Shown: piece after piece, positions 1 through 64,000 of the stretch
Layout of the letters: every line of letters begins with the position of its first letter
Position numbering within the stretch: position 1 is the first letter of the stretch
IMG/VR virus record: IMGVR_UViG_3300028048_003227
Coordinates: 48,409-112,408 of that record
Strand: one strand, 5' to 3'
Source: a virus
Lineage: Duplodnaviria; Caudoviricetes
DNA: 64,000 nucleotides
Program-made: the position numbers and the translations under genes
The notes under the pieces: generated by a model
The model's database searches: none
Told to the model about the DNA's origin: nothing
What the model saw: the letters and a program-made list of their open reading frames with translations, nothing else

Positions 1-333
1 GAAGATTTTGCAGAGGACACTCTTGAGGATCTTAGACCAGCCGATCAAAAGAAAGTAAAGGATATTCTTGATGATGTTAAAAAGAATATGATTAAATGTG
101 GTAGAGTATTCTTAGGTAACTGGGGTGAAGGTTATTATGATGATATGGATGAAGCTTGGGATTATTTCTATGCGGAATCAGGATGTAAGAAGAGAAATTT
201 CTGCATCAATATGTTTCAGGACGGAGACGATGGGGATTACTATTATGTAGAATTCAAAAAGAATGTCGATCCGAAACTGGTAGAGGATTTTAAAGCATTG
301 TTTAGTGATGATGTTTGGTTTAACGAAAGATAA
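1..333 (+). CDS. hypothetical protein, 5'-truncated by window edge
   Basis: frame open from base 1 to TAA 331-333; followed by terminator. Confidence 0.7.
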   Translation, partial: EDFAEDTLEDLRPADQKKVKDILDDVKKNMIKCGRVFLGNWGEGYYDDMDEAWDYFYAESGCKKRNFCINMFQDGDDGDYYYVEFKKNVDPKLVEDFKALFSDDVWFNER

Positions 334-362
334 TATTATCAAATATTAAATTAATAAAAATC

Positions 363-390
363 AAAGGAGATCCCCACAAGGATCTCCTTT
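363..390. terminator. intrinsic terminator hairpin
   Basis: aaaggagatcc-ccacaa-ggatctccttt. Confidence 0.7.
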
Positions 391-436
391 ATTATTTAAA
401 TGATACTTTGTATCATGGAAATCAAACTATTTATAC

Positions 437-2101
437 ATGACTGGATGTCCTATAAAACGTATAATAACTTTTAAAAACGCCGTTGCGTTTGCTCCCATAA
501 AACTTACAGATGAACTAGGGAACGATATAACTAACGTAAGTATGTATTCCTGGAGTAGTGACGGTGCCTGTTGGACCGGTTGGGTTAGTTATGAGCAGTA
601 TCTGGGACTCGCAAAAAATATAGAGAGTGATTACTTTTTAAGGATAATGATAACCGGGGGTCTGGGAAAGATATATTATAATGATCTCCTAACTGACTGT
701 TATAGTATTTGTCTTGATAACACCAACGCGTTCCTTAAAGAGTTCTGCGACTCATCCACACTTTTCCAACCATACACAGGGCTTGATTGCGCCCTTCTCC
801 TCCAACAGCAGATGGCAGATAGCGTGGTGTGTATGTTTGGGATACCTGTTTATTACCTCCGTGTAACTCCCAATCAAGAGTCTGTGGATTATACATTTAA
901 AGAATGGACACTCCATAACATCATTGACATTAAACAACTCAAGCTTATGATACCAGATGGTACCATGCCTTCATCCAACCCAAAACTCACGGATTTTGAT
1001 TTTGATTGGGAAGTGGATTGGGAAACGGAACTGAGTAAGAATCAATTTGCAAAGGCATTCGGAGACACTGCATTTCCAAAACAACGTGATCTTGTTTATA
1101 TCCCTCTTATGAAACGACTCTGGGAGGTAAACAGCGCTTATGATGAAAAGAACGAGGGACTCCTATGGAGACCGACCACATGGAAACTTGCTCTTATCAA
1201 GTACAACGAAAAGACAAATGTTGATAAAGGAGACTTTGAAGGGTTAATTGATGGATGGTTGGTTAATAAGTATGATGAGACTTTTGGCGAAGCAGAGAGA
1301 GAAGAACAAGAGAGAGAAAGTGGAACAACACAACTATCCGCTCCAAAGTTCTCTGCTACAAACTTATATAATATATTTATGGAAGACGGAGTAAGAAAGC
1401 AGTTTACCAAAGAAGATATAACAATACAAGATAAAATATATTGTAATCGTAATAATATAGTTGCGAGAAATATATATAGATTTAAAAATGAGAATGGATG
1501 TGTGACCTATCAAAAACCTCTTTGCGGTGGTGACGGATGGATTTCATTTATAATAGAAACCCCTGGATCAATGGAGGTAATGGAAAGAAAAGAGATTTTA
1601 AAGTTTAGCGAGATTAGTGTTGATGTTGCTTTCGATGGAGAACACTTTATTTTATCATGGAATAATATGTCAGCATCCCTTGACCCATTCTCTTGCTATA
1701 TGGTGGTGATTAGATGGAATAGCCATAATAGATCGGTAGATTTTAACGTTTATCCTTATACACATGAGGATCGTCCTATATATCTTCTTAAACCCGAGAT
1801 GTATTGGTGGGATTTTGAACATCCTATAACAACATCTGTAGATAATTTTAATAATTATTTTAGTGAGAGCTATCAGGTAGGTGGAACGAAAAATGTATAT
1901 AATGATGATTGGTCTATAGAAGGAGAGTGTGTTATACACCCCTGGCCTATTGCTATGACAAATATTAAATATTACCGAGGTGTAATGAATATTGAAGATA
2001 TATTAAAAGAAAGTATTAAATACACCACTAATCACGAACAATGTGTTATTAACGACCTTGCCCGTCCTATACTTGATGGACATGGATATGCTGTGAGATA
2101 A
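437..2101 (+). CDS. T4 gp14-like neck/head-completion protein with extensions
   Basis: MFGIPVYYLRV and PKQRDLVYIPLMKRLWEV resemble gp14 motifs. Confidence 0.6.
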   Translation: MTGCPIKRIITFKNAVAFAPIKLTDELGNDITNVSMYSWSSDGACWTGWVSYEQYLGLAKNIESDYFLRIMITGGLGKIYYNDLLTDCYSICLDNTNAFLKEFCDSSTLFQPYTGLDCALLLQQQMADSVVCMFGIPVYYLRVTPNQESVDYTFKEWTLHNIIDIKQLKLMIPDGTMPSSNPKLTDFDFDWEVDWETELSKNQFAKAFGDTAFPKQRDLVYIPLMKRLWEVNSAYDEKNEGLLWRPTTWKLALIKYNEKTNVDKGDFEGLIDGWLVNKYDETFGEAEREEQERESGTTQLSAPKFSATNLYNIFMEDGVRKQFTKEDITIQDKIYCNRNNIVARNIYRFKNENGCVTYQKPLCGGDGWISFIIETPGSMEVMERKEILKFSEISVDVAFDGEHFILSWNNMSASLDPFSCYMVVIRWNSHNRSVDFNVYPYTHEDRPIYLLKPEMYWWDFEHPITTSVDNFNNYFSESYQVGGTKNVYNDDWSIEGECVIHPWPIAMTNIKYYRGVMNIEDILKESIKYTTNHEQCVINDLARPILDGHGYAVR

Positions 2102-2118
2102 AATTATTGATGATTATT

Positions 2119-2643
2119 ATGAAGAGTTTAATGGAATCATTGTTTGATAATGATTTAGTTGAAAGAAATATTGGGTTCTTTAATTACTATAAATGGAGAT
2201 TTGGGCGGATATCGTTAATAAATCGAGAGGGTTCTTCAGTTACTAATGATTTAAGTCAAAATCTCGATGACGATTCATTCAAAAAGGTTTTTAAAACAAC
2301 CGAACTTAATCAACTTCCAAAATATAAAAAACTATCATTAAATAATTTTGATAAATATGAGCAACCATTATTGAGTCAAATTTATCATACTCTTGAGATG
2401 ACACCATTTAATAAAGTTGATGATAGATGGAAATTGGGAAGAGTTGTTCATGATTCAATAAAAGATATCATTAAAGTACCTGTCTCTGGTGGCATGACAA
2501 CAGTTCATATGTATCCGAATACAAAATCAACATCTATTGATAGGGATAATGTTAAAAACATCACTGTTTATGTCGAATATGTATTAAATATTAATAAAAA
2601 ACTATATGATTTGATAGTTGATTTAAGTTTTGAAAAGAATTAA
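2119..2643 (+). CDS. hypothetical protein with MKSLxESLFD leader
   Basis: start placed at MKSLMESLFD by analogy to paralogous leaders. Confidence 0.7.
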   Translation: MKSLMESLFDNDLVERNIGFFNYYKWRFGRISLINREGSSVTNDLSQNLDDDSFKKVFKTTELNQLPKYKKLSLNNFDKYEQPLLSQIYHTLEMTPFNKVDDRWKLGRVVHDSIKDIIKVPVSGGMTTVHMYPNTKSTSIDRDNVKNITVYVEYVLNINKKLYDLIVDLSFEKN

Positions 2644-2644
2644 T

Positions 2645-3133
2645 ATGAAGAGTTTAGTAGAAAGTTTATTTGATAAGGATTTAATTTCTAAAGATATCTT
2701 TAATACTCACCCAAAATCTTGGGAGGAGTTACATCAGACTGTATACGAATACTTGAAAGCAGTTAAACCAAAAGAAGGAGAAATTGTTGATCTCAATTGG
2801 ATAAATACCAAAGACGTTGACGATATGGGACATATATTTTATGAACCCGAAAGCGATGTACAGTATGATTTATACAATTATGATGTTTCAAAATGGAATG
2901 TCAAGAAAGTGACATGCATGTATGAAATGTTCTGTGGTTGCAAGTATTTTAATTGTGACATATCTGGATGGGATGTTAGCAATCTTGAGGACGCGGAAAC
3001 AATGTTTTATGGATGTACGAAGTTCAATCAAAATTTAGAGAAATGGAACCCTCGTAAGTTAAAATATATGCATGGTATGTTTGATGATTGTGATTCCCTT
3101 AAAAAATTACCGAGTTGGTATAAAGTAAAATGA
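2645..3133 (+). CDS. DUF285/BspA-like repeat protein with MKSLVESLFD leader
   Basis: FNxDISxWDVSxxxxMxxMF repeats. Confidence 0.75.
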   Translation: MKSLVESLFDKDLISKDIFNTHPKSWEELHQTVYEYLKAVKPKEGEIVDLNWINTKDVDDMGHIFYEPESDVQYDLYNYDVSKWNVKKVTCMYEMFCGCKYFNCDISGWDVSNLEDAETMFYGCTKFNQNLEKWNPRKLKYMHGMFDDCDSLKKLPSWYKVK

Positions 3134-3624
3134 TGAAGAGTTTAGTAGAAAGTTTGTTTGATAATAATCTTGCTAAAAAAGATTTATGTATAGGTGATGT
3201 GTATAAGTTATCAAGCACACCACATGATAATTATTTCTCTAATGATCCTTTCTTATTTGTAGATCTATTCAAAGGAAAAGAATTGAAGAAAATAAAAGGA
3301 AATTATACATATGTTGACCCAAATAACGGATTTGTGGAATATTGGAATAGGATGAAAGATAATTTGAAGGGATTTGGTATAGCCCCTGTTATCGATATAA
3401 TTCTTAAAGCCCCAATAAGCATCATTACTGACCGTTATCCCACTAATTGTGAATCGGAGTTTAAGAAATACCTTGAACCTTATATTCATTCCTTGGATTA
3501 TAAAGATTTTAGAGTTTTTATAGACTTTTATAATAAAAAAAGAGATATAATAAAATTATCGTTTTATGATAATATACTAGACTCAAAACCTAGTTCTATG
3601 ACAATACATTTAGAGAAGATATGA
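3130..3624 (+). CDS. hypothetical protein with MKSLVESLFD leader
   Basis: ORF; shared leader. Confidence 0.7.
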   Translation: MMKSLVESLFDNNLAKKDLCIGDVYKLSSTPHDNYFSNDPFLFVDLFKGKELKKIKGNYTYVDPNNGFVEYWNRMKDNLKGFGIAPVIDIILKAPISIITDRYPTNCESEFKKYLEPYIHSLDYKDFRVFIDFYNKKRDIIKLSFYDNILDSKPSSMTIHLEKI

Positions 3625-4073
3625 AAAGTTTAAAAGAGAGCCTATTTGACAGTGATCTTGCCACCAAGGATTTAACTTTTGGTGATTTGTTTGAGTTGGA
3701 TGAAAAATACAGTTCCAATTGGAAGTATTGTCCATTGGATAAACAGTTTAGTGCTCAGAAAATAAAATCCAAGACTAAAGTGACTGGATCAGACAAGTGT
3801 GAAATTATCTTCAACGGATTGGTTAAACTGATAGAAAATATCAAGCTTAAAGGATTCCCAGAGGATATGAATAAAGGATGGCTCTCCCATGAAGTAGAGA
3901 GTGCGGTATGGGATTTCTTCCGGCATGGTGAGGTGAAGAAGAGAGTGTATGTTATGTTTTTGAATAATGGACATCTCATTTTAGATAGAGATAGAAGTTT
4001 GTTTGGCGATAGTTTTGATACCATACAAATTATTGTGGGACCGGAGCTTAATTTAGTGTTTAGACGTAAATAA
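3621..4073 (+). CDS. hypothetical protein with MKSLKESLFD leader
   Basis: ORF; shared leader. Confidence 0.7.
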   Translation: MKSLKESLFDSDLATKDLTFGDLFELDEKYSSNWKYCPLDKQFSAQKIKSKTKVTGSDKCEIIFNGLVKLIENIKLKGFPEDMNKGWLSHEVESAVWDFFRHGEVKKRVYVMFLNNGHLILDRDRSLFGDSFDTIQIIVGPELNLVFRRK

Positions 4074-4154
4074 TTAATAATGACATATTTAACGAGGCAG
4101 TTGTTTTTGCAGTTGCCTCTTATTTTTCTCGAAAGTTTTAAATATATTATACAT

Positions 4155-6299
4155 ATGATGAATGTTAGAAAGAGTGATGGTTCGTATGAACCTTATGATC
4201 CTAGTAAAGTAAAAAGTGGAATATTTGCAGCATATAAACATGCAAAACAAAAATTTGACGATAATGTTGCAAATGAAATAGTTGAACATTTAGATATTTT
4301 TGATGGTATGTCAACAACGGATATTAGAGATGTTGTTGAAGATCAATTAATGTCTATTAATAAAAAAGTGGCGAAGGCTTATATAAAACACGGAGAAGAT
4401 TTATCTTTTATTAAAAACAGAATTAAATATATGGATGAATATATGAATTCTGACGATAATGCAGCATCCTCTTCGGAGACCGACCCCAACGCAAATATTA
4501 CAAATAAAAATGTTTCTAATCTCGATGGTGAGGTATATAAAATAACGAATCGTAAAAGTCATCGATATAGAATGCATCGTGAATTAAAAAAGACCTTTCC
4601 TGAAGTAGCTGATCAATATGAAAAAGATATAGATAATCATATTATATATATTCACGATGAGGCCTCATCTCCATCCGTAAAAAATTATTGCGAAGCAGTG
4701 TCTCTTTATCCATTATTAATTGACGGGACAAAGAATATGGATGGACTTAACATAACAGCTCCGAAAAATCTTAATTCTTTTTGTGGTCAACTTGTTAATT
4801 TAACGTTTTTACTTGCAAGTCAATGTAAAGGTGCTGTGGCTTTTGGGGAATTTTTTAATTTTCTTGATTATTTTTGCGCGAAAGAATTTGGTGACGATTA
4901 TATAAATCATCTTGATGATTGGGCAGACACGGAACTTATAAAAAATAGAAAAACAGTACACGAGAAAATTCACCAAGCGTTTCAACAAATTATATATTGC
5001 ATAAATCAACCGAGTGGAAACAGATCCGCGCAATCCCCATTTACAAATATTTCTTATTATGATTCCGGATATTGGCATTCTCTTTTTGATAATTTTTATT
5101 TTCCTGACGGATCTAAACCTTCTTGGGAAAGGGTGAGCTGGTTGCAAAAAGATTTTATGAAATGGTTTAATGCCGAAAGGAGCAAAACACTTTTAACATT
5201 CCCGGTGGAAACAATGGCGCTTCTTACAGATGGTTATGATGTGATAGATAAAGAATATAAAGATTTTACTGCGGAGATGTGGGCAGAGGGTCATTCGTTC
5301 TTCCTTTATCTCTCTGATAGCCCGGATAGTTTAGCATCATGTTGTCGTCTACGCAATTCTTTAGCACCTGATGCAAAAGAATTTAGTTTTACTAATGGAT
5401 TATCTGGAGTTATGACGGGGTCATGTAATGTAATTACCTTAAATCTTAATAGAATAATTCAAAATTATTTTAGATCCATCGGAGATAAAGATCCCGTTAC
5501 AAAGAAGCGCGAATATAAAACACAAGAGTTTGAAAAATATTTTTGCAATATAGTTAATAGGGTTATTAAATATCATATCGCATACAAAAACCTTTTATAT
5601 GATGTAGAAAAGAAAGGTATGTTATCTGCATCCACTGCGGGATATATAACTATGAACAAACTATTCTCTACAATTGGAGTTAATGGATTTAATGAGGCTG
5701 CTGAATATGTAGGGTTAAAATGTAGTTATAATGATGATTATAAAGAATTTTGCCAATATTTAACTGGGCTGATTTCCAGAGAAGAAGATAAAATAACTGA
5801 TAAACGGTATAAAATGAATCTTGAATTTGTACCCGCAGAAAGTCTTGGTGGAAAGAATTATAATTGGGATAAAGAAGATGGTTATTGGGTACCAAATAAT
5901 AGAGTTCTTTATAATTCATATTTTTATCTCGCGGATGATCCAAAAACATCAGTTCTTGATAAACTTAGAATGCATGGACGAGACTTTGTAAAGAATCTTT
6001 CCGGTGGTGTTGGATGTCATATCAATCTTGATTCTCATCTATCTAAAGAACAATATTTAAAATTAATGGATTTCGCCATTGCTAACGGTACAAATTATTA
6101 TACGTTTAATATTAAACAATGTTCATGTGATAAATGCAATCATATTGAAAAAACCCATTTTAGTGTTTGTCCTAAATGTGGTTCAACAGAAACAACAGAC
6201 TGGACAAGAATTATTGGTTATCTCCGACCGGTTAAAAATTTTGAGAATGCTCGAAAGATAGAAGAATCAAAAAGGGTTTACAGTAAAGAGATTGAGTGA
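4155..6299 (+). CDS. nrdD: anaerobic ribonucleoside-triphosphate reductase (class III) with ATP cone
   Basis: VRKSDG ATP cone, SCCRL, CxxC/CPKCG, RIIGYL glycyl-radical motif. Confidence 0.95.
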   Translation: MMNVRKSDGSYEPYDPSKVKSGIFAAYKHAKQKFDDNVANEIVEHLDIFDGMSTTDIRDVVEDQLMSINKKVAKAYIKHGEDLSFIKNRIKYMDEYMNSDDNAASSSETDPNANITNKNVSNLDGEVYKITNRKSHRYRMHRELKKTFPEVADQYEKDIDNHIIYIHDEASSPSVKNYCEAVSLYPLLIDGTKNMDGLNITAPKNLNSFCGQLVNLTFLLASQCKGAVAFGEFFNFLDYFCAKEFGDDYINHLDDWADTELIKNRKTVHEKIHQAFQQIIYCINQPSGNRSAQSPFTNISYYDSGYWHSLFDNFYFPDGSKPSWERVSWLQKDFMKWFNAERSKTLLTFPVETMALLTDGYDVIDKEYKDFTAEMWAEGHSFFLYLSDSPDSLASCCRLRNSLAPDAKEFSFTNGLSGVMTGSCNVITLNLNRIIQNYFRSIGDKDPVTKKREYKTQEFEKYFCNIVNRVIKYHIAYKNLLYDVEKKGMLSASTAGYITMNKLFSTIGVNGFNEAAEYVGLKCSYNDDYKEFCQYLTGLISREEDKITDKRYKMNLEFVPAESLGGKNYNWDKEDGYWVPNNRVLYNSYFYLADDPKTSVLDKLRMHGRDFVKNLSGGVGCHINLDSHLSKEQYLKLMDFAIANGTNYYTFNIKQCSCDKCNHIEKTHFSVCPKCGSTETTDWTRIIGYLRPVKNFENARKIEESKRVYSKEIE

Positions 6300-6382
6300 T
6301 CAATCTCTTTTTTAATGGATTGAAATGCGCGGGTTGAAGCGAGTTGATTTAATTTTTAAGCACAATTTGTTATTATTTATAT

Positions 6383-7459
6383 ATGAAAGAAAACATTGGA
6401 AAATTTCCTATTTCAAAAGAAGAATTGTTTGATTTATATATCAATAAACAGATGACGTGTAAAGAGATAGGAGAACTTATAAATGTCAGTAAAGAAAAGG
6501 TGTTGTGGTGGATTAAAAAATTTAAAATTCCCGTTAGATCAACTGGTAATATAAAAGGAAAAGAATATCACTTTAAAGCTCATAATAAAATTAATTTTGA
6601 TAATGATCACTTAGCGGAAGTATATTTATCAGGATATACAATGAAAGAAATGGAAAAAATTTTTCATTGTAGCAGAGATGCTATACGAAATCAAGTAAAA
6701 CACCTAGGATTAAAAAGATCTCCAGAAATATGCAAGCAATTGTTGTCGACAGCCAGAGCAGATACTTCAAAAGATGATTTGATAATATCATTATATGAAC
6801 AAGGATTATCAAGCACGGAAATATCTAATATATTAAATTGGACTTCCGTTACAATTTTAAATCACTTACGCAAAGCAAATAAAACATCTAGATCTTTATC
6901 AGAATCACAATTCGCTCATAATAAAAAAGAATATCCCGAAGATTTAGATAATTTTGAAAAATTATATGATATGTATATTTCAAATCGTATGTCGAAAAAA
7001 GATATAGGATTTCAATATAATGTAGCTCCAGCTGTTGTTGATAGTAGATTAAAAAAATTTGGTATTAAAATAAGAGGAGTATCCGAAACGATGAAGGGAC
7101 GGTTTATAGGGGAAAATCATCCAAATTGGAAAGGCGGAAGATCTGGATTATATATAAGATTAAGAGAATATTTTGCGGTTAATCAAATAAAAGACATATT
7201 AAAGAGGGATCAATATAAATGTCAATTATGTGGTAGTAAGAAAAAATTACAAGTTCATCATATAGTACCTTTTAAAAACATATTTGACGATATACTTAAT
7301 GAGCATCCTGAATTAGATATTATTAAAAATGAACATGAATTATATGATATAATGAGAAATGATCCCAGATTAAATAATATGGATAATTTGATCACATATT
7401 GTAAAGAATGTCATTTATTTAAAGTTCATGGCTATAAAAAATCTATAAGAAATGATTAA
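6383..7459 (+). CDS. free-standing HNH homing endonuclease with HTH repeats
   Basis: HPNWKGG, RDQYKCQLCG, LQVHHI, NLITYCKECH. Confidence 0.85.
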   Translation: MKENIGKFPISKEELFDLYINKQMTCKEIGELINVSKEKVLWWIKKFKIPVRSTGNIKGKEYHFKAHNKINFDNDHLAEVYLSGYTMKEMEKIFHCSRDAIRNQVKHLGLKRSPEICKQLLSTARADTSKDDLIISLYEQGLSSTEISNILNWTSVTILNHLRKANKTSRSLSESQFAHNKKEYPEDLDNFEKLYDMYISNRMSKKDIGFQYNVAPAVVDSRLKKFGIKIRGVSETMKGRFIGENHPNWKGGRSGLYIRLREYFAVNQIKDILKRDQYKCQLCGSKKKLQVHHIVPFKNIFDDILNEHPELDIIKNEHELYDIMRNDPRLNNMDNLITYCKECHLFKVHGYKKSIRND

Positions 7460-7931
7460 ATACGTACCAGAAGATACACAAGTAACATTTGCAGAGATCC
7501 CAGATGAGATCACACTCTGCATTAATCTAAGTGGTTGTCCTCATAGTTGTTATGGTTGTCACAGCAAGTACCTAAGAGGAGATATTGGTGAAGAGTTAAC
7601 AAATGAAGCCCTGCATGATCTTATTAAAAAGAACCCTGGAGTGACCTGTGTTTGTTTCATGGGTGGAGACGGGGATAAAGATAGACTTATTGAGTTGGCG
7701 AAGGATGTGGCGGATGTAGGGCTTAAAGTGGGTTGGTATAGTGGGGAAGAAGAAGTGAGTATGTATAAATACGGATGGTACTTCGACTATATCAAAGTTG
7801 GTCCGTACAACGAAAGCCTAGGTCCCCTCAACTCCCCTACTACCAACCAAAGATTATATAAGATTGGAAGATTATATAATCAAGGACAAATTATAAGCGA
7901 AGATATAACAAATAAATTTTGGAATAAATGA
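7452..7931 (+). CDS. nrdG: anaerobic RNR activase (radical SAM)
   Basis: GCPHSCYGCHS motif next to nrdD. Confidence 0.92.
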   Translation: MIKYVPEDTQVTFAEIPDEITLCINLSGCPHSCYGCHSKYLRGDIGEELTNEALHDLIKKNPGVTCVCFMGGDGDKDRLIELAKDVADVGLKVGWYSGEEEVSMYKYGWYFDYIKVGPYNESLGPLNSPTTNQRLYKIGRLYNQGQIISEDITNKFWNK

Positions 7932-8227
7932 TTACAATTGATGATTATGGTGAGTTCATCACTGCTATAAACGATCATGATGTTTGCCTAGTGAAGATAG
8001 GAGCTGAGTGGTGTGGTCAATGTAAAGTGGTTCAAAAAACTATAGAAGATATTGAAAAATCACACAGTGATGTATATTTTATTAATGTAGATGCAGATGA
8101 GGCTGAAGATATAATTGAAAAATTTAATATTAGAAATATCCCTGTAACTATTGTTATTAAAAAGGGTCAAGTTGATTCAAGGGTAGTTGGGATACAGTCT
8201 CAAGCAGAATTAGAGAGTAGACTTTAA
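7928..8227 (+). CDS. thioredoxin
   Basis: WCGQC and NIRNIP motifs. Confidence 0.88.
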   Translation: MITIDDYGEFITAINDHDVCLVKIGAEWCGQCKVVQKTIEDIEKSHSDVYFINVDADEAEDIIEKFNIRNIPVTIVIKKGQVDSRVVGIQSQAELESRL

Positions 8228-8242
8228 ATAAATTTATATATA

Positions 8243-8842
8243 ATGAAAAAAGTTGTTTTTAAAGGTATTGTTAATGACAAAGAGTTTGACAATGTAAATG
8301 ATTATAATGAAGAAATGAGTAAACTTATAAGAGAAGGCGTTTCTATAAGTGCATCATCTTCAACACAGTTGGTTGACGAACCAGAGAAAACTAAGGAAGA
8401 ACCTGCAGAGAAAACCGTAGAGGAAGATAAACCCACAGTAGAAAGATATATTGACATTCTTGATTCAATACTTTCTCCTTATTTTGGGGAGGGTCCTTAT
8501 TATCTTGATGTTGTCTCTGGGGACGAAGAGCTTGATAAAAGGGCGTTAGAAAAAGTCAAAAATGATCTTACTGATGCTAAGACGAGACTCGAAAAAGTAC
8601 TTGATATGGAACACTTTAGTCTTGATGAAGCACTTGAAGCCATGTCTAGGTATAAGTCCATTCGTGATAATATTGTTGAAGACTCTTACCAGAATGAAAC
8701 AGTTATCAGAGATCTTGAACAGGAGATTGAAAAGGATAAAACTAAACTTAATACCCTTCGGAGTTCCAAACCATTTATTAAGGAGTTTCTCGAGGGATAC
8801 ACAGATCTGTTTAATAGTATTCGCCAATATTTGTTGAGTTAA
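8243..8842 (+). CDS. hypothetical coiled-coil protein
   Basis: ORF followed by terminator hairpin near 8861-8888. Confidence 0.7.
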   Translation: MKKVVFKGIVNDKEFDNVNDYNEEMSKLIREGVSISASSSTQLVDEPEKTKEEPAEKTVEEDKPTVERYIDILDSILSPYFGEGPYYLDVVSGDEELDKRALEKVKNDLTDAKTRLEKVLDMEHFSLDEALEAMSRYKSIRDNIVEDSYQNETVIRDLEQEIEKDKTKLNTLRSSKPFIKEFLEGYTDLFNSIRQYLLS

Positions 8843-8906
8843 CTATTGTTTTTATTGGATAAGGGGGATTTCAGAAAGAATCCCCTTTATTTTTATATAT
8901 TCTATC

Positions 8907-9323
8907 ATGAGTGTTTATTCTGATAATTATAACAAAGCCCTAGCCGGTTATAATAAGATTAAGTCGTGCATCGAATCCTGTACCTCTCTCGAACATCTCG
9001 AAGGGGTACAAAGAATAATCAATGGGTGGTTGGAAATAGTTGGTAATTATGCCGAAGAGATATTCTGTGATAAATCTATTGGTGGTCGTAGGAAGAGGAA
9101 GAAAGCAGCCGAAGACTATTCACAGGTCATAACAACTATGTTTAGTGATATTAAATCTAACTTTGAAAATAAAAACATGGAACTGATCCCGGAGGATTAT
9201 GAAAGTGTATATAAACCCGTCAGGATTCGTTCAATTCAAGAATACAATGAACCGATTAGAGAAAATTTTAGCTACGATAACGGGAGTGTTATTGCTCTTT
9301 GTGACACTCCTGATAGCGAGTGA
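8907..9323 (+). CDS. hypothetical protein
   Basis: ORF in operon. Confidence 0.6.
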   Translation: MSVYSDNYNKALAGYNKIKSCIESCTSLEHLEGVQRIINGWLEIVGNYAEEIFCDKSIGGRRKRKKAAEDYSQVITTMFSDIKSNFENKNMELIPEDYESVYKPVRIRSIQEYNEPIRENFSYDNGSVIALCDTPDSE

Positions 9324-9945
9324 GTGTAGTACTTATCGTAAAAGTAAAACATGGGAACATAACTACAGGGTCATGCGGGACTCTATGACTATTGTACAAA
9401 CAAAGCTGGGTGAGACACTTGCCGAGCGCGGATCTCTCATTTTAGATAAACGTGAACTTGAGGACGCTCTTGGTATATCACATGATCAAATTAAATCTTA
9501 TGAAAAGACCCTTGGGAGTAAACTTGCTTATATAAGTAAACTTGAAAGCCAACTACAGGTGAAGGACACAGTCACATTGACAAAAGTCGTTCATGATACG
9601 TTAAGTAATTCATATACAGGTAGTTACAACGATGAGTGGATGTCTTTTAATCAAAAATTTATCCTAGATAAGAATCCCAGATTTGAAGTATATGACATCA
9701 GCATGAATGTACCTCTTAAGGTCGGACTAACTAATGACTATACTATCTTCGTCACATCTCCCAATCCATACTTTCATCCAACGGATATAGAGGGGGCTGT
9801 GATAGATGGAAGTAGATTCACTAAAAAACAAAGGCGATTGAATATAGGATTGTATGGTGGTGTTGGTATAGGATATGGGATGATTGGAAAACAGCTTGAT
9901 ATTGGACCTCAGGTAGGAGTAGGGATAGGATACAGGATATTATAA
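9247..9945 (+). CDS. N-terminally membrane-anchored coiled-coil protein, possible spanin-like
   Basis: N-terminal TM, coiled coil, Gly/aromatic beta-strand C-terminus. Confidence 0.5.
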   Translation: MNRLEKILATITGVLLLFVTLLIASECSTYRKSKTWEHNYRVMRDSMTIVQTKLGETLAERGSLILDKRELEDALGISHDQIKSYEKTLGSKLAYISKLESQLQVKDTVTLTKVVHDTLSNSYTGSYNDEWMSFNQKFILDKNPRFEVYDISMNVPLKVGLTNDYTIFVTSPNPYFHPTDIEGAVIDGSRFTKKQRRLNIGLYGGVGIGYGMIGKQLDIGPQVGVGIGYRIL

Positions 9946-10036
9946 AAATTAAACACATCCGGATGGATGTGTTTTTTAGTATTAGTAGTAAATTTTTAAA
10001 AGGGATTTGATAAATATATTCATAAAATGATTTGGT

Positions 10037-10258
10037 ATGAATGTTTTTAGTGATATTATTGGTGTTGAAGATGGATACAATGAGAACGGCAAACAGCTGT
10101 ACTCATTCGATTTCACCGAAAAACAAATAAATGTTCTCAAGGCGGCATTATACTTCGCTGAGTTACTGAAAACCAAAAGTGGTATGCGGTTGTATAAAAC
10201 CTTTTGTGAAGCGGTGAATGATGATATGGACAAAGTAATACTTTCAAAATATGAGTAA
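10037..10258 (+). CDS. hypothetical protein
   Basis: ORF. Confidence 0.55.
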   Translation: MNVFSDIIGVEDGYNENGKQLYSFDFTEKQINVLKAALYFAELLKTKSGMRLYKTFCEAVNDDMDKVILSKYE

Positions 10259-10871
10259 AAAGGTTAGCTCAAAGGTTTGGACGCTTGTTAATAACATCGA
10301 ACCTGGTGTTAGTAAAAATATTGATTGGGAAACTGCCTGGAACAAGTTAGCGACCTGGGGAGGATTTGAAGGAGGACTTGAGACTAAAGCTGATGGCACC
10401 ACGTTGTTTGATATTTGGATTGAAGGACAGAAGATCAAAGTCCTTAATATCAAGGATGGATGGAATACAAAAGAAGCTGATTGGAACTGGGATCAGGTCT
10501 TTGGACAGGCATTGGATTATATATTTTCCGAAGGCCTTATCAAGAAGCCTCGGGCTCGGAGGAAAGATGCGAAGGTAAAGAAGGTTGCAAAAGCCGTCAT
10601 AAATCGCACAAAAACCGCGCAAATTTCGATGCAAACAGAAAAGATGAGTAATTCTATTGCCGAGCACGAGAAAGCGCTTAAAAACAAAGAATTTGAGAAG
10701 GAGTGGTATAGCGAGAAGAATTTGCAGGAGATGAAGAAACGCCTGGGTAATCTTTCTGTCAAAAAGAGTGGTTGGAAAAAGAAAGGTAAGGACCTGAGCG
10801 GGTTAGAGGAAGAGATTGAGGAAGTGAGGAAAAATATCAAAGACATTAAAGATAGGTTGAAAGTTTTGTAA
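10251..10871 (+). CDS. hypothetical basic protein
   Basis: ORF. Confidence 0.7.
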   Translation: MSKKVSSKVWTLVNNIEPGVSKNIDWETAWNKLATWGGFEGGLETKADGTTLFDIWIEGQKIKVLNIKDGWNTKEADWNWDQVFGQALDYIFSEGLIKKPRARRKDAKVKKVAKAVINRTKTAQISMQTEKMSNSIAEHEKALKNKEFEKEWYSEKNLQEMKKRLGNLSVKKSGWKKKGKDLSGLEEEIEEVRKNIKDIKDRLKVL

Positions 10872-10879
10872 TTATAATC

Positions 10880-11032
10880 ATGAAGGTATTTAAAGTCATA
10901 TATGAAAGTTTGAATGGTGCTACGAAAGTAGTACAGGTGTCTGCCCCATCAGAGAAGGATGTGGTGGAGTATGTGTTTAATCGTTATCCGGATTGTTTTC
11001 AAGTTATCTCTCCAGATCCTCGCTACCTGTAA
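10880..11032 (+). CDS. small hypothetical protein (50 aa)
   Basis: read manually; same upstream gttttgtaattataatcATG as gene at 13531. Confidence 0.5.
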   Translation: MKVFKVIYESLNGATKVVQVSAPSEKDVVEYVFNRYPDCFQVISPDPRYL

Positions 11033-11044
11033 ATAAAAACAAAA

Positions 11045-11635
11045 GTGGTCATGAAAAATTTTCCGTTTGAACATAATGGCGCGACTTACTGGTATAGTCG
11101 TTCAGTTGCTTGTTCGATGTACGTGTTCGTGTATGATAAATCGAGTAAAAAATGGTATGTATTGGCATCCAAACGAGGAACGGGTTGTCCTTCTAATGTA
11201 GGCAAGTGGAATGTCCCTGGTGGATATCTCGATTTTGATGAATCTCTTGAAGAAGCCGCTGTGCGAGAATGTTTTGAGGAGACTGGGGTGCAAGTAGACG
11301 TATCTAATGTTAAGCTTGCATCAATTTCTACTAATTTATTTTCAAACACACAGAACGTAGTTTGCTCGTTTTATAAAGTTATCCATGTTCCCAATAGATC
11401 TGCTGTAACAAACATGTTTTCGAGGGATCATTGTGAGAAAGATGAAGTAGAAGATATTAAACTATTCAGAGTATCTGAGTTTTATGATAATTGTATGCAA
11501 ATGAAAAGCATATTTGCTTTTGGGCATGATAAAATGATTCGCGAAATATTTGAAAAGAGGATTGATATTCCATTTTGGAAGAGATGGATCATTAATCTTT
11601 CAAACAAATTGACGAAAATAAACATCGATATTTAG
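11045..11635 (+). CDS. NUDIX hydrolase
   Basis: GGYLDFDESLEEAAVRECFEETG Nudix box. Confidence 0.9.
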   Translation: MVMKNFPFEHNGATYWYSRSVACSMYVFVYDKSSKKWYVLASKRGTGCPSNVGKWNVPGGYLDFDESLEEAAVRECFEETGVQVDVSNVKLASISTNLFSNTQNVVCSFYKVIHVPNRSAVTNMFSRDHCEKDEVEDIKLFRVSEFYDNCMQMKSIFAFGHDKMIREIFEKRIDIPFWKRWIINLSNKLTKINIDI

Positions 11636-11639
11636 TAAT

Positions 11640-11936
11640 ATGCTTTTAGGTCATTTAGATTATCAGATAACAAATTTAAAACACCCCCATCTTGGAGAAG
11701 ACGGAGGGTGTGTATACGATGATCTCGGATGGTATGTTTGGATAAGAGAAAATGAGTTATGTGACGAGGTGAAAGACGCATTCGGCTTAAATATCAGCCC
11801 AACTGAAAATCACGAGATCTGTAAAGATTTGGCTTACAAATTATGGTATTTTTTTCAAAATAAACGTAGTTTAATGGGGACTTTTGGCACCGATTACGAT
11901 AGAGATATAAGAGAAATTTATAAAGATGAAAAATGA
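11640..11936 (+). CDS. hypothetical protein
   Basis: ORF. Confidence 0.6.
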   Translation: MLLGHLDYQITNLKHPHLGEDGGCVYDDLGWYVWIRENELCDEVKDAFGLNISPTENHEICKDLAYKLWYFFQNKRSLMGTFGTDYDRDIREIYKDEK

Positions 11937-12079
11937 ACATAGGAATAGGAGAAAAATTTAAAATGAATGGAAAGACCTGGCGGATTGTCGATATTCGAGA
12001 AGGTAAATATATCTGTCAGAATAAGGGTGATGGAAAGATCGAATTAACCAAAGAACAAATCAAAATATACTTTAATTAA

Positions 12080-12697
12080 ATGGATCGGATACATATACAT
12101 CTTGATACTGGAGATAAGTGTTGGTTTACTAGCGATCAACATTTTTGTCACATCAATATAATGATATTTTGTCATCGACCGTGGGATGATATTAATGAAA
12201 TGAATCGAGGGATTACTGACAATTGGAATGAGGTTGTTGGGAATAACGATGTTGTTTTTATATTAGGCGATTTTCATTGGTTGAAGGACCCTGTTGCTAT
12301 TACTAAAAAGATAAAAGAGTTGAAAGGTGGAGTTATTTATATTCTCCCAGGAAATCATGATTCGGTTGATGTGCTCAATAAGATTAAAGATAAAAGAGTG
12401 AAGGTGATCTCTGATACTGCGGTGGTTTTTCTTAGTGGGCTGGATTATGATAAACCATTCAAAGAATACGAATTTATGATTTCTCATTTCCCTCTAGCCA
12501 CTTGGCCTCACTTTAGAAACGGGGTGATTAATCTCCATGGACATATCCATAGTGGACCGAGAGTAAAAAATGAGGTGGATGTCCCTGGTGTAGACTTGTT
12601 CCTTAAACCAAATCTTACATATGATGTGGGAGTAGATAACAACGAATATTATCCAGTTGAGATAAGAGATATATTAAATAAATTAGGAAAGATATGA
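12080..12697 (+). CDS. calcineurin-like metallophosphoesterase
   Basis: SDQH, LGDF, GNHD, HGHIH. Confidence 0.9.
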   Translation: MDRIHIHLDTGDKCWFTSDQHFCHINIMIFCHRPWDDINEMNRGITDNWNEVVGNNDVVFILGDFHWLKDPVAITKKIKELKGGVIYILPGNHDSVDVLNKIKDKRVKVISDTAVVFLSGLDYDKPFKEYEFMISHFPLATWPHFRNGVINLHGHIHSGPRVKNEVDVPGVDLFLKPNLTYDVGVDNNEYYPVEIRDILNKLGKI

Positions 12698-13500
12698 AAA
12701 TTACAAGAGCAGGATTAGCTGTTATTAAAGAGATTTGCAAAAATTGTAAAGACTATTACGATATAGATCTGCACAATTATTCAGTGGATGATCTCGTTGA
12801 TATTATTAAGGACAACTTTGACAATTACTGGAAGAGTATTAAGGAGCATTCATTTTTTGAAGACGCCGTGTTTAATGATTTGAATGAACTATGGGAGTAC
12901 AGTTCTACACTACTTATATATTTCACTAAAGAATTTCTTGATGATTGTATAAGCAATCGGAGCATCTCTATCTCATGGGAGACAGCGGGGGAAGATCTTA
13001 TTGAAGTAAATCCGAAAACACTTGAACATATTAGTATTGAAGAAGATAAAGAGAATAAAAAACAATTAGTAAAAGAAGTTATGGAAGGTATCGAGAAGAA
13101 AAAGAGTCTAAAGGATTTCCTGGATGATTCTAGGTCTTATAAACAGTTTAGAGACAATATAGAAAATATCCTTATGTGGATCGATTGGGAAAAAATTCAT
13201 AAGATAATGAAGGTCCTACGGTGGACCTGGGCAGGATGGACGGATTTTGAAGGAAACGAGCACTATAATTCCATCCCGGACAAGTATGGACTTAAAAAAG
13301 AGGTTCTTCATAGAATCCACGAGATGGAGGAGTGGATTGGTGAACACCCGGACGCTACCGAATATCATTCGGGAACTGCTGGATTCGAGTATGAGATGAC
13401 TGTGTGTGATCCTGAGAACGAGAACGACCCTGATGATTATGACAACCGTGTAAGATTTATTGTAAGATTTGTGGTTGAAGAATTTGATAATGGGATGTAA
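12694..13500 (+). CDS. hypothetical protein
   Basis: ORF. Confidence 0.7.
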   Translation: MKITRAGLAVIKEICKNCKDYYDIDLHNYSVDDLVDIIKDNFDNYWKSIKEHSFFEDAVFNDLNELWEYSSTLLIYFTKEFLDDCISNRSISISWETAGEDLIEVNPKTLEHISIEEDKENKKQLVKEVMEGIEKKKSLKDFLDDSRSYKQFRDNIENILMWIDWEKIHKIMKVLRWTWAGWTDFEGNEHYNSIPDKYGLKKEVLHRIHEMEEWIGEHPDATEYHSGTAGFEYEMTVCDPENENDPDDYDNRVRFIVRFVVEEFDNGM

Positions 13501-13530
13501 ATTTTTTAAGTAGGTTTTGTAATTATAATC

Positions 13531-13794
13531 ATGAAAGATAAAAAATTATATCCTGTATTTCGCGTTGATGTTTGTTTTACATCATACGCCATGGAATATA
13601 AACTCATAGGCGCAAAAAATGTTAAAGATTTGCGACAGCACATTAAAGCCATAGTGTCCGATTACGGACTTGGCGAGGAAGAACTGTCTGACCTTGAAAC
13701 CGGAAAGCGAGATGCAGATAGAATCGTTAAGATGAAACATGTATATACAGATAAACCATACGAAATACTTGATTCATTCTCATATTATGAGTAA
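13531..13794 (+). CDS. hypothetical protein
   Basis: ORF. Confidence 0.6.
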   Translation: MKDKKLYPVFRVDVCFTSYAMEYKLIGAKNVKDLRQHIKAIVSDYGLGEEELSDLETGKRDADRIVKMKHVYTDKPYEILDSFSYYE

Positions 13795-13815
13795 ATTCAA
13801 ACGAATTAAAGAAGC

Positions 13816-14181
13816 ATGGCACAGGAAGAAAAACAACTACTCATTAAAAACCTTCATGCAAGACTGCCTTATGGAGTAATATGTGAACTATCTAATAATA
13901 TAGTCAATATAATAGAAAGACTTGAATTTGGTGGGCTTGAACAATTTATCACCGGAAATATAAACGTCCGACCTTATCTCCGTCCTATATCAAGTATGAC
14001 TGAAGAAGAAGAGGAATGGCGATTTTATAAGGGTAGGGTTGCTGAAAGTTGTGATGAGATGCTTGAGGAGAGAATCGCAGAATTGCATGATTGGTTTAAT
14101 GCACATCACTTTGATTATCATGGTCTCATTAAAAAGGGTTTGGCTCTTGAAGCGCCCGAAGGAATGTATAAAACTGAATAA
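13816..14181 (+). CDS. paralog family B protein (QLLL.DL.ARLPYG...PYLRP.SSMT...GLALEAPEGMY)
   Basis: similar to 29037, 33565, 34717. Confidence 0.75.
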   Translation: MAQEEKQLLIKNLHARLPYGVICELSNNIVNIIERLEFGGLEQFITGNINVRPYLRPISSMTEEEEEWRFYKGRVAESCDEMLEERIAELHDWFNAHHFDYHGLIKKGLALEAPEGMYKTE

Positions 14182-14184
14182 ATT

Positions 14185-14706
14185 ATGGTAAGAGAAGATA
14201 ATATCATTGTTCCTCACTGGTTTCTCGAAGTAGTAGAAAATGCGCTTCGGATTCAGAACGATATCAATCTTGATAAAAAGACTGGAGAAACCTGCCAAGA
14301 CCGAAACATTAGACAATCACTTAATGGAATAAGAAAACTCTTAAACGGAGAAGAATTGACAGGTATGGAGCGGCTTGAAAAGTTGCGACCTTCCCTGCCT
14401 TTCAACCCCGACGAGGCAGCATTAAAGGCATATCCAAAGATGCCGCGATTATCAGAACCTCACGGTGTGATTCCAGCCGACAATGAAACACACTATTTAG
14501 GTGATGCAAATGAAGAAAATAGAAATGCTTTCAAAGCCGGAGCAGAATGGATGGCAGAGCAGGGATATAGTCAAGAAGAAACCGTAGAAGATAAGTGTCT
14601 TGAAGTCGGATATGGCACACTTCCTGGAATATCTCCAATTATCAATTTACCGGATTCATTCAAACCAGGCGAAAAGGTAATTGTTCAAATTCGAAAGAAA
14701 CAGTAA
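14185..14706 (+). CDS. modular protein with FKAGAEWMA.QG module
   Basis: module shared with 26426 and 28029. Confidence 0.7.
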   Translation: MVREDNIIVPHWFLEVVENALRIQNDINLDKKTGETCQDRNIRQSLNGIRKLLNGEELTGMERLEKLRPSLPFNPDEAALKAYPKMPRLSEPHGVIPADNETHYLGDANEENRNAFKAGAEWMAEQGYSQEETVEDKCLEVGYGTLPGISPIINLPDSFKPGEKVIVQIRKKQ

Positions 14707-14708
14707 TC

Positions 14709-14804
14709 ATGACTACATTCAATTTAATAATGGCACTTCTATATACTGCTATCTTGTTCTTTTTTATTGGTATGGTGGTAGCAGATAGAACTCGAAAGAA
14801 ATAG
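14709..14804 (+). CDS. 31-aa single-TM peptide
   Basis: MTTFNLIMALLYTAILFFFIGMVVADRTRKK, read manually. Confidence 0.5.
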   Translation: MTTFNLIMALLYTAILFFFIGMVVADRTRKK

Positions 14805-14811
14805 TAACTAC

Positions 14812-15022
14812 AGGGTGCGATATTGAAAAATGGGTTATAGTAATGCCCTTGCGTGAACCCATGAGTCTAAATTGAAATTGTATAATGGATATTCCGGAGT
14901 AGTTCGTCGGTATCATTTGGGTTTAGAACGTGATTGTTCCCATTATGCTTACTTGCAAGATTTCAACCAGCGACAGACCACGGAGTAATTTCCAAGGAAT
15001 ACACTAACAAGGGACGCACCCT
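14812..15022 (+). ncRNA. unknown structured RNA (about 211 nt, pseudoknotted)
   Basis: agggtgcg/cgcaccct closing stem, nested helices, cccttg/caaggg pseudoknot. Confidence 0.55.
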
Positions 15023-15083
15023 TTTAATAACTAAATAATTTCATTATATTTCGTATATATAAATGAAAAATAAATAATATAAT

Positions 15084-15437
15084 ATGTACATTCCAGATTT
15101 TATTCGTAATGCAAAATCAGGAGATATCCTTGCAACAAAATATGGCAATCTTCTTATGGTCGCCAGAGTAGAAATAGAAGGTAAAGATGTTTGTATTTAT
15201 CATTATTTTGATTGGTGCGAGAAAATTGGCCTTCAAATGAACGAATGGCTCTATGGATTCTATGGCCCAAGATATGATGAGAATGAGAACTTCTATCGTC
15301 CTGCTACTGATGAAGAAAAGGTTTTCTTCCTCGACAAAATGAAGGAGTTTGGATATGAGCTCCGTGAAATGTATGGGGATATGGTGCCCCAACTCACGGC
15401 TGATGGATACAAAAAGTTTTACCCAGCGAAAGCATAA
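15084..15437 (+). CDS. hypothetical protein
   Basis: ORF; R(P/L)AT(D/E)EE motif shared with 26781. Confidence 0.65.
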   Translation: MYIPDFIRNAKSGDILATKYGNLLMVARVEIEGKDVCIYHYFDWCEKIGLQMNEWLYGFYGPRYDENENFYRPATDEEKVFFLDKMKEFGYELREMYGDMVPQLTADGYKKFYPAKA

Positions 15438-15449
15438 AAGATAAATACT

Positions 15450-15590
15450 ATGTGGGAAATAATTAAAAATATCCTCTTATATCTCTACCTCTCTGCATCA
15501 GGACTGTCGTTCATCTGTGTTATAGCAGCGTTGATCTATGTAAGACTGGGTGGAGAATTAGAGATAAAGTACACAAATGAAGAAGAATAA
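15450..15590 (+). CDS. 46-aa single-TM peptide
   Basis: read manually; hydrophobic core. Confidence 0.5.
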   Translation: MWEIIKNILLYLYLSASGLSFICVIAALIYVRLGGELEIKYTNEEE

Positions 15591-15592
15591 GT

Positions 15593-15919
15593 ATGGATGC
15601 TAAAGAATTATTTACATATTGCTGTCAGTATGCGTGTGGTATTCTATCCTATGAAGAATACCATTCTATGGGATTAGATGGTTTTCGTAGTTGGGTGAAG
15701 GAACACATCATCCCTATTCCTAAATCAGAACTAGAAGTGGGAAAAGAGTACTCAGGTATTTGTAGAAATTCAAGTAGAGCAATCTGGAACGGAAAAATAT
15801 TTCAGTATATGAGAAGGAAATTTGGTAGTGAATTTCTTGAAGAAATCAATCATTATGAAGATGATAATGATGATAGCTATGATGTGTTTGTTCCAGTAAA
15901 AGAAATATTTCGTGAATAA
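15593..15919 (+). CDS. hypothetical protein
   Basis: ORF. Confidence 0.65.
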   Translation: MDAKELFTYCCQYACGILSYEEYHSMGLDGFRSWVKEHIIPIPKSELEVGKEYSGICRNSSRAIWNGKIFQYMRRKFGSEFLEEINHYEDDNDDSYDVFVPVKEIFRE

Positions 15920-16002
15920 AGCTATTACATCACATAAGAGAAAAAATAATGTGAGGGTCTTGCTCTTGAAGCAAAAGAAGAAATGTATAAAACTAAATAG
16001 AT

Positions 16003-16209
16003 ATGACTTTTATTTGTAAAGAAGATTTAGTAGAAATGCTTACTAAAGAAATGAATATTGCTCACTCGCTTTCTTATAATAGTGAGGGAATTATAGATAA
16101 TCAGGGCAACTATTTACCAGGTTGTGACTTTCATAGGAGCCTTGCACAAATGGAATACAATACCTTAAAAATTGTTTATGACTTTGTTCAAAATATGAAA
16201 ACAATATGA
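16003..16209 (+). CDS. hypothetical protein
   Basis: ORF. Confidence 0.55.
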   Translation: MTFICKEDLVEMLTKEMNIAHSLSYNSEGIIDNQGNYLPGCDFHRSLAQMEYNTLKIVYDFVQNMKTI

Positions 16210-16640
16210 TTACTGAAGATTACGTCAGTTTTGAAACCGCCAAACTCTTGAAAGAAAAAGGGTTTGATTGGCCGGAATCTCCATTTTATTCAGAGCAAGA
16301 TAGAGATGAGTGGCGGCAGAACAATAGTTACACCGTTCCTAATGAAGAATATAATCCCGAACTTCCTTTTGATTCAGAAACATTGACACTGGTGGCTCCA
16401 CACGTTTCACTTCAAATGGCAATGAAATGGCTGAGAGAAAAACATCATTACAATATTGAGATTGACACCATTGGTCTAAAATACCTCAATACTTTGTCGT
16501 GGAGAAGTGTGATTTATAATCCGGAATATGATATGGAATGCTATTATGAAGACGGTTTTAAGACTTACGAAGAAGCCTGTGAAGCAGCCATTAAGTATTG
16601 TTTAGAGAATTTGGTTTGTGAAAAAGAGATAGAACTATGA
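16206..16640 (+). CDS. paralog family A protein (ITEDYVSFETAKLLKEKGF...YEEACEAAIKYCLENL)
   Basis: 5 copies in window. Confidence 0.8.
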   Translation: MITEDYVSFETAKLLKEKGFDWPESPFYSEQDRDEWRQNNSYTVPNEEYNPELPFDSETLTLVAPHVSLQMAMKWLREKHHYNIEIDTIGLKYLNTLSWRSVIYNPEYDMECYYEDGFKTYEEACEAAIKYCLENLVCEKEIEL

Positions 16641-17029
16641 GCGGAGGTTCGCTTTGTGATTACCAGCAATACCACATTAGGGATATGTGGGAACGGATAC
16701 AAGAAGAAATTGACAATAACAATAAACCATACTATGAGAATCCAGAGGATGATTGGGAAGAACTGGCTAACAAGGATTTCTTTAAAGAAGGTGGTAAGCG
16801 TTATTCCGATGAAACAATAGCGGAGTTCAAGAATGGAGTTGAAATACTAAAGAAAGCATATATCTATGCACAAAGAATAGATCGGTTATTATCTGGAGAT
16901 GATGGAGAAGAGTCATTCCATAAGAGACTTAAAGAAGAATTGCAACAAGTGAACTACCAGGGCAATTCACTATCGGATAAATATATGGAAAAATTAAAGA
17001 ATTTAAGAGAATCGGTTATTTTTAAATAA
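16637..17029 (+). CDS. hypothetical phage protein (MSGGS.. start)
   Basis: ORF. Confidence 0.7.
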   Translation: MSGGSLCDYQQYHIRDMWERIQEEIDNNNKPYYENPEDDWEELANKDFFKEGGKRYSDETIAEFKNGVEILKKAYIYAQRIDRLLSGDDGEESFHKRLKEELQQVNYQGNSLSDKYMEKLKNLRESVIFK

Positions 17030-17151
17030 ATGAGAAAGATATACGCATACAACAACCTCCCCCTCGAAGCCCAATTAAAAGACTTTGAGTAAATTTGTTG
17101 TGTGCACCTTTCAAAGATTTGGTATAACATATGTAACTACGATCTCGGGTG

Positions 17152-17173
17152 CAAAAGCATTCGAGATTTTTTT
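17152..17173 (+). terminator. intrinsic terminator
   Basis: atctcgggtgc-aaaa-gcattcgagat then T-run. Confidence 0.7.
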
Positions 17174-17180
17174 ATTTTTC

Positions 17181-17222
17181 ACTAAATTTTAAAATTTTTT
17201 TGACATATATAATTTGTAAGAG
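17181..17222 (+). promoter_or_regulatory. putative phage promoter ACTAAAT-N17-ATATATAATTTGTAAGAG
   Basis: repeated at 17669-17711; both lie just upstream of RNA genes. Confidence 0.55.
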
Positions 17223-17235
17223 TTATTTGAAATAT

Positions 17236-17363
17236 GAATATGTGAAGCAGATGGGATGTGCTACTAGAGAAAATCAAAACGCTAGGCACCTACTTGAAAA
17301 AGTTTGATAGGGAGTTAAGAGAATGTTATTTAGGCTATGTTGGTTCGAATCCAACCATATTCA
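17236..17363 (+). ncRNA. tRNA-like RNA with 60-nt anticodon-loop expansion
   Basis: GAATATG/CATATTC acceptor, agca/tgct D-stem, gttgg-ttcgaat-ccaac T-arm. Confidence 0.65.
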
Positions 17364-17370
17364 CAAGGAA

Positions 17371-17445
17371 GGTCTCGTGGCGCAACTGGATGAGCGCACC
17401 AGTCTTTTAAACTGGGGGTTATGGGTTCGAGTCCCATCGGGATCA
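17371..17445 (+). tRNA. tRNA-Lys(UUU)
   Basis: cloverleaf, CCAGT-CTTTTAA-ACTGG. Confidence 0.85.
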
Positions 17446-17564
17446 CAAAATAAGTTCGTTGAAATAAAATCAATCCGCCCAGTCGGAAAAGTAAGGTAAA
17501 GTAAAAGATACTTTGTAAAACGTCGATTCGTACGCCTGAAATAAAAAAGTGGTACTTGATTTAT

Positions 17565-17647
17565 GGGGATATGCTGAAACTGGTAGACAGGCATGCTTGA
17601 GGTGCATGTGGGTTAATCCCGTGAGAGTTCGAGTCTCTCTATCCCCA
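17565..17647 (+). tRNA. tRNA-Leu(GAG)
   Basis: CATGC-TTGAGGT-GCATG, long variable arm. Confidence 0.9.
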
Positions 17648-17668
17648 CAAAAAAAACAACAAATTTTT

Positions 17669-17711
17669 ACTAAATCTTTACAACATGTTTAGTATATATA
17701 ATTTGTAAGAG
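17669..17711 (+). promoter_or_regulatory. second copy of ACTAAAT...ATATATAATTTGTAAGAG promoter motif
   Basis: direct repeat of 17181-17222. Confidence 0.55.
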
Positions 17712-17734
17712 AGATCATTAAAATAACGAATTTT

Positions 17735-17808
17735 CCTCTGGTGGCGCAGTTGGTTAGCGCAGGAAGCTTATACCTTCAAGGTCGGTGGTTCAAGTCCATC
17801 CTAGAGGA
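17735..17808 (+). tRNA. tRNA-Ile(UAU)
   Basis: cloverleaf, loop CTTATAC, A73. Confidence 0.8.
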
Positions 17809-17957
17809 CCGGGATAATGATATCTCGAAGTTCTTTGACAAGTTTGGAAAGATATATAATATGAGTTATGATGAACAAATCCTCGGAGGACATGAGTTCC
17901 TCTGTGGTGTACCACAATCGGGTGGTACTTCGCCAGGGCAGTAATGTCTTGGCTTTA

Positions 17958-18111
17958 CGGGATGTAGTTCAGTTGGTAGAATGCCTGGTTTGGTTACAGT
18001 TAACCAATAGCTGAGAAATTGGTGTTCGGATATAATAAAGGAAGATTCATGAGTTCGAATCTCATATATCCGACGACCAGGTGGTCCTCCGTTCGAGTCG
18101 GAGTATCCCGA
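17958..18111 (+). tRNA. tRNA-Pro(UGG) split by 81-nt insert (17994-18074) between positions 36/37
   Basis: joined exons give CCTGG-TTTGGGA-CCAGG with C1-G72, A73. Confidence 0.85.
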
Positions 18112-18149
18112 CTTAATAAATGTCATTTAATATTTTATTATATTTATAT

Positions 18150-19010
18150 ATGATAAATATTTGTAAATATTGTGGCAAAAAATTTGAAACTTCTAACTCA
18201 AAACAAGTTTTCTGCAGTAAAGAGTGTAGTGCAAAATATCAACAACAAAATGCAATAGATAGTGTTAAAAAATATAAAGAGATTCGAATTCAAAAGTATT
18301 ACGAATCTCCAAAGAAATGCAAATATTGCGATTCTATTTTACCGTATGAAGAGAGATCTAAAACATTTTGTAATTCTTCTTGCGCCGCCGCATATAATAA
18401 TTCAAAAAGAATTAGACATTCTTGGAGTGATGAACAGAAAAAGAATTTATCTGAAATAATGATTAATAAACACAAAGATAATTATAATGATAATTCTTCA
18501 AACACCACAACCACACCCAGAAAGAAAATATGTAAGTATTGTGGAAAAGAATTTGTTTCTCATCAATTATCAAGTGGTAAATATTCAAGTTCTAAATTTT
18601 GTTCACATGAATGTAAAAGGTTAAACAATATAGAAGTTGGTAAAAAAGCTATAATCATAAACAAAGAAAAAGGAACGTGGAAGCCTTGGCAAAGTAGAAA
18701 TATTAGTTCTTATCCCGAAAAATTTTTCGAAAAGGTTTTAGATAATAACTTTATATCATATATAAGAGAAAAATACATTGATGGTTATTTTTTAGATTTT
18801 TATATAGAGAAAAACAATAGAGTTATCGATTTGGAAATAGATGGGGATCAACACGAAGAAACACAGGAAAAAGATCGAATAAGAGATGAATATTTAAAAG
18901 ATCAAAATATTGAGGTGTATAGAATTAAATGGAATTCTATTAATTCAAATAAGGGAAAAGAATCTATGAAAAACAAAATAGATGATTTTTTAAGTTTCTA
19001 TAATAAATAA
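18150..19010 (+). CDS. free-standing homing endonuclease (Zn-finger repeats plus Vsr/DUF559-like domain)
   Basis: CxxC...FCSxxC repeats; YFLDF...LEIDGDQH. Confidence 0.8.
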   Translation: MINICKYCGKKFETSNSKQVFCSKECSAKYQQQNAIDSVKKYKEIRIQKYYESPKKCKYCDSILPYEERSKTFCNSSCAAAYNNSKRIRHSWSDEQKKNLSEIMINKHKDNYNDNSSNTTTTPRKKICKYCGKEFVSHQLSSGKYSSSKFCSHECKRLNNIEVGKKAIIINKEKGTWKPWQSRNISSYPEKFFEKVLDNNFISYIREKYIDGYFLDFYIEKNNRVIDLEIDGDQHEETQEKDRIRDEYLKDQNIEVYRIKWNSINSNKGKESMKNKIDDFLSFYNK

Positions 19011-19020
19011 ACTCATATTT

Positions 19021-19712
19021 GGCCTCGTGGTGGAATAGGTAGACACAAGGGACTCGTAAAGCATTGATTTATAATCATTATAATCAATTATGGGTTGCAC
19101 CCTCCGAAAGGAGAGATGTAGAACCTCCCTAATTCGGTGAAAGCTAAGTTTGGATGTACAGGAATGTATCGGATAATCGTCTAAATTAGTTGGTGAATTA
19201 TCAACAGTAGTACATAGTTAACTGATTTTCAGTAATGATAGCAGTCGTTTAGAATCTATGTGTAAGAAGACAGTCCAGATATGCTAATACCGAGCCAATG
19301 TTAAAATTACGAAATAGGTGATGCCGTAGGTGAATAGCTTCAGCCGAAAGTACAACACGCCGACCAACCCCAGCGGGAGTATGTTCGTAACCAATAGACA
19401 GTGTGTAGAGACTATACAGGAGGGACCTAAGTTGAAAGTATAATAATGGCGCGAAATTTAGTTAGTTTGTTAACTGCTAATACCGATTATAGAGATGTAT
19501 ACTCTTCATATCGGTGCTAAAATAAGGTTATTATCTTGCAAGATTTCAATATGGTTAAGAGAGAGTCCAGACCACGAACAATGTTCTCAATAGATTAAAG
19601 AGTTTATTCGCCTACATGGTTCTATTGAATGAAGTTGGTAGCAAAAGCTATAGTGGTACGTAAAATCCCTCGGACAGCAATGTCCGTGCCGGTTCGACTC
19701 CGGCCGGGGCTA
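19021..19712 (+). tRNA. tRNA-Leu(UAA) containing a group I intron
   Basis: exons 19021-19054 and 19661-19712 give AGGGA-CTTAAAA-TCCCT. Confidence 0.88.
19055..19660 (+). mobile_element. group I intron (IC3-like), 606 nt, no ORF
   Basis: 5' exon ends in U, intron ends in G; P/Q/R/S-like AATTCGGTGAAA, AATACCGAGC, GTAGAGACTA, AAGAGAGAGTCC; cctcc/ggagg P3. Confidence 0.88.
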
Positions 19713-19717
19713 CAAAT

Positions 19718-19804
19718 GGGAGTCTTGGTAGCTGGAAAAATCAGCAGACTGTAAATCTGTCGCATACAAATAAGCCTATGGGGGTTCGAGTCCCTCGGCT
19801 CCCA
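19718..19804 (+). tRNA. tRNA-Tyr(GUA), degenerate D-arm
   Basis: GCAGA-CTGTAAA-TCTGT; GGGAGTC/GGCTCCC. Confidence 0.75.
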
Positions 19805-19813
19805 CACTCATAT

Positions 19814-19930
19814 ATCACTTTAGCTCAAGAGTTCGTTATCAAAGACACGTTGGTCTTCGAGACTGACGTTATAAAAGAGCCCCGGATTTTACTGGGAGAT
19901 GTGCCGTGCAACGAGTAGGTACAGGTGATG
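19814..19930 (+). ncRNA. tRNA-like RNA with 50-nt D-loop, 6-nt anticodon loop and 12-nt T-loop
   Basis: all four stems pair but loops are non-canonical. Confidence 0.55.
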
Positions 19931-19936
19931 ATTTAT

Positions 19937-20029
19937 TACGGATTAGCTCAGAGGTTAGAGCTTAATTGGATGAACCCGAGTTCTTACATAAGGCATCAGT
20001 GGTCGTAGGTTCGAATCCTGCATCCGTAG
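19937..20029 (+). ncRNA. tRNA-like RNA with expanded, branched anticodon domain
   Basis: TACGGAT/ATCCGTA; canonical D and T arms. Confidence 0.65.
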
Positions 20030-20030
20030 C

Positions 20031-20114
20031 AAGAACCAACTGGTAGGAGGTAGTATACACAATTGGGTGAGTTGCGAGCTATATTCGCGCTGTGGGGTGT
20101 ATAATTTGGTTCTT
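20031..20114 (+). ncRNA. putative small structured RNA
   Basis: aagaacca/tggttctt, tatacac/gtgtata and gcgag/ttcgc nested stems. Confidence 0.4.
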
Positions 20115-20119
20115 TTTGT

Positions 20120-20194
20120 GGTCCTGTAGCCCAACTGGAAGATGGCAATAGACTTAGGATCTATTCAGTGAGAGTTCGAATCTCTCCAGGACTA
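20120..20194 (+). tRNA. tRNA-Leu(UAG) with short variable arm
   Basis: ATAGA-CTTAGGA-TCTAT; 5-nt variable region. Confidence 0.8.
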
Positions 20195-20196
20195 CT

Positions 20197-20379
20197 AAAT
20201 ATCAAGTGAGGGTAGAAGGAATGCCTTGAGATTTTGAAGAGTAGGTTGCAGTGAAATTCAAAATTGAGATAGGAGACGGTGGTACAGGGTTCTGTGAGAA
20301 ATTCGATATGTGCATGGAACCCCGAGGCCGATGGAGTTCTCGACTGACTGCAAGGTTGGAGAACAGTAACTTGATATTT
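20197..20379 (+). ncRNA. unknown structured RNA (about 183 nt)
   Basis: 11-bp closing stem; ttgcagt/actgcaa loop-loop complement. Confidence 0.55.
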
Positions 20380-20383
20380 TTAT

Positions 20384-20457
20384 TGAAGTGTAGCGCAATT
20401 GGTCAGAGCATCAGATTTTGGTTCTGAGGGTTGTGAGTTCGAGTCTCACCACTTCAA
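20384..20457 (+). tRNA. tRNA-Gln(UUG)
   Basis: TCAGA-TTTTGGT-TCTGA. Confidence 0.9.
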
Positions 20458-20477
20458 CAAAATAACTCATATGGAAA

Positions 20478-20552
20478 GACCTCGTAGCTCAGTTGGTTTA
20501 GAGCACCTCCCTTTTAAGGAGGGGGTCACGAGTTCGAGCCTCGTCGGGGTCA
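20478..20552 (+). tRNA. tRNA-Lys(UUU)
   Basis: CCTCC-CTTTTAA-GGAGG. Confidence 0.9.
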
Positions 20553-20637
20553 CAAATAGTATGGGTCAAAAGACATAATCTTGCAAGGATTATAATACAG
20601 TAACTAATCCCATACTTTTAAATCCACAATGGCAGAT

Positions 20638-20685
20638 GCGCACAGTCCCGGAGTGGTTGAGGGAGGAGGGCTTGCAATAACCTCC
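20638..20685 (+). pseudogene. 5' fragment of a tRNA (GCA triplet in an enlarged loop, Cys-like)
   Basis: D-arm and ggagg/cctcc stem only; no T-arm. Confidence 0.4.
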
Positions 20686-20696
20686 AAACAATAGGA

Positions 20697-20771
20697 AGCC
20701 TTGTAAGCTTAATTGGTAGAGTCCTGATCAGAAGGTCGGGGGGGTTAAGAGTTCGAATCTCTTCAAGGCAA
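20697..20771 (+). ncRNA. tRNA-like RNA with 8-nt non-canonical anticodon loop
   Basis: gccttg/caaggc, cctga-tcagaagg-tcggg, canonical T-arm. Confidence 0.55.
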
Positions 20772-20829
20772 CTAATTCTAAATGTTTTTCATTTCTTATA
20801 TATTTTTAATAAATTAAACACAGATTTAC

Positions 20830-21267
20830 ATGAAGAAACTTTTTCTTGCTATCGCAATGATGTTTGGAGCACTCGCTGCTACATCTTGCAAGGATACTGT
20901 TGCAGTTGTGTACAGTATCAATGTTGAGGGAAGCGCTAACGGTGACGTGGTTGTGACTTTCCCTAACGGTAATCTTGAACTTAATGGACAGACCGGTCTT
21001 CTTTTCGCTTATTCAAATGATACCGCTCCTCTCACTAAGGCTGCTGTAAAGGGTGTTGCTGTTGAGGAAGCTGCAGAGAGTGATCAGAAGGAGGTTCGTT
21101 CCCTCGCAGAGACCATCGAGAGTGGGTTTACTGTTGTCTTTAAGGATGCCACCGCTGGTGGTGAGTATCACGTAAAGATTCACGGATATGCTAAGGAGCC
21201 TACCACAGGTATTACTATCCTGATTGATAAGTCCTTTGATTATCCCGCTCCTGTTGATCAGAAGTAA
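20830..21267 (+). CDS. lipoprotein (signal peptidase II signal)
   Basis: MKK-hydrophobic-ATSC lipobox. Confidence 0.8.
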   Translation: MKKLFLAIAMMFGALAATSCKDTVAVVYSINVEGSANGDVVVTFPNGNLELNGQTGLLFAYSNDTAPLTKAAVKGVAVEEAAESDQKEVRSLAETIESGFTVVFKDATAGGEYHVKIHGYAKEPTTGITILIDKSFDYPAPVDQK

Positions 21268-21297
21268 TTATGATTTGCCACTGTGTGGCAAATTTAT

Positions 21298-21370
21298 GCT
21301 CGGTTAGTGAAGTGGTAATCACGCTACCCTTTCAAGGTAGAGTCGCGCTGTTCAATTCAGGCACCGAGTA
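21298..21370 (+). tRNA. tRNA-Glu(UUC)
   Basis: CTACC-CTTTCAA-GGTAG. Confidence 0.85.
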
Positions 21371-21397
21371 CAAATTATTATTTATAGTAAATTAAAC

Positions 21398-21470
21398 GGC
21401 TTGGTGGCGCAATGGTCAGCGCAATTGACTGTTAATCAATGGGTTATAGGTTCGAGTCCTGTCCAAGCCG
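21398..21470 (+). tRNA. tRNA-Asn(GUU)
   Basis: ATTGA-CTGTTAA-TCAAT, G73. Confidence 0.9.
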
Positions 21471-21479
21471 CAAAAATAT

Positions 21480-21553
21480 GGTGCATTGGTGAAGCTGGTT
21501 ATCATGCTACCCTGTCACGGTAGAGTTCGTCGGTTCGAACCCGTCATGCACCG
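21480..21553 (+). tRNA. tRNA-Asp(GUC)
   Basis: CTACC-CTGTCAC-GGTAG, G73. Confidence 0.9.
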
Positions 21554-21659
21554 CGTGAGCCCGAAGTACAAGGGATCGAAGATAGGAAATCTTTGTCATT
21601 TCCTCCGAATCGTAGGTCGGCACAGTTACATCTCTGGGGATAGTATAAAAGATGTTTAT

Positions 21660-21734
21660 GGGGCCGTAGCAAAATTGGTAACCGCGCAGCATTTGCACTG
21701 CTGAGATTTGAGGGTTCGAGTCCCTTCGGCTCCA
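21660..21734 (+). tRNA. tRNA-Ala(UGC)
   Basis: G3:U70; CAGCA-TTTGCAC-TGCTG. Confidence 0.9.
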
Positions 21735-21744
21735 CGACTTGTAC

Positions 21745-21936
21745 AACTAACGCTTCACGGAATAAACTCGATGGATTGGAGAAACATCGGGGTGTGAACC
21801 GCAAAAGGTGATATAAGCAGGTGTAGGATGATGTCATTAACTCCAAATATAGGACATGTAAAGTAACACTGAAGGGTATCACTGGAAGAGTACTAAGAGA
21901 AATCCTTTTTAGAGACTGTGTCAACATGTGTTAGTT
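21745..21936 (+). ncRNA. unknown structured RNA (about 192 nt)
   Basis: aactaacgc/gtgttagtt closing stem; ttggag/ctccaa loop-loop complement. Confidence 0.5.
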
Positions 21937-22032
21937 TAGGTATTGCCCATCAACCAAGCAGTTGAATGGGGTAACGGGATCGCTCGAAGAACGATTCTTG
22001 GGTTGGCCGCATTACCGTAAATGCGGCATTTT

Positions 22033-22192
22033 GGGAGCATAGCTCAGTTGGTTTAGAGCACCTGCCTTAATACAGGGTAATCCACTGTGACGGATTAGCA
22101 AGATGTTAAAAGTGGTGAAGTGCATAATAAGAGTTCGATTCTCTTCATCTTGCCCAAGCAGGGGGTCATTAGTTCGAATCTAATTGTTCCCA
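22033..22192 (+). tRNA. tRNA-Val(UAC) split by 85-nt insert (22070-22154) between positions 35/36
   Basis: joined exons give CCTGC-CTTACAA-GCAGG with Val-type body. Confidence 0.85.
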
Positions 22193-22206
22193 CACATAGA
22201 CATACA

Positions 22207-22312
22207 TGGAGGTTTGTGTGCAGACCTTTGCAAGTCCGTTAATGATCAGACGGATACTACATAGATCCATAGAAATACAGCTGGTACCTGATCACAATAT
22301 AGTTAACCTCCA
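22207..22312 (+). ncRNA. unknown pseudoknotted RNA (about 106 nt)
   Basis: tggaggtt/aacctcca; loop tgatcag complementary to ctgatca. Confidence 0.5.
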
Positions 22313-22388
22313 CCCATATCATATTTATATCTTTCCAAACTTGCATAGGATTCTGTAAAGAATCCTTTTTATTTATTTATTTTTTATT

Positions 22389-22768
22389 AGTTCTTTGAAG
22401 GTATAAGATAAATGCAGACAGACCTACTCCCACTATTGTAGGAGACTACCATGACAATAAATGGTTTAAACAGCACCCGGATCGTAAGTCGGGACCATGA
22501 GGAATGAGAGTTATATGAAAGTATAACCTATCTACAAACCAGTGAAACCTGAACGGAATCACTGAAGATATTGTAGTTTGTAATAATGGAAGTCTGATGA
22601 GAAAACAAGCTTATACTGATGTAGAGGCTTGCAAAGAGCAAAATCGGCAAATCGCGTAATGCCTTCGGTATAAACCCGACGTTGGTTGGTGTGTTGCAAC
22701 GATAGTCAGAACACAATCGCTTATGTGGTTCCTGGAGTGGCTTATTGAGCGTAATCAATTAAAGAACT
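22389..22768 (+). ncRNA. unknown large structured RNA (about 380 nt)
   Basis: agttcttt/aaagaact ends, gaaggtat/atgccttc, many hairpins. Confidence 0.55.
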
Positions 22769-22777
22769 CCATACAAT

Positions 22778-22850
22778 GCCGGTGTAGCTCAATTGACAGA
22801 GCGGCTGATTTGTAATCAGCAGGTTATTGGTTTGATTCCGATCATCGGCT
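22778..22850 (+). tRNA. tRNA-Thr(UGU)
   Basis: GCTGA-TTTGTAA-TCAGC. Confidence 0.88.
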
Positions 22851-22855
22851 CATTC

Positions 22856-22886
22856 AAAGACCACCTCGCAAGAGATGGTCTTTTTG
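22856..22886 (+). terminator. terminator closing the tRNA array
   Basis: aaagacca-cctcgcaagaga-tggtcttttt. Confidence 0.7.
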
Positions 22887-22918
22887 TTTATTATTTGATT
22901 AAATAAAAACAAATAACA

Positions 22919-23722
22919 ATGGCAAAAGGTGATATATTAAACAAACTAAAAATATCTGGTTACGTCACATCAACAGATCCTTCCGATTGGATAGAAGATG
23001 AGCTTGACATCCAAGAAGGTAGTGGATCATCAGAGTTCCCTGTATTGAATTATGATATTAAAATGGTTATGAATGCTGACAGAGTCCCTATTCTTTCGGA
23101 ATCACATCTCACTGGATCCGCGACAGTTAATCATGAAGGAACTCCTGTTACAGTTAGTTTTGAAGACTTAGTAGATGAATTACAAAGAGTTAAAGCCGAC
23201 TGGGATGCAAACGGTTGGCCTGAACCTATAGGTGACACATTAGTGCATAATGAACACGAAATCAGTTATGATGTAGTTGTTTATGACATACCTGAAGGTT
23301 CCACTCTTTTAAATCAATTATCAAGTTTATACAATGTGACAGTTAGTGATTCAGACACTAATAGAGAAATCCATGTTACTCAACCTCTGGTTCGTTTTAA
23401 TTTTGAGGGGGATCGCCATCATGGAGTCAATGAGAAAGATAGTGCATACTTCACATTTAACGAATGTACGATTGACAAGAAAGGAAATACCCCGGATGGA
23501 TACGCATCAGGTCGAGTTCCTTTATTCCCATATTGTCAGAACCCCGGAGACACTGAGTTAGAGTATGGGTATATAATAATTGATAAAATTTCGGATCTTA
23601 TTGATCAACATCTCGACGAAAATGATGATTTATATTTATTGGTATACAATAATGAGCATGGTGAGAATATAACCCATCCAAGGTCTATAAAGATAGCGCA
23701 TCCAACTCAACCACTTGGTTAA
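22919..23722 (+). CDS. hypothetical acidic protein, possibly virion
   Basis: ORF with its own terminator. Confidence 0.7.
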   Translation: MAKGDILNKLKISGYVTSTDPSDWIEDELDIQEGSGSSEFPVLNYDIKMVMNADRVPILSESHLTGSATVNHEGTPVTVSFEDLVDELQRVKADWDANGWPEPIGDTLVHNEHEISYDVVVYDIPEGSTLLNQLSSLYNVTVSDSDTNREIHVTQPLVRFNFEGDRHHGVNEKDSAYFTFNECTIDKKGNTPDGYASGRVPLFPYCQNPGDTELEYGYIIIDKISDLIDQHLDENDDLYLLVYNNEHGENITHPRSIKIAHPTQPLG

Positions 23723-23775
23723 AAATCAAGACCCTCTAAAGTAAATAAGAGGGTCTTTTTTTGTATATATAACAT

Positions 23776-24507
23776 ATGAAAGCACTTAAATTATCAGCGA
23801 TAAGCGACCTACACGGAAACCTACCGTCTCCCGATGTTTTTGCCGAAGGAGATGTTCTTTGTATCTGTGGGGACATTGTGCCTCTCGATCTCCAACAAGA
23901 TTTTGTAAAATCCATCGCGTGGTTCTGTATGAAGTTTATTCCCTGGACTGACAAACTACCATTCAAGAAGGTCATTCTTGTTTTTGGTAATCATGATTTC
24001 TTCTCTGAAGAGCTCGGTCCCCGACATTTTAATTCAGCTGACACAGTAACCAGGATGCTCATGCCCGGTAGTATTAGAGGTGAACATAAGATAGTTATTC
24101 TTATGGATAATTCTTACAAGTACGAGCATTTCACCTTCTATGGAACATCCTGGTGTCCCGATCTCTCCAATTGGGCTTGGTATGGCGATCATGATAAACT
24201 CGTAAGTGAATACGGGAAGATTCCTACTGGAGTCGATGTCCTTCTCACTCACTGTCCACCGAGATTTGGTTATGCAGGCACTGTCATGCAACAAGGGTGG
24301 AACTGGATGAATAATTACGGATGTCAGGAACTTGCAGAAGAGATAGATGTCAAAAGACCAAAATGGGTATTTTGTGGTCACGTTCATAGTGGGGACCATA
24401 AGGTGACAACTATTGATGACAGTATCAATATAGTCAATGTGAGTATGTTGGATGAGAATTATAAAATGAATTATCCTCCGTTTTCAGTGAAAATTGAAAA
24501 ACAATAA
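23776..24507 (+). CDS. calcineurin-like metallophosphoesterase
   Basis: SDLHG, CGDI, GNHD, THCPP, GHVH. Confidence 0.9.
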   Translation: MKALKLSAISDLHGNLPSPDVFAEGDVLCICGDIVPLDLQQDFVKSIAWFCMKFIPWTDKLPFKKVILVFGNHDFFSEELGPRHFNSADTVTRMLMPGSIRGEHKIVILMDNSYKYEHFTFYGTSWCPDLSNWAWYGDHDKLVSEYGKIPTGVDVLLTHCPPRFGYAGTVMQQGWNWMNNYGCQELAEEIDVKRPKWVFCGHVHSGDHKVTTIDDSINIVNVSMLDENYKMNYPPFSVKIEKQ

Positions 24508-24530
24508 AAACAGAAAAAACTAATTTAGTC

Positions 24531-24917
24531 ATGAAAATAGCAACATTAATATTAGTAATTATCTCGCTTATTGCATTGGTTATAGTGGCTATCAAACCTT
24601 TATATTGTTTTGTCTTTGAACATAAAGATTGGAAGAAGTGGAAAGAAATACTTAAATTGTTACCATCTTCCTCCCTTGTAAATCATGATATGTTTGAAGT
24701 CGAACACTCTTATCTTAATTGTTATGTTTTTCATATACCTATTGTTGATTCATTTGGGTGTCCAGTGAATGTATATTATTGGGAAAATCTAAATGCAGTA
24801 TCAGTTCATTTAGAAGATGGAGAATGCTACCTGTCAATATTTGATACATATCATGGAAAGAAGGCATTGAAAATAATAAAACATAAATTGAATGAGTATG
24901 AAGACAAAATACATTGA
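24531..24917 (+). CDS. N-terminal TM protein
   Basis: hydrophobic N-terminus. Confidence 0.65.
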   Translation: MKIATLILVIISLIALVIVAIKPLYCFVFEHKDWKKWKEILKLLPSSSLVNHDMFEVEHSYLNCYVFHIPIVDSFGCPVNVYYWENLNAVSVHLEDGECYLSIFDTYHGKKALKIIKHKLNEYEDKIH

Positions 24918-25272
24918 TGCAGAAAAACTTTACAAAAAAGTAGAAGAACTAATGGTAAAGTTCGCTGAATTGGAAACGGAGGTCGAAACTGATGATATGT
25001 CCCTAACCTTACCCACTTATTATCAAGGCAAAAGAAAGATGTGTTCAGAAATCCTTACTCTTATCGACTCTCTCCAGCAGGAGCAGCCAATTCAATTAAA
25101 CACTCTTACTTGGAAAGATATAAATGACATTGAAAGAATCATTAACAATGTTCATTATGAATTTCGAAATGGTATAGGAGAAAAATCTTTTGGAGAGGAA
25201 GTTCTTGAAAGATTTAGAGAAGAAAGAGATGAGCAGGAACAGCCAGAGGTGGATTTGGATAAAGAAGAATAA
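24892..25272 (+). CDS. paralog family C protein (YIDAEKL...IDSLQQEQP)
   Basis: shared with 26426 and 27483. Confidence 0.7.
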   Translation: MSMKTKYIDAEKLYKKVEELMVKFAELETEVETDDMSLTLPTYYQGKRKMCSEILTLIDSLQQEQPIQLNTLTWKDINDIERIINNVHYEFRNGIGEKSFGEEVLERFREERDEQEQPEVDLDKEE

Positions 25273-25325
25273 TATGAAAGCACCCAAAGAAATGCATCCG
25301 AATTGTTAAATTCGTTAAATATATG

Positions 25326-25351
25326 GTTCATATTTGTTAATTAATATCATA
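25326..25351 (+). promoter_or_regulatory. 26-bp intergenic repeat gttcatatttgttaattaatatcata, putative promoter
   Basis: identical copy at 34007-34032. Confidence 0.55.
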
Positions 25352-25359
25352 TAAGAAAT

Positions 25360-25743
25360 ATGAATATGATGACAGAAGATTACGTTAGTTTTGAGACTGC
25401 TAAACTCCTTAAAGAAAAGGGGTTTGATGAAAATTGTTCTCGTTCCTATGTCAAAGATAAGTTGACACATAGTCAAGGACGTAACAATTCATACTATACG
25501 ATAATGTATGAAACATATAGACCAATATCAGCACCAACTCTTCAAATGGCAATGAAATGGCTACGGGAAGTACATAATATGCACATTGAAGTTAAATACT
25601 TTTTTGAGCCACACATCTATAAGTACACTATTACTTATACCCCAGTTGCACTTGATAATATTAGTTCACATCCGCAATGTTTCAATACCTATGAAGAAGC
25701 CTGTGATGCAGCCATTAAATATTGTTTAGAAAATTTGATTTAG
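25360..25743 (+). CDS. paralog family A protein
   Basis: conserved N, mid and C motifs. Confidence 0.8.
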   Translation: MNMMTEDYVSFETAKLLKEKGFDENCSRSYVKDKLTHSQGRNNSYYTIMYETYRPISAPTLQMAMKWLREVHNMHIEVKYFFEPHIYKYTITYTPVALDNISSHPQCFNTYEEACDAAIKYCLENLI

Positions 25744-25746
25744 AAT

Positions 25747-25962
25747 ATGGTTAATAAGTTATCTCAAAGACACTCTTATGAGAATATTGAGGATTATTAC
25801 AAGTATGTAATAAAATGTATTACTTGCGGAACAATTCTTAATTTCGGGAAAGATGATGTTCATAAAGATGAGGACAGCTGCTGTATTCATTATGAATATA
25901 TTGTTTGTCCTGAATGTAATGAACATCTTAGGTTGAACGATGATGATTATTTTGGATATTAG
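25747..25962 (+). CDS. small Zn-ribbon protein
   Basis: CITCG...CPEC; similar to 31218. Confidence 0.65.
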   Translation: MVNKLSQRHSYENIEDYYKYVIKCITCGTILNFGKDDVHKDEDSCCIHYEYIVCPECNEHLRLNDDDYFGY

Positions 25963-25964
25963 AT

Positions 25965-26354
25965 ATGATTACTGAGGATTTTGTTTCATTTGAGACCGCT
26001 AAACTCCTGAAAGAAAAGGGATTTGATGTTTGGGGTGATGGTTCATTTGGTGTTGCCACAAAAATTTGGAAAGAGTATAGTCCAAGTGGCATACTTAATG
26101 ATTGTTCAATGTGCTCACCAAGTAGAAAAGCATTTCCTGCTCCAACACTCCAAATGACAATGAAGTGGCTACGGGAAGTACATAATCTTGAAATATATCC
26201 CTATCATAACTACGATAATTCAAAATGGTGGGTTGAAATAATTAAATATCCTAATTCAGTATCAGAATATGAATCCGGAAAGGATGAGGAATTTGATACC
26301 TACGAAGAAGCTTGTGAAGCGGCTATTAAATACTGTCTTGAAAATTTGATTTAG
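25965..26354 (+). CDS. paralog family A protein
   Basis: conserved motifs. Confidence 0.8.
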   Translation: MITEDFVSFETAKLLKEKGFDVWGDGSFGVATKIWKEYSPSGILNDCSMCSPSRKAFPAPTLQMTMKWLREVHNLEIYPYHNYDNSKWWVEIIKYPNSVSEYESGKDEEFDTYEEACEAAIKYCLENLI

Positions 26355-26425
26355 GTGGCGACTATAAATACTAAATAATTTGAATCATTTTAGTATTTAA
26401 AATCAATCCCAAATAGTTTAATAAT

Positions 26426-26710
26426 ATGAAAAATATTGACGCAGATAAACTGAAAGCCGAGATAAAGCGATTAGAAGAAATGGACTATCCTTGCGATACA
26501 TTAGAACAAAGCACAGGATTTTACGATGCTTTAGACCGTATCAAATCTTTCATCGACTCTCTCCAGCAGGAGCAGCCTTCCCTTAATGATGCGGCATTTG
26601 ACTATGCGGAATTATGCAAATATGAGGGAGCAGATAAGTTACTATGCGCAGAACATTTCAAGGCCGGTGCCGAGTGGATGGCGGGGCAGGGAACACGAAA
26701 AGAGGAATAG
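26426..26710 (+). CDS. family C / FKAGAEWM chimeric protein
   Basis: carries both modules. Confidence 0.7.
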   Translation: MKNIDADKLKAEIKRLEEMDYPCDTLEQSTGFYDALDRIKSFIDSLQQEQPSLNDAAFDYAELCKYEGADKLLCAEHFKAGAEWMAGQGTRKEE

Positions 26711-26780
26711 AAACGGCCTTATTAGTGCTTGGAGATAAAAGTATACTTAATGAATAATAAAAATAATAAAAATAATAAAA

Positions 26781-27059
26781 ATGAAAAATTTGTATAAAGC
26801 AGGAGATTTTCTTTATAAACTTGGTGATAAAGGTATTAAGAAAGAATCACAAAGAGTTTTTATTTACACTGGACAGTTGAATGCAGATGGATATGGTGTC
26901 CTCCTCGGTTTTGATTCTGATGGTAAACTCAGGAAATCGACAGGCTACGGGAACTACCAATATGGAAATGATGTTAGGCTTGCAACAGAAGAAGAAATCA
27001 AGTCGTTCATGAATGAGGTATTCAATTACCCCGATGTCATTAGGGAATATGGGTGTTAG
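26781..27059 (+). CDS. hypothetical protein
   Basis: ORF. Confidence 0.65.
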   Translation: MKNLYKAGDFLYKLGDKGIKKESQRVFIYTGQLNADGYGVLLGFDSDGKLRKSTGYGNYQYGNDVRLATEEEIKSFMNEVFNYPDVIREYGC

Positions 27060-27093
27060 TGGAATTACAAAAAATCATTAAAAATGTACAGTT

Positions 27094-27348
27094 ATGGCAA
27101 ATTCAGATATGTGCTTGAAAGTAGCACGAAAGGTTTACCCAAACAATGAAAATTTGCGAGTAGCATATATGCTCGGATTTAATGATGGCTTCGACAAAGC
27201 CAAGGAGCAGCAGGAAGCGGATTTGGAGAAGGAGATTTTAGATTGGATTGGTGACGAAGGTTCTTGTAAAAATGGCAAATGGACTTGGTACGAGTGCAAT
27301 AAAATGATTCGTCACTTCTACAAACTTGGACTTAACGCAAGAAAGTAA
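27094..27348 (+). CDS. modular protein ending HFYxLGLNARK
   Basis: C-terminal module shared with 27483. Confidence 0.65.
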   Translation: MANSDMCLKVARKVYPNNENLRVAYMLGFNDGFDKAKEQQEADLEKEILDWIGDEGSCKNGKWTWYECNKMIRHFYKLGLNARK

Positions 27349-27479
27349 TGAGTTTCGCCGAACTGATTTTAGCCTTAATAGCAATAGTGATACTTCTTGA
27401 AATTTCATATAACATTAAGGCACTAAACAATAATCTAATAGAACTTATAAAATGGCTTAACGCAAGAAAGGAGGAATAA
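27348..27479 (+). CDS. 43-aa TM peptide ending LNARKEE
   Basis: read manually; shares the 3' module. Confidence 0.5.
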   Translation: MSFAELILALIAIVILLEISYNIKALNNNLIELIKWLNARKEE

Positions 27480-27482
27480 ATT

Positions 27483-27785
27483 ATGAGCAACTACATTGAC
27501 GCAGAGAAATTGAAAGACGAGATAACGAAACGTATAGGAAAATACGATAGTATGCTTCATGAATGCAGTATTCCAGTAGTGCAAGGTAAACGAGAGGAGG
27601 CATTCGCACTTCTCGCATTCATTGATTCTCTCCAACAGGAGCGGTCCTCCGAGGTGGATTTGAACGAAGAAGTAGAAAGATTTGCAAAAGAGTGCGGTTA
27701 TAAGTCGGCTGCAACCATAGATTTTCAATTTGCTCACCACTTCTACGAACTTGGACTAAAAGCAAGAAAGGAGGAATCAAAATGA
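27483..27785 (+). CDS. paralog family C protein
   Basis: YIDAEKL, IDSLQQE, LGLKARKEE. Confidence 0.7.
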   Translation: MSNYIDAEKLKDEITKRIGKYDSMLHECSIPVVQGKREEAFALLAFIDSLQQERSSEVDLNEEVERFAKECGYKSAATIDFQFAHHFYELGLKARKEESK

Positions 27786-28027
27786 AAGTACCAGATAAGA
27801 TTTACCTACGAGAGTTCAAAGGAGCAGGATTAAGTCAAGTATGGAGTGGTATAAAGCCAACGGAAGAGACTATCATTGCTTCACACGAATATATCCATAA
27901 GGACACTCTAATGGAAAAACTTGAAAAAGTAGCCGCATTATACAAGAAACGCAGTGATGAAGGAGAACTTGTATGGCAGAATATGTGCGGCATCAAGGAA
28001 GCTATTGACCTACTAAACTCAATGTAA
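27782..28027 (+). CDS. hypothetical protein
   Basis: ORF. Confidence 0.65.
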   Translation: MKVPDKIYLREFKGAGLSQVWSGIKPTEETIIASHEYIHKDTLMEKLEKVAALYKKRSDEGELVWQNMCGIKEAIDLLNSM

Positions 28028-28028
28028 T

Positions 28029-28421
28029 ATGACAAGAGAAGAAGCAAGACTGACACTACAGGAGAATTTTGGCTATTTGTCAGAAGAACATCCGCGTATT
28101 ATCGAAGCAATGAAAGTTGCTATGAACATCCTTTCCCAACCTTCCCTCCCCCCTAATATGGACGAAGCTGCGAAGGAATACTTGAAACAATATAATGAAA
28201 GTGAGTTTGGAAATGGTGGTGATGATTGGGACGATGATATTCTTATCACTTTCAAAGCCGGTGCAGAATGGATGGCAGAGCAGGGAGAAACACAAGAGCA
28301 TTTTGTTATTGGACATACAGAGGCAAGTCATGGGATTCCAGTAATAGTGACATTTCCTGACCCTAAAACTTTTGAGATTGGTGATAATGTAATTGTTCAA
28401 ATCAGAAAAAAGGAGAAATAA
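28029..28421 (+). CDS. modular protein with FKAGAEWMAEQG and VIVQIRKK
   Basis: shares modules with 14185. Confidence 0.7.
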   Translation: MTREEARLTLQENFGYLSEEHPRIIEAMKVAMNILSQPSLPPNMDEAAKEYLKQYNESEFGNGGDDWDDDILITFKAGAEWMAEQGETQEHFVIGHTEASHGIPVIVTFPDPKTFEIGDNVIVQIRKKEK

Positions 28422-28423
28422 AT

Positions 28424-28894
28424 ATGAGACCTGAAGAACTAATGATTGGGGACTATGTGCGAGTCAATCGCGACGGGCTCTGCATAAAGAAAGACACCAC
28501 CGTAGAGATTAGAGAGATAGATGCCAACAATAGGTTTGCGAACCATATAGGATGTGCTTCTTGCCGACCATTAGATGATATGCAGTATGAGAACGGTATC
28601 TGGTGTGACTATCTTAGTCCTATTCTGCTTATAACTAAAATCTTGGAGAAGAACGGTTTTGTTTATACAGATCCGGAAACAACTACTATGTCAGAAGATA
28701 AGGTATGGCAGTTAAAAGACGATTACAATCAAGTTCTTATAGAAATAGAAGAACAGACGGACGAAAACTTGCTTGATTATTACATAGGATATTTCTCCTG
28801 TGGAGCAAATTCTTCTGAAATATATTTTAGGTATGTCCACCAACTCCAACATGCTCTAAAGTTATGTGGAATTGCACACGAAATAACACTTTGA
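28424..28894 (+). CDS. hypothetical phage protein (ELMIGD...YVHQLQHAL)
   Basis: ORF. Confidence 0.7.
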   Translation: MRPEELMIGDYVRVNRDGLCIKKDTTVEIREIDANNRFANHIGCASCRPLDDMQYENGIWCDYLSPILLITKILEKNGFVYTDPETTTMSEDKVWQLKDDYNQVLIEIEEQTDENLLDYYIGYFSCGANSSEIYFRYVHQLQHALKLCGIAHEITL

Positions 28895-29036
28895 GATATG
28901 ACGCAAGAATATAAACCACTCTTACTTAAAGGATGTAAAGATTGCTGGCATAACTATCATTGTCCAATGCCACAAGAAGGATACAATTATAATCCCGATA
29001 CTTGTCCTTATAATCCTGACAATAAAAGAGAAAATT

Positions 29037-29426
29037 ATGGTACAAGAAGATAAACAACTGCTGCTCATAGATCTTTGCGCAAGGTTGCCTTATAATGTTG
29101 TTATTCGTTGTACGGATAATGATACGAACTATAAGTGCTTTTTAACGACAGACATTCTCCACGAGATTCAAAACGGCTATGAGTATTATGACTACAAACC
29201 TTATCTCCGTCCAATGTCAAGTATGACTGAAAAGGAATGCATTATTCTATCGCAATTAAAAATTTGTTATACAGATGCATGGAAGCACATTAAAACTCCC
29301 GTTCCACTATATATAGCGGATATTAAGCAGTTTGATTTTTTCCTTCGTCATCATTTAGATTGGAGAGGTCTTATTCCTATGGGACTTGCTCTTGAAGCAC
29401 CAAAGAATATGTATAAAACTAAATAA
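29037..29426 (+). CDS. paralog family B protein
   Basis: conserved motifs. Confidence 0.75.
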   Translation: MVQEDKQLLLIDLCARLPYNVVIRCTDNDTNYKCFLTTDILHEIQNGYEYYDYKPYLRPMSSMTEKECIILSQLKICYTDAWKHIKTPVPLYIADIKQFDFFLRHHLDWRGLIPMGLALEAPKNMYKTK

Positions 29427-29428
29427 AT

Positions 29429-30124
29429 GTGGAACTAAAGATACAATCTCTTAACGTCCGTCTTTGGATAAAAGAGAATAACCCATTCAAACCACATTTC
29501 TGGTTATGGAGGACCTTCAAGCAAGCAATAATGTTTTTAGTAGAGAGTCCCGACGTGATTTGTCTACAGGAAGTGCAAAGGCCCGTGGGTGGATTTCTTC
29601 TTGGGTTATGGAGATATAAAGGGTTCGGTACGGATACAAGAATACCCATATTTATTAAGAAGAAAACGCTGCGTAAAAAATTTGTTGTTTTTGACACAGA
29701 TATCCAGGGTGGAACGAATAAGACCAATGGGCACGGTTCAAACATCTTACATTGTAGGGCAATATCTCCTCAATCGTATATATTTAATATTCAAAATTGT
29801 CATCTCTCCTGGGCAACTGAAAAGATAAAAAAAGAAATGAGATGTGGGTTTGTGTATAATACCATATTCTGTGGTGATATGAATGTGAGAAAAGATGGTT
29901 TTATAAACAACCTAAAGAAATACTCACACCTGGAAGATGGGGAGTTTACTGTCTATCCCAAAACACCAACTGGCCCTACATATATTAATTATGATAATCC
30001 AGATAATAAAGAAGACATAGATCAATTTGGATTTGTAGGAAAGACCGCTCCGGAGGCAGTAGTTACAGTTCTCCCTAATAAGTTAAGTGATCATTTTCCA
30101 GTGATCGCAAAATTTGAAATCTAA
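29429..30124 (+). CDS. exonuclease/endonuclease/phosphatase (EEP) family
   Basis: SLNV, DVICLQEV, GDMN, SDHFPV. Confidence 0.85.
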   Translation: MELKIQSLNVRLWIKENNPFKPHFWLWRTFKQAIMFLVESPDVICLQEVQRPVGGFLLGLWRYKGFGTDTRIPIFIKKKTLRKKFVVFDTDIQGGTNKTNGHGSNILHCRAISPQSYIFNIQNCHLSWATEKIKKEMRCGFVYNTIFCGDMNVRKDGFINNLKKYSHLEDGEFTVYPKTPTGPTYINYDNPDNKEDIDQFGFVGKTAPEAVVTVLPNKLSDHFPVIAKFEI

Positions 30125-30141
30125 TTTTTATATATTAATTT

Positions 30142-31215
30142 ATGAGTGCTATAAAAAATATCCAGGAACCTCTGCTCGAGTTGAGTGAGGTGGCTATTAT
30201 CCCTTCAAAAACGACTAAGATTCATTCTCGCACACGTGAGTGTAACGCTAGGATGGATAATGGTAAACTCCCTATTTTTGTTTCTCCTATGGATTCAATC
30301 ATCAATGAGGAGAACTTTGATTTGTTTAATAAGGATGTAACCGCTATCTACCCCAGGACAATAAAGTTTCAACACCGCATCAACCTTATGCAGAAGTATG
30401 ATGATAAGTGGGTTGCTTTTGGGTTGAATGAGGTCTGCATCCTATGCGATATGATTGACTCTGGACTTTTGAATATAACCGGTCGCGTCCATATCTGTAT
30501 TGATCAGGCCAACGGACATATGAGTGATCTTCTTGAATGGGGTCCGAAGTTACGTGAGAGGCTTGCCACGGAGGACTCAGAGATTATGGTGGGAAACATC
30601 GCTAACCCACGTACATATAATACTATCGCATATAACAACTTTGCTGACTGGGTACGGATTGGTATTGGTGGAGGTAGCCCTTGTACGACTTCTGTACAGA
30701 CAGGAGTACATTATCCTATGGCGTCTCTCATCAGTGAATGCCATTATTATAAGTCGGCATTTGAGTTCGGCGGGAAGAGGGTATTGAAGATTATTGCTGA
30801 CGGAGGAATTGGTGATAGTGGAGATATCTGTAAGGCACTGGCACTTGGTGCAGACGCTGTTATGTGTGGAAAGTTGTTTGTTGCAGTAGAGGAAAGTGCA
30901 AGTCCTTATCTGTGGATAATGAATCAGAATGGGGAATCTGTTCAAACCCGTGAAAAGGAATATTGGGGTATGTCTACGAAGAAAGCACAGATAAACATGG
31001 GTGAGGATGGCGTTAAGAATAGCGAAGGTATACTTTTCACTGTTCCTGTTGAGTGTACTCTTGATGAGAGGATTCGACAGTTTGAAGCAAGCATCAAAAG
31101 TAGTATGTCTTATTGTAATGCTTACAATCTGAATGAGTTTAGGATTAATGCTATACTATCTCGTATCACACCGGCGGCTTTTGCGGCATATCAGAAATCA
31201 ATTCAGAATGTGTAA
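30142..31215 (+). CDS. GMP reductase / IMP dehydrogenase family
   Basis: SPMD, GIGGGSPCTT, IIADGG, KALALGADAVM. Confidence 0.9.
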   Translation: MSAIKNIQEPLLELSEVAIIPSKTTKIHSRTRECNARMDNGKLPIFVSPMDSIINEENFDLFNKDVTAIYPRTIKFQHRINLMQKYDDKWVAFGLNEVCILCDMIDSGLLNITGRVHICIDQANGHMSDLLEWGPKLRERLATEDSEIMVGNIANPRTYNTIAYNNFADWVRIGIGGGSPCTTSVQTGVHYPMASLISECHYYKSAFEFGGKRVLKIIADGGIGDSGDICKALALGADAVMCGKLFVAVEESASPYLWIMNQNGESVQTREKEYWGMSTKKAQINMGEDGVKNSEGILFTVPVECTLDERIRQFEASIKSSMSYCNAYNLNEFRINAILSRITPAAFAAYQKSIQNV

Positions 31216-31217
31216 TT

Positions 31218-31463
31218 ATGAAGGTAATTGAAGAACATAGAAAGGACTTGGAACCCAAGAAATCTAAAAAATATATCTACAAGTGTTACCACTGTGGTAG
31301 TGTGCTGGAGGTAGATAGTGAAGATATACATTATAAGGAAGAGTGGGGTGATATAGAAGAATATTTCACTTGTCCTGTGTGTGGTCGTCGCCGTTTGGTG
31401 TTTACAATTAAGCTACATCATTTAAAATCATTAAGAAAGTTATTTAACAAGAAATATAGGTGA
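31218..31463 (+). CDS. small Zn-ribbon protein
   Basis: CYHCG...CPVCG. Confidence 0.65.
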   Translation: MKVIEEHRKDLEPKKSKKYIYKCYHCGSVLEVDSEDIHYKEEWGDIEEYFTCPVCGRRRLVFTIKLHHLKSLRKLFNKKYR

Positions 31464-31969
31464 AATACTTATTTCTCGACATAGACGGGGTCCTCAATCA
31501 CGAAGAGTGGTATGAGAAGAGGATAAAGGATTATAAAGACACTTTTACTTGTTGGGAGCAGGAGTGTTTTGATCCTGATTGTGTAGAGAGGGTAAATAGG
31601 ATTCTTAAAGAGACTGGTGCAAGACTTGTTGTGAGTAGTAGCTGGAGGTTAGATTTAAAATTAGCAAGAATATTCTCTCTTGTCGGTCTCCCGACCGATT
31701 TTGATGTTACTCCCACGGGAAACATCTACACAGGCGATTGTTATGATACCAGGGGAGAAGAAATAGAAGCTTTTCTCGAAGATAATCCTTGTGATCAGTA
31801 TGTTATCCTTGATGATGATAGAGATTTCAGTGAAGAACAATTAAATGAGCATTTTGTTCACTGCTGTACGGATTACCTACAGGCTCTTCAAGAAGGAAAT
31901 GAAGGACAAACAGGATTAACTGAATTAAAGATGAGGAAAGCAATCAATATATTAAATAAAATACAATAA
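31460..31969 (+). CDS. HAD phosphatase, Swiss-Army-knife RNA-repair-like
   Basis: FLDIDGVLN, VVSSSWR, YVILDDD. Confidence 0.8.
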   Translation: MKYLFLDIDGVLNHEEWYEKRIKDYKDTFTCWEQECFDPDCVERVNRILKETGARLVVSSSWRLDLKLARIFSLVGLPTDFDVTPTGNIYTGDCYDTRGEEIEAFLEDNPCDQYVILDDDRDFSEEQLNEHFVHCCTDYLQALQEGNEGQTGLTELKMRKAINILNKIQ

Positions 31970-31974
31970 GAGGT

Positions 31975-32262
31975 ATGTGCTTTATTGAAATTAATGTTCT
32001 TAAAAGTAGATACGGTGGTCCAATAAACGATAACGATGATTTGGAATGGGCGTTATCTAATAATTGCACAGAACAGGTTATCATCAATACAAATTATATT
32101 GCGTTTATCACCCATCCAGAAATGTGTTCAGATTTTTATCATCCAGAGAAAAAATATGGTAAATATTTTTATGTATATATGAATGACGGACGTGAGAGTA
32201 GGTTCACATGTAAAGAGAGTGAGTACAAAGATCTTTATAATTATTTATCTTTATATGCGTAA
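31975..32262 (+). CDS. hypothetical protein
   Basis: ORF. Confidence 0.6.
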   Translation: MCFIEINVLKSRYGGPINDNDDLEWALSNNCTEQVIINTNYIAFITHPEMCSDFYHPEKKYGKYFYVYMNDGRESRFTCKESEYKDLYNYLSLYA

Positions 32263-32307
32263 AGTTAGAGGGATTAATCAATATTTTTTATAAAACAATA
32301 TAATATT

Positions 32308-32727
32308 ATGACAGAAGAAAAAGATAAGATAGCAAAGCTCGAAGAGCGCCTTGAGAAGGCGGCAGCAACCTTTAAGGAGATGAAAGCCAAGCTTGAATCA
32401 ACCGAAAAGGTAAATGAAGGACTCGCTAACCGAGTGGCTGAACTCGAAGACGAACTCACACTTAATGGTGGAGCAGTTCAGGAAGTTGAAGGACTTAAGG
32501 GGAGACTTGAGAAGGCAAAGGAAATCTTTACTACCCAGAAAGCAAAGATTGCCGAACTGACGGAAGCAATAAATGAAAAGGACAAGACTATTGAAGAGGT
32601 ACGGTCGGATCTCGATGCAGCTGCAAAGACATGTTCCGAATTATCCGAACAAATAAATGTTCTTAATGCAGAAAACGCAACCCTTAAATCCACTCTTGAT
32701 AGAATTAGGGAGATTGTGGGTGAATAA
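32308..32727 (+). CDS. coiled-coil protein
   Basis: heptad-rich, internal RLEKA repeat. Confidence 0.7.
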   Translation: MTEEKDKIAKLEERLEKAAATFKEMKAKLESTEKVNEGLANRVAELEDELTLNGGAVQEVEGLKGRLEKAKEIFTTQKAKIAELTEAINEKDKTIEEVRSDLDAAAKTCSELSEQINVLNAENATLKSTLDRIREIVGE

Positions 32728-32890
32728 TCAAGTCACACACCGAACATCAAAGACTTCACTAAATATAGTGGGGTCTTTTGTTATTTATATGTGAGTGTAA
32801 AACTCGCGTATTTTGCGCTTGAAACAGGTGAGATAATAAAATGGTTATCTTTTTTGTATAACTTTGTTAAAACGAGATTTAGATAGCAAA

Positions 32891-33520
32891 ATGAAAGGAT
32901 TAGTAGATAACTTTGAACTCTTGGGTAGATACCTATTCGAAAAACGCACTCCCCTTACTGAAGATCAGTTCTATTTTCTTCAGATTCTTGTGAGAGGAAA
33001 AGATGGAAATCATGTGTGTGGCAATAATAAAAATAGACTTGTTAAATACTATGTGATTCGATCCAAGGAACAGTTACTCGGGTTGAAAGATGAGATAGTT
33101 GGTATATGTGGAGTTGTGAACGGTCGTGCATATATTCATCCAACTCGTAGGTCCTTAAAGGAGGTTGCTAATCGAGCTCTTGAAGATACTGCACACACCT
33201 TTGTGTCACAGAACTGGATTGGATTGCGAGGTGTTTATTCTACTGCAGCGGGCCAGTCTTTTGTGAGTAGCGATAAACAGTTTATAGTAGATCTGGATGA
33301 CTTCACTTATGATCAAGCAAAGGAAGTGTTTGATTTTGTAAATACACTTCGTGGTAGGAAAGACGACATGGGCAACATCTCACAAATAATCCTTCCAACA
33401 GTACATGGTTATCATTTGATTACCAATGCGTTTGATGTTGGTGAGTTTACGAAGAAATACCCGGGGATTGATATTCATAAAAACAATCCAACTCTACTGT
33501 ATTATAAAGCAAGTAAGTAA
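32891..33520 (+). CDS. hypothetical protein, possible primase-like fold
   Basis: IVDLD and PTxxGYHLIT motifs. Confidence 0.6.
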   Translation: MKGLVDNFELLGRYLFEKRTPLTEDQFYFLQILVRGKDGNHVCGNNKNRLVKYYVIRSKEQLLGLKDEIVGICGVVNGRAYIHPTRRSLKEVANRALEDTAHTFVSQNWIGLRGVYSTAAGQSFVSSDKQFIVDLDDFTYDQAKEVFDFVNTLRGRKDDMGNISQIILPTVHGYHLITNAFDVGEFTKKYPGIDIHKNNPTLLYYKASK

Positions 33521-33564
33521 ATATTTGGAGTGTATTTGGTAAATAATATCAAATAAGATAAGTT

Positions 33565-33999
33565 ATGTCTCAAGAAGAAAAGCAAATATTACTTAAAGAC
33601 CTTAGTGCAAGATTGCTTTATGGAGTGCAAGCAAAAGTTGATGGACATAACAATCCTTTGCGGATTTTAGGCATAGAGAGATTGAACAAAAGCACATGGG
33701 CGTGGAAGAAAGGGACTTATGTGGTATCATTTTGGAATGATACAAAATGTATAGACCAAGTTAAACCATATCTCCGCCCAATGTCAAGCATGACTGAGGA
33801 AGAGAAGAAAGAGTTTGATGACTTTTGCGTCATAGATGAAGCAGCCTGGAAAGGAAATACTGAGGTTGGTTATAAAAATCAGGCAGTTATAATGTCGGAT
33901 GGTATTGATTGGCTTAATGCTCATCACTTCGACTATCACAATCTTATAGGAAAAGGATTGGCTATAGAAGTGCCTGAAGGAATGTATTCAATCAAGTAA
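33565..33999 (+). CDS. paralog family B protein
   Basis: conserved motifs. Confidence 0.75.
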   Translation: MSQEEKQILLKDLSARLLYGVQAKVDGHNNPLRILGIERLNKSTWAWKKGTYVVSFWNDTKCIDQVKPYLRPMSSMTEEEKKEFDDFCVIDEAAWKGNTEVGYKNQAVIMSDGIDWLNAHHFDYHNLIGKGLAIEVPEGMYSIK

Positions 34000-34044
34000 A
34001 TATACAGTTCATATTTGTTAATTAATATCATAAAATAATAGAGT

Positions 34045-34233
34045 ATGGCGTTTATATCATGTTCCAGACCTAAAATTGGTGATTGGGTTATCACAAATAA
34101 GAGACACGAATCAATGACAGGCATTTTCACAGAGGGGTCAAAAGTTAAAATAATTGACATTGATTCCATACGTGGATATTCGATAGAAGATGAATACGGT
34201 AATATAATGTATGAAATTGGTTGGAAAATATAA
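34045..34233 (+). CDS. small hypothetical protein
   Basis: ORF downstream of the 26-bp repeat. Confidence 0.55.
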   Translation: MAFISCSRPKIGDWVITNKRHESMTGIFTEGSKVKIIDIDSIRGYSIEDEYGNIMYEIGWKI

Positions 34234-34487
34234 AACTGAATAGAAATGGAAACAATTAAACATTGGAGTGAAGCCATTAACAAATGGGAAGAATACAAGA
34301 ACACCCATACTAAAGAGGAAATAATAGCCGACATGGAAGAGTTTTTCTCTCTTGACAGAGATGGTGAAATATCTAAGATGATGGCCTATGTTTATTATGA
34401 TATACATTCTTTTTGATTATGAGAACAATTAAAGAAAGGGGCTTTGCTTTTGAAGCTCCCAATGATATGTATAAAAATGAATAGACT

Positions 34488-34715
34488 ATGCTAAAAAGAT
34501 TTCTCATAAAGCATAATATTATAAAAGATTCTTTCTACATAGAGGCGTTTGTTTATGTAGACAAAAAGACTGGACTGACTTGTGATGCATCAGATACTAT
34601 TAAGTGGTTACAGCCGTTCTGTATTCATTGTTTCTATAAAGACAAAGATGACTTTGCCTTTAAGATGTTACATTACAAGTATCCCGAATACATTGGATAT
34701 TTAAATCTATACTAA
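34488..34715 (+). CDS. hypothetical protein
   Basis: ORF. Confidence 0.55.
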   Translation: MLKRFLIKHNIIKDSFYIEAFVYVDKKTGLTCDASDTIKWLQPFCIHCFYKDKDDFAFKMLHYKYPEYIGYLNLY

Positions 34716-34716
34716 A

Positions 34717-35094
34717 ATGACTAAAGAAGAAAAACAACTGTTACTCATAGACCTTTGCGCGAGACTGCCTTATGGGATTATTGTGCATATTCATGATATT
34801 GATGTGGATGATTATGATAGGCAGTTAATTGGAGAAGATTTAGACTTTATTGAACTTGATAGAAGGAACTGTAAACCTTATCTCCGTCCTATGTCAAGTA
34901 TGACTCCTCAAGAATGGTGTGACTTGTGTGACTGTAGGATTGAAGATGATAAAGCGGCCACCATTATAAATGGACATAGATTTGTCTCTCATGTAAATGA
35001 AGAGGGTTTTCTAAACTCACACCACTTTGACCATCATAATCTCATTGAAAAAGGTTTGGCATTAGAATCACCTGAAGGAATGTATAAGGCATAA
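34717..35094 (+). CDS. paralog family B protein
   Basis: conserved motifs. Confidence 0.75.
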   Translation: MTKEEKQLLLIDLCARLPYGIIVHIHDIDVDDYDRQLIGEDLDFIELDRRNCKPYLRPMSSMTPQEWCDLCDCRIEDDKAATIINGHRFVSHVNEEGFLNSHHFDHHNLIEKGLALESPEGMYKA

Positions 35095-35106
35095 AGTTAT
35101 ACAAAT

Positions 35107-35424
35107 ATGATAGATAAATTTGAAACACTACGCCCAGAATCTTTAACTGCGACAAACTTATATTGCTATGACGAACCTTATGCTTATTGGTTGTCTGCTC
35201 CTGAGTATAATGTATATGAATGGGTATTATATAAAGAATACAACGATTACGAGTCAGTTGTTGGAAACGGCGGATTAAAAGGTGTGTCTTATGAAGAATT
35301 AATGAATAGTTTTAGAACTTATAGCTTTTACGATAACATAGACAGAGAAATGCTATGCAGAACATTTAGGCAACGTTCTTTGTATGATGATTCTTGTGAT
35401 TTTGAAGATTTTATAGACGAATAA
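35107..35424 (+). CDS. hypothetical protein
   Basis: ORF. Confidence 0.6.
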   Translation: MIDKFETLRPESLTATNLYCYDEPYAYWLSAPEYNVYEWVLYKEYNDYESVVGNGGLKGVSYEELMNSFRTYSFYDNIDREMLCRTFRQRSLYDDSCDFEDFIDE

Positions 35425-35445
35425 GATTATAAAACCGAATAGAAT

Positions 35446-35673
35446 ATGACAGCATTAGAAAAATTTCAAGAATTGCCACATATAACTTATTTATATGAAA
35501 TATTATCCGACTGGGGATATGCACCCACCCTATATCATTTTGACGGAATGTGGCATGTATCGTGGATTCACTGTGAAGAAGGCGATAGCTTGGATGACTT
35601 TAGTGGTTCTACACCAGAAGAAGCGATTGACAAGGCATATAAATGGTTTCACAGTAAATTTAGTAATGATTAA
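35446..35673 (+). CDS. hypothetical protein
   Basis: ORF. Confidence 0.6.
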   Translation: MTALEKFQELPHITYLYEILSDWGYAPTLYHFDGMWHVSWIHCEEGDSLDDFSGSTPEEAIDKAYKWFHSKFSND

Positions 35674-35675
35674 CT

Positions 35676-36152
35676 ATGATTACAGAAGATTACGTCAGTT
35701 TTGAAACCGCAAAACTCTTGAAGGAAAAAGGATTCAAGGAATGGTGTCTTAAGTGCTACGGTATTGCGGTGCTTCACAATGGGCAGGATATCAGTTTTGA
35801 TGAAGAGCTCGATTTGAAAGATGATGGCAGGGAGAACGAAATTGAGTATATAGAAGGCGGCAGGCTCTATGATTTTGGATGCAATAACCGAGACAAAGAT
35901 GCGAATGTGTGGGCAGCTCCGACATTGTGGGTTGCAATGAAGTGGCTGATGAAGAATTATGATATCTATATTACAGCTGTCCCCAACGGCATTGGAGAAA
36001 ATGTGTTCTATATGGGCATTTACAAAAAATATGATTATGGATGGACTTACATAAGTGATTGCCTTGATGAAAAATATAAAGAAGCAGAATTTTATACACC
36101 AGAGGAAGCCTGTGAATCAGCCATTAAGTATTGCCTTGAAAATTTGATTTAA
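35676..36152 (+). CDS. paralog family A protein
   Basis: conserved motifs; closest to 36611. Confidence 0.8.
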   Translation: MITEDYVSFETAKLLKEKGFKEWCLKCYGIAVLHNGQDISFDEELDLKDDGRENEIEYIEGGRLYDFGCNNRDKDANVWAAPTLWVAMKWLMKNYDIYITAVPNGIGENVFYMGIYKKYDYGWTYISDCLDEKYKEAEFYTPEEACESAIKYCLENLI

Positions 36153-36595
36153 TGACGGCTATGCGCAAGACAAAGAATAAAAACCAAAAGAAACGTCGCA
36201 GAAGTGGCAAAAATATTTTTTGGCTCGTTAAAAGTAGGAGAACCAACGAGTTAATACTATTTTCAAGGAAGCCATACCTTATGCAAATGCCAAACGGAGA
36301 CGTTCAGTGGTTTAGCGTCTATTCCGAATGCTATCCAAATGTTAAGGTGGCAAAAAGAATGGAAATTGACGACAAATCTCCTATTATGGTGAAATTGGTG
36401 GTGTGTAACAATGAGCCGGATATGTACATTCAGCGATACAAAGATTGTCTGTTCATCCATAGCTGTATTCACACATACTATATTGGCGGCAAAGTAAAAG
36501 CGACAGAAGTCCCGCATAGTTTCAGAATTTCTAACAAACTTTTTCCCGATGTCACAGAAGAAAGCGGAATTGTCGGAATTAAAATAGTGTCTTGA
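36152..36595 (+). CDS. hypothetical protein flanked by 19-bp direct repeats
   Basis: cttgaaaatttgatttaat at 36135 and 36591. Confidence 0.65.
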   Translation: MTAMRKTKNKNQKKRRRSGKNIFWLVKSRRTNELILFSRKPYLMQMPNGDVQWFSVYSECYPNVKVAKRMEIDDKSPIMVKLVVCNNEPDMYIQRYKDCLFIHSCIHTYYIGGKVKATEVPHSFRISNKLFPDVTEESGIVGIKIVS

Positions 36596-36610
36596 AAATT
36601 TGATTTAATT

Positions 36611-37099
36611 ATGATAGCTGAAGATTACGTGAGTTTCGATACTGCTAAACTATTGAAAGAGAAAGGGTTTAAGAATTGGTGTGATAAGTGTTATGGCACT
36701 GCTTTATATCATAAAGGTGTACCAATCAGTTTTGATGACGAATGTGAACTGAAAGACGAAGGATTTGAAGATGAAATTGAATATGTTGAAGGTGGGTATC
36801 TTTATGATTTTGGGTGTGACAACAGAAAGGAATATGCAAAAGTATATGCAGCTCCAACTCTTCAAATGGCAATGAAATGGCTGAGGGAAGTGCATAATAT
36901 AGACATCTCGGTAGTTCCACATTCTCATAAAGAAGGCAAAACATTTGGATACGAGTTTGTATATTGGAATGGTGCCGAATACCATATGCCGTACAGCGAA
37001 CAATATCCAACATATCATGAATTGTTTGGAAAAACTTGGGAAAAATATGAAGAAGCTTGTGAAGCGGCTATTAAATACTGTCTTGAAAAATTGATTTAG
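36611..37099 (+). CDS. paralog family A protein
   Basis: conserved motifs. Confidence 0.8.
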   Translation: MIAEDYVSFDTAKLLKEKGFKNWCDKCYGTALYHKGVPISFDDECELKDEGFEDEIEYVEGGYLYDFGCDNRKEYAKVYAAPTLQMAMKWLREVHNIDISVVPHSHKEGKTFGYEFVYWNGAEYHMPYSEQYPTYHELFGKTWEKYEEACEAAIKYCLEKLI

Positions 37100-37101
37100 T
37101 T

Positions 37102-37899
37102 ATGAATAAAGAAATAGAAATCCCAGAGGGTTACGAAGCCCGAATTGAGGACAACAAGGTTGTTCTTATACCGAAAGAGAGTGAGGATGATAGGATAAGG
37201 AAAGCGATTTTGGGGCTAACTTATCTTGATGGAATTGAACCAGTCCTTACAAAGTGCTCCATAACGGCAAGGGACATTCGTACCTACCTCGAAAAGCAGA
37301 AAGATATTCTGCGAGAAAGAGCACAAAATATCACAACCAATATGCTTGAAGATAGAATCGAAGGCATTCAGCGCGAATTGATTGAGTTCTTATCCAACAC
37401 TATAAATGCTTCTTGGGTTGATATTATTAAGTCTGTCGATTCTTATGCGGAAAGGATTAAAAATATCATCGAAAAGCAGAAAGAGCAGAAGCCAGACAAT
37501 CCATGTGATGGATGCAACAATTACAAGGGTTGTATCACTTGTGTGAAGGGAGACCAGTGGGCACATATAGAAGAGTGTAAAAACGGAGCAATTGTTCTTG
37601 AGGACTTTAATGGAGGTAATGGTTTTTATAAACTCAATCTCGATTATTTAAGTAAAGAACAAGTTGAAGAGATTGAAAAACTTGTTGCTTTGTGGAATAG
37701 TAAAGAGCAGAAGCCCGTAGAGTGGAGCGAGGAGGATGAAGACACATATGAAAGAGTGTATTGTTTGTTTAGAGATGCTCTCGATAAGTGGTATGAGTGT
37801 GTTTTTGCGGGATGTTATCCAAAGATAACGAAAAAGAAGGTTCTTGCTATGCTCAAATCTCTTTATCTTCAACCTCATTGGAAGTCGAGCGATGAGTAG
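37102..37899 (+). CDS. modular hypothetical protein (ESEDDRIRKA, EKQKEQKP, EWSEED)
   Basis: ORF with internal linker repeats. Confidence 0.7.
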   Translation: MNKEIEIPEGYEARIEDNKVVLIPKESEDDRIRKAILGLTYLDGIEPVLTKCSITARDIRTYLEKQKDILRERAQNITTNMLEDRIEGIQRELIEFLSNTINASWVDIIKSVDSYAERIKNIIEKQKEQKPDNPCDGCNNYKGCITCVKGDQWAHIEECKNGAIVLEDFNGGNGFYKLNLDYLSKEQVEEIEKLVALWNSKEQKPVEWSEEDEDTYERVYCLFRDALDKWYECVFAGCYPKITKKKVLAMLKSLYLQPHWKSSDE

Positions 37900-38007
37900 A
37901 TGAGGTAGTTGTATTATGCACTAACTCCAGGCTATGTATTTGATCGCTATATATTAAATGAACTATACGAACAACTTGAGAAATTGATATAAAAAACAGG
38001 AATAAAT

Positions 38008-38220
38008 ATGGATAATTATAATAGAAAACTTTATCTCATAAAATGTGAGGATTATGACGATAAGATGGTGGTCGCTGAAAATATGGAGGAGGCGTTGAAT
38101 AAATATAGGGAGTATATTCGTAAGAATCTTCCTTTTAATTGCTCGGTAACTTATATTTTCAAAAAAATTACTTCTTGTGAATATATAAGGGATTACGAAG
38201 AAACTGATATTATCATCTAA
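38008..38220 (+). CDS. hypothetical protein
   Basis: ORF. Confidence 0.55.
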   Translation: MDNYNRKLYLIKCEDYDDKMVVAENMEEALNKYREYIRKNLPFNCSVTYIFKKITSCEYIRDYEETDIII

Positions 38221-38229
38221 AAAAACGAA

Positions 38230-38775
38230 CTAGTCATCTTCTAGTTCGTTTTGCATTGATTTAATAAAGTCTTTCGTTCCTCTGAATGTTGATTTGCTTG
38301 GTTGACCTTGTTGTTCACCATCACCTTCACCCTTACTAGGTTGTTCTGAGGAAGTATCGAGGGGGAGTTCAAGTTGGATATTTTTAAGCATAGAGTTAAT
38401 ATCCTTTATCTTATCACTCAAGTCAGCTGTAGTGGAAAGGATAGTTTTTTGAATATCCGATAGTGATCGATATAGAGATGCGTTACTACTATTCTTACTA
38501 ATAGCACCCAGGAGAATGTCATGAGCTACCTCGTCGCTTTTTCTCATCTTTAATAATATCCTCAAACTCTCAACTTCGGTTTTAAGACGAGTAGCGAATT
38601 TCGGGTTGTTTTTCATAAACTCAGGATCAGTATAGATGTCTTTCAGGTTCTCCACAAGATCTATTGCTTCTTGTAGAGAATCTGAATCAATTCGGTCGGT
38701 GTCAATAGTAACGATATCTTCTTCGTTATCTATTAAATCCGAAGGATCGAAATCTGGGTCACCTGGTCTACTCAT
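38230..38775 (-). CDS. hypothetical protein
   Basis: ORF in minus-strand operon. Confidence 0.7.
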   Translation of the reverse strand: MSRPGDPDFDPSDLIDNEEDIVTIDTDRIDSDSLQEAIDLVENLKDIYTDPEFMKNNPKFATRLKTEVESLRILLKMRKSDEVAHDILLGAISKNSSNASLYRSLSDIQKTILSTTADLSDKIKDINSMLKNIQLELPLDTSSEQPSKGEGDGEQQGQPSKSTFRGTKDFIKSMQNELEDD

Positions 38776-39447
38776 TTACTTCTTGCTTGTAGTTGTTTTC
38801 TTTTTCTCATCTGCTCCTTCACCACTACTTAGTTTATCGGAGATATACTTTTTAATAGTTTCTCTTACAGCAGATTCAATATCCTTAATAGATATCTTAT
38901 CAATATAATATTCTATAATATCAGATTTTTTTACTCCCATCATATCTATAAGCATCTTAATCTCGGATTCTGGAAATGATCTCCAGGCAACCTCACCTTT
39001 GATACTAGGTTGACTCTTCGATCCGAGCGCCCTGTTGATGATGTCAAAATCGCCTATAGAAGGTTTACCCGGGGCAGCAGATATTGTCATAGACGTTGCG
39101 TTATTGTGTCTTATCGGAGTACCAAAGATATTATCATCGGGAATCAAAAGACTATTCTCTTCTTCCCCTTCTGGCCCTTCCAGTTCAGAAAGTATATTAG
39201 CCGGGAGGTTATTTAATTCATTTTTAGGAGTTGGATTTTCAACAGGAACGTCATTGGGTTTATCCGTATGAACGTAGTTCTGTAATACATTATAATTGAG
39301 TATACGGCCGTCCGCGGCCTTCACAAGTAAATTATTATCTTCAAAGAAAGTGTCAATCGCGTTGAACTTATCTCCGGTCTTAGGATTAACCCACCATCCA
39401 GTAATCTGTGGACCATCCATTCCAAACGTCATTCCATTATGTATCAT
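38776..39447 (-). CDS. hypothetical protein
   Basis: ORF. Confidence 0.7.
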   Translation of the reverse strand: MIHNGMTFGMDGPQITGWWVNPKTGDKFNAIDTFFEDNNLLVKAADGRILNYNVLQNYVHTDKPNDVPVENPTPKNELNNLPANILSELEGPEGEEENSLLIPDDNIFGTPIRHNNATSMTISAAPGKPSIGDFDIINRALGSKSQPSIKGEVAWRSFPESEIKMLIDMMGVKKSDIIEYYIDKISIKDIESAVRETIKKYISDKLSSGEGADEKKKTTTSKK

Positions 39448-39450
39448 ATG

Positions 39451-40053
39451 TTAATCAAAATATTTTTCGTATAAAGGTAAGTATTCAGGGTGTTCAATGA
39501 GAGTTAATACAATACAAGCAACACGACCTGGTTCTTCATTAGAGAAATAAATGACCCTGGAGTTGGGTACTGAATAGACGGACTTACCAAACACAGCTAT
39601 GTCCCTCATCTCTATTTCCTCTCTCTCAGCAAATCCGTAGGATCGTCTTTCGAGAAGGTATCTCTCATGGCGATTATGTTTATCACAATCAACCCAAAAG
39701 ATAACTATCTCTTCATCACGAAATGCTTTTTGTGGAATAGCTATGAACTGATCAGCGGACAATGCAAATACCTGGTTATTGTCATAAGTCCATAAGGATA
39801 ATCCCTCATAGTATTTATATGATTTTGATGTTGCCGACGACTCTAACTCTTGTAAGAAGAGATATGCTTTATTCTCAAACATCTCATTGATGTCTTTAGT
39901 GGACATTAATTCGTAATTATATGAGTTATATATCTGGGGTGATGCTGACTCAATATTTGAAAATAACCTACCTACACTCACCCCTTGTTTTTCAAGGATA
40001 TCTAAAATCTCCTGTTTACCACTACAATGTAGCCCTACTATAAAAAACTTCAT
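39451..40053 (-). CDS. P-loop nucleotide-kinase-like protein (guanylate-kinase-like)
   Basis: IVGLHCSGKQ Walker-A-like start. Confidence 0.55.
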   Translation of the reverse strand: MKFFIVGLHCSGKQEILDILEKQGVSVGRLFSNIESASPQIYNSYNYELMSTKDINEMFENKAYLFLQELESSATSKSYKYYEGLSLWTYDNNQVFALSADQFIAIPQKAFRDEEIVIFWVDCDKHNRHERYLLERRSYGFAEREEIEMRDIAVFGKSVYSVPNSRVIYFSNEEPGRVACIVLTLIEHPEYLPLYEKYFD

Positions 40054-40128
40054 CTATTCTAAAACTATTGTTGTATAAAGAATAGATGAAGTTTTTCCAA
40101 TCATTAAGGAATTTATAAATTATTTTGA

Positions 40129-43100
40129 TTAACTTGTTGGTTTGTTAATTGTTTTTACTGCTTGATCTAATCCATCAGTAATAATAGTTCTATCAAACTT
40201 CGAAATTGTCTTTCTAATTTCACTAATCGAAACCCCTATTTCACTAATGGCATTAACAAGTCCCTTGGAATCAACAGTAGTAACTGTCTTACCATCCTCA
40301 CCCTTGGATGTCTTAACCATTGCATCAGCACCAGTGACAGCAGATATACCGGATACCTTATCACCAGTATCTTGGAGTGTTTTATTAGTATCTGCGAGAG
40401 ATGACTCGGTGTTTTTAAGTGTGGAGTCAATCTTCTCGAGAAGTGGAGTAATCTTATCATTAAGAGTATCTGCAAGACCTTCGAAGTTGCCGTGGATGCT
40501 CTTTGAGAACTCAGCCATCTTCTCAAACATCTTTGCTGTCTTTTCAATATTCTCTACCTTAACAGTATTTACCTTATCTACAAACCTAACATAGGAATCG
40601 ATCGCTCTATCGAACTGTCCCTGATTATTCATTTCACCAATCTTCGACATATATTCCACTGTCTTTTTGATTTGCTTCATGAACTTCTTGGTGAGTTCGG
40701 CTTTTTTAATGTCGCTCTTTTCTACATTAGAACCTTTGATGTGATTAATAAGAGAATTAGCAGTTCCAATAACAGCATCGACTTTTTTCTCAACAGTATC
40801 TCTGTTAATTTTGATTTTTTCAAGATACTGTAAATTTTTTGCAATCAATGTTATCATCCCTATGGTTAGGAATGTCATTGCGACAAATCCAAATGTGAGA
40901 ATACCATCAACGATATTTCTAATACCTCTAAACACATCCCCTAATCCTTTAAAGATCGTTCCGAATAATCCTTTCTTTTCATCATCAACACCATTAATCT
41001 TAGGATTTTCTCGACCACACACAGCCTCTATAATTTTTAACGCAGTACCTATAACAGTATCAACAGTATCTTCAATATTAGTAGGATTAAGTTTTATATC
41101 TTCAAGTAAAGATAATTCTACAGCAGTAAGAATTAATAATGTAACTGTTACAAAAGTGAGTGCAATGAACGCAAACGCAAGAATAGCTTCAACTATTATT
41201 CCAGCAGATCCAAATAATCCCGTTATTATTCTTCCAGTCCACGTTTCTGGTTTCTTACCACCCTTTACATCAGCAGCGGCAGCATCCATGAATGATCTTA
41301 ATATAGATATACTTGTCTCTATAACAAGAGTTGCATTTATTTTTGCATTAGTAAGATCTCCCGGGTCGATACTCGCGAGAATCATAAGTGGAACTATTAA
41401 AATAAGTAATGAAAATCCTATTAATGTCATAGCAGCAGCACCAACCACTGCAAGAACTAATAATGGAGTAACAAGCCCTATTGCAGTGAAAGCAATCGCA
41501 ACCACTAATATCATACCAATAAATGAACCGATTGCTGACATTTTTATTTTTTGTGTGGTGTCTGATATATTTACAAACACTTTGGCCATTATAAATAATG
41601 TTAATGCAATAGCTATAAGCATTAATGTTGATATAGATATTTTATTTAATGGAAGTAATGATATTGCAAGAATAGCGAGAATAGCTAATGTCATACCACC
41701 AATAATAGCAAGCATACTAACAGTGGCCGTTGCAATTGCAGCAAATGTTAATGAAGCTGCTATAAATAACAAGAATATCTTTGCCATTCTAAACAACAGT
41801 CTTCCAACTGCACCAAATATTACCGTCGATTTAGCGATTTTTTCACCTTTGTTAGATAAATAATTAGCCAACCACACAACTAATATGAGAGCGACACGCA
41901 TTAATAACAACGCCGGTATGGCGAGTGTAATACCGAGCAAGTTCATCCCAATTAATGTCATAGCGAATGATATAACCACAAGAAAACCAGATATTAACAT
42001 TATTATTTTGGCGACATTCCAAATCTTTTTTGTTGTGATACCTCTTTTTTCTATAGTAGTATTTATATCATCGATGATTTCTAGTAACCTATTCAACCAT
42101 TTTATTGCCTGAACACCCCTTTTAATATAACGTTTTCTTCTACCGATAATAGCGAGATTAAGTGTGATTATATTAAGTAATACACTTATTACGGTTAACA
42201 TTAAGATGGGTTTAATTGATTTTATTATATTTGCTGTATCCTCAGGTGTTATAGATGATATTATTTGAATAAGGCTCTTTTTCTTACCTATTCCTAAAAA
42301 TCCATTAGAACCCAATAATATTAATGATGTAGCTTTTAAACCTCTTTTTATATTTTTATAATTTTTACCTGCATAACTAAGAGACGTATAAACAACAAAC
42401 ATCATAGTTGTAAGTAAAGTTATACTTGCAACAATTTTTATAGAATTTATAATTTTATTTGTTTTTACTTCTCCTAATTTAGTAAATACATATGTTAAAG
42501 ATTTTATTCGAGAATCTTCACCATTTAATAACATCATCTCCATTAAAATTAAACCACCGATGATTTTAATTTTATTAGATCCGATTGTTATAAGAGTACT
42601 AATAATAGGTCTTAAAAGTAATGAATATGCTAAGAATGAGGTTAATAAAATACCAGTAATCGCTAATTTTTTCACACGAGACATCGTCAAAGACCTCGAT
42701 CTAGTCATTATGTCAAGCAATCCAGGAATATCTCGTGTAAACAACCCCCCACCATATTTTCCATCATTTCCGTAGAGCATCACCCACAAAGTGGTTAATC
42801 CTCTTTCAATATACTTACTATTTTCCCCTATGAAATTTAATTGTTCTGATATAGGAGCCATTAATTTAAAAACTATGTTAAAATACCCGGTCATTGCAAT
42901 CAATGAAACCAGTGCTTTTAAAATAGGCCCGACACCATATGTTTTTGATCTAAATTTTTTAGGTATTAAATATGATTTTGTTAAAGTACCGGTGAATAAC
43001 AACTCTCCTAACTGAATAGCTCCAACAACAGTATCTATATATATTCCAAATATAGTTTTTATTGCTCGTCTGGTTTGTCTCCTAGCTTTCTTACCGCCTA

Positions 43101-43707
43101 TACTTTCGAAAGTTTGTATAAGATTACCCAATACAGTAAGTGTTTCTGTTACTTTATTAATAACATTATTTGTTGCTTCAAAAAACGTATCTATTGCAGC
43201 GGGTACTCCCAATTTAAGAAGTATTTTAGATTTTCTCGAAATTCTTCTTTGAGTTCTATATAGATAATCAAATACAAGTGAGGTGGCTTTCGATGCTTTT
43301 TTTATTGCTTTTGTATTAATGTTTTGAGAATATTCACTTAATTCAGATATTAACTTAATCAATTTAGCATATGAAGCAATTATTAATGCGGGTCCTTTAA
43401 ATTGATCTCCTTTATTTATATTCATGGCCATTTTTATTGATGATATCATAAATATTGATCCTGCATCAATCACCGCGTTGAAGTTTTTTACTTCAAGTTC
43501 TGCAAGAGCCATGACGACACTTGATAATGAATCGGAAATAACATTGATTGTCTTTTTAATATTCTTTGCACCATCAGCAACAGCGTCAACCGTTTCTTTT
43601 TTGGATGATGCTGAATTTATAATAAACAACGCCATAGAATCAATCGATTGAATCGATGATTGTATTACTTCAAAAACATTATTTGATATTTTTAAAGGAT
43701 TATCCAT
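40129..43707 (-). CDS. tape-measure-like multi-TM protein
   Basis: 1192 aa, helical, many hydrophobic segments. Confidence 0.5.
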   Translation of the reverse strand: MDNPLKISNNVFEVIQSSIQSIDSMALFIINSASSKKETVDAVADGAKNIKKTINVISDSLSSVVMALAELEVKNFNAVIDAGSIFMISSIKMAMNINKGDQFKGPALIIASYAKLIKLISELSEYSQNINTKAIKKASKATSLVFDYLYRTQRRISRKSKILLKLGVPAAIDTFFEATNNVINKVTETLTVLGNLIQTFESIGGKKARRQTRRAIKTIFGIYIDTVVGAIQLGELLFTGTLTKSYLIPKKFRSKTYGVGPILKALVSLIAMTGYFNIVFKLMAPISEQLNFIGENSKYIERGLTTLWVMLYGNDGKYGGGLFTRDIPGLLDIMTRSRSLTMSRVKKLAITGILLTSFLAYSLLLRPIISTLITIGSNKIKIIGGLILMEMMLLNGEDSRIKSLTYVFTKLGEVKTNKIINSIKIVASITLLTTMMFVVYTSLSYAGKNYKNIKRGLKATSLILLGSNGFLGIGKKKSLIQIISSITPEDTANIIKSIKPILMLTVISVLLNIITLNLAIIGRRKRYIKRGVQAIKWLNRLLEIIDDINTTIEKRGITTKKIWNVAKIIMLISGFLVVISFAMTLIGMNLLGITLAIPALLLMRVALILVVWLANYLSNKGEKIAKSTVIFGAVGRLLFRMAKIFLLFIAASLTFAAIATATVSMLAIIGGMTLAILAILAISLLPLNKISISTLMLIAIALTLFIMAKVFVNISDTTQKIKMSAIGSFIGMILVVAIAFTAIGLVTPLLVLAVVGAAAMTLIGFSLLILIVPLMILASIDPGDLTNAKINATLVIETSISILRSFMDAAAADVKGGKKPETWTGRIITGLFGSAGIIVEAILAFAFIALTFVTVTLLILTAVELSLLEDIKLNPTNIEDTVDTVIGTALKIIEAVCGRENPKINGVDDEKKGLFGTIFKGLGDVFRGIRNIVDGILTFGFVAMTFLTIGMITLIAKNLQYLEKIKINRDTVEKKVDAVIGTANSLINHIKGSNVEKSDIKKAELTKKFMKQIKKTVEYMSKIGEMNNQGQFDRAIDSYVRFVDKVNTVKVENIEKTAKMFEKMAEFSKSIHGNFEGLADTLNDKITPLLEKIDSTLKNTESSLADTNKTLQDTGDKVSGISAVTGADAMVKTSKGEDGKTVTTVDSKGLVNAISEIGVSISEIRKTISKFDRTIITDGLDQAVKTINKPTS

Positions 43708-43750
43708 GCTTAAATAATAATTTTATAAACCAAATGATTATTATTTTAAC

Positions 43751-44425
43751 ATGAAAGATTTATATACATATATAATAGAAAGTGAACAGATTGATGAAGG
43801 GTTATTTAAAGCATCAATTGGTTTAATTTATATTAAGAAAATGGACCCCAAATATCTATTGGAGGGATTACTTAATATGTATAATTACATAGTAGATAAA
43901 AGTAATATTAAATTATTTTATCAAGATTTCCCTATTAAAGAAAGACCATTTTGGGAGTTCATATATAAATTATATGAAAAGAAAATATGGAGTATTTTTG
44001 ATGCTCCCAGGGAAGATAAATCTTTTGAATATGAATTACAGGATTTGAGAGATGAATTAAAAGATTATGAAGAAGAAGACGATCCTCGATATAAAGCAAA
44101 AATTAACCAACTTAAAAGACAAATTGCTCAAAAAGAAAGGAGTCAAAATTCAGACGACATTACATCTTGCTTCACAGAAGAAAATTCTCTTATCGATGTA
44201 ACTCCAGAATTCCGCAGAAAATTACATGAAATCATTAAAGGATCATCGAATCAGGAAGAAATTAACTCAGCAAATGTAAAAAAGATAATGCTTGTAAATG
44301 ATCCTCAATTTGATAGAAGATATATTTTCACAATTAATAAAGTCCAAGGCATATTTAGAAATATGTTTAGAGCAGTAGATATTAAAATGCTCGAAAAGTT
44401 ATTTGAAAAAATAAGCGAGATTTAA
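43751..44425 (+). CDS. putative internal virion protein (MKDLYTYIIES leader)
   Basis: capsid-targeting-like N-terminus. Confidence 0.6.
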   Translation: MKDLYTYIIESEQIDEGLFKASIGLIYIKKMDPKYLLEGLLNMYNYIVDKSNIKLFYQDFPIKERPFWEFIYKLYEKKIWSIFDAPREDKSFEYELQDLRDELKDYEEEDDPRYKAKINQLKRQIAQKERSQNSDDITSCFTEENSLIDVTPEFRRKLHEIIKGSSNQEEINSANVKKIMLVNDPQFDRRYIFTINKVQGIFRNMFRAVDIKMLEKLFEKISEI

Positions 44426-44426
44426 A

Positions 44427-45863
44427 ATGAAACATTTATCTATATATATAAATGAAAATATGTACCTTTTAACATCAGCCTTTAAAAAACTTGGTATTAT
44501 TCTTTTATCCACAGTTATTCCATTAGTTATTCCATTCTTTATTTCACTAGGGATAAAGATAGCATCTCTTAAATTGGATGATTGGATTAATAAACTTATA
44601 AATAAATATCCACAACACAAAGAGGCAATTCTTATACTCGCTGGTCTCATTAAAGATCATTTAAAAGATATGAATAAATGTAATGATTTCGTATCTAATA
44701 CAGAGCGTCAAAAATCTAGTAAGGTATTAACAATAGATGATATTAAGAAAGAAATACTTCCTCTTATATCAAATGAAGATGATAAAAAGAAAGTTGAGGA
44801 CTTTTTAGATTTGATAGAAAGCAAAGACTTTAAAGAAGAAATTGATGAATGTATGAAATTAAATAATATAGAAAATATAATCACTGAGAGTTTAAATATC
44901 AATATTAATGATATCGAAGATGATGATCTTCGTAAGGAAGTTATAAAGTACTTCAAGACATTTAAGAAGGGTAAACTCGAAGATGAAGATCTTGATGAAT
45001 TGGATGATGAAGAGAAGAAAGATGATGAAGAGAAGAAAGATGATGAAGAGAAGAAAGATGATGAAAAGATCGAAGATAATGAAGAACTTGATGTAGATGA
45101 CGTTGACATCGACGATGACGATCTTTTAGATTATCTTAATAATAATCTGAAAGATAAAGAAAAAATGATTAAAGCAATAAAAAATAGCGATTTGGATGAT
45201 GATGACAAAGACAAAGCACTAAAAATGCTCGAAGAATCTGAAATCAGCGAATCACTATTATTCGAAGGAAAAGGTTATGGAAGAGCTTTTTTAGTAGGAG
45301 CCTTTCTTACTCCAGTTGGAGGTTTAGCAGGTATGGGTGGATTAGCGATTATAAGGTCAAGTATAAAAACATCCGTTAAAAAAACAGAAAAACGGATGAA
45401 GGAAAATATAGAAAAAGAGACCGATCCAGAAAAAAAGAAAAAACTCGAACAGGATTTAAAAAATTATCAGTTGGCAAATAGAAATTCGGATGGGGAAATA
45501 TTGTGTTCAAAATCAGCAAAAGAAAAAAATATTCAAAAATTAAGATATTCTGGTAAACTCCCCAAAGATTTTTCAGTTGAAGATCTTTCCTTTATGAAAA
45601 AAGACGCAAAAAAATACGGTAAGGAAGACAAAAAAGAAGATGTTGAAAAAGATGAAGATGGTAATATATTAAAGAAAGAAGAGATAACCGATAAAGATGG
45701 TAAGAAAAAGAAAGTAACAACTCATACAGGTCCTCGGGGCGGTAAGTTCTACTGGCCCGATGGTGTTCCAAAAGATGCAGAACATAAAGTCTATATTAGT
45801 AAAGACGGGAAAGTCAAAGAATGTGTGGATTTAAAAGATTATCTTTATGAATCATTTAAATAA
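44427..45863 (+). CDS. putative internal virion protein with TM segments, acidic tract and GPRGG motif
   Basis: MKHLSIYINE leader; internal [IL]xE sites. Confidence 0.6.
   Translation: MKHLSIYINENMYLLTSAFKKLGIILLSTVIPLVIPFFISLGIKIASLKLDDWINKLINKYPQHKEAILILAGLIKDHLKDMNKCNDFVSNTERQKSSKVLTIDDIKKEILPLISNEDDKKKVEDFLDLIESKDFKEEIDECMKLNNIENIITESLNININDIEDDDLRKEVIKYFKTFKKGKLEDEDLDELDDEEKKDDEEKKDDEEKKDDEKIEDNEELDVDDVDIDDDDLLDYLNNNLKDKEKMIKAIKNSDLDDDDKDKALKMLEESEISESLLFEGKGYGRAFLVGAFLTPVGGLAGMGGLAIIRSSIKTSVKKTEKRMKENIEKETDPEKKKKLEQDLKNYQLANRNSDGEILCSKSAKEKNIQKLRYSGKLPKDFSVEDLSFMKKDAKKYGKEDKKEDVEKDEDGNILKKEEITDKDGKKKKVTTHTGPRGGKFYWPDGVPKDAEHKVYISKDGKVKECVDLKDYLYESFK
45003..45065 (+). repeat. 18-bp tandem repeat x3.5 (DDEEKK)
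   Basis: gatgatgaagagaagaaa. Confidence 0.9.
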
Positions 45864-45866
45864 ATT

Positions 45867-46619
45867 ATGAAAACTCTGCTATCATATATAAAAGAAAGTC
45901 GATCACGAATTGGTCGACCTCCTTTTTCTTTTGATGATTTTAAAGAATTTATCACTAAATGTATTCTTGATAATGAGTTTGATGATGCCCCCATATGGAA
46001 TAAGATAAAAGATTCTATAATCCAATCATATAATGAAATGACTTGGGATATGTTTAAAGGATGGTGTGAGAGCGTATATGAATTTCATGGAGGGAGAAAT
46101 TCAAAAATATCGTTAAAACAATTTTATGATGAATTATCTCAGATTCCTTTAGATAGAGTAACAAGAGGAATGGGTGCAGGAAGTAATGGTGTCGTGTGGG
46201 AGATCGATAAAGATAAAGTCATTAAATTATTTTATGGAGATCACATTAAACAACAAGATAAAATCTTTATAGATTATTGTTATAAACACCCATCAAAAGT
46301 ATTTCCTAAAATATATAAAATAGGAGATAATTGGGTGGTGATGGAAAAGTTAAAGACATTCACACCAAAGCTTAAAAAATGGTTTGAATATATAGATGAT
46401 AAAAAATTTGACGGTAAAACTATATTCCACTGGGTGGATGAAAAAAATGTTGATGTAAATATATTCGATGATTTTGGGAGGGATGTTTATAGTTGGTGTA
46501 TTGAATGTAAAAATGAAATAAAAAATATTAAATCACCATATGTTGCGTGGCCTGGGGATTTATTTATAAAGAACTGTGGGGAACGAGATAATGGCGAGAT
46601 AGTGTTTTTTGACGTATAA
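45867..46619 (+). CDS. Ser/Thr protein-kinase-like protein with capsid-targeting-like leader
   Basis: GAGSNGVV, VIKL, VVMEKL, GDLFIKN, FFD. Confidence 0.7.
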   Translation: MKTLLSYIKESRSRIGRPPFSFDDFKEFITKCILDNEFDDAPIWNKIKDSIIQSYNEMTWDMFKGWCESVYEFHGGRNSKISLKQFYDELSQIPLDRVTRGMGAGSNGVVWEIDKDKVIKLFYGDHIKQQDKIFIDYCYKHPSKVFPKIYKIGDNWVVMEKLKTFTPKLKKWFEYIDDKKFDGKTIFHWVDEKNVDVNIFDDFGRDVYSWCIECKNEIKNIKSPYVAWPGDLFIKNCGERDNGEIVFFDV

Positions 46620-46648
46620 AAAAGACCTCTTACGAGGTCTTTTTTTTT
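46618..46648. terminator. bidirectional terminator
   Basis: aaaaagacctc-ttac-gaggtcttttt. Confidence 0.8.
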
Positions 46649-47222
46649 ATTCTTCACTATTCTCATCAATCCACTGCTGGAACTCCTCTGTGGTAAATAC
46701 CATAGATCCAACGGGACCTAAAATAGAATCTTTCTTCTTGGTGTCAAACACTATTCTCTGAGAATTGGAATCCCCATCTACATATGAATTATTGTAAAGA
46801 TCACAAACCCAATTGTAGAACTGTTCTGGTTTGGTTTCAGTCATAAGACCTTCACCCATCTCTTCAAATTCATTTCCGATAGAGAGTGGATCAAACTCTA
46901 CATAAACGTAATCAGGCTCTGCTTTTTTGAGGTACTTTTTTATAGTAGCCATTACCTTAGCTTTGAGTTGACTCTCACTGGTGCATTTTAGATCTGCAAC
47001 TGTAAGTGTTTCATCATCATTAACAATTTCATAAAGATTGCCTTCCTTGTAAGAAACGGTCTCATAGATCCAACCTAGATCAGCAACATAATCTACTTGT
47101 TCTTTTGTCGCACCGCATACTATATATAGATCCTGGGGTTCTTCATGTTGATACACTACTAAGAATTCGCCTGCAGCTTCTACAAGAAGGCTTTCATTAA
47201 TATATTCAGATAATCTTTTCAT
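46647..47222 (-). CDS. putative internal virion protein (MKRLSEYINES)
   Basis: shared leader. Confidence 0.65.
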   Translation of the reverse strand: MKRLSEYINESLLVEAAGEFLVVYQHEEPQDLYIVCGATKEQVDYVADLGWIYETVSYKEGNLYEIVNDDETLTVADLKCTSESQLKAKVMATIKKYLKKAEPDYVYVEFDPLSIGNEFEEMGEGLMTETKPEQFYNWVCDLYNNSYVDGDSNSQRIVFDTKKKDSILGPVGSMVFTTEEFQQWIDENSEE

Positions 47223-47240
47223 AATTTAATATATATATTA

Positions 47241-47627
47241 TTAGTATTCCACCCAACATTTATCTTCATTATCCCACGAATAAGAAGAACTCCTACCGAT
47301 CTTTAAAATAATAAGTTTTTTATCTATTAAAGACTCTGGGCATTCTCTCTGACAACGCAGTTGTCCGTCGCGTTGAATCCAATCGGTTCTAAATGCTTCT
47401 GGAGTTAAAGCATTTTCCAATTCATATTTATCAAATACTTCCGCGGCGGAGCCGTTTATAAATTCTACCCATTTTGAAACAGCAGTATCAACATCCTTAA
47501 TATTTTTTGGCGTCGATTTAATATAAAATGCTTCCATAAGAGATTTTTTAAAATCTTTTAATGGATCTTTCTTTACTAAATTATTATCAAATAATGATTC
47601 TTCTATATAATTAGATAATTTTTTCAT
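47241..47627 (-). CDS. putative internal virion protein (MKKLSNYIEESLFD)
   Basis: leader plus SLFD motif. Confidence 0.65.
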   Translation of the reverse strand: MKKLSNYIEESLFDNNLVKKDPLKDFKKSLMEAFYIKSTPKNIKDVDTAVSKWVEFINGSAAEVFDKYELENALTPEAFRTDWIQRDGQLRCQRECPESLIDKKLIILKIGRSSSYSWDNEDKCWVEY

Positions 47628-47682
47628 ATTGCAATATTTTTTTTATATAAAAATAATAATAGAGTTTTTTATATATTTATAC

Positions 47683-48027
47683 ATGGAAAACACAAAACTT
47701 ACAGCAACACAGAAAGAAGCAATAGATCTTGTACAGGATCTTGTAAAAAGAGAAAAAATTGATTTTAACGAGGCATTCCTTCTTATAAGGGGCATATATG
47801 AAAATGAAAAAGAATTTGTTTATGTTCCTTATCAGAATCCTTATGTAGAACCCTATCGTCCTTGGACTGTAGAACCTTATACTACTAATCCTTATCGTGA
47901 TGACACTCCATGGTGGGAACGAAATAAAATTTGGTGTGATGTTTCTACCAATGTTTCTACCACTTCCGGAAAAGAAATTTTTACTTATAATACAAACAAC
48001 TCAATCAAGGAAAGATTGGGTATTTGA
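47683..48027 (+). CDS. hypothetical protein with PY-rich tract
   Basis: ORF. Confidence 0.6.
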   Translation: MENTKLTATQKEAIDLVQDLVKREKIDFNEAFLLIRGIYENEKEFVYVPYQNPYVEPYRPWTVEPYTTNPYRDDTPWWERNKIWCDVSTNVSTTSGKEIFTYNTNNSIKERLGI

Positions 48028-48045
48028 TATCTGTGAACAATAATT

Positions 48046-49524
48046 ATGACACTCAAAGAACTATTTAAACAATCCGAAGACGGATTCGTAAACTACAGGG
48101 CAACGTTTACGAAGATTGATGCGGTCTTTCCTATAGAAGGGGCGGATCGTCTTGTGAGAGCTGTAGTATGTGGAAGAGATGTGGTGGTTTCAAAAGACCT
48201 CCCTCTTGACAGTACGTATGTTTATATCCCTGTTGAAACAAGTCTTTCTCATAAATATTTGAGTAAGAATAACCTCTATCGTATCTCAAGCGAATCCTAT
48301 CAACTTAATGATAACTTCGAAGAGGTTACTAAAATGCTTAATGAAGGGAAGAGTCTTGGAGATTGTGTGAGTATGGGTGGGTTCTTTGAGAAGAATGGAC
48401 GAGTAAAACAAATAAGGATTCGTGGAGTATATTCACAAGGTTATCTTGCTGATATCCAATCACTTAGAAACGCGTACCCTGTGCTTGATCAATGGATGGT
48501 TGATGAGTTTGAAGAGCTCGATGGGGTGAGTTTTGATGTGATCGGAGATGAGATATTCTGTGAGAAGTACCTTGTTGGTGGTAAGCATCTGGTTGATCCA
48601 CAGGCAGGTGGACAAAAACATTTCCGTCAGCGTTCCAAGAACCTCAAACACGCGCGATTACTCGTTCCGGGGCAGTTCTCTTATCACTATGATACCGCTC
48701 AGTTTGCAGATCATTATAAAGAGTTTAATCCCTCTAATGATGTAAGTATATCTGTGAAGGTACACGGAAGTAGCGGTATATTTGCTAATGTCCTTTGTTA
48801 TAAGCAAGCGGAAGGATGGTTTAAGAAAATTATTTATTCTATCTTTAAACCCAAAGAATACAGGCTTCTCTATGCCTCTCGCACAAAGATACGCAATGAG
48901 CGAGTTTATGACACTCCAAAAGAATCTAAGTTTTTCTATGGAAGTGATATCTGGGCTCCTGTTCGCGACCTACTCGCAGGACATATAGATAAAGGGATGA
49001 TCGTGTATGGAGAGATATGTGGATATGTTGAAGGAACCACGAAGATGATTCAGAAAGGTCATGACTATGGATGTGCACCAGGTCGATGGAAGTTCATGCC
49101 TTATAGGATTGTTAATGTGGATAGAGGAGGGAGAAGGACCGAATGGAACTTAAGAGATGTGGTGAAGTGGACGGACGATCTTCGTCAGCATCTCGCTATT
49201 GAACACCGATATGAAGGAGTGGATAAGATTATGCCTTGTCCCATTCTCTACGACGGACCGCTTGGAGATCTCTATCCTGATCTCAGTAAAGATGACGCTA
49301 GTTGGAACTTAGGACTTCTCGAAAGGATGAAGAGTGACAAGGAGAGATTTGGAATGGAGTTGCAGGAACCCCTATGTAAGATGAAAGCGCCTCGTGAAGG
49401 ACTTGTTATAAGAATTAATAACGACCCCGTTCCTCGAGCATGGAAGCTCAAGACCGCAGCTCACTACGACCTCGAGCGTAAGAGTCACGATAGTGGGGAG
49501 AGAGATATAGAAGAAGAATCTTAA
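48046..49524 (+). CDS. ATP-dependent RNA ligase, Rnl2/DRB0094-like
   Basis: PIEGAD N-domain; KVHG, YGEI, EGLVIR, KLK motifs. Confidence 0.85.
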   Translation: MTLKELFKQSEDGFVNYRATFTKIDAVFPIEGADRLVRAVVCGRDVVVSKDLPLDSTYVYIPVETSLSHKYLSKNNLYRISSESYQLNDNFEEVTKMLNEGKSLGDCVSMGGFFEKNGRVKQIRIRGVYSQGYLADIQSLRNAYPVLDQWMVDEFEELDGVSFDVIGDEIFCEKYLVGGKHLVDPQAGGQKHFRQRSKNLKHARLLVPGQFSYHYDTAQFADHYKEFNPSNDVSISVKVHGSSGIFANVLCYKQAEGWFKKIIYSIFKPKEYRLLYASRTKIRNERVYDTPKESKFFYGSDIWAPVRDLLAGHIDKGMIVYGEICGYVEGTTKMIQKGHDYGCAPGRWKFMPYRIVNVDRGGRRTEWNLRDVVKWTDDLRQHLAIEHRYEGVDKIMPCPILYDGPLGDLYPDLSKDDASWNLGLLERMKSDKERFGMELQEPLCKMKAPREGLVIRINNDPVPRAWKLKTAAHYDLERKSHDSGERDIEEES

Positions 49525-49526
49525 TA

Positions 49527-49730
49527 TTAAGATTCTTCTATATCTTCTGATGGAACTGTAATTTCTATAGCTTTTTCTATATCTTCCGACGGAACTGTAA
49601 CTCCTATATATCTATATATCTTTGCGAGATCCACAGTATCTGCATGCTCAAGTATAGTAGCGGCGGGAAGAGTACTTGTTATTAAGCCCAAACTTTTAAG
49701 TTCGTTGATTTGTTCAGCTGTAAGTTTCAT
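49527..49730 (-). CDS. small hypothetical protein with duplicated TVPSEDIE
   Basis: ORF with AT-rich upstream region. Confidence 0.55.
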   Translation of the reverse strand: MKLTAEQINELKSLGLITSTLPAATILEHADTVDLAKIYRYIGVTVPSEDIEKAIEITVPSEDIEES

Positions 49731-49782
49731 TGTTTTCGTATTGCATTTATAAAAATAATAAGTGAATTTAGTATTTTAATTC

Positions 49783-50676
49783 ATGATTAAGATAAACTCT
49801 GAATTGCCTATTACACTTCTCGATAAGTATAATGAGAAGCTTAATGATTTTGATTTTGTATTATTTCACCTTTATGTAAGTGAGCCTGAATACAAGAAGT
49901 ATTTTGATGGAATGAGAGAGAGTTATCCTGAGAGACGGATGATTCTTGATAATTCTGCATATGAGTTCTTTGTGAAAGGTGAGGAACTTGATTTAGACGA
50001 ATACGCAAAAACAATCATTGAACTCAATCCAGATTATTATATTCTCCCGGATACTCTTATGGATAAGGAAAAGACTATTCAAGATGTGTTGAGGTTTGAA
50101 AAGAATCAAAGGAGAGAAATTGAGGAATACTTTAAAAATATTGACGAAGGAGCACCTCAACCAATCGCAGTAGTACAAGGAAATACGGTTGATGAATTTA
50201 ATAGATGTTTGTTCATTCTTTTGAACATGGGATATACAAATATTGCTATTCCATTTCATAATACATTTCTTAAAGATGAGATAGTTGAATGTGATGGTGA
50301 TATGGCATGCGAATTTGCTTCAGCTGGGTACAAGGAATGCACAGAAGATGTAAGGTATGCGATGGGTAGGTGTATGTGGGTGAAACATTATGGGCTTAAT
50401 ATTCTTTCTCCAGATGGTAAGCCGCGATATAATCTACTTCATTTTCTCGGAAGTCATTGTCCGGCCGAGAAGAAGTATTTGAATACATTTTTTTCTCCAT
50501 CTAGCAACGTTAGTATGGATACTGGATATCCTGTTAAACTTGCTATTGAAGGAGAGGTGCTTGGGGTAGAGAAAGAGAAACCAAAAACAATTATTGATGA
50601 TTTTATGCATGATGAGTTTTCCCCAGAGAAACAAAAACTTATTGAAGACAATATAAATACATTTAAAAATTATTAA
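49783..50676 (+). CDS. TGT-fold protein, candidate DpdA-like guanine transglycosylase
   Basis: ILDNSAY, PD, AVVQG, HFLG, SMDT pattern; QueC nearby. Confidence 0.55.
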   Translation: MIKINSELPITLLDKYNEKLNDFDFVLFHLYVSEPEYKKYFDGMRESYPERRMILDNSAYEFFVKGEELDLDEYAKTIIELNPDYYILPDTLMDKEKTIQDVLRFEKNQRREIEEYFKNIDEGAPQPIAVVQGNTVDEFNRCLFILLNMGYTNIAIPFHNTFLKDEIVECDGDMACEFASAGYKECTEDVRYAMGRCMWVKHYGLNILSPDGKPRYNLLHFLGSHCPAEKKYLNTFFSPSSNVSMDTGYPVKLAIEGEVLGVEKEKPKTIIDDFMHDEFSPEKQKLIEDNINTFKNY

Positions 50677-51707
50677 TGAAGTATATAACAGTTCTTATAA
50701 CAGACACTCATTTTGGTACACATAATAATTCCATGACGTGGCTGAGGTCCCAAAAGGAGTTTTTCGATAAACAAGTTATACCACATTTAAAAGAACTTAA
50801 AAACTCTGAGTATAGTATTCGCCTTATTCATTGTGGAGATGTGTTTGATAGTCGATCAACCATTAATTCATATGTGGCTACCCAGGTGGTTAAGTTATTT
50901 GACCAAATGTGTGATGTTGTTGATAAATTATTGATAGTTAATGGTAATCATGATTTTTACCAGCCATCAGATGATTCAGTAGACACAGTAACACTTATAT
51001 TCAAACAACTACAACTGATTCATAAAGATAAGTTGGATATAATTTCAGATAAGAAAGTTCTTGGTGGATGGGGAAATGAAGTGAGTCTTTATGTACCGTG
51101 GTACGAATGGATCAAGCATGATGACTTGATTGAATATCTTGAAAATTATAAAGAAGGACATGATAAACCAATCACTCACCTCTTCACACACGCGGATATT
51201 GTTAGGGATAAATACGAATTAGACATACCAAATATTATATCAGGACACATCCATACTCCTATGTTTGTTGATAATCTAAAAAATCTTGGAAGTGTGTTTG
51301 CCTTGACCTTCGCTGATTGTAACTCTGCAAGAGGATTTTATGAGTACGAAGATGGTGGTGAGTTGAAGTTTATAGAGAATAAGTATAGTATAAGGTTTTG
51401 GAGATTTTACGACGACGATATATTTAAGATTTCAGATGATCTCCAAAAAGACGATTACATAGAGATATATCTTAGTAAAGCTAATATATCAAAAAAGAAA
51501 TATGTTGACAGGTGGAGTGAGTTGGCAAAAGAATATAAGAATATTTGGAGATATCCAAAGATTGAAGATGATGATGGGAGTGGGAGGATAAATGCTAAAC
51601 AGTTTGAAGGATATAATATTGAAACAATGACAGAAAGTCTTATTCCTGATGAACTAAAAGATAAATTTGAGAAGGTAAAACAATATATTAATACAAATAA
51701 AGATTAA
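50676..51707 (+). CDS. gp47/SbcD/Mre11-like recombination nuclease
   Basis: DTHFG, CGDVFD, GNHD, SGHIH. Confidence 0.85.
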   Translation: MKYITVLITDTHFGTHNNSMTWLRSQKEFFDKQVIPHLKELKNSEYSIRLIHCGDVFDSRSTINSYVATQVVKLFDQMCDVVDKLLIVNGNHDFYQPSDDSVDTVTLIFKQLQLIHKDKLDIISDKKVLGGWGNEVSLYVPWYEWIKHDDLIEYLENYKEGHDKPITHLFTHADIVRDKYELDIPNIISGHIHTPMFVDNLKNLGSVFALTFADCNSARGFYEYEDGGELKFIENKYSIRFWRFYDDDIFKISDDLQKDDYIEIYLSKANISKKKYVDRWSELAKEYKNIWRYPKIEDDDGSGRINAKQFEGYNIETMTESLIPDELKDKFEKVKQYINTNKD

Positions 51708-51717
51708 AAAAGATCTC

Positions 51718-53013
51718 TTAAATGAGATCTTTTATTGTATTTATTACATCTTCTAATTTAATTGAAAACACTTCCACCCAATTAAGATTATGTTCTTTAG
51801 CCCATTGACGTTTCATAGGATCGCGAAATGTCCATGTTTCTATACAATTTTCATATAATTTAGTATTTTTCCTTTCCCATTTTAATAAAGTTTTAATATC
51901 ATCTTCATTATTTGGATTAAACGGATGTCCGCCATGCCCCCAATATCCTTGTATTTCGAGATAAAGATTTTTATTAGGGAAGTAAAAGTCACACACAAAT
52001 GGATATATATTACTTCTATATTGATATTTATAATTTATACCATTATCATCCAACCATTTTTTAAAATCTTTTTCTATTTGTGATGAAGAAAAAGATTTAT
52101 TTTTCTTTTTTGTATTATAATTTTTCACTTTATATTCATCTGTTTGTGCATAATGTTTCACTCCATATTTATCTAACATTGTTTGTTCCGCTTTATCTTG
52201 AAACTTTTTTAATTTAGACGCATATTTCACTCCATATTTATCTAACATTGTTTGTTCCGCTTTATCTTTAAATTCTTTTATTCGTAGTGCTTTCTCCTCC
52301 CCATATTTATCTAACATTGTTTGTTTCGCTTTGTTTTGAAATTCATCACTTAAAAAAACATTTTCAACTCCATATCTATCTAAATTAGTTTGTTTAATTT
52401 TTTCTTTAATGGAATCGATATGCATTGGATTATCCTCTCCATATTTATCTAACATTGTTTGTTTAATTTTTCCCTGTATATCTTTAGACGCAAATGGATT
52501 TTCAACCCCATATTTTTTAAGATTAGTTTGTTTCACTTTTTCCTGTATGACTGGATTATGAACCGTACATGTACATCCATATCTATCTAAATTAGTTTGT
52601 TTGGTTTTCTTTTTTATCTGATCAGATTGAGACGCATATTCTGCACCATACTTTTTAATATTTGTCTTTTTAATTTTTCCCTGTATATCTTTAGACGCAA
52701 ATGGATTTTCAACCCCATATTTTTTAAGATTAGTTTGCTTGGTTTTATCTGATACTTTTTTAGATAAACCCTTGCATTGTCTACTACATGTAATTGCATA
52801 ACCAGTCATGATCCCTTTATAAGGTAAACGTTTTCCGCAAACATCACACACTGGGTAATCATTGATATTATTATAAAACCAATATAATTTTTCAGACCAC
52901 GTTATATCTTCTGGATATTTTAATAATTTTAAATATAGATTATGATAATTTTCGTCTAAATAATTTTCAATGTTTTTTCTTTTAAAAAATTCTTTAATGT
53001 CTGGATTTTTCAC
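51718..53013 (-). CDS. homing endonuclease with KQT..KYG repeats
   Basis: about 10 repeats; CDFY...LEIQGYWGHG nuclease domain. Confidence 0.75.
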   Translation of the reverse strand: MKNPDIKEFFKRKNIENYLDENYHNLYLKLLKYPEDITWSEKLYWFYNNINDYPVCDVCGKRLPYKGIMTGYAITCSRQCKGLSKKVSDKTKQTNLKKYGVENPFASKDIQGKIKKTNIKKYGAEYASQSDQIKKKTKQTNLDRYGCTCTVHNPVIQEKVKQTNLKKYGVENPFASKDIQGKIKQTMLDKYGEDNPMHIDSIKEKIKQTNLDRYGVENVFLSDEFQNKAKQTMLDKYGEEKALRIKEFKDKAEQTMLDKYGVKYASKLKKFQDKAEQTMLDKYGVKHYAQTDEYKVKNYNTKKKNKSFSSSQIEKDFKKWLDDNGINYKYQYRSNIYPFVCDFYFPNKNLYLEIQGYWGHGGHPFNPNNEDDIKTLLKWERKNTKLYENCIETWTFRDPMKRQWAKEHNLNWVEVFSIKLEDVINTIKDLI

Positions 53014-53078
53014 ATGATAATATTTATTTAAACATTATTTTTAATATATTTAATCATTGATAAAATAATAAAATAAAA

Positions 53079-53660
53079 ATGAGGTATATTTTAACTGGAA
53101 CACAGGGAACCGGAAAATCAACACTACTGCATCATTTTGATGATAAAATGACTGTTGTAACAGAGGTTGTGAGGAATCTTGCAAAGACGGATGGTATTGC
53201 TGTTAATGAAAATGGCAATATGGAGGGTCAGACAAAAATTTTCAATACATATTATAATATTCTTTCAAATACTCCTGGACCATATATTTCCGATCGGGGT
53301 CTTACTGATGTCATTGCATATACTGTTTATAACATGAGCAGACTAATAAGTGAAGGGAGAATTAGTCAGGAGGAAGGACAGAGGTTTATTGAAGAACAAA
53401 TAAATCGTTTTATTGATTTCTCTGATAAGAATGAAGATGTTGTTTATTTCTATGTGCCGATTGAGTTTGACGTGGTGGACGATGGTTTCAGGAGTACTAA
53501 TGAGGAGTTCCGTAGGGAGATAGATAATAATATTAGTGAGTTGTTTGAATATATGGAAGGCCTCCATATGGGATTGAATGTATTTACGTTGAGAGGATCT
53601 GTAGAAGAGAGACTTGATACGATGGAAGAGATTATGAAAAATTACGGTGATATAAATTAA
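53079..53660 (+). CDS. P-loop NTPase / nucleotide kinase (NadR/AAA_28-like)
   Basis: GTQGTGKST, ISDRG, DDGFR. Confidence 0.75.
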   Translation: MRYILTGTQGTGKSTLLHHFDDKMTVVTEVVRNLAKTDGIAVNENGNMEGQTKIFNTYYNILSNTPGPYISDRGLTDVIAYTVYNMSRLISEGRISQEEGQRFIEEQINRFIDFSDKNEDVVYFYVPIEFDVVDDGFRSTNEEFRREIDNNISELFEYMEGLHMGLNVFTLRGSVEERLDTMEEIMKNYGDIN

Positions 53661-53672
53661 AAAAGTAAAATT

Positions 53673-54419
53673 ATGAGTGAATTTAAAGCAAACAAAGTAG
53701 TACTGAGTTGTTCGGGAGGGCTGGATTCCAGCTGCCTTTTACTTAAACTCCTTGCAGAAGGCAAAGAGGTGAGGTGTTATAGTTTTGATTATGGTCAGAA
53801 GCATAGGATTGAACTTGAGAAGATCAAGAAGAATATTGCTTTCCTACAGAGTAAGGGTCTTCCTGTTACTCACCAGATAGTAGATATGACCGGTGTGTTC
53901 TCAGGAAACACAAGTTCTCTTGTGGCCAGCACAGGTAAGGATATTCCACATGGTCATTATGCCGCAGAGAATATGAAGAGTACCGTGGTGCCTTTGAGAA
54001 ATGTATTGTTCAGTGCAGTGGTGTTCAGCAAGGCAATTAACTGGGCTGTAGAGAGTGGAGAAAATGTTATTATCAGTCTTGGTATACATGCGGGAGACCA
54101 TACTATCTATCCTGATTGTCGTCCAGAGAGCCGTGAGGCCTGCGAACATGCGTTTAAGGTCTCTGATTGGAATGCCGATAAGGTTGCTTACGAGGCGCCG
54201 TTTGTGAATATCGATAAGGGTGAGGTTCTTGCCGAAGGACTCCGTGCAATGAAGGCTCTTGGTTGGAGTGATGAGGATAGGGATGAGTTCCTTCGTAATA
54301 CTCATACTTGTTACGATCCGGATCCGGAAGGAAGGAGCTGTGGTAAGTGTGGTAGCTGCACCGAGAGACTTGAAGCATTTGAGAAGAATGGATTAAAAGA
54401 CCCGATTGAATATCAGTAA
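53673..54419 (+). CDS. queC: 7-cyano-7-deazaguanine synthase
   Basis: SGGLDS, YGQKH, VPLRN, YPDCR, TCY...CGKCGSC. Confidence 0.93.
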   Translation: MSEFKANKVVLSCSGGLDSSCLLLKLLAEGKEVRCYSFDYGQKHRIELEKIKKNIAFLQSKGLPVTHQIVDMTGVFSGNTSSLVASTGKDIPHGHYAAENMKSTVVPLRNVLFSAVVFSKAINWAVESGENVIISLGIHAGDHTIYPDCRPESREACEHAFKVSDWNADKVAYEAPFVNIDKGEVLAEGLRAMKALGWSDEDRDEFLRNTHTCYDPDPEGRSCGKCGSCTERLEAFEKNGLKDPIEYQ

Positions 54420-54420
54420 C

Positions 54421-54450
54421 AAAAAAGGAACTCTTACGAGTTCCTTTTTT
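54421..54450. terminator. bidirectional terminator
   Basis: aaaaaaggaactc-ttac-gagttcctttttt. Confidence 0.8.
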
Positions 54451-55007
54451 TAATCGATCTTTTTAAGATTTGGATACTTAAAATATTTTTTCATTTTATT
54501 ATAAAACAGCGCTAACCCAATACCATTTATAGTCATTTGTTTAGGATCTGTTATAATAGGTTGTTTATCTTTATGAATTTTTTCGAATCCTTCAAAAAAA
54601 CCATCAATAGTTTTTATTAATTTATTAGGTGTACGCCCCCATACTGAATTAAATGTTATTCCTTTAATTCGACCCAATACTCTTTTTGAATCACTCAAAT
54701 ATAAATTGAAAGACTCATCTACACCATAGACAACATATGGAATTATAACAACGTTTCGAGGTAGATTAACCTTAACGATTACAAAATTAATATTTATTTG
54801 TTCGTATAAATTTTTAGCATTTTTAACAAGTGGAGAATAAAAAGATACAATATAATTACCCCTGGTATTTTGATCTATTTCGATATTGATCCCATCCTTA
54901 TTTGCATCATCAATCTTACTCCGAACATAATCCACAACAGAATCAAAATCAATCGGAATTTCTGTAGTTATATTATCATCAAATATACTTTCCACTAAAC
55001 TTTTCAT
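54450..55007 (-). CDS. hypothetical protein with MKSLVESIFD leader
   Basis: shared leader. Confidence 0.65.
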   Translation of the reverse strand: MKSLVESIFDDNITTEIPIDFDSVVDYVRSKIDDANKDGINIEIDQNTRGNYIVSFYSPLVKNAKNLYEQININFVIVKVNLPRNVVIIPYVVYGVDESFNLYLSDSKRVLGRIKGITFNSVWGRTPNKLIKTIDGFFEGFEKIHKDKQPIITDPKQMTINGIGLALFYNKMKKYFKYPNLKKID

Positions 55008-55009
55008 AA

Positions 55010-55501
55010 CTATTGACTTGTATTGTTTCTCAAACTACTTACACAACTCTTAATATAAGAACTAGCTTGACTAAGTCCAGAGAACGTACGATAACGGTTT
55101 GATGTATTATAGACATTACCCGTTTTCCCATCGGGATCAAATACTATTAAAAATGTCTTAGATGCAGTTTTTCCTGTGGGAGGATTAGAGTATGTAACCT
55201 TGGCTGTGACATAACGACCGAAATCAGCAACCTCTGCAGAGTATCCTGTTCCTATTCCATTAAGATATCCTAATAACTGCTTACCAAACGACCAGGAAGC
55301 ATAAATTTTAGGGTCTTGATAGTAAAGATAATCACTATACGCTCCTTTATCATACTTAGGACCGGTGACAGCAGAAGTGGCACGAACATCTCCAGGACCA
55401 CCACCCATAATATCGGCGAGTGATCCTTCGTTGATAGTATCTTTATCAAACACGAGGATACCATCAAATTGATCGATGTTTATATCTTTTAAATCAACCA
55501 T
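55010..55501 (-). CDS. hypothetical protein, possibly virion
   Basis: ORF; INE site near N-terminus. Confidence 0.65.
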   Translation of the reverse strand: MVDLKDINIDQFDGILVFDKDTINEGSLADIMGGGPGDVRATSAVTGPKYDKGAYSDYLYYQDPKIYASWSFGKQLLGYLNGIGTGYSAEVADFGRYVTAKVTYSNPPTGKTASKTFLIVFDPDGKTGNVYNTSNRYRTFSGLSQASSYIKSCVSSLRNNTSQ

Positions 55502-55932
55502 GCTTCTTTACATACTTTCATTGAGACTGTGTTAAAGAGATTGACGATAGCGTCTTCGTCCCAATCCCCTTCTTTATCCATTTTATTGAGCTTACTTAAG
55601 ATATCAATTTTCTCCGCTTCGTCTTCCATTGTATCACACAACCAATCAGTAAGATCAGCAATGTCTAATTTATCATCTTCTGCATAGGAATCAATATATA
55701 TTTTAATGCCCTCAATAGTATCTTTAACTGCCTCCGCACAAGCATCCCAGTGTTTTGGATCAAGGTCTTCTGCATCTCCAGCGGAGTAATAGTCAGACAT
55801 GAGTTTCTTAATATTGTTTGCAGAGTTCCATTTTTCTATCTTATCAATTCCTTTAAGAAGGTCTGCCACCTTTACTTTCTTCGCTTCATCAAGACGAATA
55901 CTTTCATTGATATATTCATTAATTGCCTTCAT
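55489..55932 (-). CDS. putative internal virion protein (MKAINEYINES)
   Basis: leader; paralog of next gene (WDE...FNxVS.xVCK). Confidence 0.65.
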   Translation of the reverse strand: MKAINEYINESIRLDEAKKVKVADLLKGIDKIEKWNSANNIKKLMSDYYSAGDAEDLDPKHWDACAEAVKDTIEGIKIYIDSYAEDDKLDIADLTDWLCDTMEDEAEKIDILSKLNKMDKEGDWDEDAIVNLFNTVSMKVCKEAWLI

Positions 55933-55933
55933 A

Positions 55934-56299
55934 TTATATTAAAGTTTTTTTACACACTAGTTCAGATACTTTATTAAACATTTCAAACATCTTCTCTTCA
56001 TCCCATCCATACTCATATCCTTGATAACTCTTAATTAGGATATCAGTTTTCTCGGATAAAAATTTCCTTAAATCATCTTTTTTATAAGCGGGGTCATCTT
56101 CAACCCACTCATCAATATACTCACAAAGCGCCTTAATTAAGTTACCAGTTGACATGACTTCATCCCTATCCCTAAATCCAAACAGCTTCTTTATATTACT
56201 GTCCTTATCAGCAAACTCATATATAGATGTTAATTCCTGTTTAAGAGCAGACCAGAATGTTAATATTGATTCATTGATATATTCAGTTATTGTCTTCAT
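55934..56299 (-). CDS. putative internal virion protein (MKTITEYINES)
   Basis: leader; start reassigned. Confidence 0.65.
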   Translation of the reverse strand: MKTITEYINESILTFWSALKQELTSIYEFADKDSNIKKLFGFRDRDEVMSTGNLIKALCEYIDEWVEDDPAYKKDDLRKFLSEKTDILIKSYQGYEYGWDEEKMFEMFNKVSELVCKKTLI

Positions 56300-56316
56300 A
56301 ACTCTTATTTTTATTT

Positions 56317-56523
56317 TTATTTCTTTTTTCCTATATGCCACTTACCACAAACCTTACATAAGTATGATTGATAACCATTCATCTTATACTTTTTTATCCA
56401 GGCATCTGCATCTTCTTTGGATGTAAACTGCTTTTTGGGTTTCCAAAGTCCATTCTTCCGAGCGTAATGCTCGCGCTTAATGATATGTTTATTACAATCA
56501 GACCTCTGCGTTGGCTTGATCAT
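56317..56523 (-). CDS. small Zn-finger protein
   Basis: YLCKVCGKWHIG. Confidence 0.6.
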   Translation of the reverse strand: MIKPTQRSDCNKHIIKREHYARKNGLWKPKKQFTSKEDADAWIKKYKMNGYQSYLCKVCGKWHIGKKK

Positions 56524-56567
56524 ATATAAATAATAAATGAAACATGACATTTATATATTTTTATAGT

Positions 56568-57656
56568 ATGAATAATCTTACGTTAATATGCGATATGAAC
56601 TTCGTTTTGATGTCGAGGTATAGTGTTGTTGGAGGATTCCAGAAAGGTGCTCCAAAACGCGTTCTTGAGAGCTCGGAACGAAACTTGGCTGACATGCTTG
56701 CAAGAAGCATTAATATTATACTTAATCGTTTTCCCGCCGTGGATAACATCGTTCTTGTTGCGGATGGTGGTAGCTGGCGCAAACAACTACCCGTACCCGA
56801 ACAACTCAAAAATGTTACTTATAAGGGTAACCGAGAGAAACAGGAAGAGGTTGCCTGGGATTATGTGTTCAACTCCCTCCGAGATCTCATGAGATGTGCT
56901 AAAGACGCGGGACTCACCACGGCACAGACACTCACAGCAGAAGGTGATGACTGGGTGTGGTATTGGAGTAGGAGGCTTAATGCCCAGGGGACAAATGTTC
57001 TTATCTGGAGTATTGATCGAGACCTGCAGCAGCTTATTCAAAGGACGCCGGATGGTGCTTTTACTGCTTGGTATAACGATAAAGCCGGACTTTGTCTTCC
57101 CGAGTATTATAAAAATGAAAAAGAGGTAGATCCAATAGACTTCTTTATGTCTCCTGAGTCCTATGATAATCAAATTATTGATTCTATAAAAGCATCCGCG
57201 GGAAAGGTATCATACATCAACCCCAACGAAGTGGTAATTGAGAAGGTGATGTGTGGTGATAGTGGAGATAATATTAAAGCGGTGGTGAGATACGAGAAAG
57301 GCGGGAGAACTTATAGATTTAGTGAAGGAGACTTGAAAAAATATCAAGAATATGACCTTCCTATGACCACTGTAGATGATCTCAAAGAATGTCGAGAAGG
57401 AATAGCCGATTGGATCATTAATAACAAAAAGTTCACCCCCTATCACTTCAAGAAGAAAGATATTCTTGAGATGATCGACTATAATATCAAACTCGTTTGG
57501 TTAAACGAAGAAACCATACCTCAACCTGTTATTCAGTCTATGAATGAAGTAGAGTATAAGAAGGTTGATGTGGGGGTGTTAAGGAGTAATTATAAACTTC
57601 TTGCGAAGACCCAGGAAGATACTGATATCGAGAGTATATTTGAGGATATCCAGTAA
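56568..57656 (+). CDS. T4 RNase H-like 5'-3' exonuclease (FEN family)
   Basis: SWRK, YKGNR, EGDD, DRDL, GDSGDNI. Confidence 0.88.
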   Translation: MNNLTLICDMNFVLMSRYSVVGGFQKGAPKRVLESSERNLADMLARSINIILNRFPAVDNIVLVADGGSWRKQLPVPEQLKNVTYKGNREKQEEVAWDYVFNSLRDLMRCAKDAGLTTAQTLTAEGDDWVWYWSRRLNAQGTNVLIWSIDRDLQQLIQRTPDGAFTAWYNDKAGLCLPEYYKNEKEVDPIDFFMSPESYDNQIIDSIKASAGKVSYINPNEVVIEKVMCGDSGDNIKAVVRYEKGGRTYRFSEGDLKKYQEYDLPMTTVDDLKECREGIADWIINNKKFTPYHFKKKDILEMIDYNIKLVWLNEETIPQPVIQSMNEVEYKKVDVGVLRSNYKLLAKTQEDTDIESIFEDIQ

Positions 57657-57686
57657 ATTTCAGGTTGGTATTTGTTAAATACATAC

Positions 57687-58109
57687 ATGAGTATATTTGA
57701 TGAAGATATAATCACAAGAGTTCCGTTTGATGATTATCGGTAGACATCGATTTTGTTTATAAAACGACAGCTTGCATATGGTTCCGATTTTAGCACGATG
57801 CTGAATTGTGGAAAATATACTGATTTCTGTCGATTGATAAATGAACGAGTAAACTCATGTGTTAATCATGAATACAATCTATCACATGGTGTAAAAGAAG
57901 AACATATATCTATCCATCCTATAGGGAACATTGCATATTGTAAATATTTTCAAATCAATTCATGTATAACAACATTAGACGAATGTCGAATTAAATTATA
58001 TTCAAGATGTTTTTGTATAAAACCGGATATGTTTGGATATATGAGAGTTGTTTGGGATGACGAGGTAAAGGATTTGACTGCCAAAGAGCAGTTCGAAAAG
58101 ATAAAATGA
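57687..58109 (+). pseudogene. MSIFD-family gene with in-frame TAG at 57741-57743
   Basis: MSIFDEDII start is in frame with the downstream ORF. Confidence 0.55.
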
Positions 58110-58139
58110 ACCACAATAAAAGAGAAGAGTATAATAGTC

Positions 58140-58526
58140 ATGAGCATATTTGATACTGATATCCGACACCCAGTTGAGGACCTTTTAATAAGGGCCCAAA
58201 AAGTTGTATGTGATACTGTGAGACATTCATTGATTAACTATCACACCGATCCGGGCTATTTGGCAGAGCAGATTGAATGGGGTCTTGAAGACGAAGGTCT
58301 TTGGCTGGATAGGGATAAAGATAAACAGGAAGAAGATCAAATCTATAAAAAAATATTCGGGATTAAAGTTAAAAAAGAGGGGTATTGCGTTCGAATACCT
58401 TATTATAAAGTATCTCTTTGCTGGGGTCGGCCATCCGAATTTTTTAATTCGAATCACATTATCCCGGGGTACTCTATAGATATATATGTTGGTATAAACG
58501 GAATAATTCATGAGCCTATTCGATAA
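58140..58526 (+). CDS. MSIFD-family hypothetical protein
   Basis: MSIFDTDI. Confidence 0.7.
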   Translation: MSIFDTDIRHPVEDLLIRAQKVVCDTVRHSLINYHTDPGYLAEQIEWGLEDEGLWLDRDKDKQEEDQIYKKIFGIKVKKEGYCVRIPYYKVSLCWGRPSEFFNSNHIIPGYSIDIYVGINGIIHEPIR

Positions 58527-58935
58527 AGACTTAATAACTAGTGAACCAACCTTTATTAAAGATTGTCGTGAGTGGATGATGAGAGCTATAAATAAGGTAG
58601 TTCACGATTATATATCAGATGTAATAGATAACACCCCCGATACTTGGTATCCAATGAATTATATTCTTTCTAATGTGAGATTTATATTTATTGATGATAT
58701 GTGGGACCTGGAAAGGATTATTTCAGTAAGTGGAATGTCCTTGGCGGGTACTGATACAACTATCGATGTGTGTCATGATGGAGAACACGAATATGTGATA
58801 AAGGTGGGTATGAGACTTGTAGATGAGAAAAATATGGAGAAATATATAAACATTATTAAAGCGCCTATTTTTTCCACCCACGAAAAAGAATTAGTTAATA
58901 TTTATAGGAAAGAATATAATTATGAGCCTATTTGA
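58510..58935 (+). CDS. MSIFD-family hypothetical protein
   Basis: MSLFDKDL. Confidence 0.7.
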   Translation: MSLFDKDLITSEPTFIKDCREWMMRAINKVVHDYISDVIDNTPDTWYPMNYILSNVRFIFIDDMWDLERIISVSGMSLAGTDTTIDVCHDGEHEYVIKVGMRLVDEKNMEKYINIIKAPIFSTHEKELVNIYRKEYNYEPI

Positions 58936-59293
58936 TAAAGACATAGTCGAGAAATCAATAGATTACAGCGACGATCCTGAAGAAAACATGGGCCGGCAGA
59001 TAATACGAGCGTTGACCGGATTTAAACAGGCGACGTCTGAGTGGCATTCTTATATTTCTTATATGGATTCTGTGTATTATGTCAAGGATAAGATTAGTGA
59101 TTTTATGTATGATCTTCTTAATGGGTATATCCCTAAAGGATTTTTAGGGCCTTTTAAAAAAATTAACACATATTGGGTAACTATAACACAAGACGAAATA
59201 CCAATTATTAAAGTAGTATATCAACTTAAGGATATTAATGAATATAAAGAGATACAATTTATAACAGGACTACCCCCAATTTCAAAAGTATGA
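58922..59293 (+). CDS. MSIFD-family hypothetical protein
   Basis: MSLFDKDI. Confidence 0.7.
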   Translation: MSLFDKDIVEKSIDYSDDPEENMGRQIIRALTGFKQATSEWHSYISYMDSVYYVKDKISDFMYDLLNGYIPKGFLGPFKKINTYWVTITQDEIPIIKVVYQLKDINEYKEIQFITGLPPISKV

Positions 59294-59649
59294 ATAGAAA
59301 AACATCACCAGTATTAAAAAAGTTTGCTGATGACCTGGAGAAAAACCCTATAGTTGAACAACTCCCGAATGATCCCGTTCCGGAAATCACAACAACTGAT
59401 CATATTAAGGAACTCCAAGAACTTCTTGTACAGACATGTATAGATTATATAAATAAAAATGGTCTTACGGATCTATACAGTGTTTATTTTAACGCTGATT
59501 TCCTTAATGAGTCTGCAAAATGGGGGTCGTGGCAACCTTGTACGGATAGTTATATTAAAGTCGAAGGATTAGGGAGAGAGAACTATAAGAGAAAGGATGG
59601 AACCGTGGTTAAGATGCCTTATCGTTATAAAATAGGAGAATGGATGTAG
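59290..59649 (+). CDS. hypothetical protein
   Basis: ORF. Confidence 0.65.
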   Translation: MNRKTSPVLKKFADDLEKNPIVEQLPNDPVPEITTTDHIKELQELLVQTCIDYINKNGLTDLYSVYFNADFLNESAKWGSWQPCTDSYIKVEGLGRENYKRKDGTVVKMPYRYKIGEWM

Positions 59650-59652
59650 GGC

Positions 59653-60090
59653 ATGAGTATATTTGATAAAGATATAATTGAAAGACCATTGGAGATTCCA
59701 AAAAAACTGGTCATGGAACATGTGTTACGTTGGATTACAAACCAAGCTCAACAGTATCTGATTAACAAAAAGGAAAATATGCCAAATTATCTTTCTCTCA
59801 CAGACTTTAGAGTATTTAGTATAAACTATCTAAAAATGAAATACGACGAGTTTTTCGGATCATTGATGCTTAATGAAACACCGAAGAATATTCCGCAGGA
59901 ATGCAAAGAGTTTCCAATAATAAAATCATACGATGTGAAGGTAACGATGGGGGATCAGATAGCACAATTATCTTCAAATCCACATTTGATGGTTATGGAT
60001 ACTTTTTCAATAGATATAATATACGTTTTTCTAGACGAAGAAGATATGATGATGTGCTTAAAACAATTCCTGACACAAATAGCTGTTTAA
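59653..60090 (+). CDS. MSIFD-family hypothetical protein
   Basis: MSIFDKDII. Confidence 0.7.
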   Translation: MSIFDKDIIERPLEIPKKLVMEHVLRWITNQAQQYLINKKENMPNYLSLTDFRVFSINYLKMKYDEFFGSLMLNETPKNIPQECKEFPIIKSYDVKVTMGDQIAQLSSNPHLMVMDTFSIDIIYVFLDEEDMMMCLKQFLTQIAV

Positions 60091-60093
60091 ATC

Positions 60094-60447
60094 ATGAGTA
60101 TATTTGATAAAGACATAATTGAAAAAGAAATACCATTCAGAGAGATTTTTGAAAATAAAATCATCGATATTATTGGGGATGGGCTGGCTCAATTAAATCA
60201 TGCGAATTCAACTGCGAAATTAATAACCAATGCAAAATATTTGGAAAACTATATAAGAAATAGTATATATGATTATATACACGAAACCGGAACAATTGGG
60301 AGAGACCTTGATTGGAGATATAATGTTATAGAAGAATATGTTTATGTCCACGTATTTAGTGATTTCTCAATGATATCCATCGCAGTAAAAAAAGAAGTTT
60401 GTATGAAATTGGATAAAGATTTAGAATTTACTTGGTGTATGAAATAA
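60094..60447 (+). CDS. MSIFD-family hypothetical protein
   Basis: MSIFDKDII. Confidence 0.7.
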   Translation: MSIFDKDIIEKEIPFREIFENKIIDIIGDGLAQLNHANSTAKLITNAKYLENYIRNSIYDYIHETGTIGRDLDWRYNVIEEYVYVHVFSDFSMISIAVKKEVCMKLDKDLEFTWCMK

Positions 60448-60502
60448 ATGAATAATCAATCAAAATATATAAAAACATTATTTAATCAACCACATTGGCT
60501 GT

Positions 60503-60667
60503 ATGAGCATATTTGATGAAGACCTTGTAGAACATAAACCGGAACCCCTTTATGTGAGATATACCGATTATTTATTTGAATCTACTGCACACGATTCTCT
60601 TTTTTATCTGGATTTTAGACCTTGGTTTGAAAGTGACGAGGAAATTGACAAATTGACAATTGTTTAA
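60503..60667 (+). CDS. short MSIFD-family protein (54 aa), possibly truncated
   Basis: MSIFDEDL; read manually. Confidence 0.55.
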   Translation: MSIFDEDLVEHKPEPLYVRYTDYLFESTAHDSLFYLDFRPWFESDEEIDKLTIV

Positions 60668-60698
60668 ATACCCACTAATCTATATTTATTATATATTC

Positions 60699-62324
60699 AT
60701 GAATATTCCTGATATAAAATATTTTGAATCCAAAGGAGCAAAGGGAAACGAAAAGAAAATTAAGAAATTGTTTCCCGAGTTTTATGAGTTTATTTATAAA
60801 AATTATCCAGATATTCCGTGGAGAGAAAAATTATATTGTTTTTACAATAAACTCGCTGAACCACCAAAATGCGAATGTGGTCAAAACTTAAAATTTGTCA
60901 ATTTTGTTGATGGATATAGACATTACTGTTCAAATAAGTGTAGATATCAATCGAAAATACTTAGAAATAAAATATCAATTTCTAATAAATCGAAATCAAA
61001 AGAAGAAAGAGATAAAATAACTAAAAAACGTAATGATACAAATTTATCAAAATATGGTTGTTTGAATCCGGGTTCGGAAAAAGCAAAACAAACTAATCTT
61101 AAAAAATACGGAGTAGAAAATCCTTTTGCGTCTAAAGATATACAGAGAAAAATTAAACAAACAAATCTTGAAAAATATGGAGTAGAACATCCCATGAAAT
61201 CGGAAGAGATAAAACAAAAATTTGAAAACACTCTTCTAAAAAAATATGGCGTAAAACATTATAAACAACTACCGGAATTTAATACATATGTAGATGTATC
61301 GGATAATGATAACATCATTAAGAAAAGAAAATGTCCGCACCCGGAATGTAATAAATGTTGTGAAAAATGGTATGAAATAAATGACGGTGCATATCATGAT
61401 AGAAGGCAAAATAAAATTGAACCATGTACGAGATTATACCCCATTCAAAAATTCAGAAATCATAATACATCAATTGAACAATTCATTCAAGATATTTTAT
61501 TAATAAATGGTATTGAATTTGAAACAGGAAACAAAACTATTTTAAATGGGTATGAATTGGATATATTTATCCCGTCTAAAAATATAGCGGTAGAATGTAA
61601 TGGTATATATTGGCATTCCAGTCAAAATAATACTCCACATAATAAACATTGGGATAAATTTAAAAAATGCTCAGAAAAAGGAATTCAATTATTAACTTTT
61701 TGGGAAGATCAGATTAAATTGTATCCGGAAAAAGTGGAACAAATTTTACTTTCAAAAATAGGAATATTTGATTATAAGATTGGTGCAAGAGAATGTTCAA
61801 TAGTTGAATTAGACTTTAAAAAATCAAATGACTTTATCAACAAATTCCATATTCAAGGAGATGCTCATGGTGAATGTGTGAGAATTGGATTGGAGTACAA
61901 AGGCGAATTGGTTTCTGTTATGACTTTCGGTAGGTCGAGATATTCAAAAAATACTGAGTGGGAATTATACAGATACTGTACTAAATCCGGATATCAAATT
62001 GTGGGTGGTGCTTCAAAATTATTAAAATATTTTGAAAATCATTATAACCCTTCTATTATAGAATCTTTTGCTTCAAATGATATAAGCAATGGAAATCTCT
62101 ATAAAAAACTTGGGTTTAAACTGGTAAAAGAGTATTCTCCCTCTTATTGGTATATAAATAAAATTGATTTAAAAAGATATCATCGGTCTCACTTTACTAA
62201 AAAGAATCTTATAAGAATGGGTTGTGACCCATCTAAATCAGAAATTCAAATAACTAATGATTTGGGATATTATAGAATTTTTGATTGCGGACAATCAAAA
62301 TATATAAAAACATTAAATAACTAG
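60699..62324 (+). CDS. Hef-like homing endonuclease (KYG repeats, Vsr-like domain, GNAT-like C-terminus)
   Basis: ELDIFIP..VECNGIYWHS; GGASKLL; YRIFDCG. Confidence 0.75.
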   Translation: MNIPDIKYFESKGAKGNEKKIKKLFPEFYEFIYKNYPDIPWREKLYCFYNKLAEPPKCECGQNLKFVNFVDGYRHYCSNKCRYQSKILRNKISISNKSKSKEERDKITKKRNDTNLSKYGCLNPGSEKAKQTNLKKYGVENPFASKDIQRKIKQTNLEKYGVEHPMKSEEIKQKFENTLLKKYGVKHYKQLPEFNTYVDVSDNDNIIKKRKCPHPECNKCCEKWYEINDGAYHDRRQNKIEPCTRLYPIQKFRNHNTSIEQFIQDILLINGIEFETGNKTILNGYELDIFIPSKNIAVECNGIYWHSSQNNTPHNKHWDKFKKCSEKGIQLLTFWEDQIKLYPEKVEQILLSKIGIFDYKIGARECSIVELDFKKSNDFINKFHIQGDAHGECVRIGLEYKGELVSVMTFGRSRYSKNTEWELYRYCTKSGYQIVGGASKLLKYFENHYNPSIIESFASNDISNGNLYKKLGFKLVKEYSPSYWYINKIDLKRYHRSHFTKKNLIRMGCDPSKSEIQITNDLGYYRIFDCGQSKYIKTLNN

Positions 62325-62408
62325 CAAGATTCAATATATTATTTAAAAGATAGAGATGCCAATTTCTATCAATTAACCAAATAAATGTTCAAATAAATTA
62401 ATTAAATT

Positions 62409-63500
62409 ATGGCAGATTTTATTGATGATGTAATGGGCTTTGATCCCACAAACCTGGATGCATTCCACGAACCCGAACAGCGTTCATTTGACGCTAATGT
62501 TTACAAGACCAATCCTAAGGACACTAAGTCCGAGAGTGGCAATTATCTTTCTAAAGTAAGGGTTATCTACAACCCGTTTAATCCCAAAGACAGTATTATT
62601 CATCAGGCTACTTACTTCCTGAAGAGTGCCGATGGTGGTCTTCTTGTGAAGAGTCGTCTTGGTAACGGACCAGCTGATCCGGATTTCAAACGTTGCCCAA
62701 TTTTTTCCTGTTGGAAGAAGCTCCACTTCTCTCAGAACGAAGCAGACAAGCAGCGCGCTTATGACCTTTTCCAGAAGAATGAGAGTGATTACGTTCTCGT
62801 TCAGGTTCTCGAAGATGAGAACAAGCCGGACCTTGTCGGTAAGTTTATGGCAATGAAGCTCCCTAAGGCAATTAAGGATAAGCTCGTTGCAAGGATGAAT
62901 CCTAGTAAGGACAGTAAGAAGACTCCTTATCCTGTGATGGACTATGTTATCGGTCTTGAGCTTAATATGGAGGTTACTCCTGGACCTGATGACCCTACCA
63001 ATCCTTCTCGTAAGCAGCGCGAGATTTCTTATAACCTCTGTGACTTTGGTGATTACGCACCTATCATTAAGACCGACGGCACTCCTCTCTTTGATGACGA
63101 GCAGCTTGAGCTTATTGACAGTTATGTGACTGCTATCAAGGATAGCACTAGTGCAAAGACCGAGACCAAGCGTAAGGCTGCGCAGGCAGAGCTTGAAGCA
63201 CTCCGTCCTCAGCTCCGTCCTCTTTACGAGATTGCATTTAACTATGCTAAGGAGAATGCTTTTGATCTTCGCGCAGAGCAGGGATGGAAGGAATGGGACG
63301 AACAGACCACGAAGAGGGTCAACCAGTGGATTGAGATTGTTCTCGCTGGTAAGAATCCTGAGTCTATTACCTATGAGGATTTCAAGCAGGGTAATCCTAT
63401 CGTTGAAGCAGGAGCGACCGCGGGTGTGACACCTGAAACCTATGAAGAAGAACCCACCACAACTTTCGTCGGAAATGCAGCAGACGATCTTCCGTTCTAA
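62409..63500 (+). CDS. single-stranded DNA-binding protein, gp32-like
   Basis: acidic tail ending DDLPF; biased codon usage; VLEDENKPDLVGK segment. Confidence 0.7.
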   Translation: MADFIDDVMGFDPTNLDAFHEPEQRSFDANVYKTNPKDTKSESGNYLSKVRVIYNPFNPKDSIIHQATYFLKSADGGLLVKSRLGNGPADPDFKRCPIFSCWKKLHFSQNEADKQRAYDLFQKNESDYVLVQVLEDENKPDLVGKFMAMKLPKAIKDKLVARMNPSKDSKKTPYPVMDYVIGLELNMEVTPGPDDPTNPSRKQREISYNLCDFGDYAPIIKTDGTPLFDDEQLELIDSYVTAIKDSTSAKTETKRKAAQAELEALRPQLRPLYEIAFNYAKENAFDLRAEQGWKEWDEQTTKRVNQWIEIVLAGKNPESITYEDFKQGNPIVEAGATAGVTPETYEEEPTTTFVGNAADDLPF

Positions 63501-63526
63501 AAACTCTTCATATTTCGCTTTGAAAA

Positions 63527-63555
63527 GAAAAGATGACCAAAAGGTCATCTTTTTT
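63527..63555 (+). terminator. intrinsic terminator
   Basis: aaaagatgacc-aaaa-ggtcatctttt. Confidence 0.75.
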
Positions 63556-63619
63556 GTTTACTCTCAAAATACGCGAATTTAAGTAGTAAATTTTTGATAT
63601 TATATTAGTATTTTAATTC

Positions 63620-64000
63620 ATGAATGATTTTGAAAAATACGCTAAGTCAGAACATCACGTAAATCCTCTGACTCTTGGACGCTATGCCAGCAGCACAACC
63701 AATCCTCCTATCATTATTGAGGAACGTAAACTCAACACGGCCGCAACAGACATTTTCTCGCGCCTTATGATGGATAGGATTATCTTTATTGGACAGGCAA
63801 TAGATGATGATGTGTCAAACATTATTCAGGCTCAACTCCTTTATCTGTCGTCAGTGAATAGTCAGGAGAATATATCTATATATCTTAACACACCAGGCGG
63901 TAGTGTTCCTGCGGGATTAGCTATATATGATACTATGCAGATTATCCCCTGTCCTATCTCCACTGTATGTACCGGATGGGCCGCGAGCATGGGTGCAATT
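63620..64000 (+). CDS. clpP: ClpP protease, 3'-truncated by window edge
   Basis: DIFSRLMMDRIIF, QAQLLYL, YLNTPGGSV, IYDTMQ, AASMG read manually. Confidence 0.92.
   Translation, partial: MNDFEKYAKSEHHVNPLTLGRYASSTTNPPIIIEERKLNTAATDIFSRLMMDRIIFIGQAIDDDVSNIIQAQLLYLSSVNSQENISIYLNTPGGSVPAGLAIYDTMQIIPCPISTVCTGWAASMGAI

Follow-up and report, generated by a model that had tools for sequence, protein, structure and literature searches.

The anticodon loop of tRNA genes is interrupted by introns in several known systems. Group I introns of bacterial and phage tRNAs occupy this location in several insertion phases and are linked to homing endonucleases, as are, probably, the inserts described here, but differ from them in a larger core, a U ending exon 1, and a terminal G. 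The introns of archaeal and eukaryotic tRNAs (processed by EndA/TSEN and a ligase) share with the inserts short length, location and, probably, removal by proteins; however, they sit at 37/38 with a bulge-helix-bulge (BHB), whereas the inserts do not and carry a tRNA-like fold of their own. tRNA mimics also act as processing signals outside splicing, e.g. mascRNA and the tRNA spacers of polycistronic guides, in which a longer transcript is cleaved by RNase P/Z drawn to the mimic, but these pieces are released, not re-ligated, and come without a 5' pseudoknot module. Large phages further harbor CCA-ended tRNA-shaped inserts (24 collected here), likewise tRNA mimics that interrupt a phage tRNA in its anticodon loop; these run from tRNA position 1 to CCA, without a pseudoknot leader, and show no bias for U at +2 (8/20). 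The closest described elements are the tRNA introns of Lak megaphages, which were called 'enigmatic' without a shared structure or mechanism being given, one insert being noted as tRNA-like (Devoto et al. 2019, PMC6784885). The question of the removal of Lak-type introns from phage tRNAs dates from 2019, and our literature search found no answering paper.

The window analysed here comprises 64,000 nt of a large rumen/gut-type phage with T4-like portal and capsid genes on the same record; all features named below lie on its plus strand. Two of its tRNA genes are interrupted. tRNA-Pro(UGG) is split at 36/37 into exon 1 (tRNA positions 1-36; 17958-17993) and exon 2 (37-73; 18075-18111) by an 81-nt Lak-type intron (17994-18074), and tRNA-Val(UAC) at 35/36 into exon 1 (1-35; 22033-22069) and exon 2 (36-73; 22155-22192) by one of 85 nt (22070-22154). 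Subtraction of the inserts leaves a canonical tRNA-Pro (loop UU-UGG-GA, C1-G72, A73) and a canonical tRNA-Val (loop CU-UAC-AA, A73), the nearest intron-less tRNA of the latter also being Val(UAC). Neither insert can slide at its junctions. ARAGORN reports a false Ser here, and annotation tools overlook or misname such intron-split tRNAs. A tRNA-Leu of the same array probably holds a group I intron.

The pattern common to both inserts, from TACAG to the T-arm, occurs twice in the window and in none of 100 shuffles. An independent 221-kb assembly carries both inserts with 100% identity, as a third does the Val insert (L623, L624), so that assembly artefacts do not explain them. In line with the preliminary description of this DNA, which expected homologues in other tRNAs, such homologues were found, and 45 distinct members were collected from phage contigs, although the search patterns partly imposed the terminal C, the T-loop and the third helix (P3) on these members. 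They range from compact forms to near-complete tRNAs (65-167 nt), the length of the middle part lying between 7 and 102 nt. When 185,579 prokaryote genomes were scanned with a narrow pattern, 32 matches were obtained, one of them a true member; it lies in a Bacteroidales MAG, on a 287-kb contig that has a gene in common with this phage. Rfam holds no family for the insert and returned weak tRNA matches only, and in BLAST searches of both loci against cultured phages the exon halves alone were matched.

Judged by sequence and fold, the Pro and Val inserts belong to the reported Lak family. They had been proposed as a new class, a claim overtaken by the N-UACA(G/A)...8-bp stem-C inserts reported in Lak phage tRNAs in 2019 (PMC6784885, Table S6). 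The Lak introns show the same N-U-A start followed by P1, an 8-bp stem, a T-arm and a terminal C, at the same anticodon-loop site (PMC6784885, Fig. 4, Table S6). One covariance model matches both groups: model R1 finds the Pro insert, which was left out of its construction, at the exact ends (31.2 bits), scores the Lak Phe and Gly introns at 44.9 and 36.7 bits at the boundaries set by the rule given below, and leaves the CCA-ended inserts unmatched. In contrast to the window's introns, those of Lak phages sit in tRNAs other than Pro and Val, and have a short P1 loop with an A-rich tail in place of a fully base-paired pseudoknot. Allele comparison also identifies the 'Tyr(GTA)' gene of the Lak paper as Asn(GUU).

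The elements of the intron are conserved in a fixed order: a 3-nt spacer (W-U-A), a helix P1 with an H-type pseudoknot, an 8-bp acceptor-like stem (P3) preceded by a leader of 24-34 nt, a D-loop-like GG, a T-arm, and a single terminal C. In the Pro intron these are the spacer 17994-17996, P1 17997-18002/18008-18013, the pseudoknot helix P2 18003-18007/18019-18023, P3 18026-18033/18066-18073, GG 18040-18041, the T-arm 18049-18065 and the C at 18074. The Val intron consists of the spacer 22070-22072, P1 22073-22075/22085-22087, P2 22078-22083/22092-22097, P3 22098-22105/22146-22153, the T-arm 22129-22145 and the C at 22154. P1 is present in 44 of the 45 members (13.8 in shuffles) and a pseudoknot of at least 4 bp in 20 (3.0 in shuffles), while GG between stem and T-arm is found in all 45, including 31/31 short linkers, where 16 would be expected. 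In an alignment fitted by the model, 97% of cells were paired and both partners had changed in 15 of 16 pairs; single precursors folded by minimum energy gave no useful information. The reading as a tRNA mimic is supported by these data, but P1 and the pseudoknot had been missed: the 6-bp hairpin with a CTG(A/T)GA loop noted before is the second helix of the pseudoknot and not the conserved hairpin, which is P1, formed by insert positions 4-6 (CAG) with the CTG of that loop.

The boundaries are fixed by alleles with and without intron in close relatives. An intron-less tRNA-Asp(GUC) of the window (21480-21554) has a near-identical allele in relatives L617 and L619, there interrupted by a 77-nt member of the family, and this pair sets the boundary rule. 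The pairs for Asp, Pro, Lak Asn and Lak Phe agree on the ends; for Pro, the gap against the intron-less gene of L617 is exactly the insert. Three anticodon phases are used, and the allele pairs support the earlier suggestion that the insert defines its own ends. The anticodon derived by the rule agrees with the nearest intron-less tRNA in 31/43 cases, compared with 12, 7, 4 and 2 for shifted ends. The exons are intact, and the exon bases beside both junctions take all four letters. Within the intron, +1 is W in 42/45 and +2 is U in 43/45; +3 was counted as A in 45/45, with exceptions to U2 and A3 in an Asn intron of L617 (A-U-C) and in L213 (A-A-A). The exon base at -2 is G in 28/45.

The 45 members lack the hallmarks of group I, group II and BHB introns, as had been proposed for the two inserts. 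A group I intron is contradicted by a length too short for its core, a terminal G in 0/45, a U ending exon 1 in only 20/45, and no Rfam match; a group II intron by length, a GUGYG start in 0/45, and again no Rfam match. A full 4-bp central helix of the BHB type is found in 1/45. The inserts are also no remnants of an integrase att site, their acceptor strand pairing inside the insert and not with exon 1, nor CCA-ended inserts, given the leader and the single C at the end. Known small ribozymes and riboswitches (HDV-like theta, preQ1-I etc.) gave no Rfam match up to E=1, although short pseudoknots can escape such models.

The introns are very probably spliced in vivo, and a protein-dependent cut-and-ligate route is the favored explanation. 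That they are removed by proteins without self-splicing, derive from whole tRNA genes and are mobile has, taken together, about an even chance. In the proposed route, a host RNase Z-type enzyme would read the tRNA-shaped half (the elbow and the 8+5-bp arm) and cut after the unpaired C, leaving a 5'-phosphate on exon 2. The pseudoknot would fix the single-stranded 5' cut site, where cleavage 3 nt before P1, at an RNase E/G 'uridine +2 ruler' site, would leave a 3'-OH on exon 1, and an ATP-dependent phage ligase would join the two ends. The earlier proposal that tRNA-processing nucleases are recruited fits at the 3' junction, which coincides with an RNase Z-type cut after an unpaired base; it gave no route for the 5' cut.

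RNase Z is known to cleave behind the unpaired base that ends the acceptor stem (PMC7479834), RNase E has the consensus RN↓WUU (arrow, cut) with the U+2 ruler and a preference for G at -2 (PMC5222698, PMC8682795), and ATP-grasp ligases require 5'-P and 3'-OH (PMC7824862). The 5' context G-N↓W-U fits this ruler, G being present at -2 where the anticodon offers one; its frequency exceeds that in phase permutations (p<1e-4), but the members are related, and p=0.06 after collapsing to unique anticodon-by-phase cases. Misfits are the A at +3 in place of the consensus U, and the U at -2 of the Val intron. Some RNase Zs are inhibited by a C just after the cut, which is the case in Val, Asp and some Glu introns, and some also require a mature 5' end; the invariant terminal C is not accounted for, since RNase Z needs no C discriminator. 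A literature search on RNase Z and 13-bp arms returned nothing. Bacteroides and the intron-bearing Bacteroidales MAG encode both RNase families, while the four phages tested are without RNase Z. This specific RNase E/G and RNase Z pair is put forward tentatively, and a distinct class of tRNA introns spliced in bacteria by a novel host-RNase and phage-ligase route, or, less likely, by a ribozyme fold, may as well be right as wrong. Among other ways to the 5' end, RNase P is rejected because the mimic's +1 lies 24-34 nt inside the intron, and exonuclease trimming to a fixed overhang is ruled out by the existence of three phases. An internal guide sequence pairing exon 1 with the intron start appeared plausible in Pro, Phe and Thr and failed in most other members on inspection.

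The candidate for exon joining is an Rnl2/DRB0094-like ATP-dependent RNA ligase (48046-49524; PF09414, E 1.4e-7, above cut-off; weak TIGR02306). It escaped family searches of the genome but came up when Pfam was scanned directly, and it has no sequence match in the PDB. Homologues are present in four of five complete intron-bearing phages, G007 having no match to the ligase family. In any case, large phages often encode RNA ligases. A match to the RNA-repair family HAD_SAK_2 among the window's proteins is probably the HAD phosphatase at 31460-31969, assigned to this ORF by its DxD motif and a candidate end-healing enzyme.

It is unlikely, but worth weighing, that one or both cuts are the work of a phage splicing endonuclease recognising the pseudoknot, the tRNA mimic or both, with phage end-healing enzymes and the ligase finishing the reaction. 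The position of the 5' cut is set by its distance from P1, which no host tRNA enzyme is known to recognise, and four complete intron-bearing phages have only six protein families in common, including two metallophosphoesterases and an AEP(primase)-fold protein (32864-33520); none of the six, however, can be recognised as an RNA endonuclease. The AEP-fold protein sits in RNA-repair neighbourhoods and co-occurs with the introns (5/5 complete intron-bearing genomes, 0/22 genomes with CCA-ended inserts), which makes it a tentative accessory factor. It resembles primases (Z 6-7.4), Foldseek gave no match, and since Bacteroidota phages that lack such introns encode it as well (G047-G051, G058, pT24, cr116_1), the overlap may be a matter of host range or ancestry.

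Somewhat less probable still is self-splicing or self-cleavage by the insert as a new small ribozyme, with an active site that pseudoknot and tRNA elbow form and that may bind the terminal C. Such a ribozyme would agree with conserved tertiary elements of compact form, with the near-invariance of U2-A3 and the terminal C, with ends set by the intron alone, and with repeated insertion at three phases, expected for reverse splicing; yet very few bases beyond generic elbow features are invariant, U2 and A3 have exceptions, variable bases flank the 5' scissile bond on both sides, there is no match to an Rfam ribozyme, and the middle part is highly variable in length. Least probable is that the inserts are not removed and the interrupted genes are decoy RNAs or dead copies left by selfish insertion: further odd tRNA-like genes are found in this array, but the 45 cases have canonical exons, a 7-nt loop with an isotype-correct anticodon results from the rule every time, and the interrupted gene usually is the sole copy for its anticodon, complete genomes included.

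The structure, the boundary rule and the model of RNase E/G, RNase Z and ligase make removal testable in vitro. If this protein-dependent route is true, bacteria host tRNA splicing built from hijacked processing enzymes, a phage tRNA would depend on a phage ligase, the intron may shield precursors from anticodon nucleases, and a sequence-independent removable cassette of 65-85 nt would be at hand.

Mobility is probably provided by neighbouring free-standing endonucleases, through which the intron would spread among phages (collaborative homing). The candidate partner in the window is a free-standing Zn-finger/DUF559 endonuclease gene directly after tRNA-Pro (18120-19010; Pfam DUF559, E 2e-10; PHROG HNH). 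Its homologues (42%) follow Pro introns in L279 and L347, and the gene is missing at the intron-less locus of L617. An endonuclease-like ORF lies directly downstream of 9/41 intron-bearing tRNAs, compared with 11/267 intron-less ones.

In silico excision of the inserts at 17994-18074 and 22070-22154 of the window yields canonical tRNA-Pro(UGG) and tRNA-Val(UAC), and both inserts are built as the preliminary description had stated. The pattern common to them lies far beyond chance expectation, the insert sequence is identical across independent assemblies, and no second Pro or Val tRNA gene was found elsewhere in the virus record. The inserts are real, conserved elements and are very probably removed by splicing. 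No Rfam family for the insert and no hallmarks of group I, group II or BHB introns were found. A new class, as initially proposed, they are not: tRNAs of Lak megaphages carry 'enigmatic' introns, devoid of Rfam matches save a tRNA-like one in Thr (PMC6784885), and all four Lak introns (Devoto et al., 2019, PMC6784885) show the same architecture. The window introns thus belong to an already reported, unexplained kind, for which later Lak and jumbo-phage papers added no mechanism; the fold, the boundary rule (intron ends fixed by the intron's own structure), and a specific testable splicing route are what the present analysis adds.

Pattern scans over viral and metagenome contigs, with hits kept only if an outer tRNA was present, revealed two sorts of tRNA-in-tRNA insert. 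The CCA-ended inserts (n=24) consist of a tRNA running from position 1 to CCA. The 45 distinct window-like introns measure 65-167 nt, occur in 13 anticodon types, and interrupt the tRNA at 34/35 (n=4), 35/36 (n=22), or 36/37 (n=19). Leaving the TACA start out of the criteria in two scans added 17 members; all of these start N-U-A (N-C-A in one case) and continue with a helix whose sequence varies freely. When a covariance model was built from eight Val-like introns, it recovered the window Pro intron and the Lak introns at the same ends, did not match the CCA-ended inserts, and matched one ordinary tRNA weakly.

The intron begins with three unpaired bases (A/U in 42/45, U in 43/45, A in 45/45); the tRNA-Asn intron L617:4389-4465 (phase 34/35) of a close relative begins A-U-C, the sole exception to A at +3. 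The first helix, P1, starts at position 4 in 44/45 (shuffles: 13.8), and its loop pairs with the linker 3' of P1, forming an H-type pseudoknot of at least 4 bp in 20/45 (shuffles: 3.0); introns lacking it show a short A-rich loop and tail. The hairpin initially noticed is the second helix (P2) of this pseudoknot. Next come an 8-bp acceptor-like stem (P3), a middle region of 7-102 nt, and the T-arm; the strand that closes P3 and a single C end the intron. The middle region harbors GG in every member (31/31 short middles versus 16 expected); in long members it also includes complete D, anticodon, and variable arms. Some other members (L437, L429) display a UCCGA T-loop. The helices covary strongly in an alignment fitted to the model, although the searches had in part selected for P3, T-loop, and terminal C; they had not selected for P1, P2, U2-A3, or GG. 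Since a graded series leads from near-complete tRNA to minimal mimic, the data suggest that the intron descends from a tRNA gene whose elbow is retained under selection.

That the intron defines its own ends, as originally held, is borne out by allele pairs, anticodon matches, and unconstrained exon bases. The window tRNA-Asp is intron-less, and a near-identical allele in two close relatives carries a 77-nt intron with exactly the ends given by the rule. The Pro gap coincides with a syntenic intron-less tRNA-Pro, and Lak Asn and Phe allele pairs yield the same boundaries. The anticodon restored by the rule is that of the nearest intron-less tRNA in 31/43 cases (12, 7, 4, and 2 with shifted ends), and the exon bases flanking both junctions show no constraint. 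The Lak A2 gene at L016:22541-22633 was published as Tyr(GTA), but joining its exons gives Asn(GUU) with G73, an identity confirmed by an intron-less allele.

The 3' junction directly follows the unpaired base ending the acceptor-like stem, which is also the cleavage point of RNase Z (PMC7479834); an RNase Z-type enzyme could cut here, which the invariant terminal C and C-starting second exons (Val, Asp) fit awkwardly. RNase P is ruled out as 5' cutter because this junction, at a distance set from P1, lies 24-34 nt upstream of the stem. The 5' context shows A/U at +1, U at +2, and G at -2 in 28/31 cases with G on offer from the anticodon, a signal dropping to p=0.06 once related cases are collapsed. 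RNase E recognizes RN|WUU with a U+2 ruler and G-2 preference (PMC5222698; PMC8682795); the intron site agrees at -2, +1, and +2 but differs at +3 (A, not U). An RNase E/G-type cut is proposed at this junction. Both enzyme families are encoded in Bacteroides and in the Bacteroidales MAG that carries a window-like Pro intron; no RNase Z gene was detected in four phages. Both are hydrolytic, leaving 3'-OH and 5'-phosphate ends. Such ends are substrates of ATP-dependent ligases (PMC7824862), and an ATP-dependent RNA ligase gene is present in the window and in 4/5 complete intron-bearing phages; its product would join the exons. Possibly, a phage endonuclease makes one or both cuts: an AEP-fold protein is the only unexplained protein common to all complete intron-bearing genomes, but also occurs without the introns. 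A ribozyme is possible as well, although few invariant bases look catalytic.

Insertion is recurrent, as the same anticodon is interrupted at different phases in different phages and the interrupted tRNAs differ among close relatives (Pro and Val in the window, Asp and Asn in L617). An endonuclease gene lies 3' of tRNA-Pro in the window and at two other Pro-intron loci and is missing at a locus without the intron, which fits spread by collaborative homing. Overall, an endonuclease-like ORF lies directly downstream of 9/41 intron-bearing versus 11/267 intron-less tRNAs (p=3e-4, a statistic that ignores relatedness).

The virus record (112 kb, 69% complete) encodes T4-like portal, capsid, and sheath proteins, and its relatives originate from rumen and gut data. 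Lak phages (Prevotella), the Bacteroidales MAG contig bearing a Pro intron very similar to the window's, and gene content point to a Bacteroidales host. Across the window ORFs and positions 1-48408, the record also harbors QueC and FolE2 genes of the 7-deazaguanine pathway, an anaerobic RNR gene, genes for GMP reductase-like, Nudix, and ClpP-like proteins, and DUF7487 genes, of which there are eight.

The tRNA array (about 17.2-22.9 kb) contains further unusual genes. tRNA-Leu(UAA) (19021-19712) carries a 606-nt insert at 33/34 (19055-19660) that ends in G after an exon 1 ending in U; it is probably a group I intron, which Rfam did not detect. A related intron resides in tRNA-Lys of L617 and in L223. 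In the tRNA body at 17236-17367, about 60 nt replace the anticodon loop; the intron model does not match, and another insert type is possible. The odd tRNA-like genes at 19811-19931 (long D-loop insert) and 19936-20031 (expanded anticodon region) are both retained in L617, where the anticodon-like stem of the former shows compensatory changes. A tRNA-like gene at 20697-20771 (Rfam tRNA, 32 bits), with a 4-nt loop ending its anticodon arm, is a possible decoy. Structured-looking non-coding stretches between tRNAs (20186-20380, 21555-22030, 22389-22768) show 82-96% conservation in relatives and no Rfam match. In Cellulophaga phage phi17:2, a complete CCA-ended tRNA-Ile is nested in another tRNA-like gene (L657:4680-4830; NC_021798, about 142680-142830), and the AEP-fold gene adjoins the CCA-adding enzyme gene; the cultured phage and its host offer a tractable pair for the CCA-ended insert class.

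Follow-up and report, generated by a model that had tools for sequence, protein, structure and literature searches.

A mini-tRNA-bearing intervening sequence in the tRNA-Pro(UGG) gene of a T4-like phage

The only tRNA introns generally attributed to bacteria and their viruses are self-splicing ones. The tRNA-Pro(UGG) gene of a phage from bovine rumen or gut material is interrupted in its anticodon loop by an 81-nt insert carrying a miniature tRNA of its own, which raises the question of whether this insert is an intron and, if so, how it would be removed. The phage record (G000, from IMG/VR) is 112 kb long. The window, i.e., the whole stretch of 64,000 nucleotides that was analyzed, covers bases 48409-112408 of this record, and positions given without a contig name are those of the window. 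Coding density in G000 was 91% under the standard code, and T4-type portal, capsid, and gp32-like genes were encoded. A 221-kb contig held an exact-sequence copy of one G000 protein and may represent the same phage. The record also encoded eight DUF7487 paralogues, an anaerobic ribonucleotide reductase, a GIY-YIG SegE-like nuclease, and genes of the 7-deazaguanine pathway: QueC at 53673-54419 and, within the initial 48 kb of the record, a GTP cyclohydrolase of the FolE2 type.

Structure of the split tRNA-Pro gene

The split gene was part of a cluster of about 17 tRNA genes (17250-22900) and comprised the following features:

17958-17993, + strand: tRNA-Pro(UGG) exon 1, tRNA positions 1-36 (acceptor 5' strand, D arm, anticodon stem 5' strand, loop bases 32-36)
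17994-18025, + strand: intron 5' module, 32 nt (free base 17994, UACAG, helices P1 and P2)
18026-18073, + strand: armless mini-tRNA, 48 nt (8-bp acceptor-like stem, 15-nt linker at 18034-18048 that holds GG, T arm at 18049-18065)
18074, + strand: terminal C of the intron, with the 3' junction directly after it
18075-18111, + strand: tRNA-Pro exon 2, tRNA positions 37-73 (G37, A38, anticodon stem 3' strand, variable loop, T arm, acceptor 3' strand, A73)

The precursor spanned 154 nt (17958-18111), and the 81-nt insert (17994-18074) was located between G36 and G37. When joined, the exons gave a C1-G72 pair, a 5-bp anticodon stem, the 7-nt loop UUUGGGA with UGG and G37, and A73. Two other rumen phage contigs (L001 and L002) contained an intron-free tRNA-Pro in which the 29 bases before and the seven bases after the insertion point were identical, and the borders of the insert were therefore unambiguous. 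A previous sequence-only reading had described an 81-nt mini-tRNA insert at this place and had claimed that its removal restores a perfect Pro cloverleaf; both claims were confirmed, the junction being the one seen in the intron-free tRNA-Pro of L001 and L002. This was the only tRNA-Pro in the window, as that reading had stated, and also in the whole 112-kb record. ARAGORN called the region as a chimeric tRNA-Ser.

The helices named in the same reading were present as described. The 6-bp hairpin 18003-18008/18018-18023 (P2), the stem 18026-18033/18066-18073 (8/8 pairs), and the T arm 18049-18065 (5/5 pairs, canonical T loop) were all present. A proposed pairing of 17997-18001 with 18009-18013 was found as well, but relatives kept just four of the five pairs, 17997-18000 with 18010-18013 (P1), and had A, G, or C at base 18009. 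Through P1, the start of the insert pairs with the P2 loop and forms an H-type pseudoknot. The Rfam tRNA model aligned over its full length to 18027-18073, treating the D and anticodon arms as deletions; the match of 23.1 bits (E 0.004) was under the gathering score.

None of the 17 ordinary tRNAs of the cluster encoded CCA (3' ends within 17371-22851). A C directly followed base 73 in 14 of the 17, and most then entered an A-rich trailer. These 3' ends suggest a common 3' processing signal and reliance on a CCA-adding enzyme. The last C of the intron occupied the same position relative to the mini-tRNA as the C after base 73 in the ordinary tRNAs.

Several further tRNA-like elements were observed in the cluster. 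A free-standing acceptor/T-arm minihelix (17322-17363, within 17254-17363) was found just upstream of tRNA-Lys. A 94-nt tRNA-like gene (19937-20029) had good acceptor, D, and T arms and a 43-nt odd middle, and in a 75-nt tRNA-like gene (20697-20771), A1 and A72 were mismatched and a 7-bp hairpin closed by a 4-nt loop took the place of the anticodon arm. An element composed of UUACA and a hairpin (21627-21659), 33 bases upstream of an ordinary tRNA-Ala, resembled the intron 5' module in where it lies and how it begins; the likeness could be accidental or could reflect a common signal for leader processing.

Introns of the same plan and their borders

Further members of the intron family were found by searching with conserved 5' modules. 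An exact 23-mer of the mini-tRNA part had no match in the viral contigs searched, and homologues of the upstream ORF at 16206-16640 sat in loci without tRNA clusters. The introns collected came from six tRNA-Pro, two tRNA-Val, and two tRNA-Thr genes, and from four tRNA genes of the Lak-A2 phage. Besides the tRNA-Pro intron of G000, these were:

22033-22192, + strand: tRNA-Val(UAC), the second case in the cluster of the window, with an 85-nt intron of the same plan (22070-22154) between A35 and C36
G002, a related 139-kb phage: intron-bearing tRNA-Pro and tRNA-Val
G003, a 345-kb phage: two intron-bearing tRNA-Thr(UGU)
Metagenome contigs: three further intron-bearing tRNA-Pro
L024, a 287-kb contig binned as a rumen Bacteroidales MAG: sixth intron-bearing tRNA-Pro
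Lak-A2 (MK250019.1): four intron-bearing tRNAs, fitted by the same descriptor

An 81-nt intron was present at the same site in all six tRNA-Pro genes, which came from different phages or contigs. Alignment of the Pro, Val, and Lak introns together with MAFFT misplaced the 5' strands, and position-based parsing was used instead. One position-based descriptor, counted back from the 3' junction, recovered a common plan in 13 introns. The 5' part consisted of one free base and UA(A)CA opening a short first helix, within a 5' module of 27-33 nt. The 3' part consisted of an 8-bp stem, a GG-holding linker, a 5-bp T stem, a 7-nt T loop, the closing strand, and one C, followed by exon 2. The stem was paired at 8/8 positions in each of the ten introns parsed purely by position, a result that was extended to 13. 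In all 13, the closing strand was 8 nt long and was followed by a C, and the 3' junction fell 14 nt after the T loop. The Val/Thr-type introns (L009:10841-10958, minus strand; L011:8787-8885; L011:9789-9884) had the T-like loop UCCGAAG, in which C stands where a second U is usual, and their linkers shared a conserved GGGAGAA. The Val intron of G002 was 101 nt long and had an extra hairpin in the linker.

Three positions within the host anticodon loop were occupied by these introns: 36|37 (Pro; Lak Phe, Thr, and Gly), 35|36 (Val of G000; Lak "Tyr"), and 34|35 (Val of G002; both Thr of G003). Relative to the intron, the borders were constant: the 5' border lay one base before UACA and the 3' border one base after the mini-tRNA stem. 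Position +2 of the intron was always U, such that the 5' border was followed by a free base and then U. In the Val and Thr genes, removal at the intron borders restored a canonical loop every time. Because the Val-type 5' module occurs at two tRNA-Val sites and in tRNA-Thr, the introns are evidently mobile, and the cutter probably reads the shape of the intron itself. The Rfam tRNA match to tRNA-Val(UAC) (53.7 bits) spanned the insert. Intron-free Val tRNAs of other organisms matched up to 22069 and continued straight into exon-2 sequence. Loose contig ends at 22069 in the sequencing runs were considered as a spliced Val product and rejected, as they represented these intron-free Val tRNAs of other organisms.

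Introns of this kind have been reported as "enigmatic" tRNA introns in Prevotella Lak megaphages (Devoto et al., 2019, Nat Microbiol, PMC6784885, Fig. 4, Table S6), and a 2026 survey of jumbo phages repeated the observation (PMC13037316); neither account gives a mechanism. On its sequence features, the tRNA-Pro insert is a member of this Lak-type family, a kind already in the literature. It shares the anticodon-loop site, the free base and UA(A)CA start, the short helix, the 8-bp stem, the GG linker, the T arm, the closing strand, and the final C, and its helices are maintained by compensated changes among homologues. Intron-free alleles exist for both, and the hosts of both are gut Bacteroidales. 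In contrast to the 540-kb recoded Lak megaphages, the phage studied here is T4-like and uses the standard code, and the tRNA that holds the present intron is Pro. The 5' module also differs, forming an H-type pseudoknot here versus a plain hairpin and A-rich linker in Lak.

One of the four Lak-A2 genes (L004:22533-22642, minus strand) was published as Tyr(GTA). Under the border rule of the family, its joined loop would be CUGUUAA, corresponding to Asn(GUU), and its variable loop was short, unlike that of bacterial tRNA-Tyr. In the first column sets (A-type Lak genomes) of the published tRNA table, the Asn(GTT) row is blank (PMC6784885). This intron-bearing Lak "Tyr" tRNA looks like a tRNA-Asn.

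Selection on the split genes and the nature of the insert

Five of the six tRNA-Pro genes were aligned, and pairs were counted on the structure written from the G000 sequence. Across 44 pairs, 97.7% of cells were paired, versus 34-41% in slid controls, and the five unpaired cells all arose because L023 was aligned 1 nt out of register. Changes on both sides occurred in 22 of the 44 pairs, and 0/500 shuffles reached the observed values. The fold z-score of the insert was -2.4 to -3.1. With this z-score and with covariation beyond all shuffles and slid controls, the structure of the insert exceeds chance.

The four helices of the outer tRNA were 100% paired in the five genes and contained 13 compensated pairs. 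All seven anticodon-loop bases, including UGG and G37, were invariant. The absence of exon decay noted from the G000 sequence thus extended to the relatives. The compensated changes and the invariant loop indicate that tRNA-Pro is under selection with the intron in place. In the mini-tRNA, compensated changes were found in seven of eight stem pairs and two of five T-stem pairs. The 32-nt 5' module varied at only three positions (alignment columns 46 and 53 and its last base), and its P1 and P2 pairs were invariant; the first stem pair after the module was also variable. In the Val/Thr-type introns, the sequence of P2 differed and its pairing was kept. This contrast in variation indicates that the outer tRNA is kept as a tRNA, whereas in the mini-tRNA it is the shape that is maintained and in the 5' module the sequence itself. 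Comparison of the genes showed that six lineages keep the helices of both the outer tRNA and the mini-tRNA by compensated changes, and the identification of the insert as a mini-tRNA-bearing intervening sequence in tRNA-Pro(UGG) is supported.

The same data bear on whether the insert is removed at all. If it never were, the outer tRNA would serve as a scaffold for processing or stability, or would have fallen victim to a selfish insertion, and the product would be the mini-tRNA, e.g., a decoy for tRNA-targeting defences. The mini-tRNA has everything that RNase P and RNase Z need and would be released by both, and a lone minihelix occurs outside any tRNA at 17322-17363. Spliced RNA was also absent among the contigs over the region: in three rumen metatranscriptome runs and one DNA run examined over 17300-22900, no contig bridged or skipped 17994-18074, and RNA contigs over the split tRNA-Pro ended inside exon 1. 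Against this reading stand the seven loop bases, invariant in six lineages, alongside exon stems that change by compensation, the status of the gene as the only tRNA-Pro of the phage record, and the Val and Thr borders that restore canonical loops each time. Permanent retention of the insert is accordingly considered unlikely.

Removal could instead take place in DNA, with a tiny transposable or recombining insert being excised from the phage genome during infection. Intron-free and intron-bearing alleles both exist, and a nuclease gene adjoins the split tRNA. However, the borders had no terminal direct or inverted repeats, no recombinase gene was found nearby, and the features conserved were a T loop and RNA helices that contain G-U pairs, all of which make a DNA-level element highly improbable.

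The near invariance of the 32-nt 5' module, while other parts of the tRNA-Pro genes diverged strongly, would suit a new small self-cleaving or self-splicing RNA, with the UACAG pseudoknot module as the catalytic core and the mini-tRNA as a scaffold or by-product. The pseudoknot is compact and lies near the two junctions, it is the intron rather than the host tRNA that sets the cut sites, and bacteria are without a known protein tRNA-splicing endonuclease. No Rfam ribozyme family matched even at E up to 10, however; the only matches were to the tRNA clan, and hammerhead, twister, pistol, hatchet, and HDV-like ribozymes were unmatched. The Lak introns have a 4-6-bp hairpin in place of the pseudoknot and share little sequence beyond UACA. 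The module is also very small (27-32 nt), and inspection revealed no exon-binding guide covarying with the different host anticodons. A catalytic RNA of this kind is therefore regarded as quite improbable. Group-I-like guide pairing between exon 1 UUGG and the P2 5' strand, which can be drawn for Pro, was rejected, as it was not conserved in the tRNA-Pro contig L020 or in the Val/Thr introns.

Group I introns in tRNA anticodon loops, e.g., in tRNA-Leu(UAA), resemble the tRNA-Pro intron in interrupting the loop, in mobility, and in their frequent association with homing endonucleases. They differ in size (more than 200 nt versus 81 nt), in ending with G instead of C, and in having a P3-P9 core, which the tRNA-Pro intron lacks. 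Intron_gpI had no match to the tRNA-Pro intron at E up to 10 but did match the intron of the neighbouring tRNA-Leu. This type-II tRNA-Leu(UAA) gene (19021-19712) was interrupted by a group I intron that is about 610 nt long and contains no ORF (Intron_gpI at 19075-19589, 25.3 bits, E 0.0003, below the gathering score). With this group I intron and the Lak-type introns, the cluster holds two different intron kinds. The three rumen RNA runs piled up on 18983-19730, reaching a depth of 770-2100 and showing many joints, the pattern to be expected if other organisms carry related Leu introns.

Candidate enzymes and a proposed route of removal

Taken together, the sequence 17994-18074 is probably an RNA-level intron of the tRNA-shaped (Lak-type) family that is excised by tRNA end-processing nucleases, with the exons resealed by a phage ligase. 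Inserts of 80-110 nt are too small for self-splicing, yet six lineages keep the split tRNA-Pro; these introns would therefore follow a cut-and-rejoin route without archaeal or eukaryal enzymes. Archaeal bulge-helix-bulge introns are recognized by two 3-nt bulges and a 4-bp helix at the junctions and are cut by an EndA-type endonuclease. Archaeal and eukaryal introns (EndA/Sen, with RtcB or Trl1) resemble the present introns in being small, in lying in or near the anticodon loop, in being too small for self-splicing, and in being presumably cut and sealed by proteins. The present introns differ in having no conserved bulge-helix-bulge and in cut sites set by the tRNA mimic of the intron, and neither EndA nor a phage RtcB was found. 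EndA (PF01974) was absent from the four intron-bearing phage records and from bacterial controls, with matches only in archaea, and RtcB was absent from the same four phage records. A bulge-helix-bulge was rejected: a 4-bp exon-intron helix could be drawn for G000, was lost in L020, and was not conserved in the Val/Thr introns.

A profile scan of the 149 ORFs of G000 for candidate processing enzymes and the neighbourhood of the split gene yielded these genes:

48046-49524, + strand: RNA-ligase-family gene with an N-terminal OB-like part and a nucleotidyltransferase domain, the candidate sealing enzyme
31460-31969, + strand: HAD phosphatase of the "Swiss Army Knife" RNA-repair type (Pfam HAD_SAK_2, 99 bits)
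18120-19010, + strand: free-standing nuclease gene beside the split tRNA, with three Cys4 zinc-finger-like repeats and a C-terminal DUF559/Vsr-like domain, a candidate homing endonuclease

The ligase gene matched Pfam RNA_ligase (PF09414; 32.3 bits, above the cut-off) and PHROG 968 "RNA ligase" (E 7e-36), and a PDB sequence search with it gave no match. Homologues at 34-39% identity were present in G002, G003, and Lak-A2; none was found in the complete intron-free genome G001. The ligase also had no match in the MAG carrying L024, in an incomplete search. HAD_SAK_2 was likewise present in G002, G003, and Lak-A2 and absent from G001, and this phosphatase is a possible end-healing enzyme. The co-occurrence of ligase and HAD_SAK_2 with the introns (four intron-bearing records versus G001) is a hint drawn from five genomes with no statistic, and both genes are common in large phages. 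The Rnl1 profile PF09511 matched none of the phage records, but its control also matched nowhere, which makes this negative void. An AAA_28 ORF (53079-53660), which adjoins QueC, was considered as a polynucleotide kinase and not counted. On a 191-kb phage contig linked via one small ORF, a CCA-adding enzyme and a Thg1-like tRNA-His guanylyltransferase were encoded side by side (L019:3527-6080), both of them tRNA maturation genes carried by a phage.

The nuclease at 18120-19010 matched Pfam DUF559 (E 2.3e-10) and PHROG "HNH endonuclease" families. A homologue (39%) was directly downstream of the intron-bearing tRNA-Pro in G002, and another was inside the tRNA cluster of Lak-A2. The gene was absent from the 13.8-kb contig L023, which carries the intron. 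In DNA run X3, cover over the nuclease gene (18235-18982) was zero and no contig joined across it; this was not counted as absence of the gene. Judging from its domains and location, the nuclease most likely spreads the intron as DNA in the manner of a homing endonuclease. It could conceivably act as an RNA nuclease in intron removal.

With these genes, a route of removal can be outlined, each enzymatic step of which we infer. The split gene would be transcribed together with the tRNA cluster. The mini-tRNA would serve as a handle for ordinary tRNA 3'-end processing of the RNase Z/BN type, with cutting after the terminal C, the point at which the normal tRNAs of the cluster enter their A-rich trailer. 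A second metal-dependent nuclease would cut one base upstream of the first helix, the candidates being RNase E/G (U is always at +2) and RNase P, whose cuts fall at helix ends. The body of the outer tRNA would then hold the 3'-OH and 5'-phosphate ends together, and the phage ATP-dependent RNA ligase (48046-49524) would seal the exons. Cutting by a MazF/EndoA-type nuclease at U|ACA was rejected, since exon 1 would then retain two additional bases and Val would end up with a wrong anticodon.

Parts of this route have precedents. T4 tRNAs without CCA need host RNase BN/Z. In MALAT1-mascRNA (RNase P and RNase Z) and in the CCA-less tRNA precursors of T4, an embedded tRNA shape marks the ends to be cut, and only cutting takes place. 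In contrast, the route proposed here would also require that the flanks be rejoined and that another cut be made roughly 30 nt upstream of the mimic. Repair of the anticodon loop in T4 (PrrC, Pnkp, and Rnl1) is similar in that a phage ligase reseals a break in the loop and in that phosphatase-type healing genes are present. It differs in that the break in T4 arises from host attack and no intron is involved, and in that the ligase here is a PF09414 protein with an OB-like N-terminus, not Rnl1.

Two points weigh against the route. The canonical RNase Z cut is after base 73, and the 3' cut here falls one base past that site, after an 8-bp stem; RNase Z is expected to cut one base past a longer stem. 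In addition, the near-invariant 5' module fits a catalytic or a specific protein-binding role better than that of a passive leader. The full proposal, a third route of tRNA splicing in phages of bacteria, in which RNase Z together with RNase E/G or RNase P excises the intron and a phage ATP-dependent ligase joins the exons, is thus advanced tentatively.

The new elements of the present case are a host that is not a megaphage and uses the standard code, a pseudoknotted 5' module, the border rule, the strong comparative case for functional split genes, and the candidate enzymes. The intron kind extends beyond recoded megaphages. Annotation pipelines miss or misname such tRNAs, as with the ARAGORN tRNA-Ser call here and the Lak "Tyr" that looks like Asn. 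The locus provides a compact substrate, in that the precursor is only 154 nt long, its cut sites are predicted exactly, the genome itself encodes a candidate ligase and a candidate phosphatase, and compensated variants occur naturally. If the proposed route is true, the maturation of certain phage tRNAs would depend on a phage gene.

Follow-up and report, generated by a model that had tools for sequence, protein, structure and literature searches.

A putative mobile intron with a tRNA-like minihelix in the anticodon loop of a phage tRNA-Val(UAC) gene

The stretch of DNA analysed here (64,000 nucleotides; the window) forms part of a 112-kb phage contig with 35% GC and standard-code ORFs, seen mostly in bovine gut or rumen samples and 69% complete. 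A cluster of tRNA genes spans 17.2-22.9 kb of the window, and within it a tRNA-Val(UAC) gene (22033-22192) is split by an 85-nt insert (22070-22154) lying between A35 and C36. Removal of the insert gives a 75-nt tRNA with the anticodon loop CUUACAA, which bears out the preliminary description of this locus, where the insert had been placed within the UA|C of the anticodon. The Rfam tRNA model scores 53.7 bits over the complete gene, with the insert as a single gap. ARAGORN did not call the tRNA-Val gene in bacterial mode; in intron mode it reported an 85-nt intron placed one base off, and miscalled the tRNA as Gly(ccc). A one-base slip at both junctions would produce a UAA anticodon, as had been correctly pointed out. 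The predicted spliced junction (22069|22155), in which the exon 1 end ...GAGCACCTGCCTTA is followed by exon 2 CAAGCAGGGGGTCATTAG, is phage-specific, and intron-less tRNA-Val homologues in rumen-sample DNA contigs read CCTTA and then CAAGCAGGGG. In public RNA runs, for which assembled contigs only were covered, the matches were mostly tRNAs of other organisms with no phage-specific spliced junction, a result that has no bearing on splicing. An exact search for the Val 5' exon in IMG/VR gave no match, and no intron-less gene for Val or Pro is present elsewhere in the 112-kb contig.

The 14 ordinary tRNA genes of the phage (17371-22851) all encode N73-C74 and none encodes CCA, many of them continuing with CAAA. 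The host must therefore use endonucleolytic 3' processing and CCA addition for these tRNAs, and the C74 encoded in all 14 is matched by the invariant C at the end of the intron (Table 1).

Table 1. Features of the split tRNA-Val gene and its intron, with two further loci of the window.
Feature	Positions	Strand	Description and evidence
tRNA-Val(UAC) 5' exon	22033-22069	+	Positions 1-35, end ...CCUGC CUUA; Rfam tRNA; exon structure and compensatory changes relative to two orthologues
85-nt intron	22070-22154	+	N1-U2-A3 ... 13-nt helix strand and C; family model R3, 69 bits, E 4.5e-12
5' module (H-type pseudoknot)	22070-22097	+	N1 = A22070; both stems covary, 10 variants
Knot stem S1	22071-22075 with 22085-22089	+	UACAG with CUGUG
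Knot stem S2	22078-22083 with 22092-22097	+	UAAUCC with GGAUUA
Knot loops	within 22070-22097	+	L1 = GG, L3 = (G)AC
P2, 5' strand	22098-22105	+	Acceptor-like 8-bp stem; 8/8 paired; double changes at all 8 pairs in relatives
Linker (23 nt)	22106-22128	+	D-loop-like GG 22114-22115; by alignment near-identical to the linker of the tRNA-Arg(UCU) intron of L128
T-arm mimic	22129-22145	+	5-bp stem, loop UUCGAUU, G53:C61-like closing pair (AAGAG-TTCGATT-CTCTT)
P2, 3' strand, and terminal C	22146-22154	+	Strand 22146-22153, then invariant C 22154 (C74-equivalent); 3' splice site after 22154; 20/20 introns
tRNA-Val 3' exon	22155-22192	+	C36 to A73, start CAA-GCAGG; C74 at 22193
Sibling tRNA-Pro(UGG)	17958-18112	+	C1:G72, A73, G37; 81-nt intron of the same family, 17994-18074, position 36/37; R3 82.6 bits
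Rnl-type ATP-dependent RNA ligase	48046-49524	+	Candidate sealing enzyme; PF09414 32.3 bits (cut-off 27); PHROG 968 'RNA ligase' E 7e-36

The insert opens with a pseudoknot, which puts 28 nt between the 5' splice site and the tRNA-like stem downstream. The inner element (22099-22153) scores 21.4 bits on the Rfam tRNA model, under the gathering score of 29 bits, and has no full cloverleaf, the D and anticodon arms being replaced by the 23-nt linker. Single-sequence folding of the insert (z = -1.3) is not decisive; the comparative evidence is. Most of the elements first noted by eye are confirmed by it. The TAATCC/GGATTA hairpin is present as stem S2, the complementarity between TACAG and the loop CTGTG is real and covaries (TACAG/CTG to TACGG/CCG), and the 8-bp stem with its T-arm is a genuine, selected tRNA-like module in which the stem pairs are compensated. 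Two details proposed with them do not hold. The letters C-C-A are indeed found across the 3' junction (22154-22156), but as a chance feature of the Val copy: only the first C is invariant in the 20 introns described below, and the two bases that follow it are exon bases that vary (CA, AC, TA, GA, AA, TC, TT, GT). Similarly, the supposed His-like G-1:C73 is the eighth stem pair, which is kept as a pair while its identity varies (G:C, U:A, A:U, C:G, U.G) and so constitutes no His-identity mark; a tRNA-His-like end, with conserved G-1:C73 and CCA, is thus absent, the C alone being conserved.

The insert had been treated as a one-off, yet its family is already in the literature, under the name 'enigmatic introns' of Lak phages. 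A covariance model, together with pattern scans of IMG/VR and metagenome contigs and with the Lak-A1 genome, brought to light 20 distinct introns that share one build, in about 10 kinds of phage tRNA from rumen and gut phages, metagenome contigs and Lak-A1; the tRNAs include Val, Pro, Arg(UCU), Phe, Tyr, Asn, Thr and Glu, and a Gly tRNA comes in addition from Devoto et al. The covariance model (R3) combines five rumen/IMG-VR introns with the Lak-A1 Phe intron. The Pro sibling, which has the same order of parts as the Val insert and orthologues in L128 and L155, was missed by a single-sequence model (R1). The first pattern scan, TACAG...GAGTTCGAWTCTC, matched mostly ordinary tRNAs, and a search with the linker AAAGTGGTGAAGYGCAT found L128 as sole true member, the other 19 loci being coincidences in coding sequence.

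All 20 introns obey one boundary rule. Each begins with N-U-A and a 5' hairpin or pseudoknot, with U2-A3 invariant and U2 opening the hairpin S1, and each ends with a 7-nt T-like loop followed by exactly 13 helix-strand nucleotides and one unpaired C, after which the 3' exon starts. The 13 nucleotides comprise 5 of the T-stem and 8 of the outer stem, or 4 and 9 in two members, so that the conserved quantity is the total. The spacing between the 5' splice site and the stem varies (26-44 nt, with 26-32 nt in 10 of the 11 tabulated members), and the linker GG is found in all 11. Excision by the rule always leaves a 7-nt anticodon loop with U33 and an anticodon consistent with the tRNA body: the Pro bodies have C1:G72, A73 and G37 after excision, and the Tyr body has a long variable arm. 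Across the family the insertion sites are 34/35, 35/36 or 36/37. The family plan, a 5' hairpin or H-type pseudoknot opening with N-U-A and then a tRNA-like minihelix ending in an unpaired C, is well supported. The sequence comparisons likewise support well the view that the window insert is an intron in the anticodon loop of a probably functional phage tRNA-Val(UAC), and that it represents an apparently mobile family of structured phage tRNA introns of 75-115 nt.

The strongest test of the rule comes from orthologous genes. The tRNA-Val orthologues L172 (phage G002) and L205 carry family introns at 34/35, one nucleotide 5' of the 35/36 site in the window, and all three genes are predicted to yield the same loop, CUUACAA, when the rule is applied. 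The acceptor, anticodon and T stems of the three genes differ by compensatory changes, which indicates that the exons are selected as tRNA. A close homologue of the Val intron resides in the tRNA-Arg(UCU) gene of another phage (L128), with the linker near-unchanged and the stems compensated; this argues that the insert itself is selected and moves between tRNAs. The ORF at 22919-23722, for which relatives were sought as a guide to syntenic loci, has none and belongs to no Pfam or PHROG family.

Pairing within the minihelix is also maintained well beyond chance. A perfect 8-bp stem directly behind a T-arm is expected at ∼2.6% of window positions, as against 10 of the 11 relatives found first. 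Among six aligned members, compensatory double changes occur at 8/8 stem pairs and 4/5 T-stem pairs, with 98% of cells paired compared with 59% in shuffles (0/500) and at most 47% in slid controls, figures for which the Infernal fit leans towards the model. For the knot stems, 10 variants gave a covariation score of 0.41 against 0.16 for shuffled sequences (none of 500 reached it), MAFFT having misregistered three rows by one column. Because MAFFT alignments of whole introns or of minihelix parts are not structural, Infernal-fitted alignments and scripts were used instead. S1 (C-R-G with C-Y-G) switches from CAG/CUG to CGG/CCG, and S2 has at least five covarying versions, while the Lak members and one Tyr intron have S1 alone, as a plain hairpin. 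A six-layer S1 would leave a connecting loop of a single nucleotide and so cannot form together with S2; either the knot has an S1 of 3-4 bp, or S1 and S2 alternate. A 6+6 pseudoknot acting as a 12-bp acceptor mimic was ruled out sterically, as one nucleotide cannot cross a 6-bp stem. The knot N-UACAG..CUGUGAC..GRAU is identical in 13 metagenome contigs, inside different tRNAs, and its sequence conservation exceeds the needs of pairing, which would also fit a role in binding a dedicated protein or in catalysis.

Introns of this kind were reported from Lak megaphages by Devoto et al. 2019 (PMC6784885, Fig. 4, Table S6) as 'enigmatic' tRNA introns of 79-114 nt, located in the anticodon loop and of no Rfam class, that 'may encode a tRNA', and a 2026 study of alternatively coded jumbo phages (PMC13037316) repeats that the introns 'could encode another tRNA'. 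The earlier paper also describes natural intron-less alleles in Lak populations, with an excision point 'offset by one' from the tRNAscan call, an offset that is expected for Thr(UGU) under the boundary rule. The introns in the Phe, 'Tyr' and Thr tRNAs of Lak-A1 were found again here by model or by coordinates and correspond to 'no hit in rfam' entries of Table S6, and the rule holds for the published Phe, 'Tyr', Gly and Thr introns of Lak phages. On Lak-A1, R3 gives 45.4 bits for the Phe intron, a training member, and detects the Asn/'Tyr' intron, which was not in training, weakly (23.6 bits, E 0.07); the shared boundary rule links the window intron to the Lak members more strongly than the R3 score does. 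The window intron and the Lak introns are both anticodon-loop inserts of ∼80-115 nt whose removal gives a normal tRNA, and both hold a tRNA-like element (acceptor-like stem and T-arm) of no Rfam class, with near-complete arms in the inner element of the Lak Thr intron only. They differ in the 5' module, where the Lak introns have a hairpin and a AAAUUAAA spacer and the introns of the window phage a true H-type pseudoknot, and the window phage, with its 112-kb contig, 35% GC and standard-code ORFs, does not belong to the Lak phages. Neither paper contains the boundary rule, the ruler, the covariation or a mechanism, and a literature search found no paper proposing a mechanism for removal of these introns.

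Some related elements depart from the plan. The Lak intron at L008:1488-1580 (Lak-A1 500041-500133), published within a tRNA-Tyr(GTA), lies by the rule in a tRNA-Asn(GUU); the variable loop of the body is short, and a metagenome orthologue, L202, permits GUU only. In Lak-type phages (L007, minus strand, 1478-1571 of the reverse complement, from Lak-A1; and L096:2814-2910) a TTACAG hairpin with a T-arm minihelix lies outside any tRNA, directly downstream of a tRNA 3' end, and resembles a free-standing copy of the module. A tRNA-Trp(CCA) at L141:2836-2955 (minus strand; also in L158) has a 46-nt intron with the UACAG/CUGUGA knot and no minihelix. Conversely, the introns at L030:2989-3126 and L030:9601-9743 (phage G006) have a minihelix and no 5' knot; they start with the first base of a 7-bp acceptor-like stem and end after A-CAA (7 bp + A + CAA), a different 3' rule. 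The knot-only and minihelix-only introns imply that both modules are able to act separately, and that one enzyme scheme may not fit all. A second, unrelated type of small intron, with a hairpin ATTCTT/AGAAT and then GRACAGCRA, occurs in two tRNAs of a 363-kb phage (L141:4134-4262 and L141:5526-5649, minus strand).

The intron was also compared with other known classes. Archaeal and eukaryal BHB introns, likewise in the anticodon loop and removed by protein-dependent cleavage and ligation, are the closest functional analogy, and differ from the window intron in that the latter has no BHB, no EndA gene, other positions and a tRNA mimic of its own inside. Group I introns of tRNA anticodon loops, for example in tRNA-Leu(UAA), are mobile and occupy a similar site (33/34 to 36/37), whereas the window intron is 85 nt long, compared with 200 nt or more, and has no Rfam match to a group I or group II core. 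The same phage has a group I intron (RF00028, 25.3 bits, E 2.7e-4, below gathering) in the gene at 19021-19713, so that two kinds of intron coexist. This gene encodes a type-II tRNA that is Leu(UAA)-like after excision (CU|...G|UAAAA) of an intron of ∼605 nt, and in three rumen metatranscriptome runs the stretch is covered very deeply, with many variant joints. Modules with an acceptor-like stem on a T-arm recruit RNase P and RNase Z. Minihelix substrates of these enzymes and viral tRNA-like structures (TYMV TLS, mascRNA-type) share this arrangement, with an elbow and an adjoining pseudoknot; the window module differs from the TYMV TLS and mascRNA-type structures in being nested in a tRNA anticodon loop, in its 13-bp rather than 12-bp stack, and in an excision that requires exon ligation. 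The intron has the geometry of an RNase Z or RNase P substrate, with an elbow, a 13-bp stack, an unpaired C and no CCA.

The boundaries are defined by the intron itself, with a 3' ruler anchored on the T-loop and a 5' site anchored on the hairpin or knot, and the phage encodes an RNA ligase. We infer from these features that an RNase Z-type enzyme cuts after the C, that another, structure-guided cut falls before N1, and that the ligase seals the exons. Judged on sequence comparison, the reading that this is a protein-spliced, mobile 'tRNA-within-tRNA' intron, cut at its 3' end by a ruler of the tRNA 3'-end type and at its 5' end by way of the knot, has in our estimate a probability of about one half. 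There would be no self-splicing. The inner tRNA mimic would present an elbow (T-loop and GG) and a 13-bp coaxial stack to an RNase Z-type 3'-end endonuclease, which would cut at a fixed distance, T-loop plus 13 nt plus C. The 5' cut, the weakest step of the scheme, would fall one nucleotide upstream of the hairpin or knot and be made by a second structure-guided endonuclease, perhaps RNase P recognising the hairpin as a small acceptor-stem mimic, or an enzyme of the RNase E/G/Y type. The anticodon stem would keep the exons together while an RNA ligase, for which the Rnl-type protein is the candidate, seals the break in the loop, and two metallophosphoesterases (23776-24507 and 50676-51707) could heal the ends. 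As the intron, not the tRNA, would specify both cuts, the element could sit at 34/35, 35/36 or 36/37 and move between tRNAs. Against this scheme, the knot would remain on the 5' exon if RNase P acted canonically on the minihelix, and the stack is of 13 bp and not the canonical 12. A cut by RNase Z after the C presupposes the 'first unpaired nucleotide' behaviour of the enzyme.

The candidate ligase has an N-terminal OB domain and a nucleotidyltransferase domain with the motif I KVHG, and an orthologue in the related phage G002. PF09414 proteins are also found in Lak-A1, G004 and G005, with RtcB instead in G008. Phage RNA ligases are common for tRNA repair, and for this reason the presence of the gene is weak evidence for splicing. 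Neither PF13671 nor PF09511 was matched; these are weak negatives, given that the PF09511 controls were silent and that a first-look PF09414 search of the window's genome missed the ligase later found by hmmscan. The region 48046-54419 may hold an RNA repair set, comprising the ligase, a Metallophos protein (50676-51707) and an AAA_28 P-loop protein (53079-53660), with QueC adjoining at 53673-54419.

The conservation of the knot could instead reflect a small ribozyme, self-cleaving or self-splicing, of a class not yet described. It would release the 5' exon at the upstream edge of the knot, with healing and sealing of the ends left to phage phosphoesterase, kinase and ligase or to host RtcB. 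We regard this as rather unlikely. Such a ribozyme would account for a 5' cut set by the knot rather than the tRNA, for the 20/20 U2-A3 and the identical knots of the 13 contigs, conserved in sequence as well as pairing, and for the knot-only intron of L141, and the Metallophos and AAA_28 genes near the ligase are candidates for end healing. However, the intron alone matched no Rfam ribozyme model at E up to 10, hammerhead, HDV-like/theta, twister, pistol and hatchet included (the small-ribozyme models were also negative on 7.5 kb at E ≤ 1), its topology lacks the P3/P4 of HDV-like ribozymes, and 28 nt is very small for an active site. Replacement of the knot by a plain hairpin in the Lak members argues in the same direction, and the ruler of 13 nt plus C at the 3' site would be left unexplained.

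An improbable alternative is that the insert is never spliced and that the knot and minihelix, with the tRNA body as their scaffold, are displayed as a stable non-coding RNA or decoy. Between the Val and Arg copies, conservation is greater in the linker than in the stems, so the insert is itself under selection, as a scaffolded RNA would be. Against this, the flanks rebuild a perfect 7-nt loop with a body-fitting anticodon in 20/20 cases, the one-base shift of the insert among the Val orthologues keeps the mature loop, the cluster has no Val or Pro genes other than the split ones, and intron-less alleles exist in Lak populations. Still less credible is that the tRNA gene is decaying after a mobile DNA element derived from a tRNA inserted into it and inactivated it: the insert does resemble a truncated tRNA and ARAGORN in bacterial mode makes no call, but the exons are intact and covary across three phages, sequence inspection revealed no target-site duplications or terminal inverted repeats at the Val insert, and the helices of the insert are kept by compensatory change. 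Cleavage of a BHB by EndA with joining by RtcB, suggested by the anticodon-loop location and by excised ends that would adjoin, is the least probable reading and is largely refuted, as inspection of 22060-22165 gave no 4-bp helix flanked by two 3-nt bulges at the junctions, EndA (PF01974) is absent from five phage records (the window contig, G002, G004, G005 and Lak-A1) with archaeal controls positive, G008 alone has RtcB among the eight intron-bearing phage records searched for it, and the sites are 34/35 to 36/37 and not 37/38.

To our knowledge, the only tRNA introns known in bacterial-type systems are self-splicing. We suggest tentatively, as a bolder and more doubtful extension of the protein-spliced reading, that these introns could represent a third bacterial or phage route of tRNA splicing, in which the tRNA mimic of the intron lets end-processing nucleases excise it, an RNA-repair ligase rejoins the exons and the element, which defines its own cuts, hops from one tRNA's anticodon loop to another's. 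The Val intron, its Pro sibling and their 18 relatives provide a precise, testable anatomy, consisting of the boundary rule, the ruler of 13 nt plus C, the 5' knot, mobility and a co-encoded ligase, and the question of removal can now be approached with the transcript, RNase P and RNase Z and the phage ligase. The rule also corrects the annotation of phage tRNAs, in which ARAGORN and tRNAscan misplace the junctions and hence the anticodon, as with Gly instead of Val in the window and Tyr instead of Asn in Lak. A protein-spliced cassette of 80 nt could also serve as an engineering part.

Finally, the surroundings of the tRNA cluster have several features of their own. No remnant of a homing endonuclease was found adjoining the Val gene. 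An HNH + DUF559 (Vsr-like) endonuclease gene (18120-19010) starts 8 nt after the intron-bearing tRNA-Pro gene, has orthologues at the same place in L128 (6239-7096) and L155 (6038-6889), and is 68% identical in DNA to Lak phages in its 3' part. It resembles a free-standing homing endonuclease that may accompany the intron or favour its selection. Three more unusual tRNA-like genes lie at 17236-17366, 19934-20030 and 20697-20771; they comprise a 130-nt RNA that combines an 8-bp acceptor-like stem with a T-arm, a tRNA with ∼21 extra nucleotides in the anticodon arm, and a weak tRNA match (32 bits) missed by ARAGORN. The cluster is flanked by three PHROG 12005 paralogues (16206-16640, 25360-25743 and 25965-26354).
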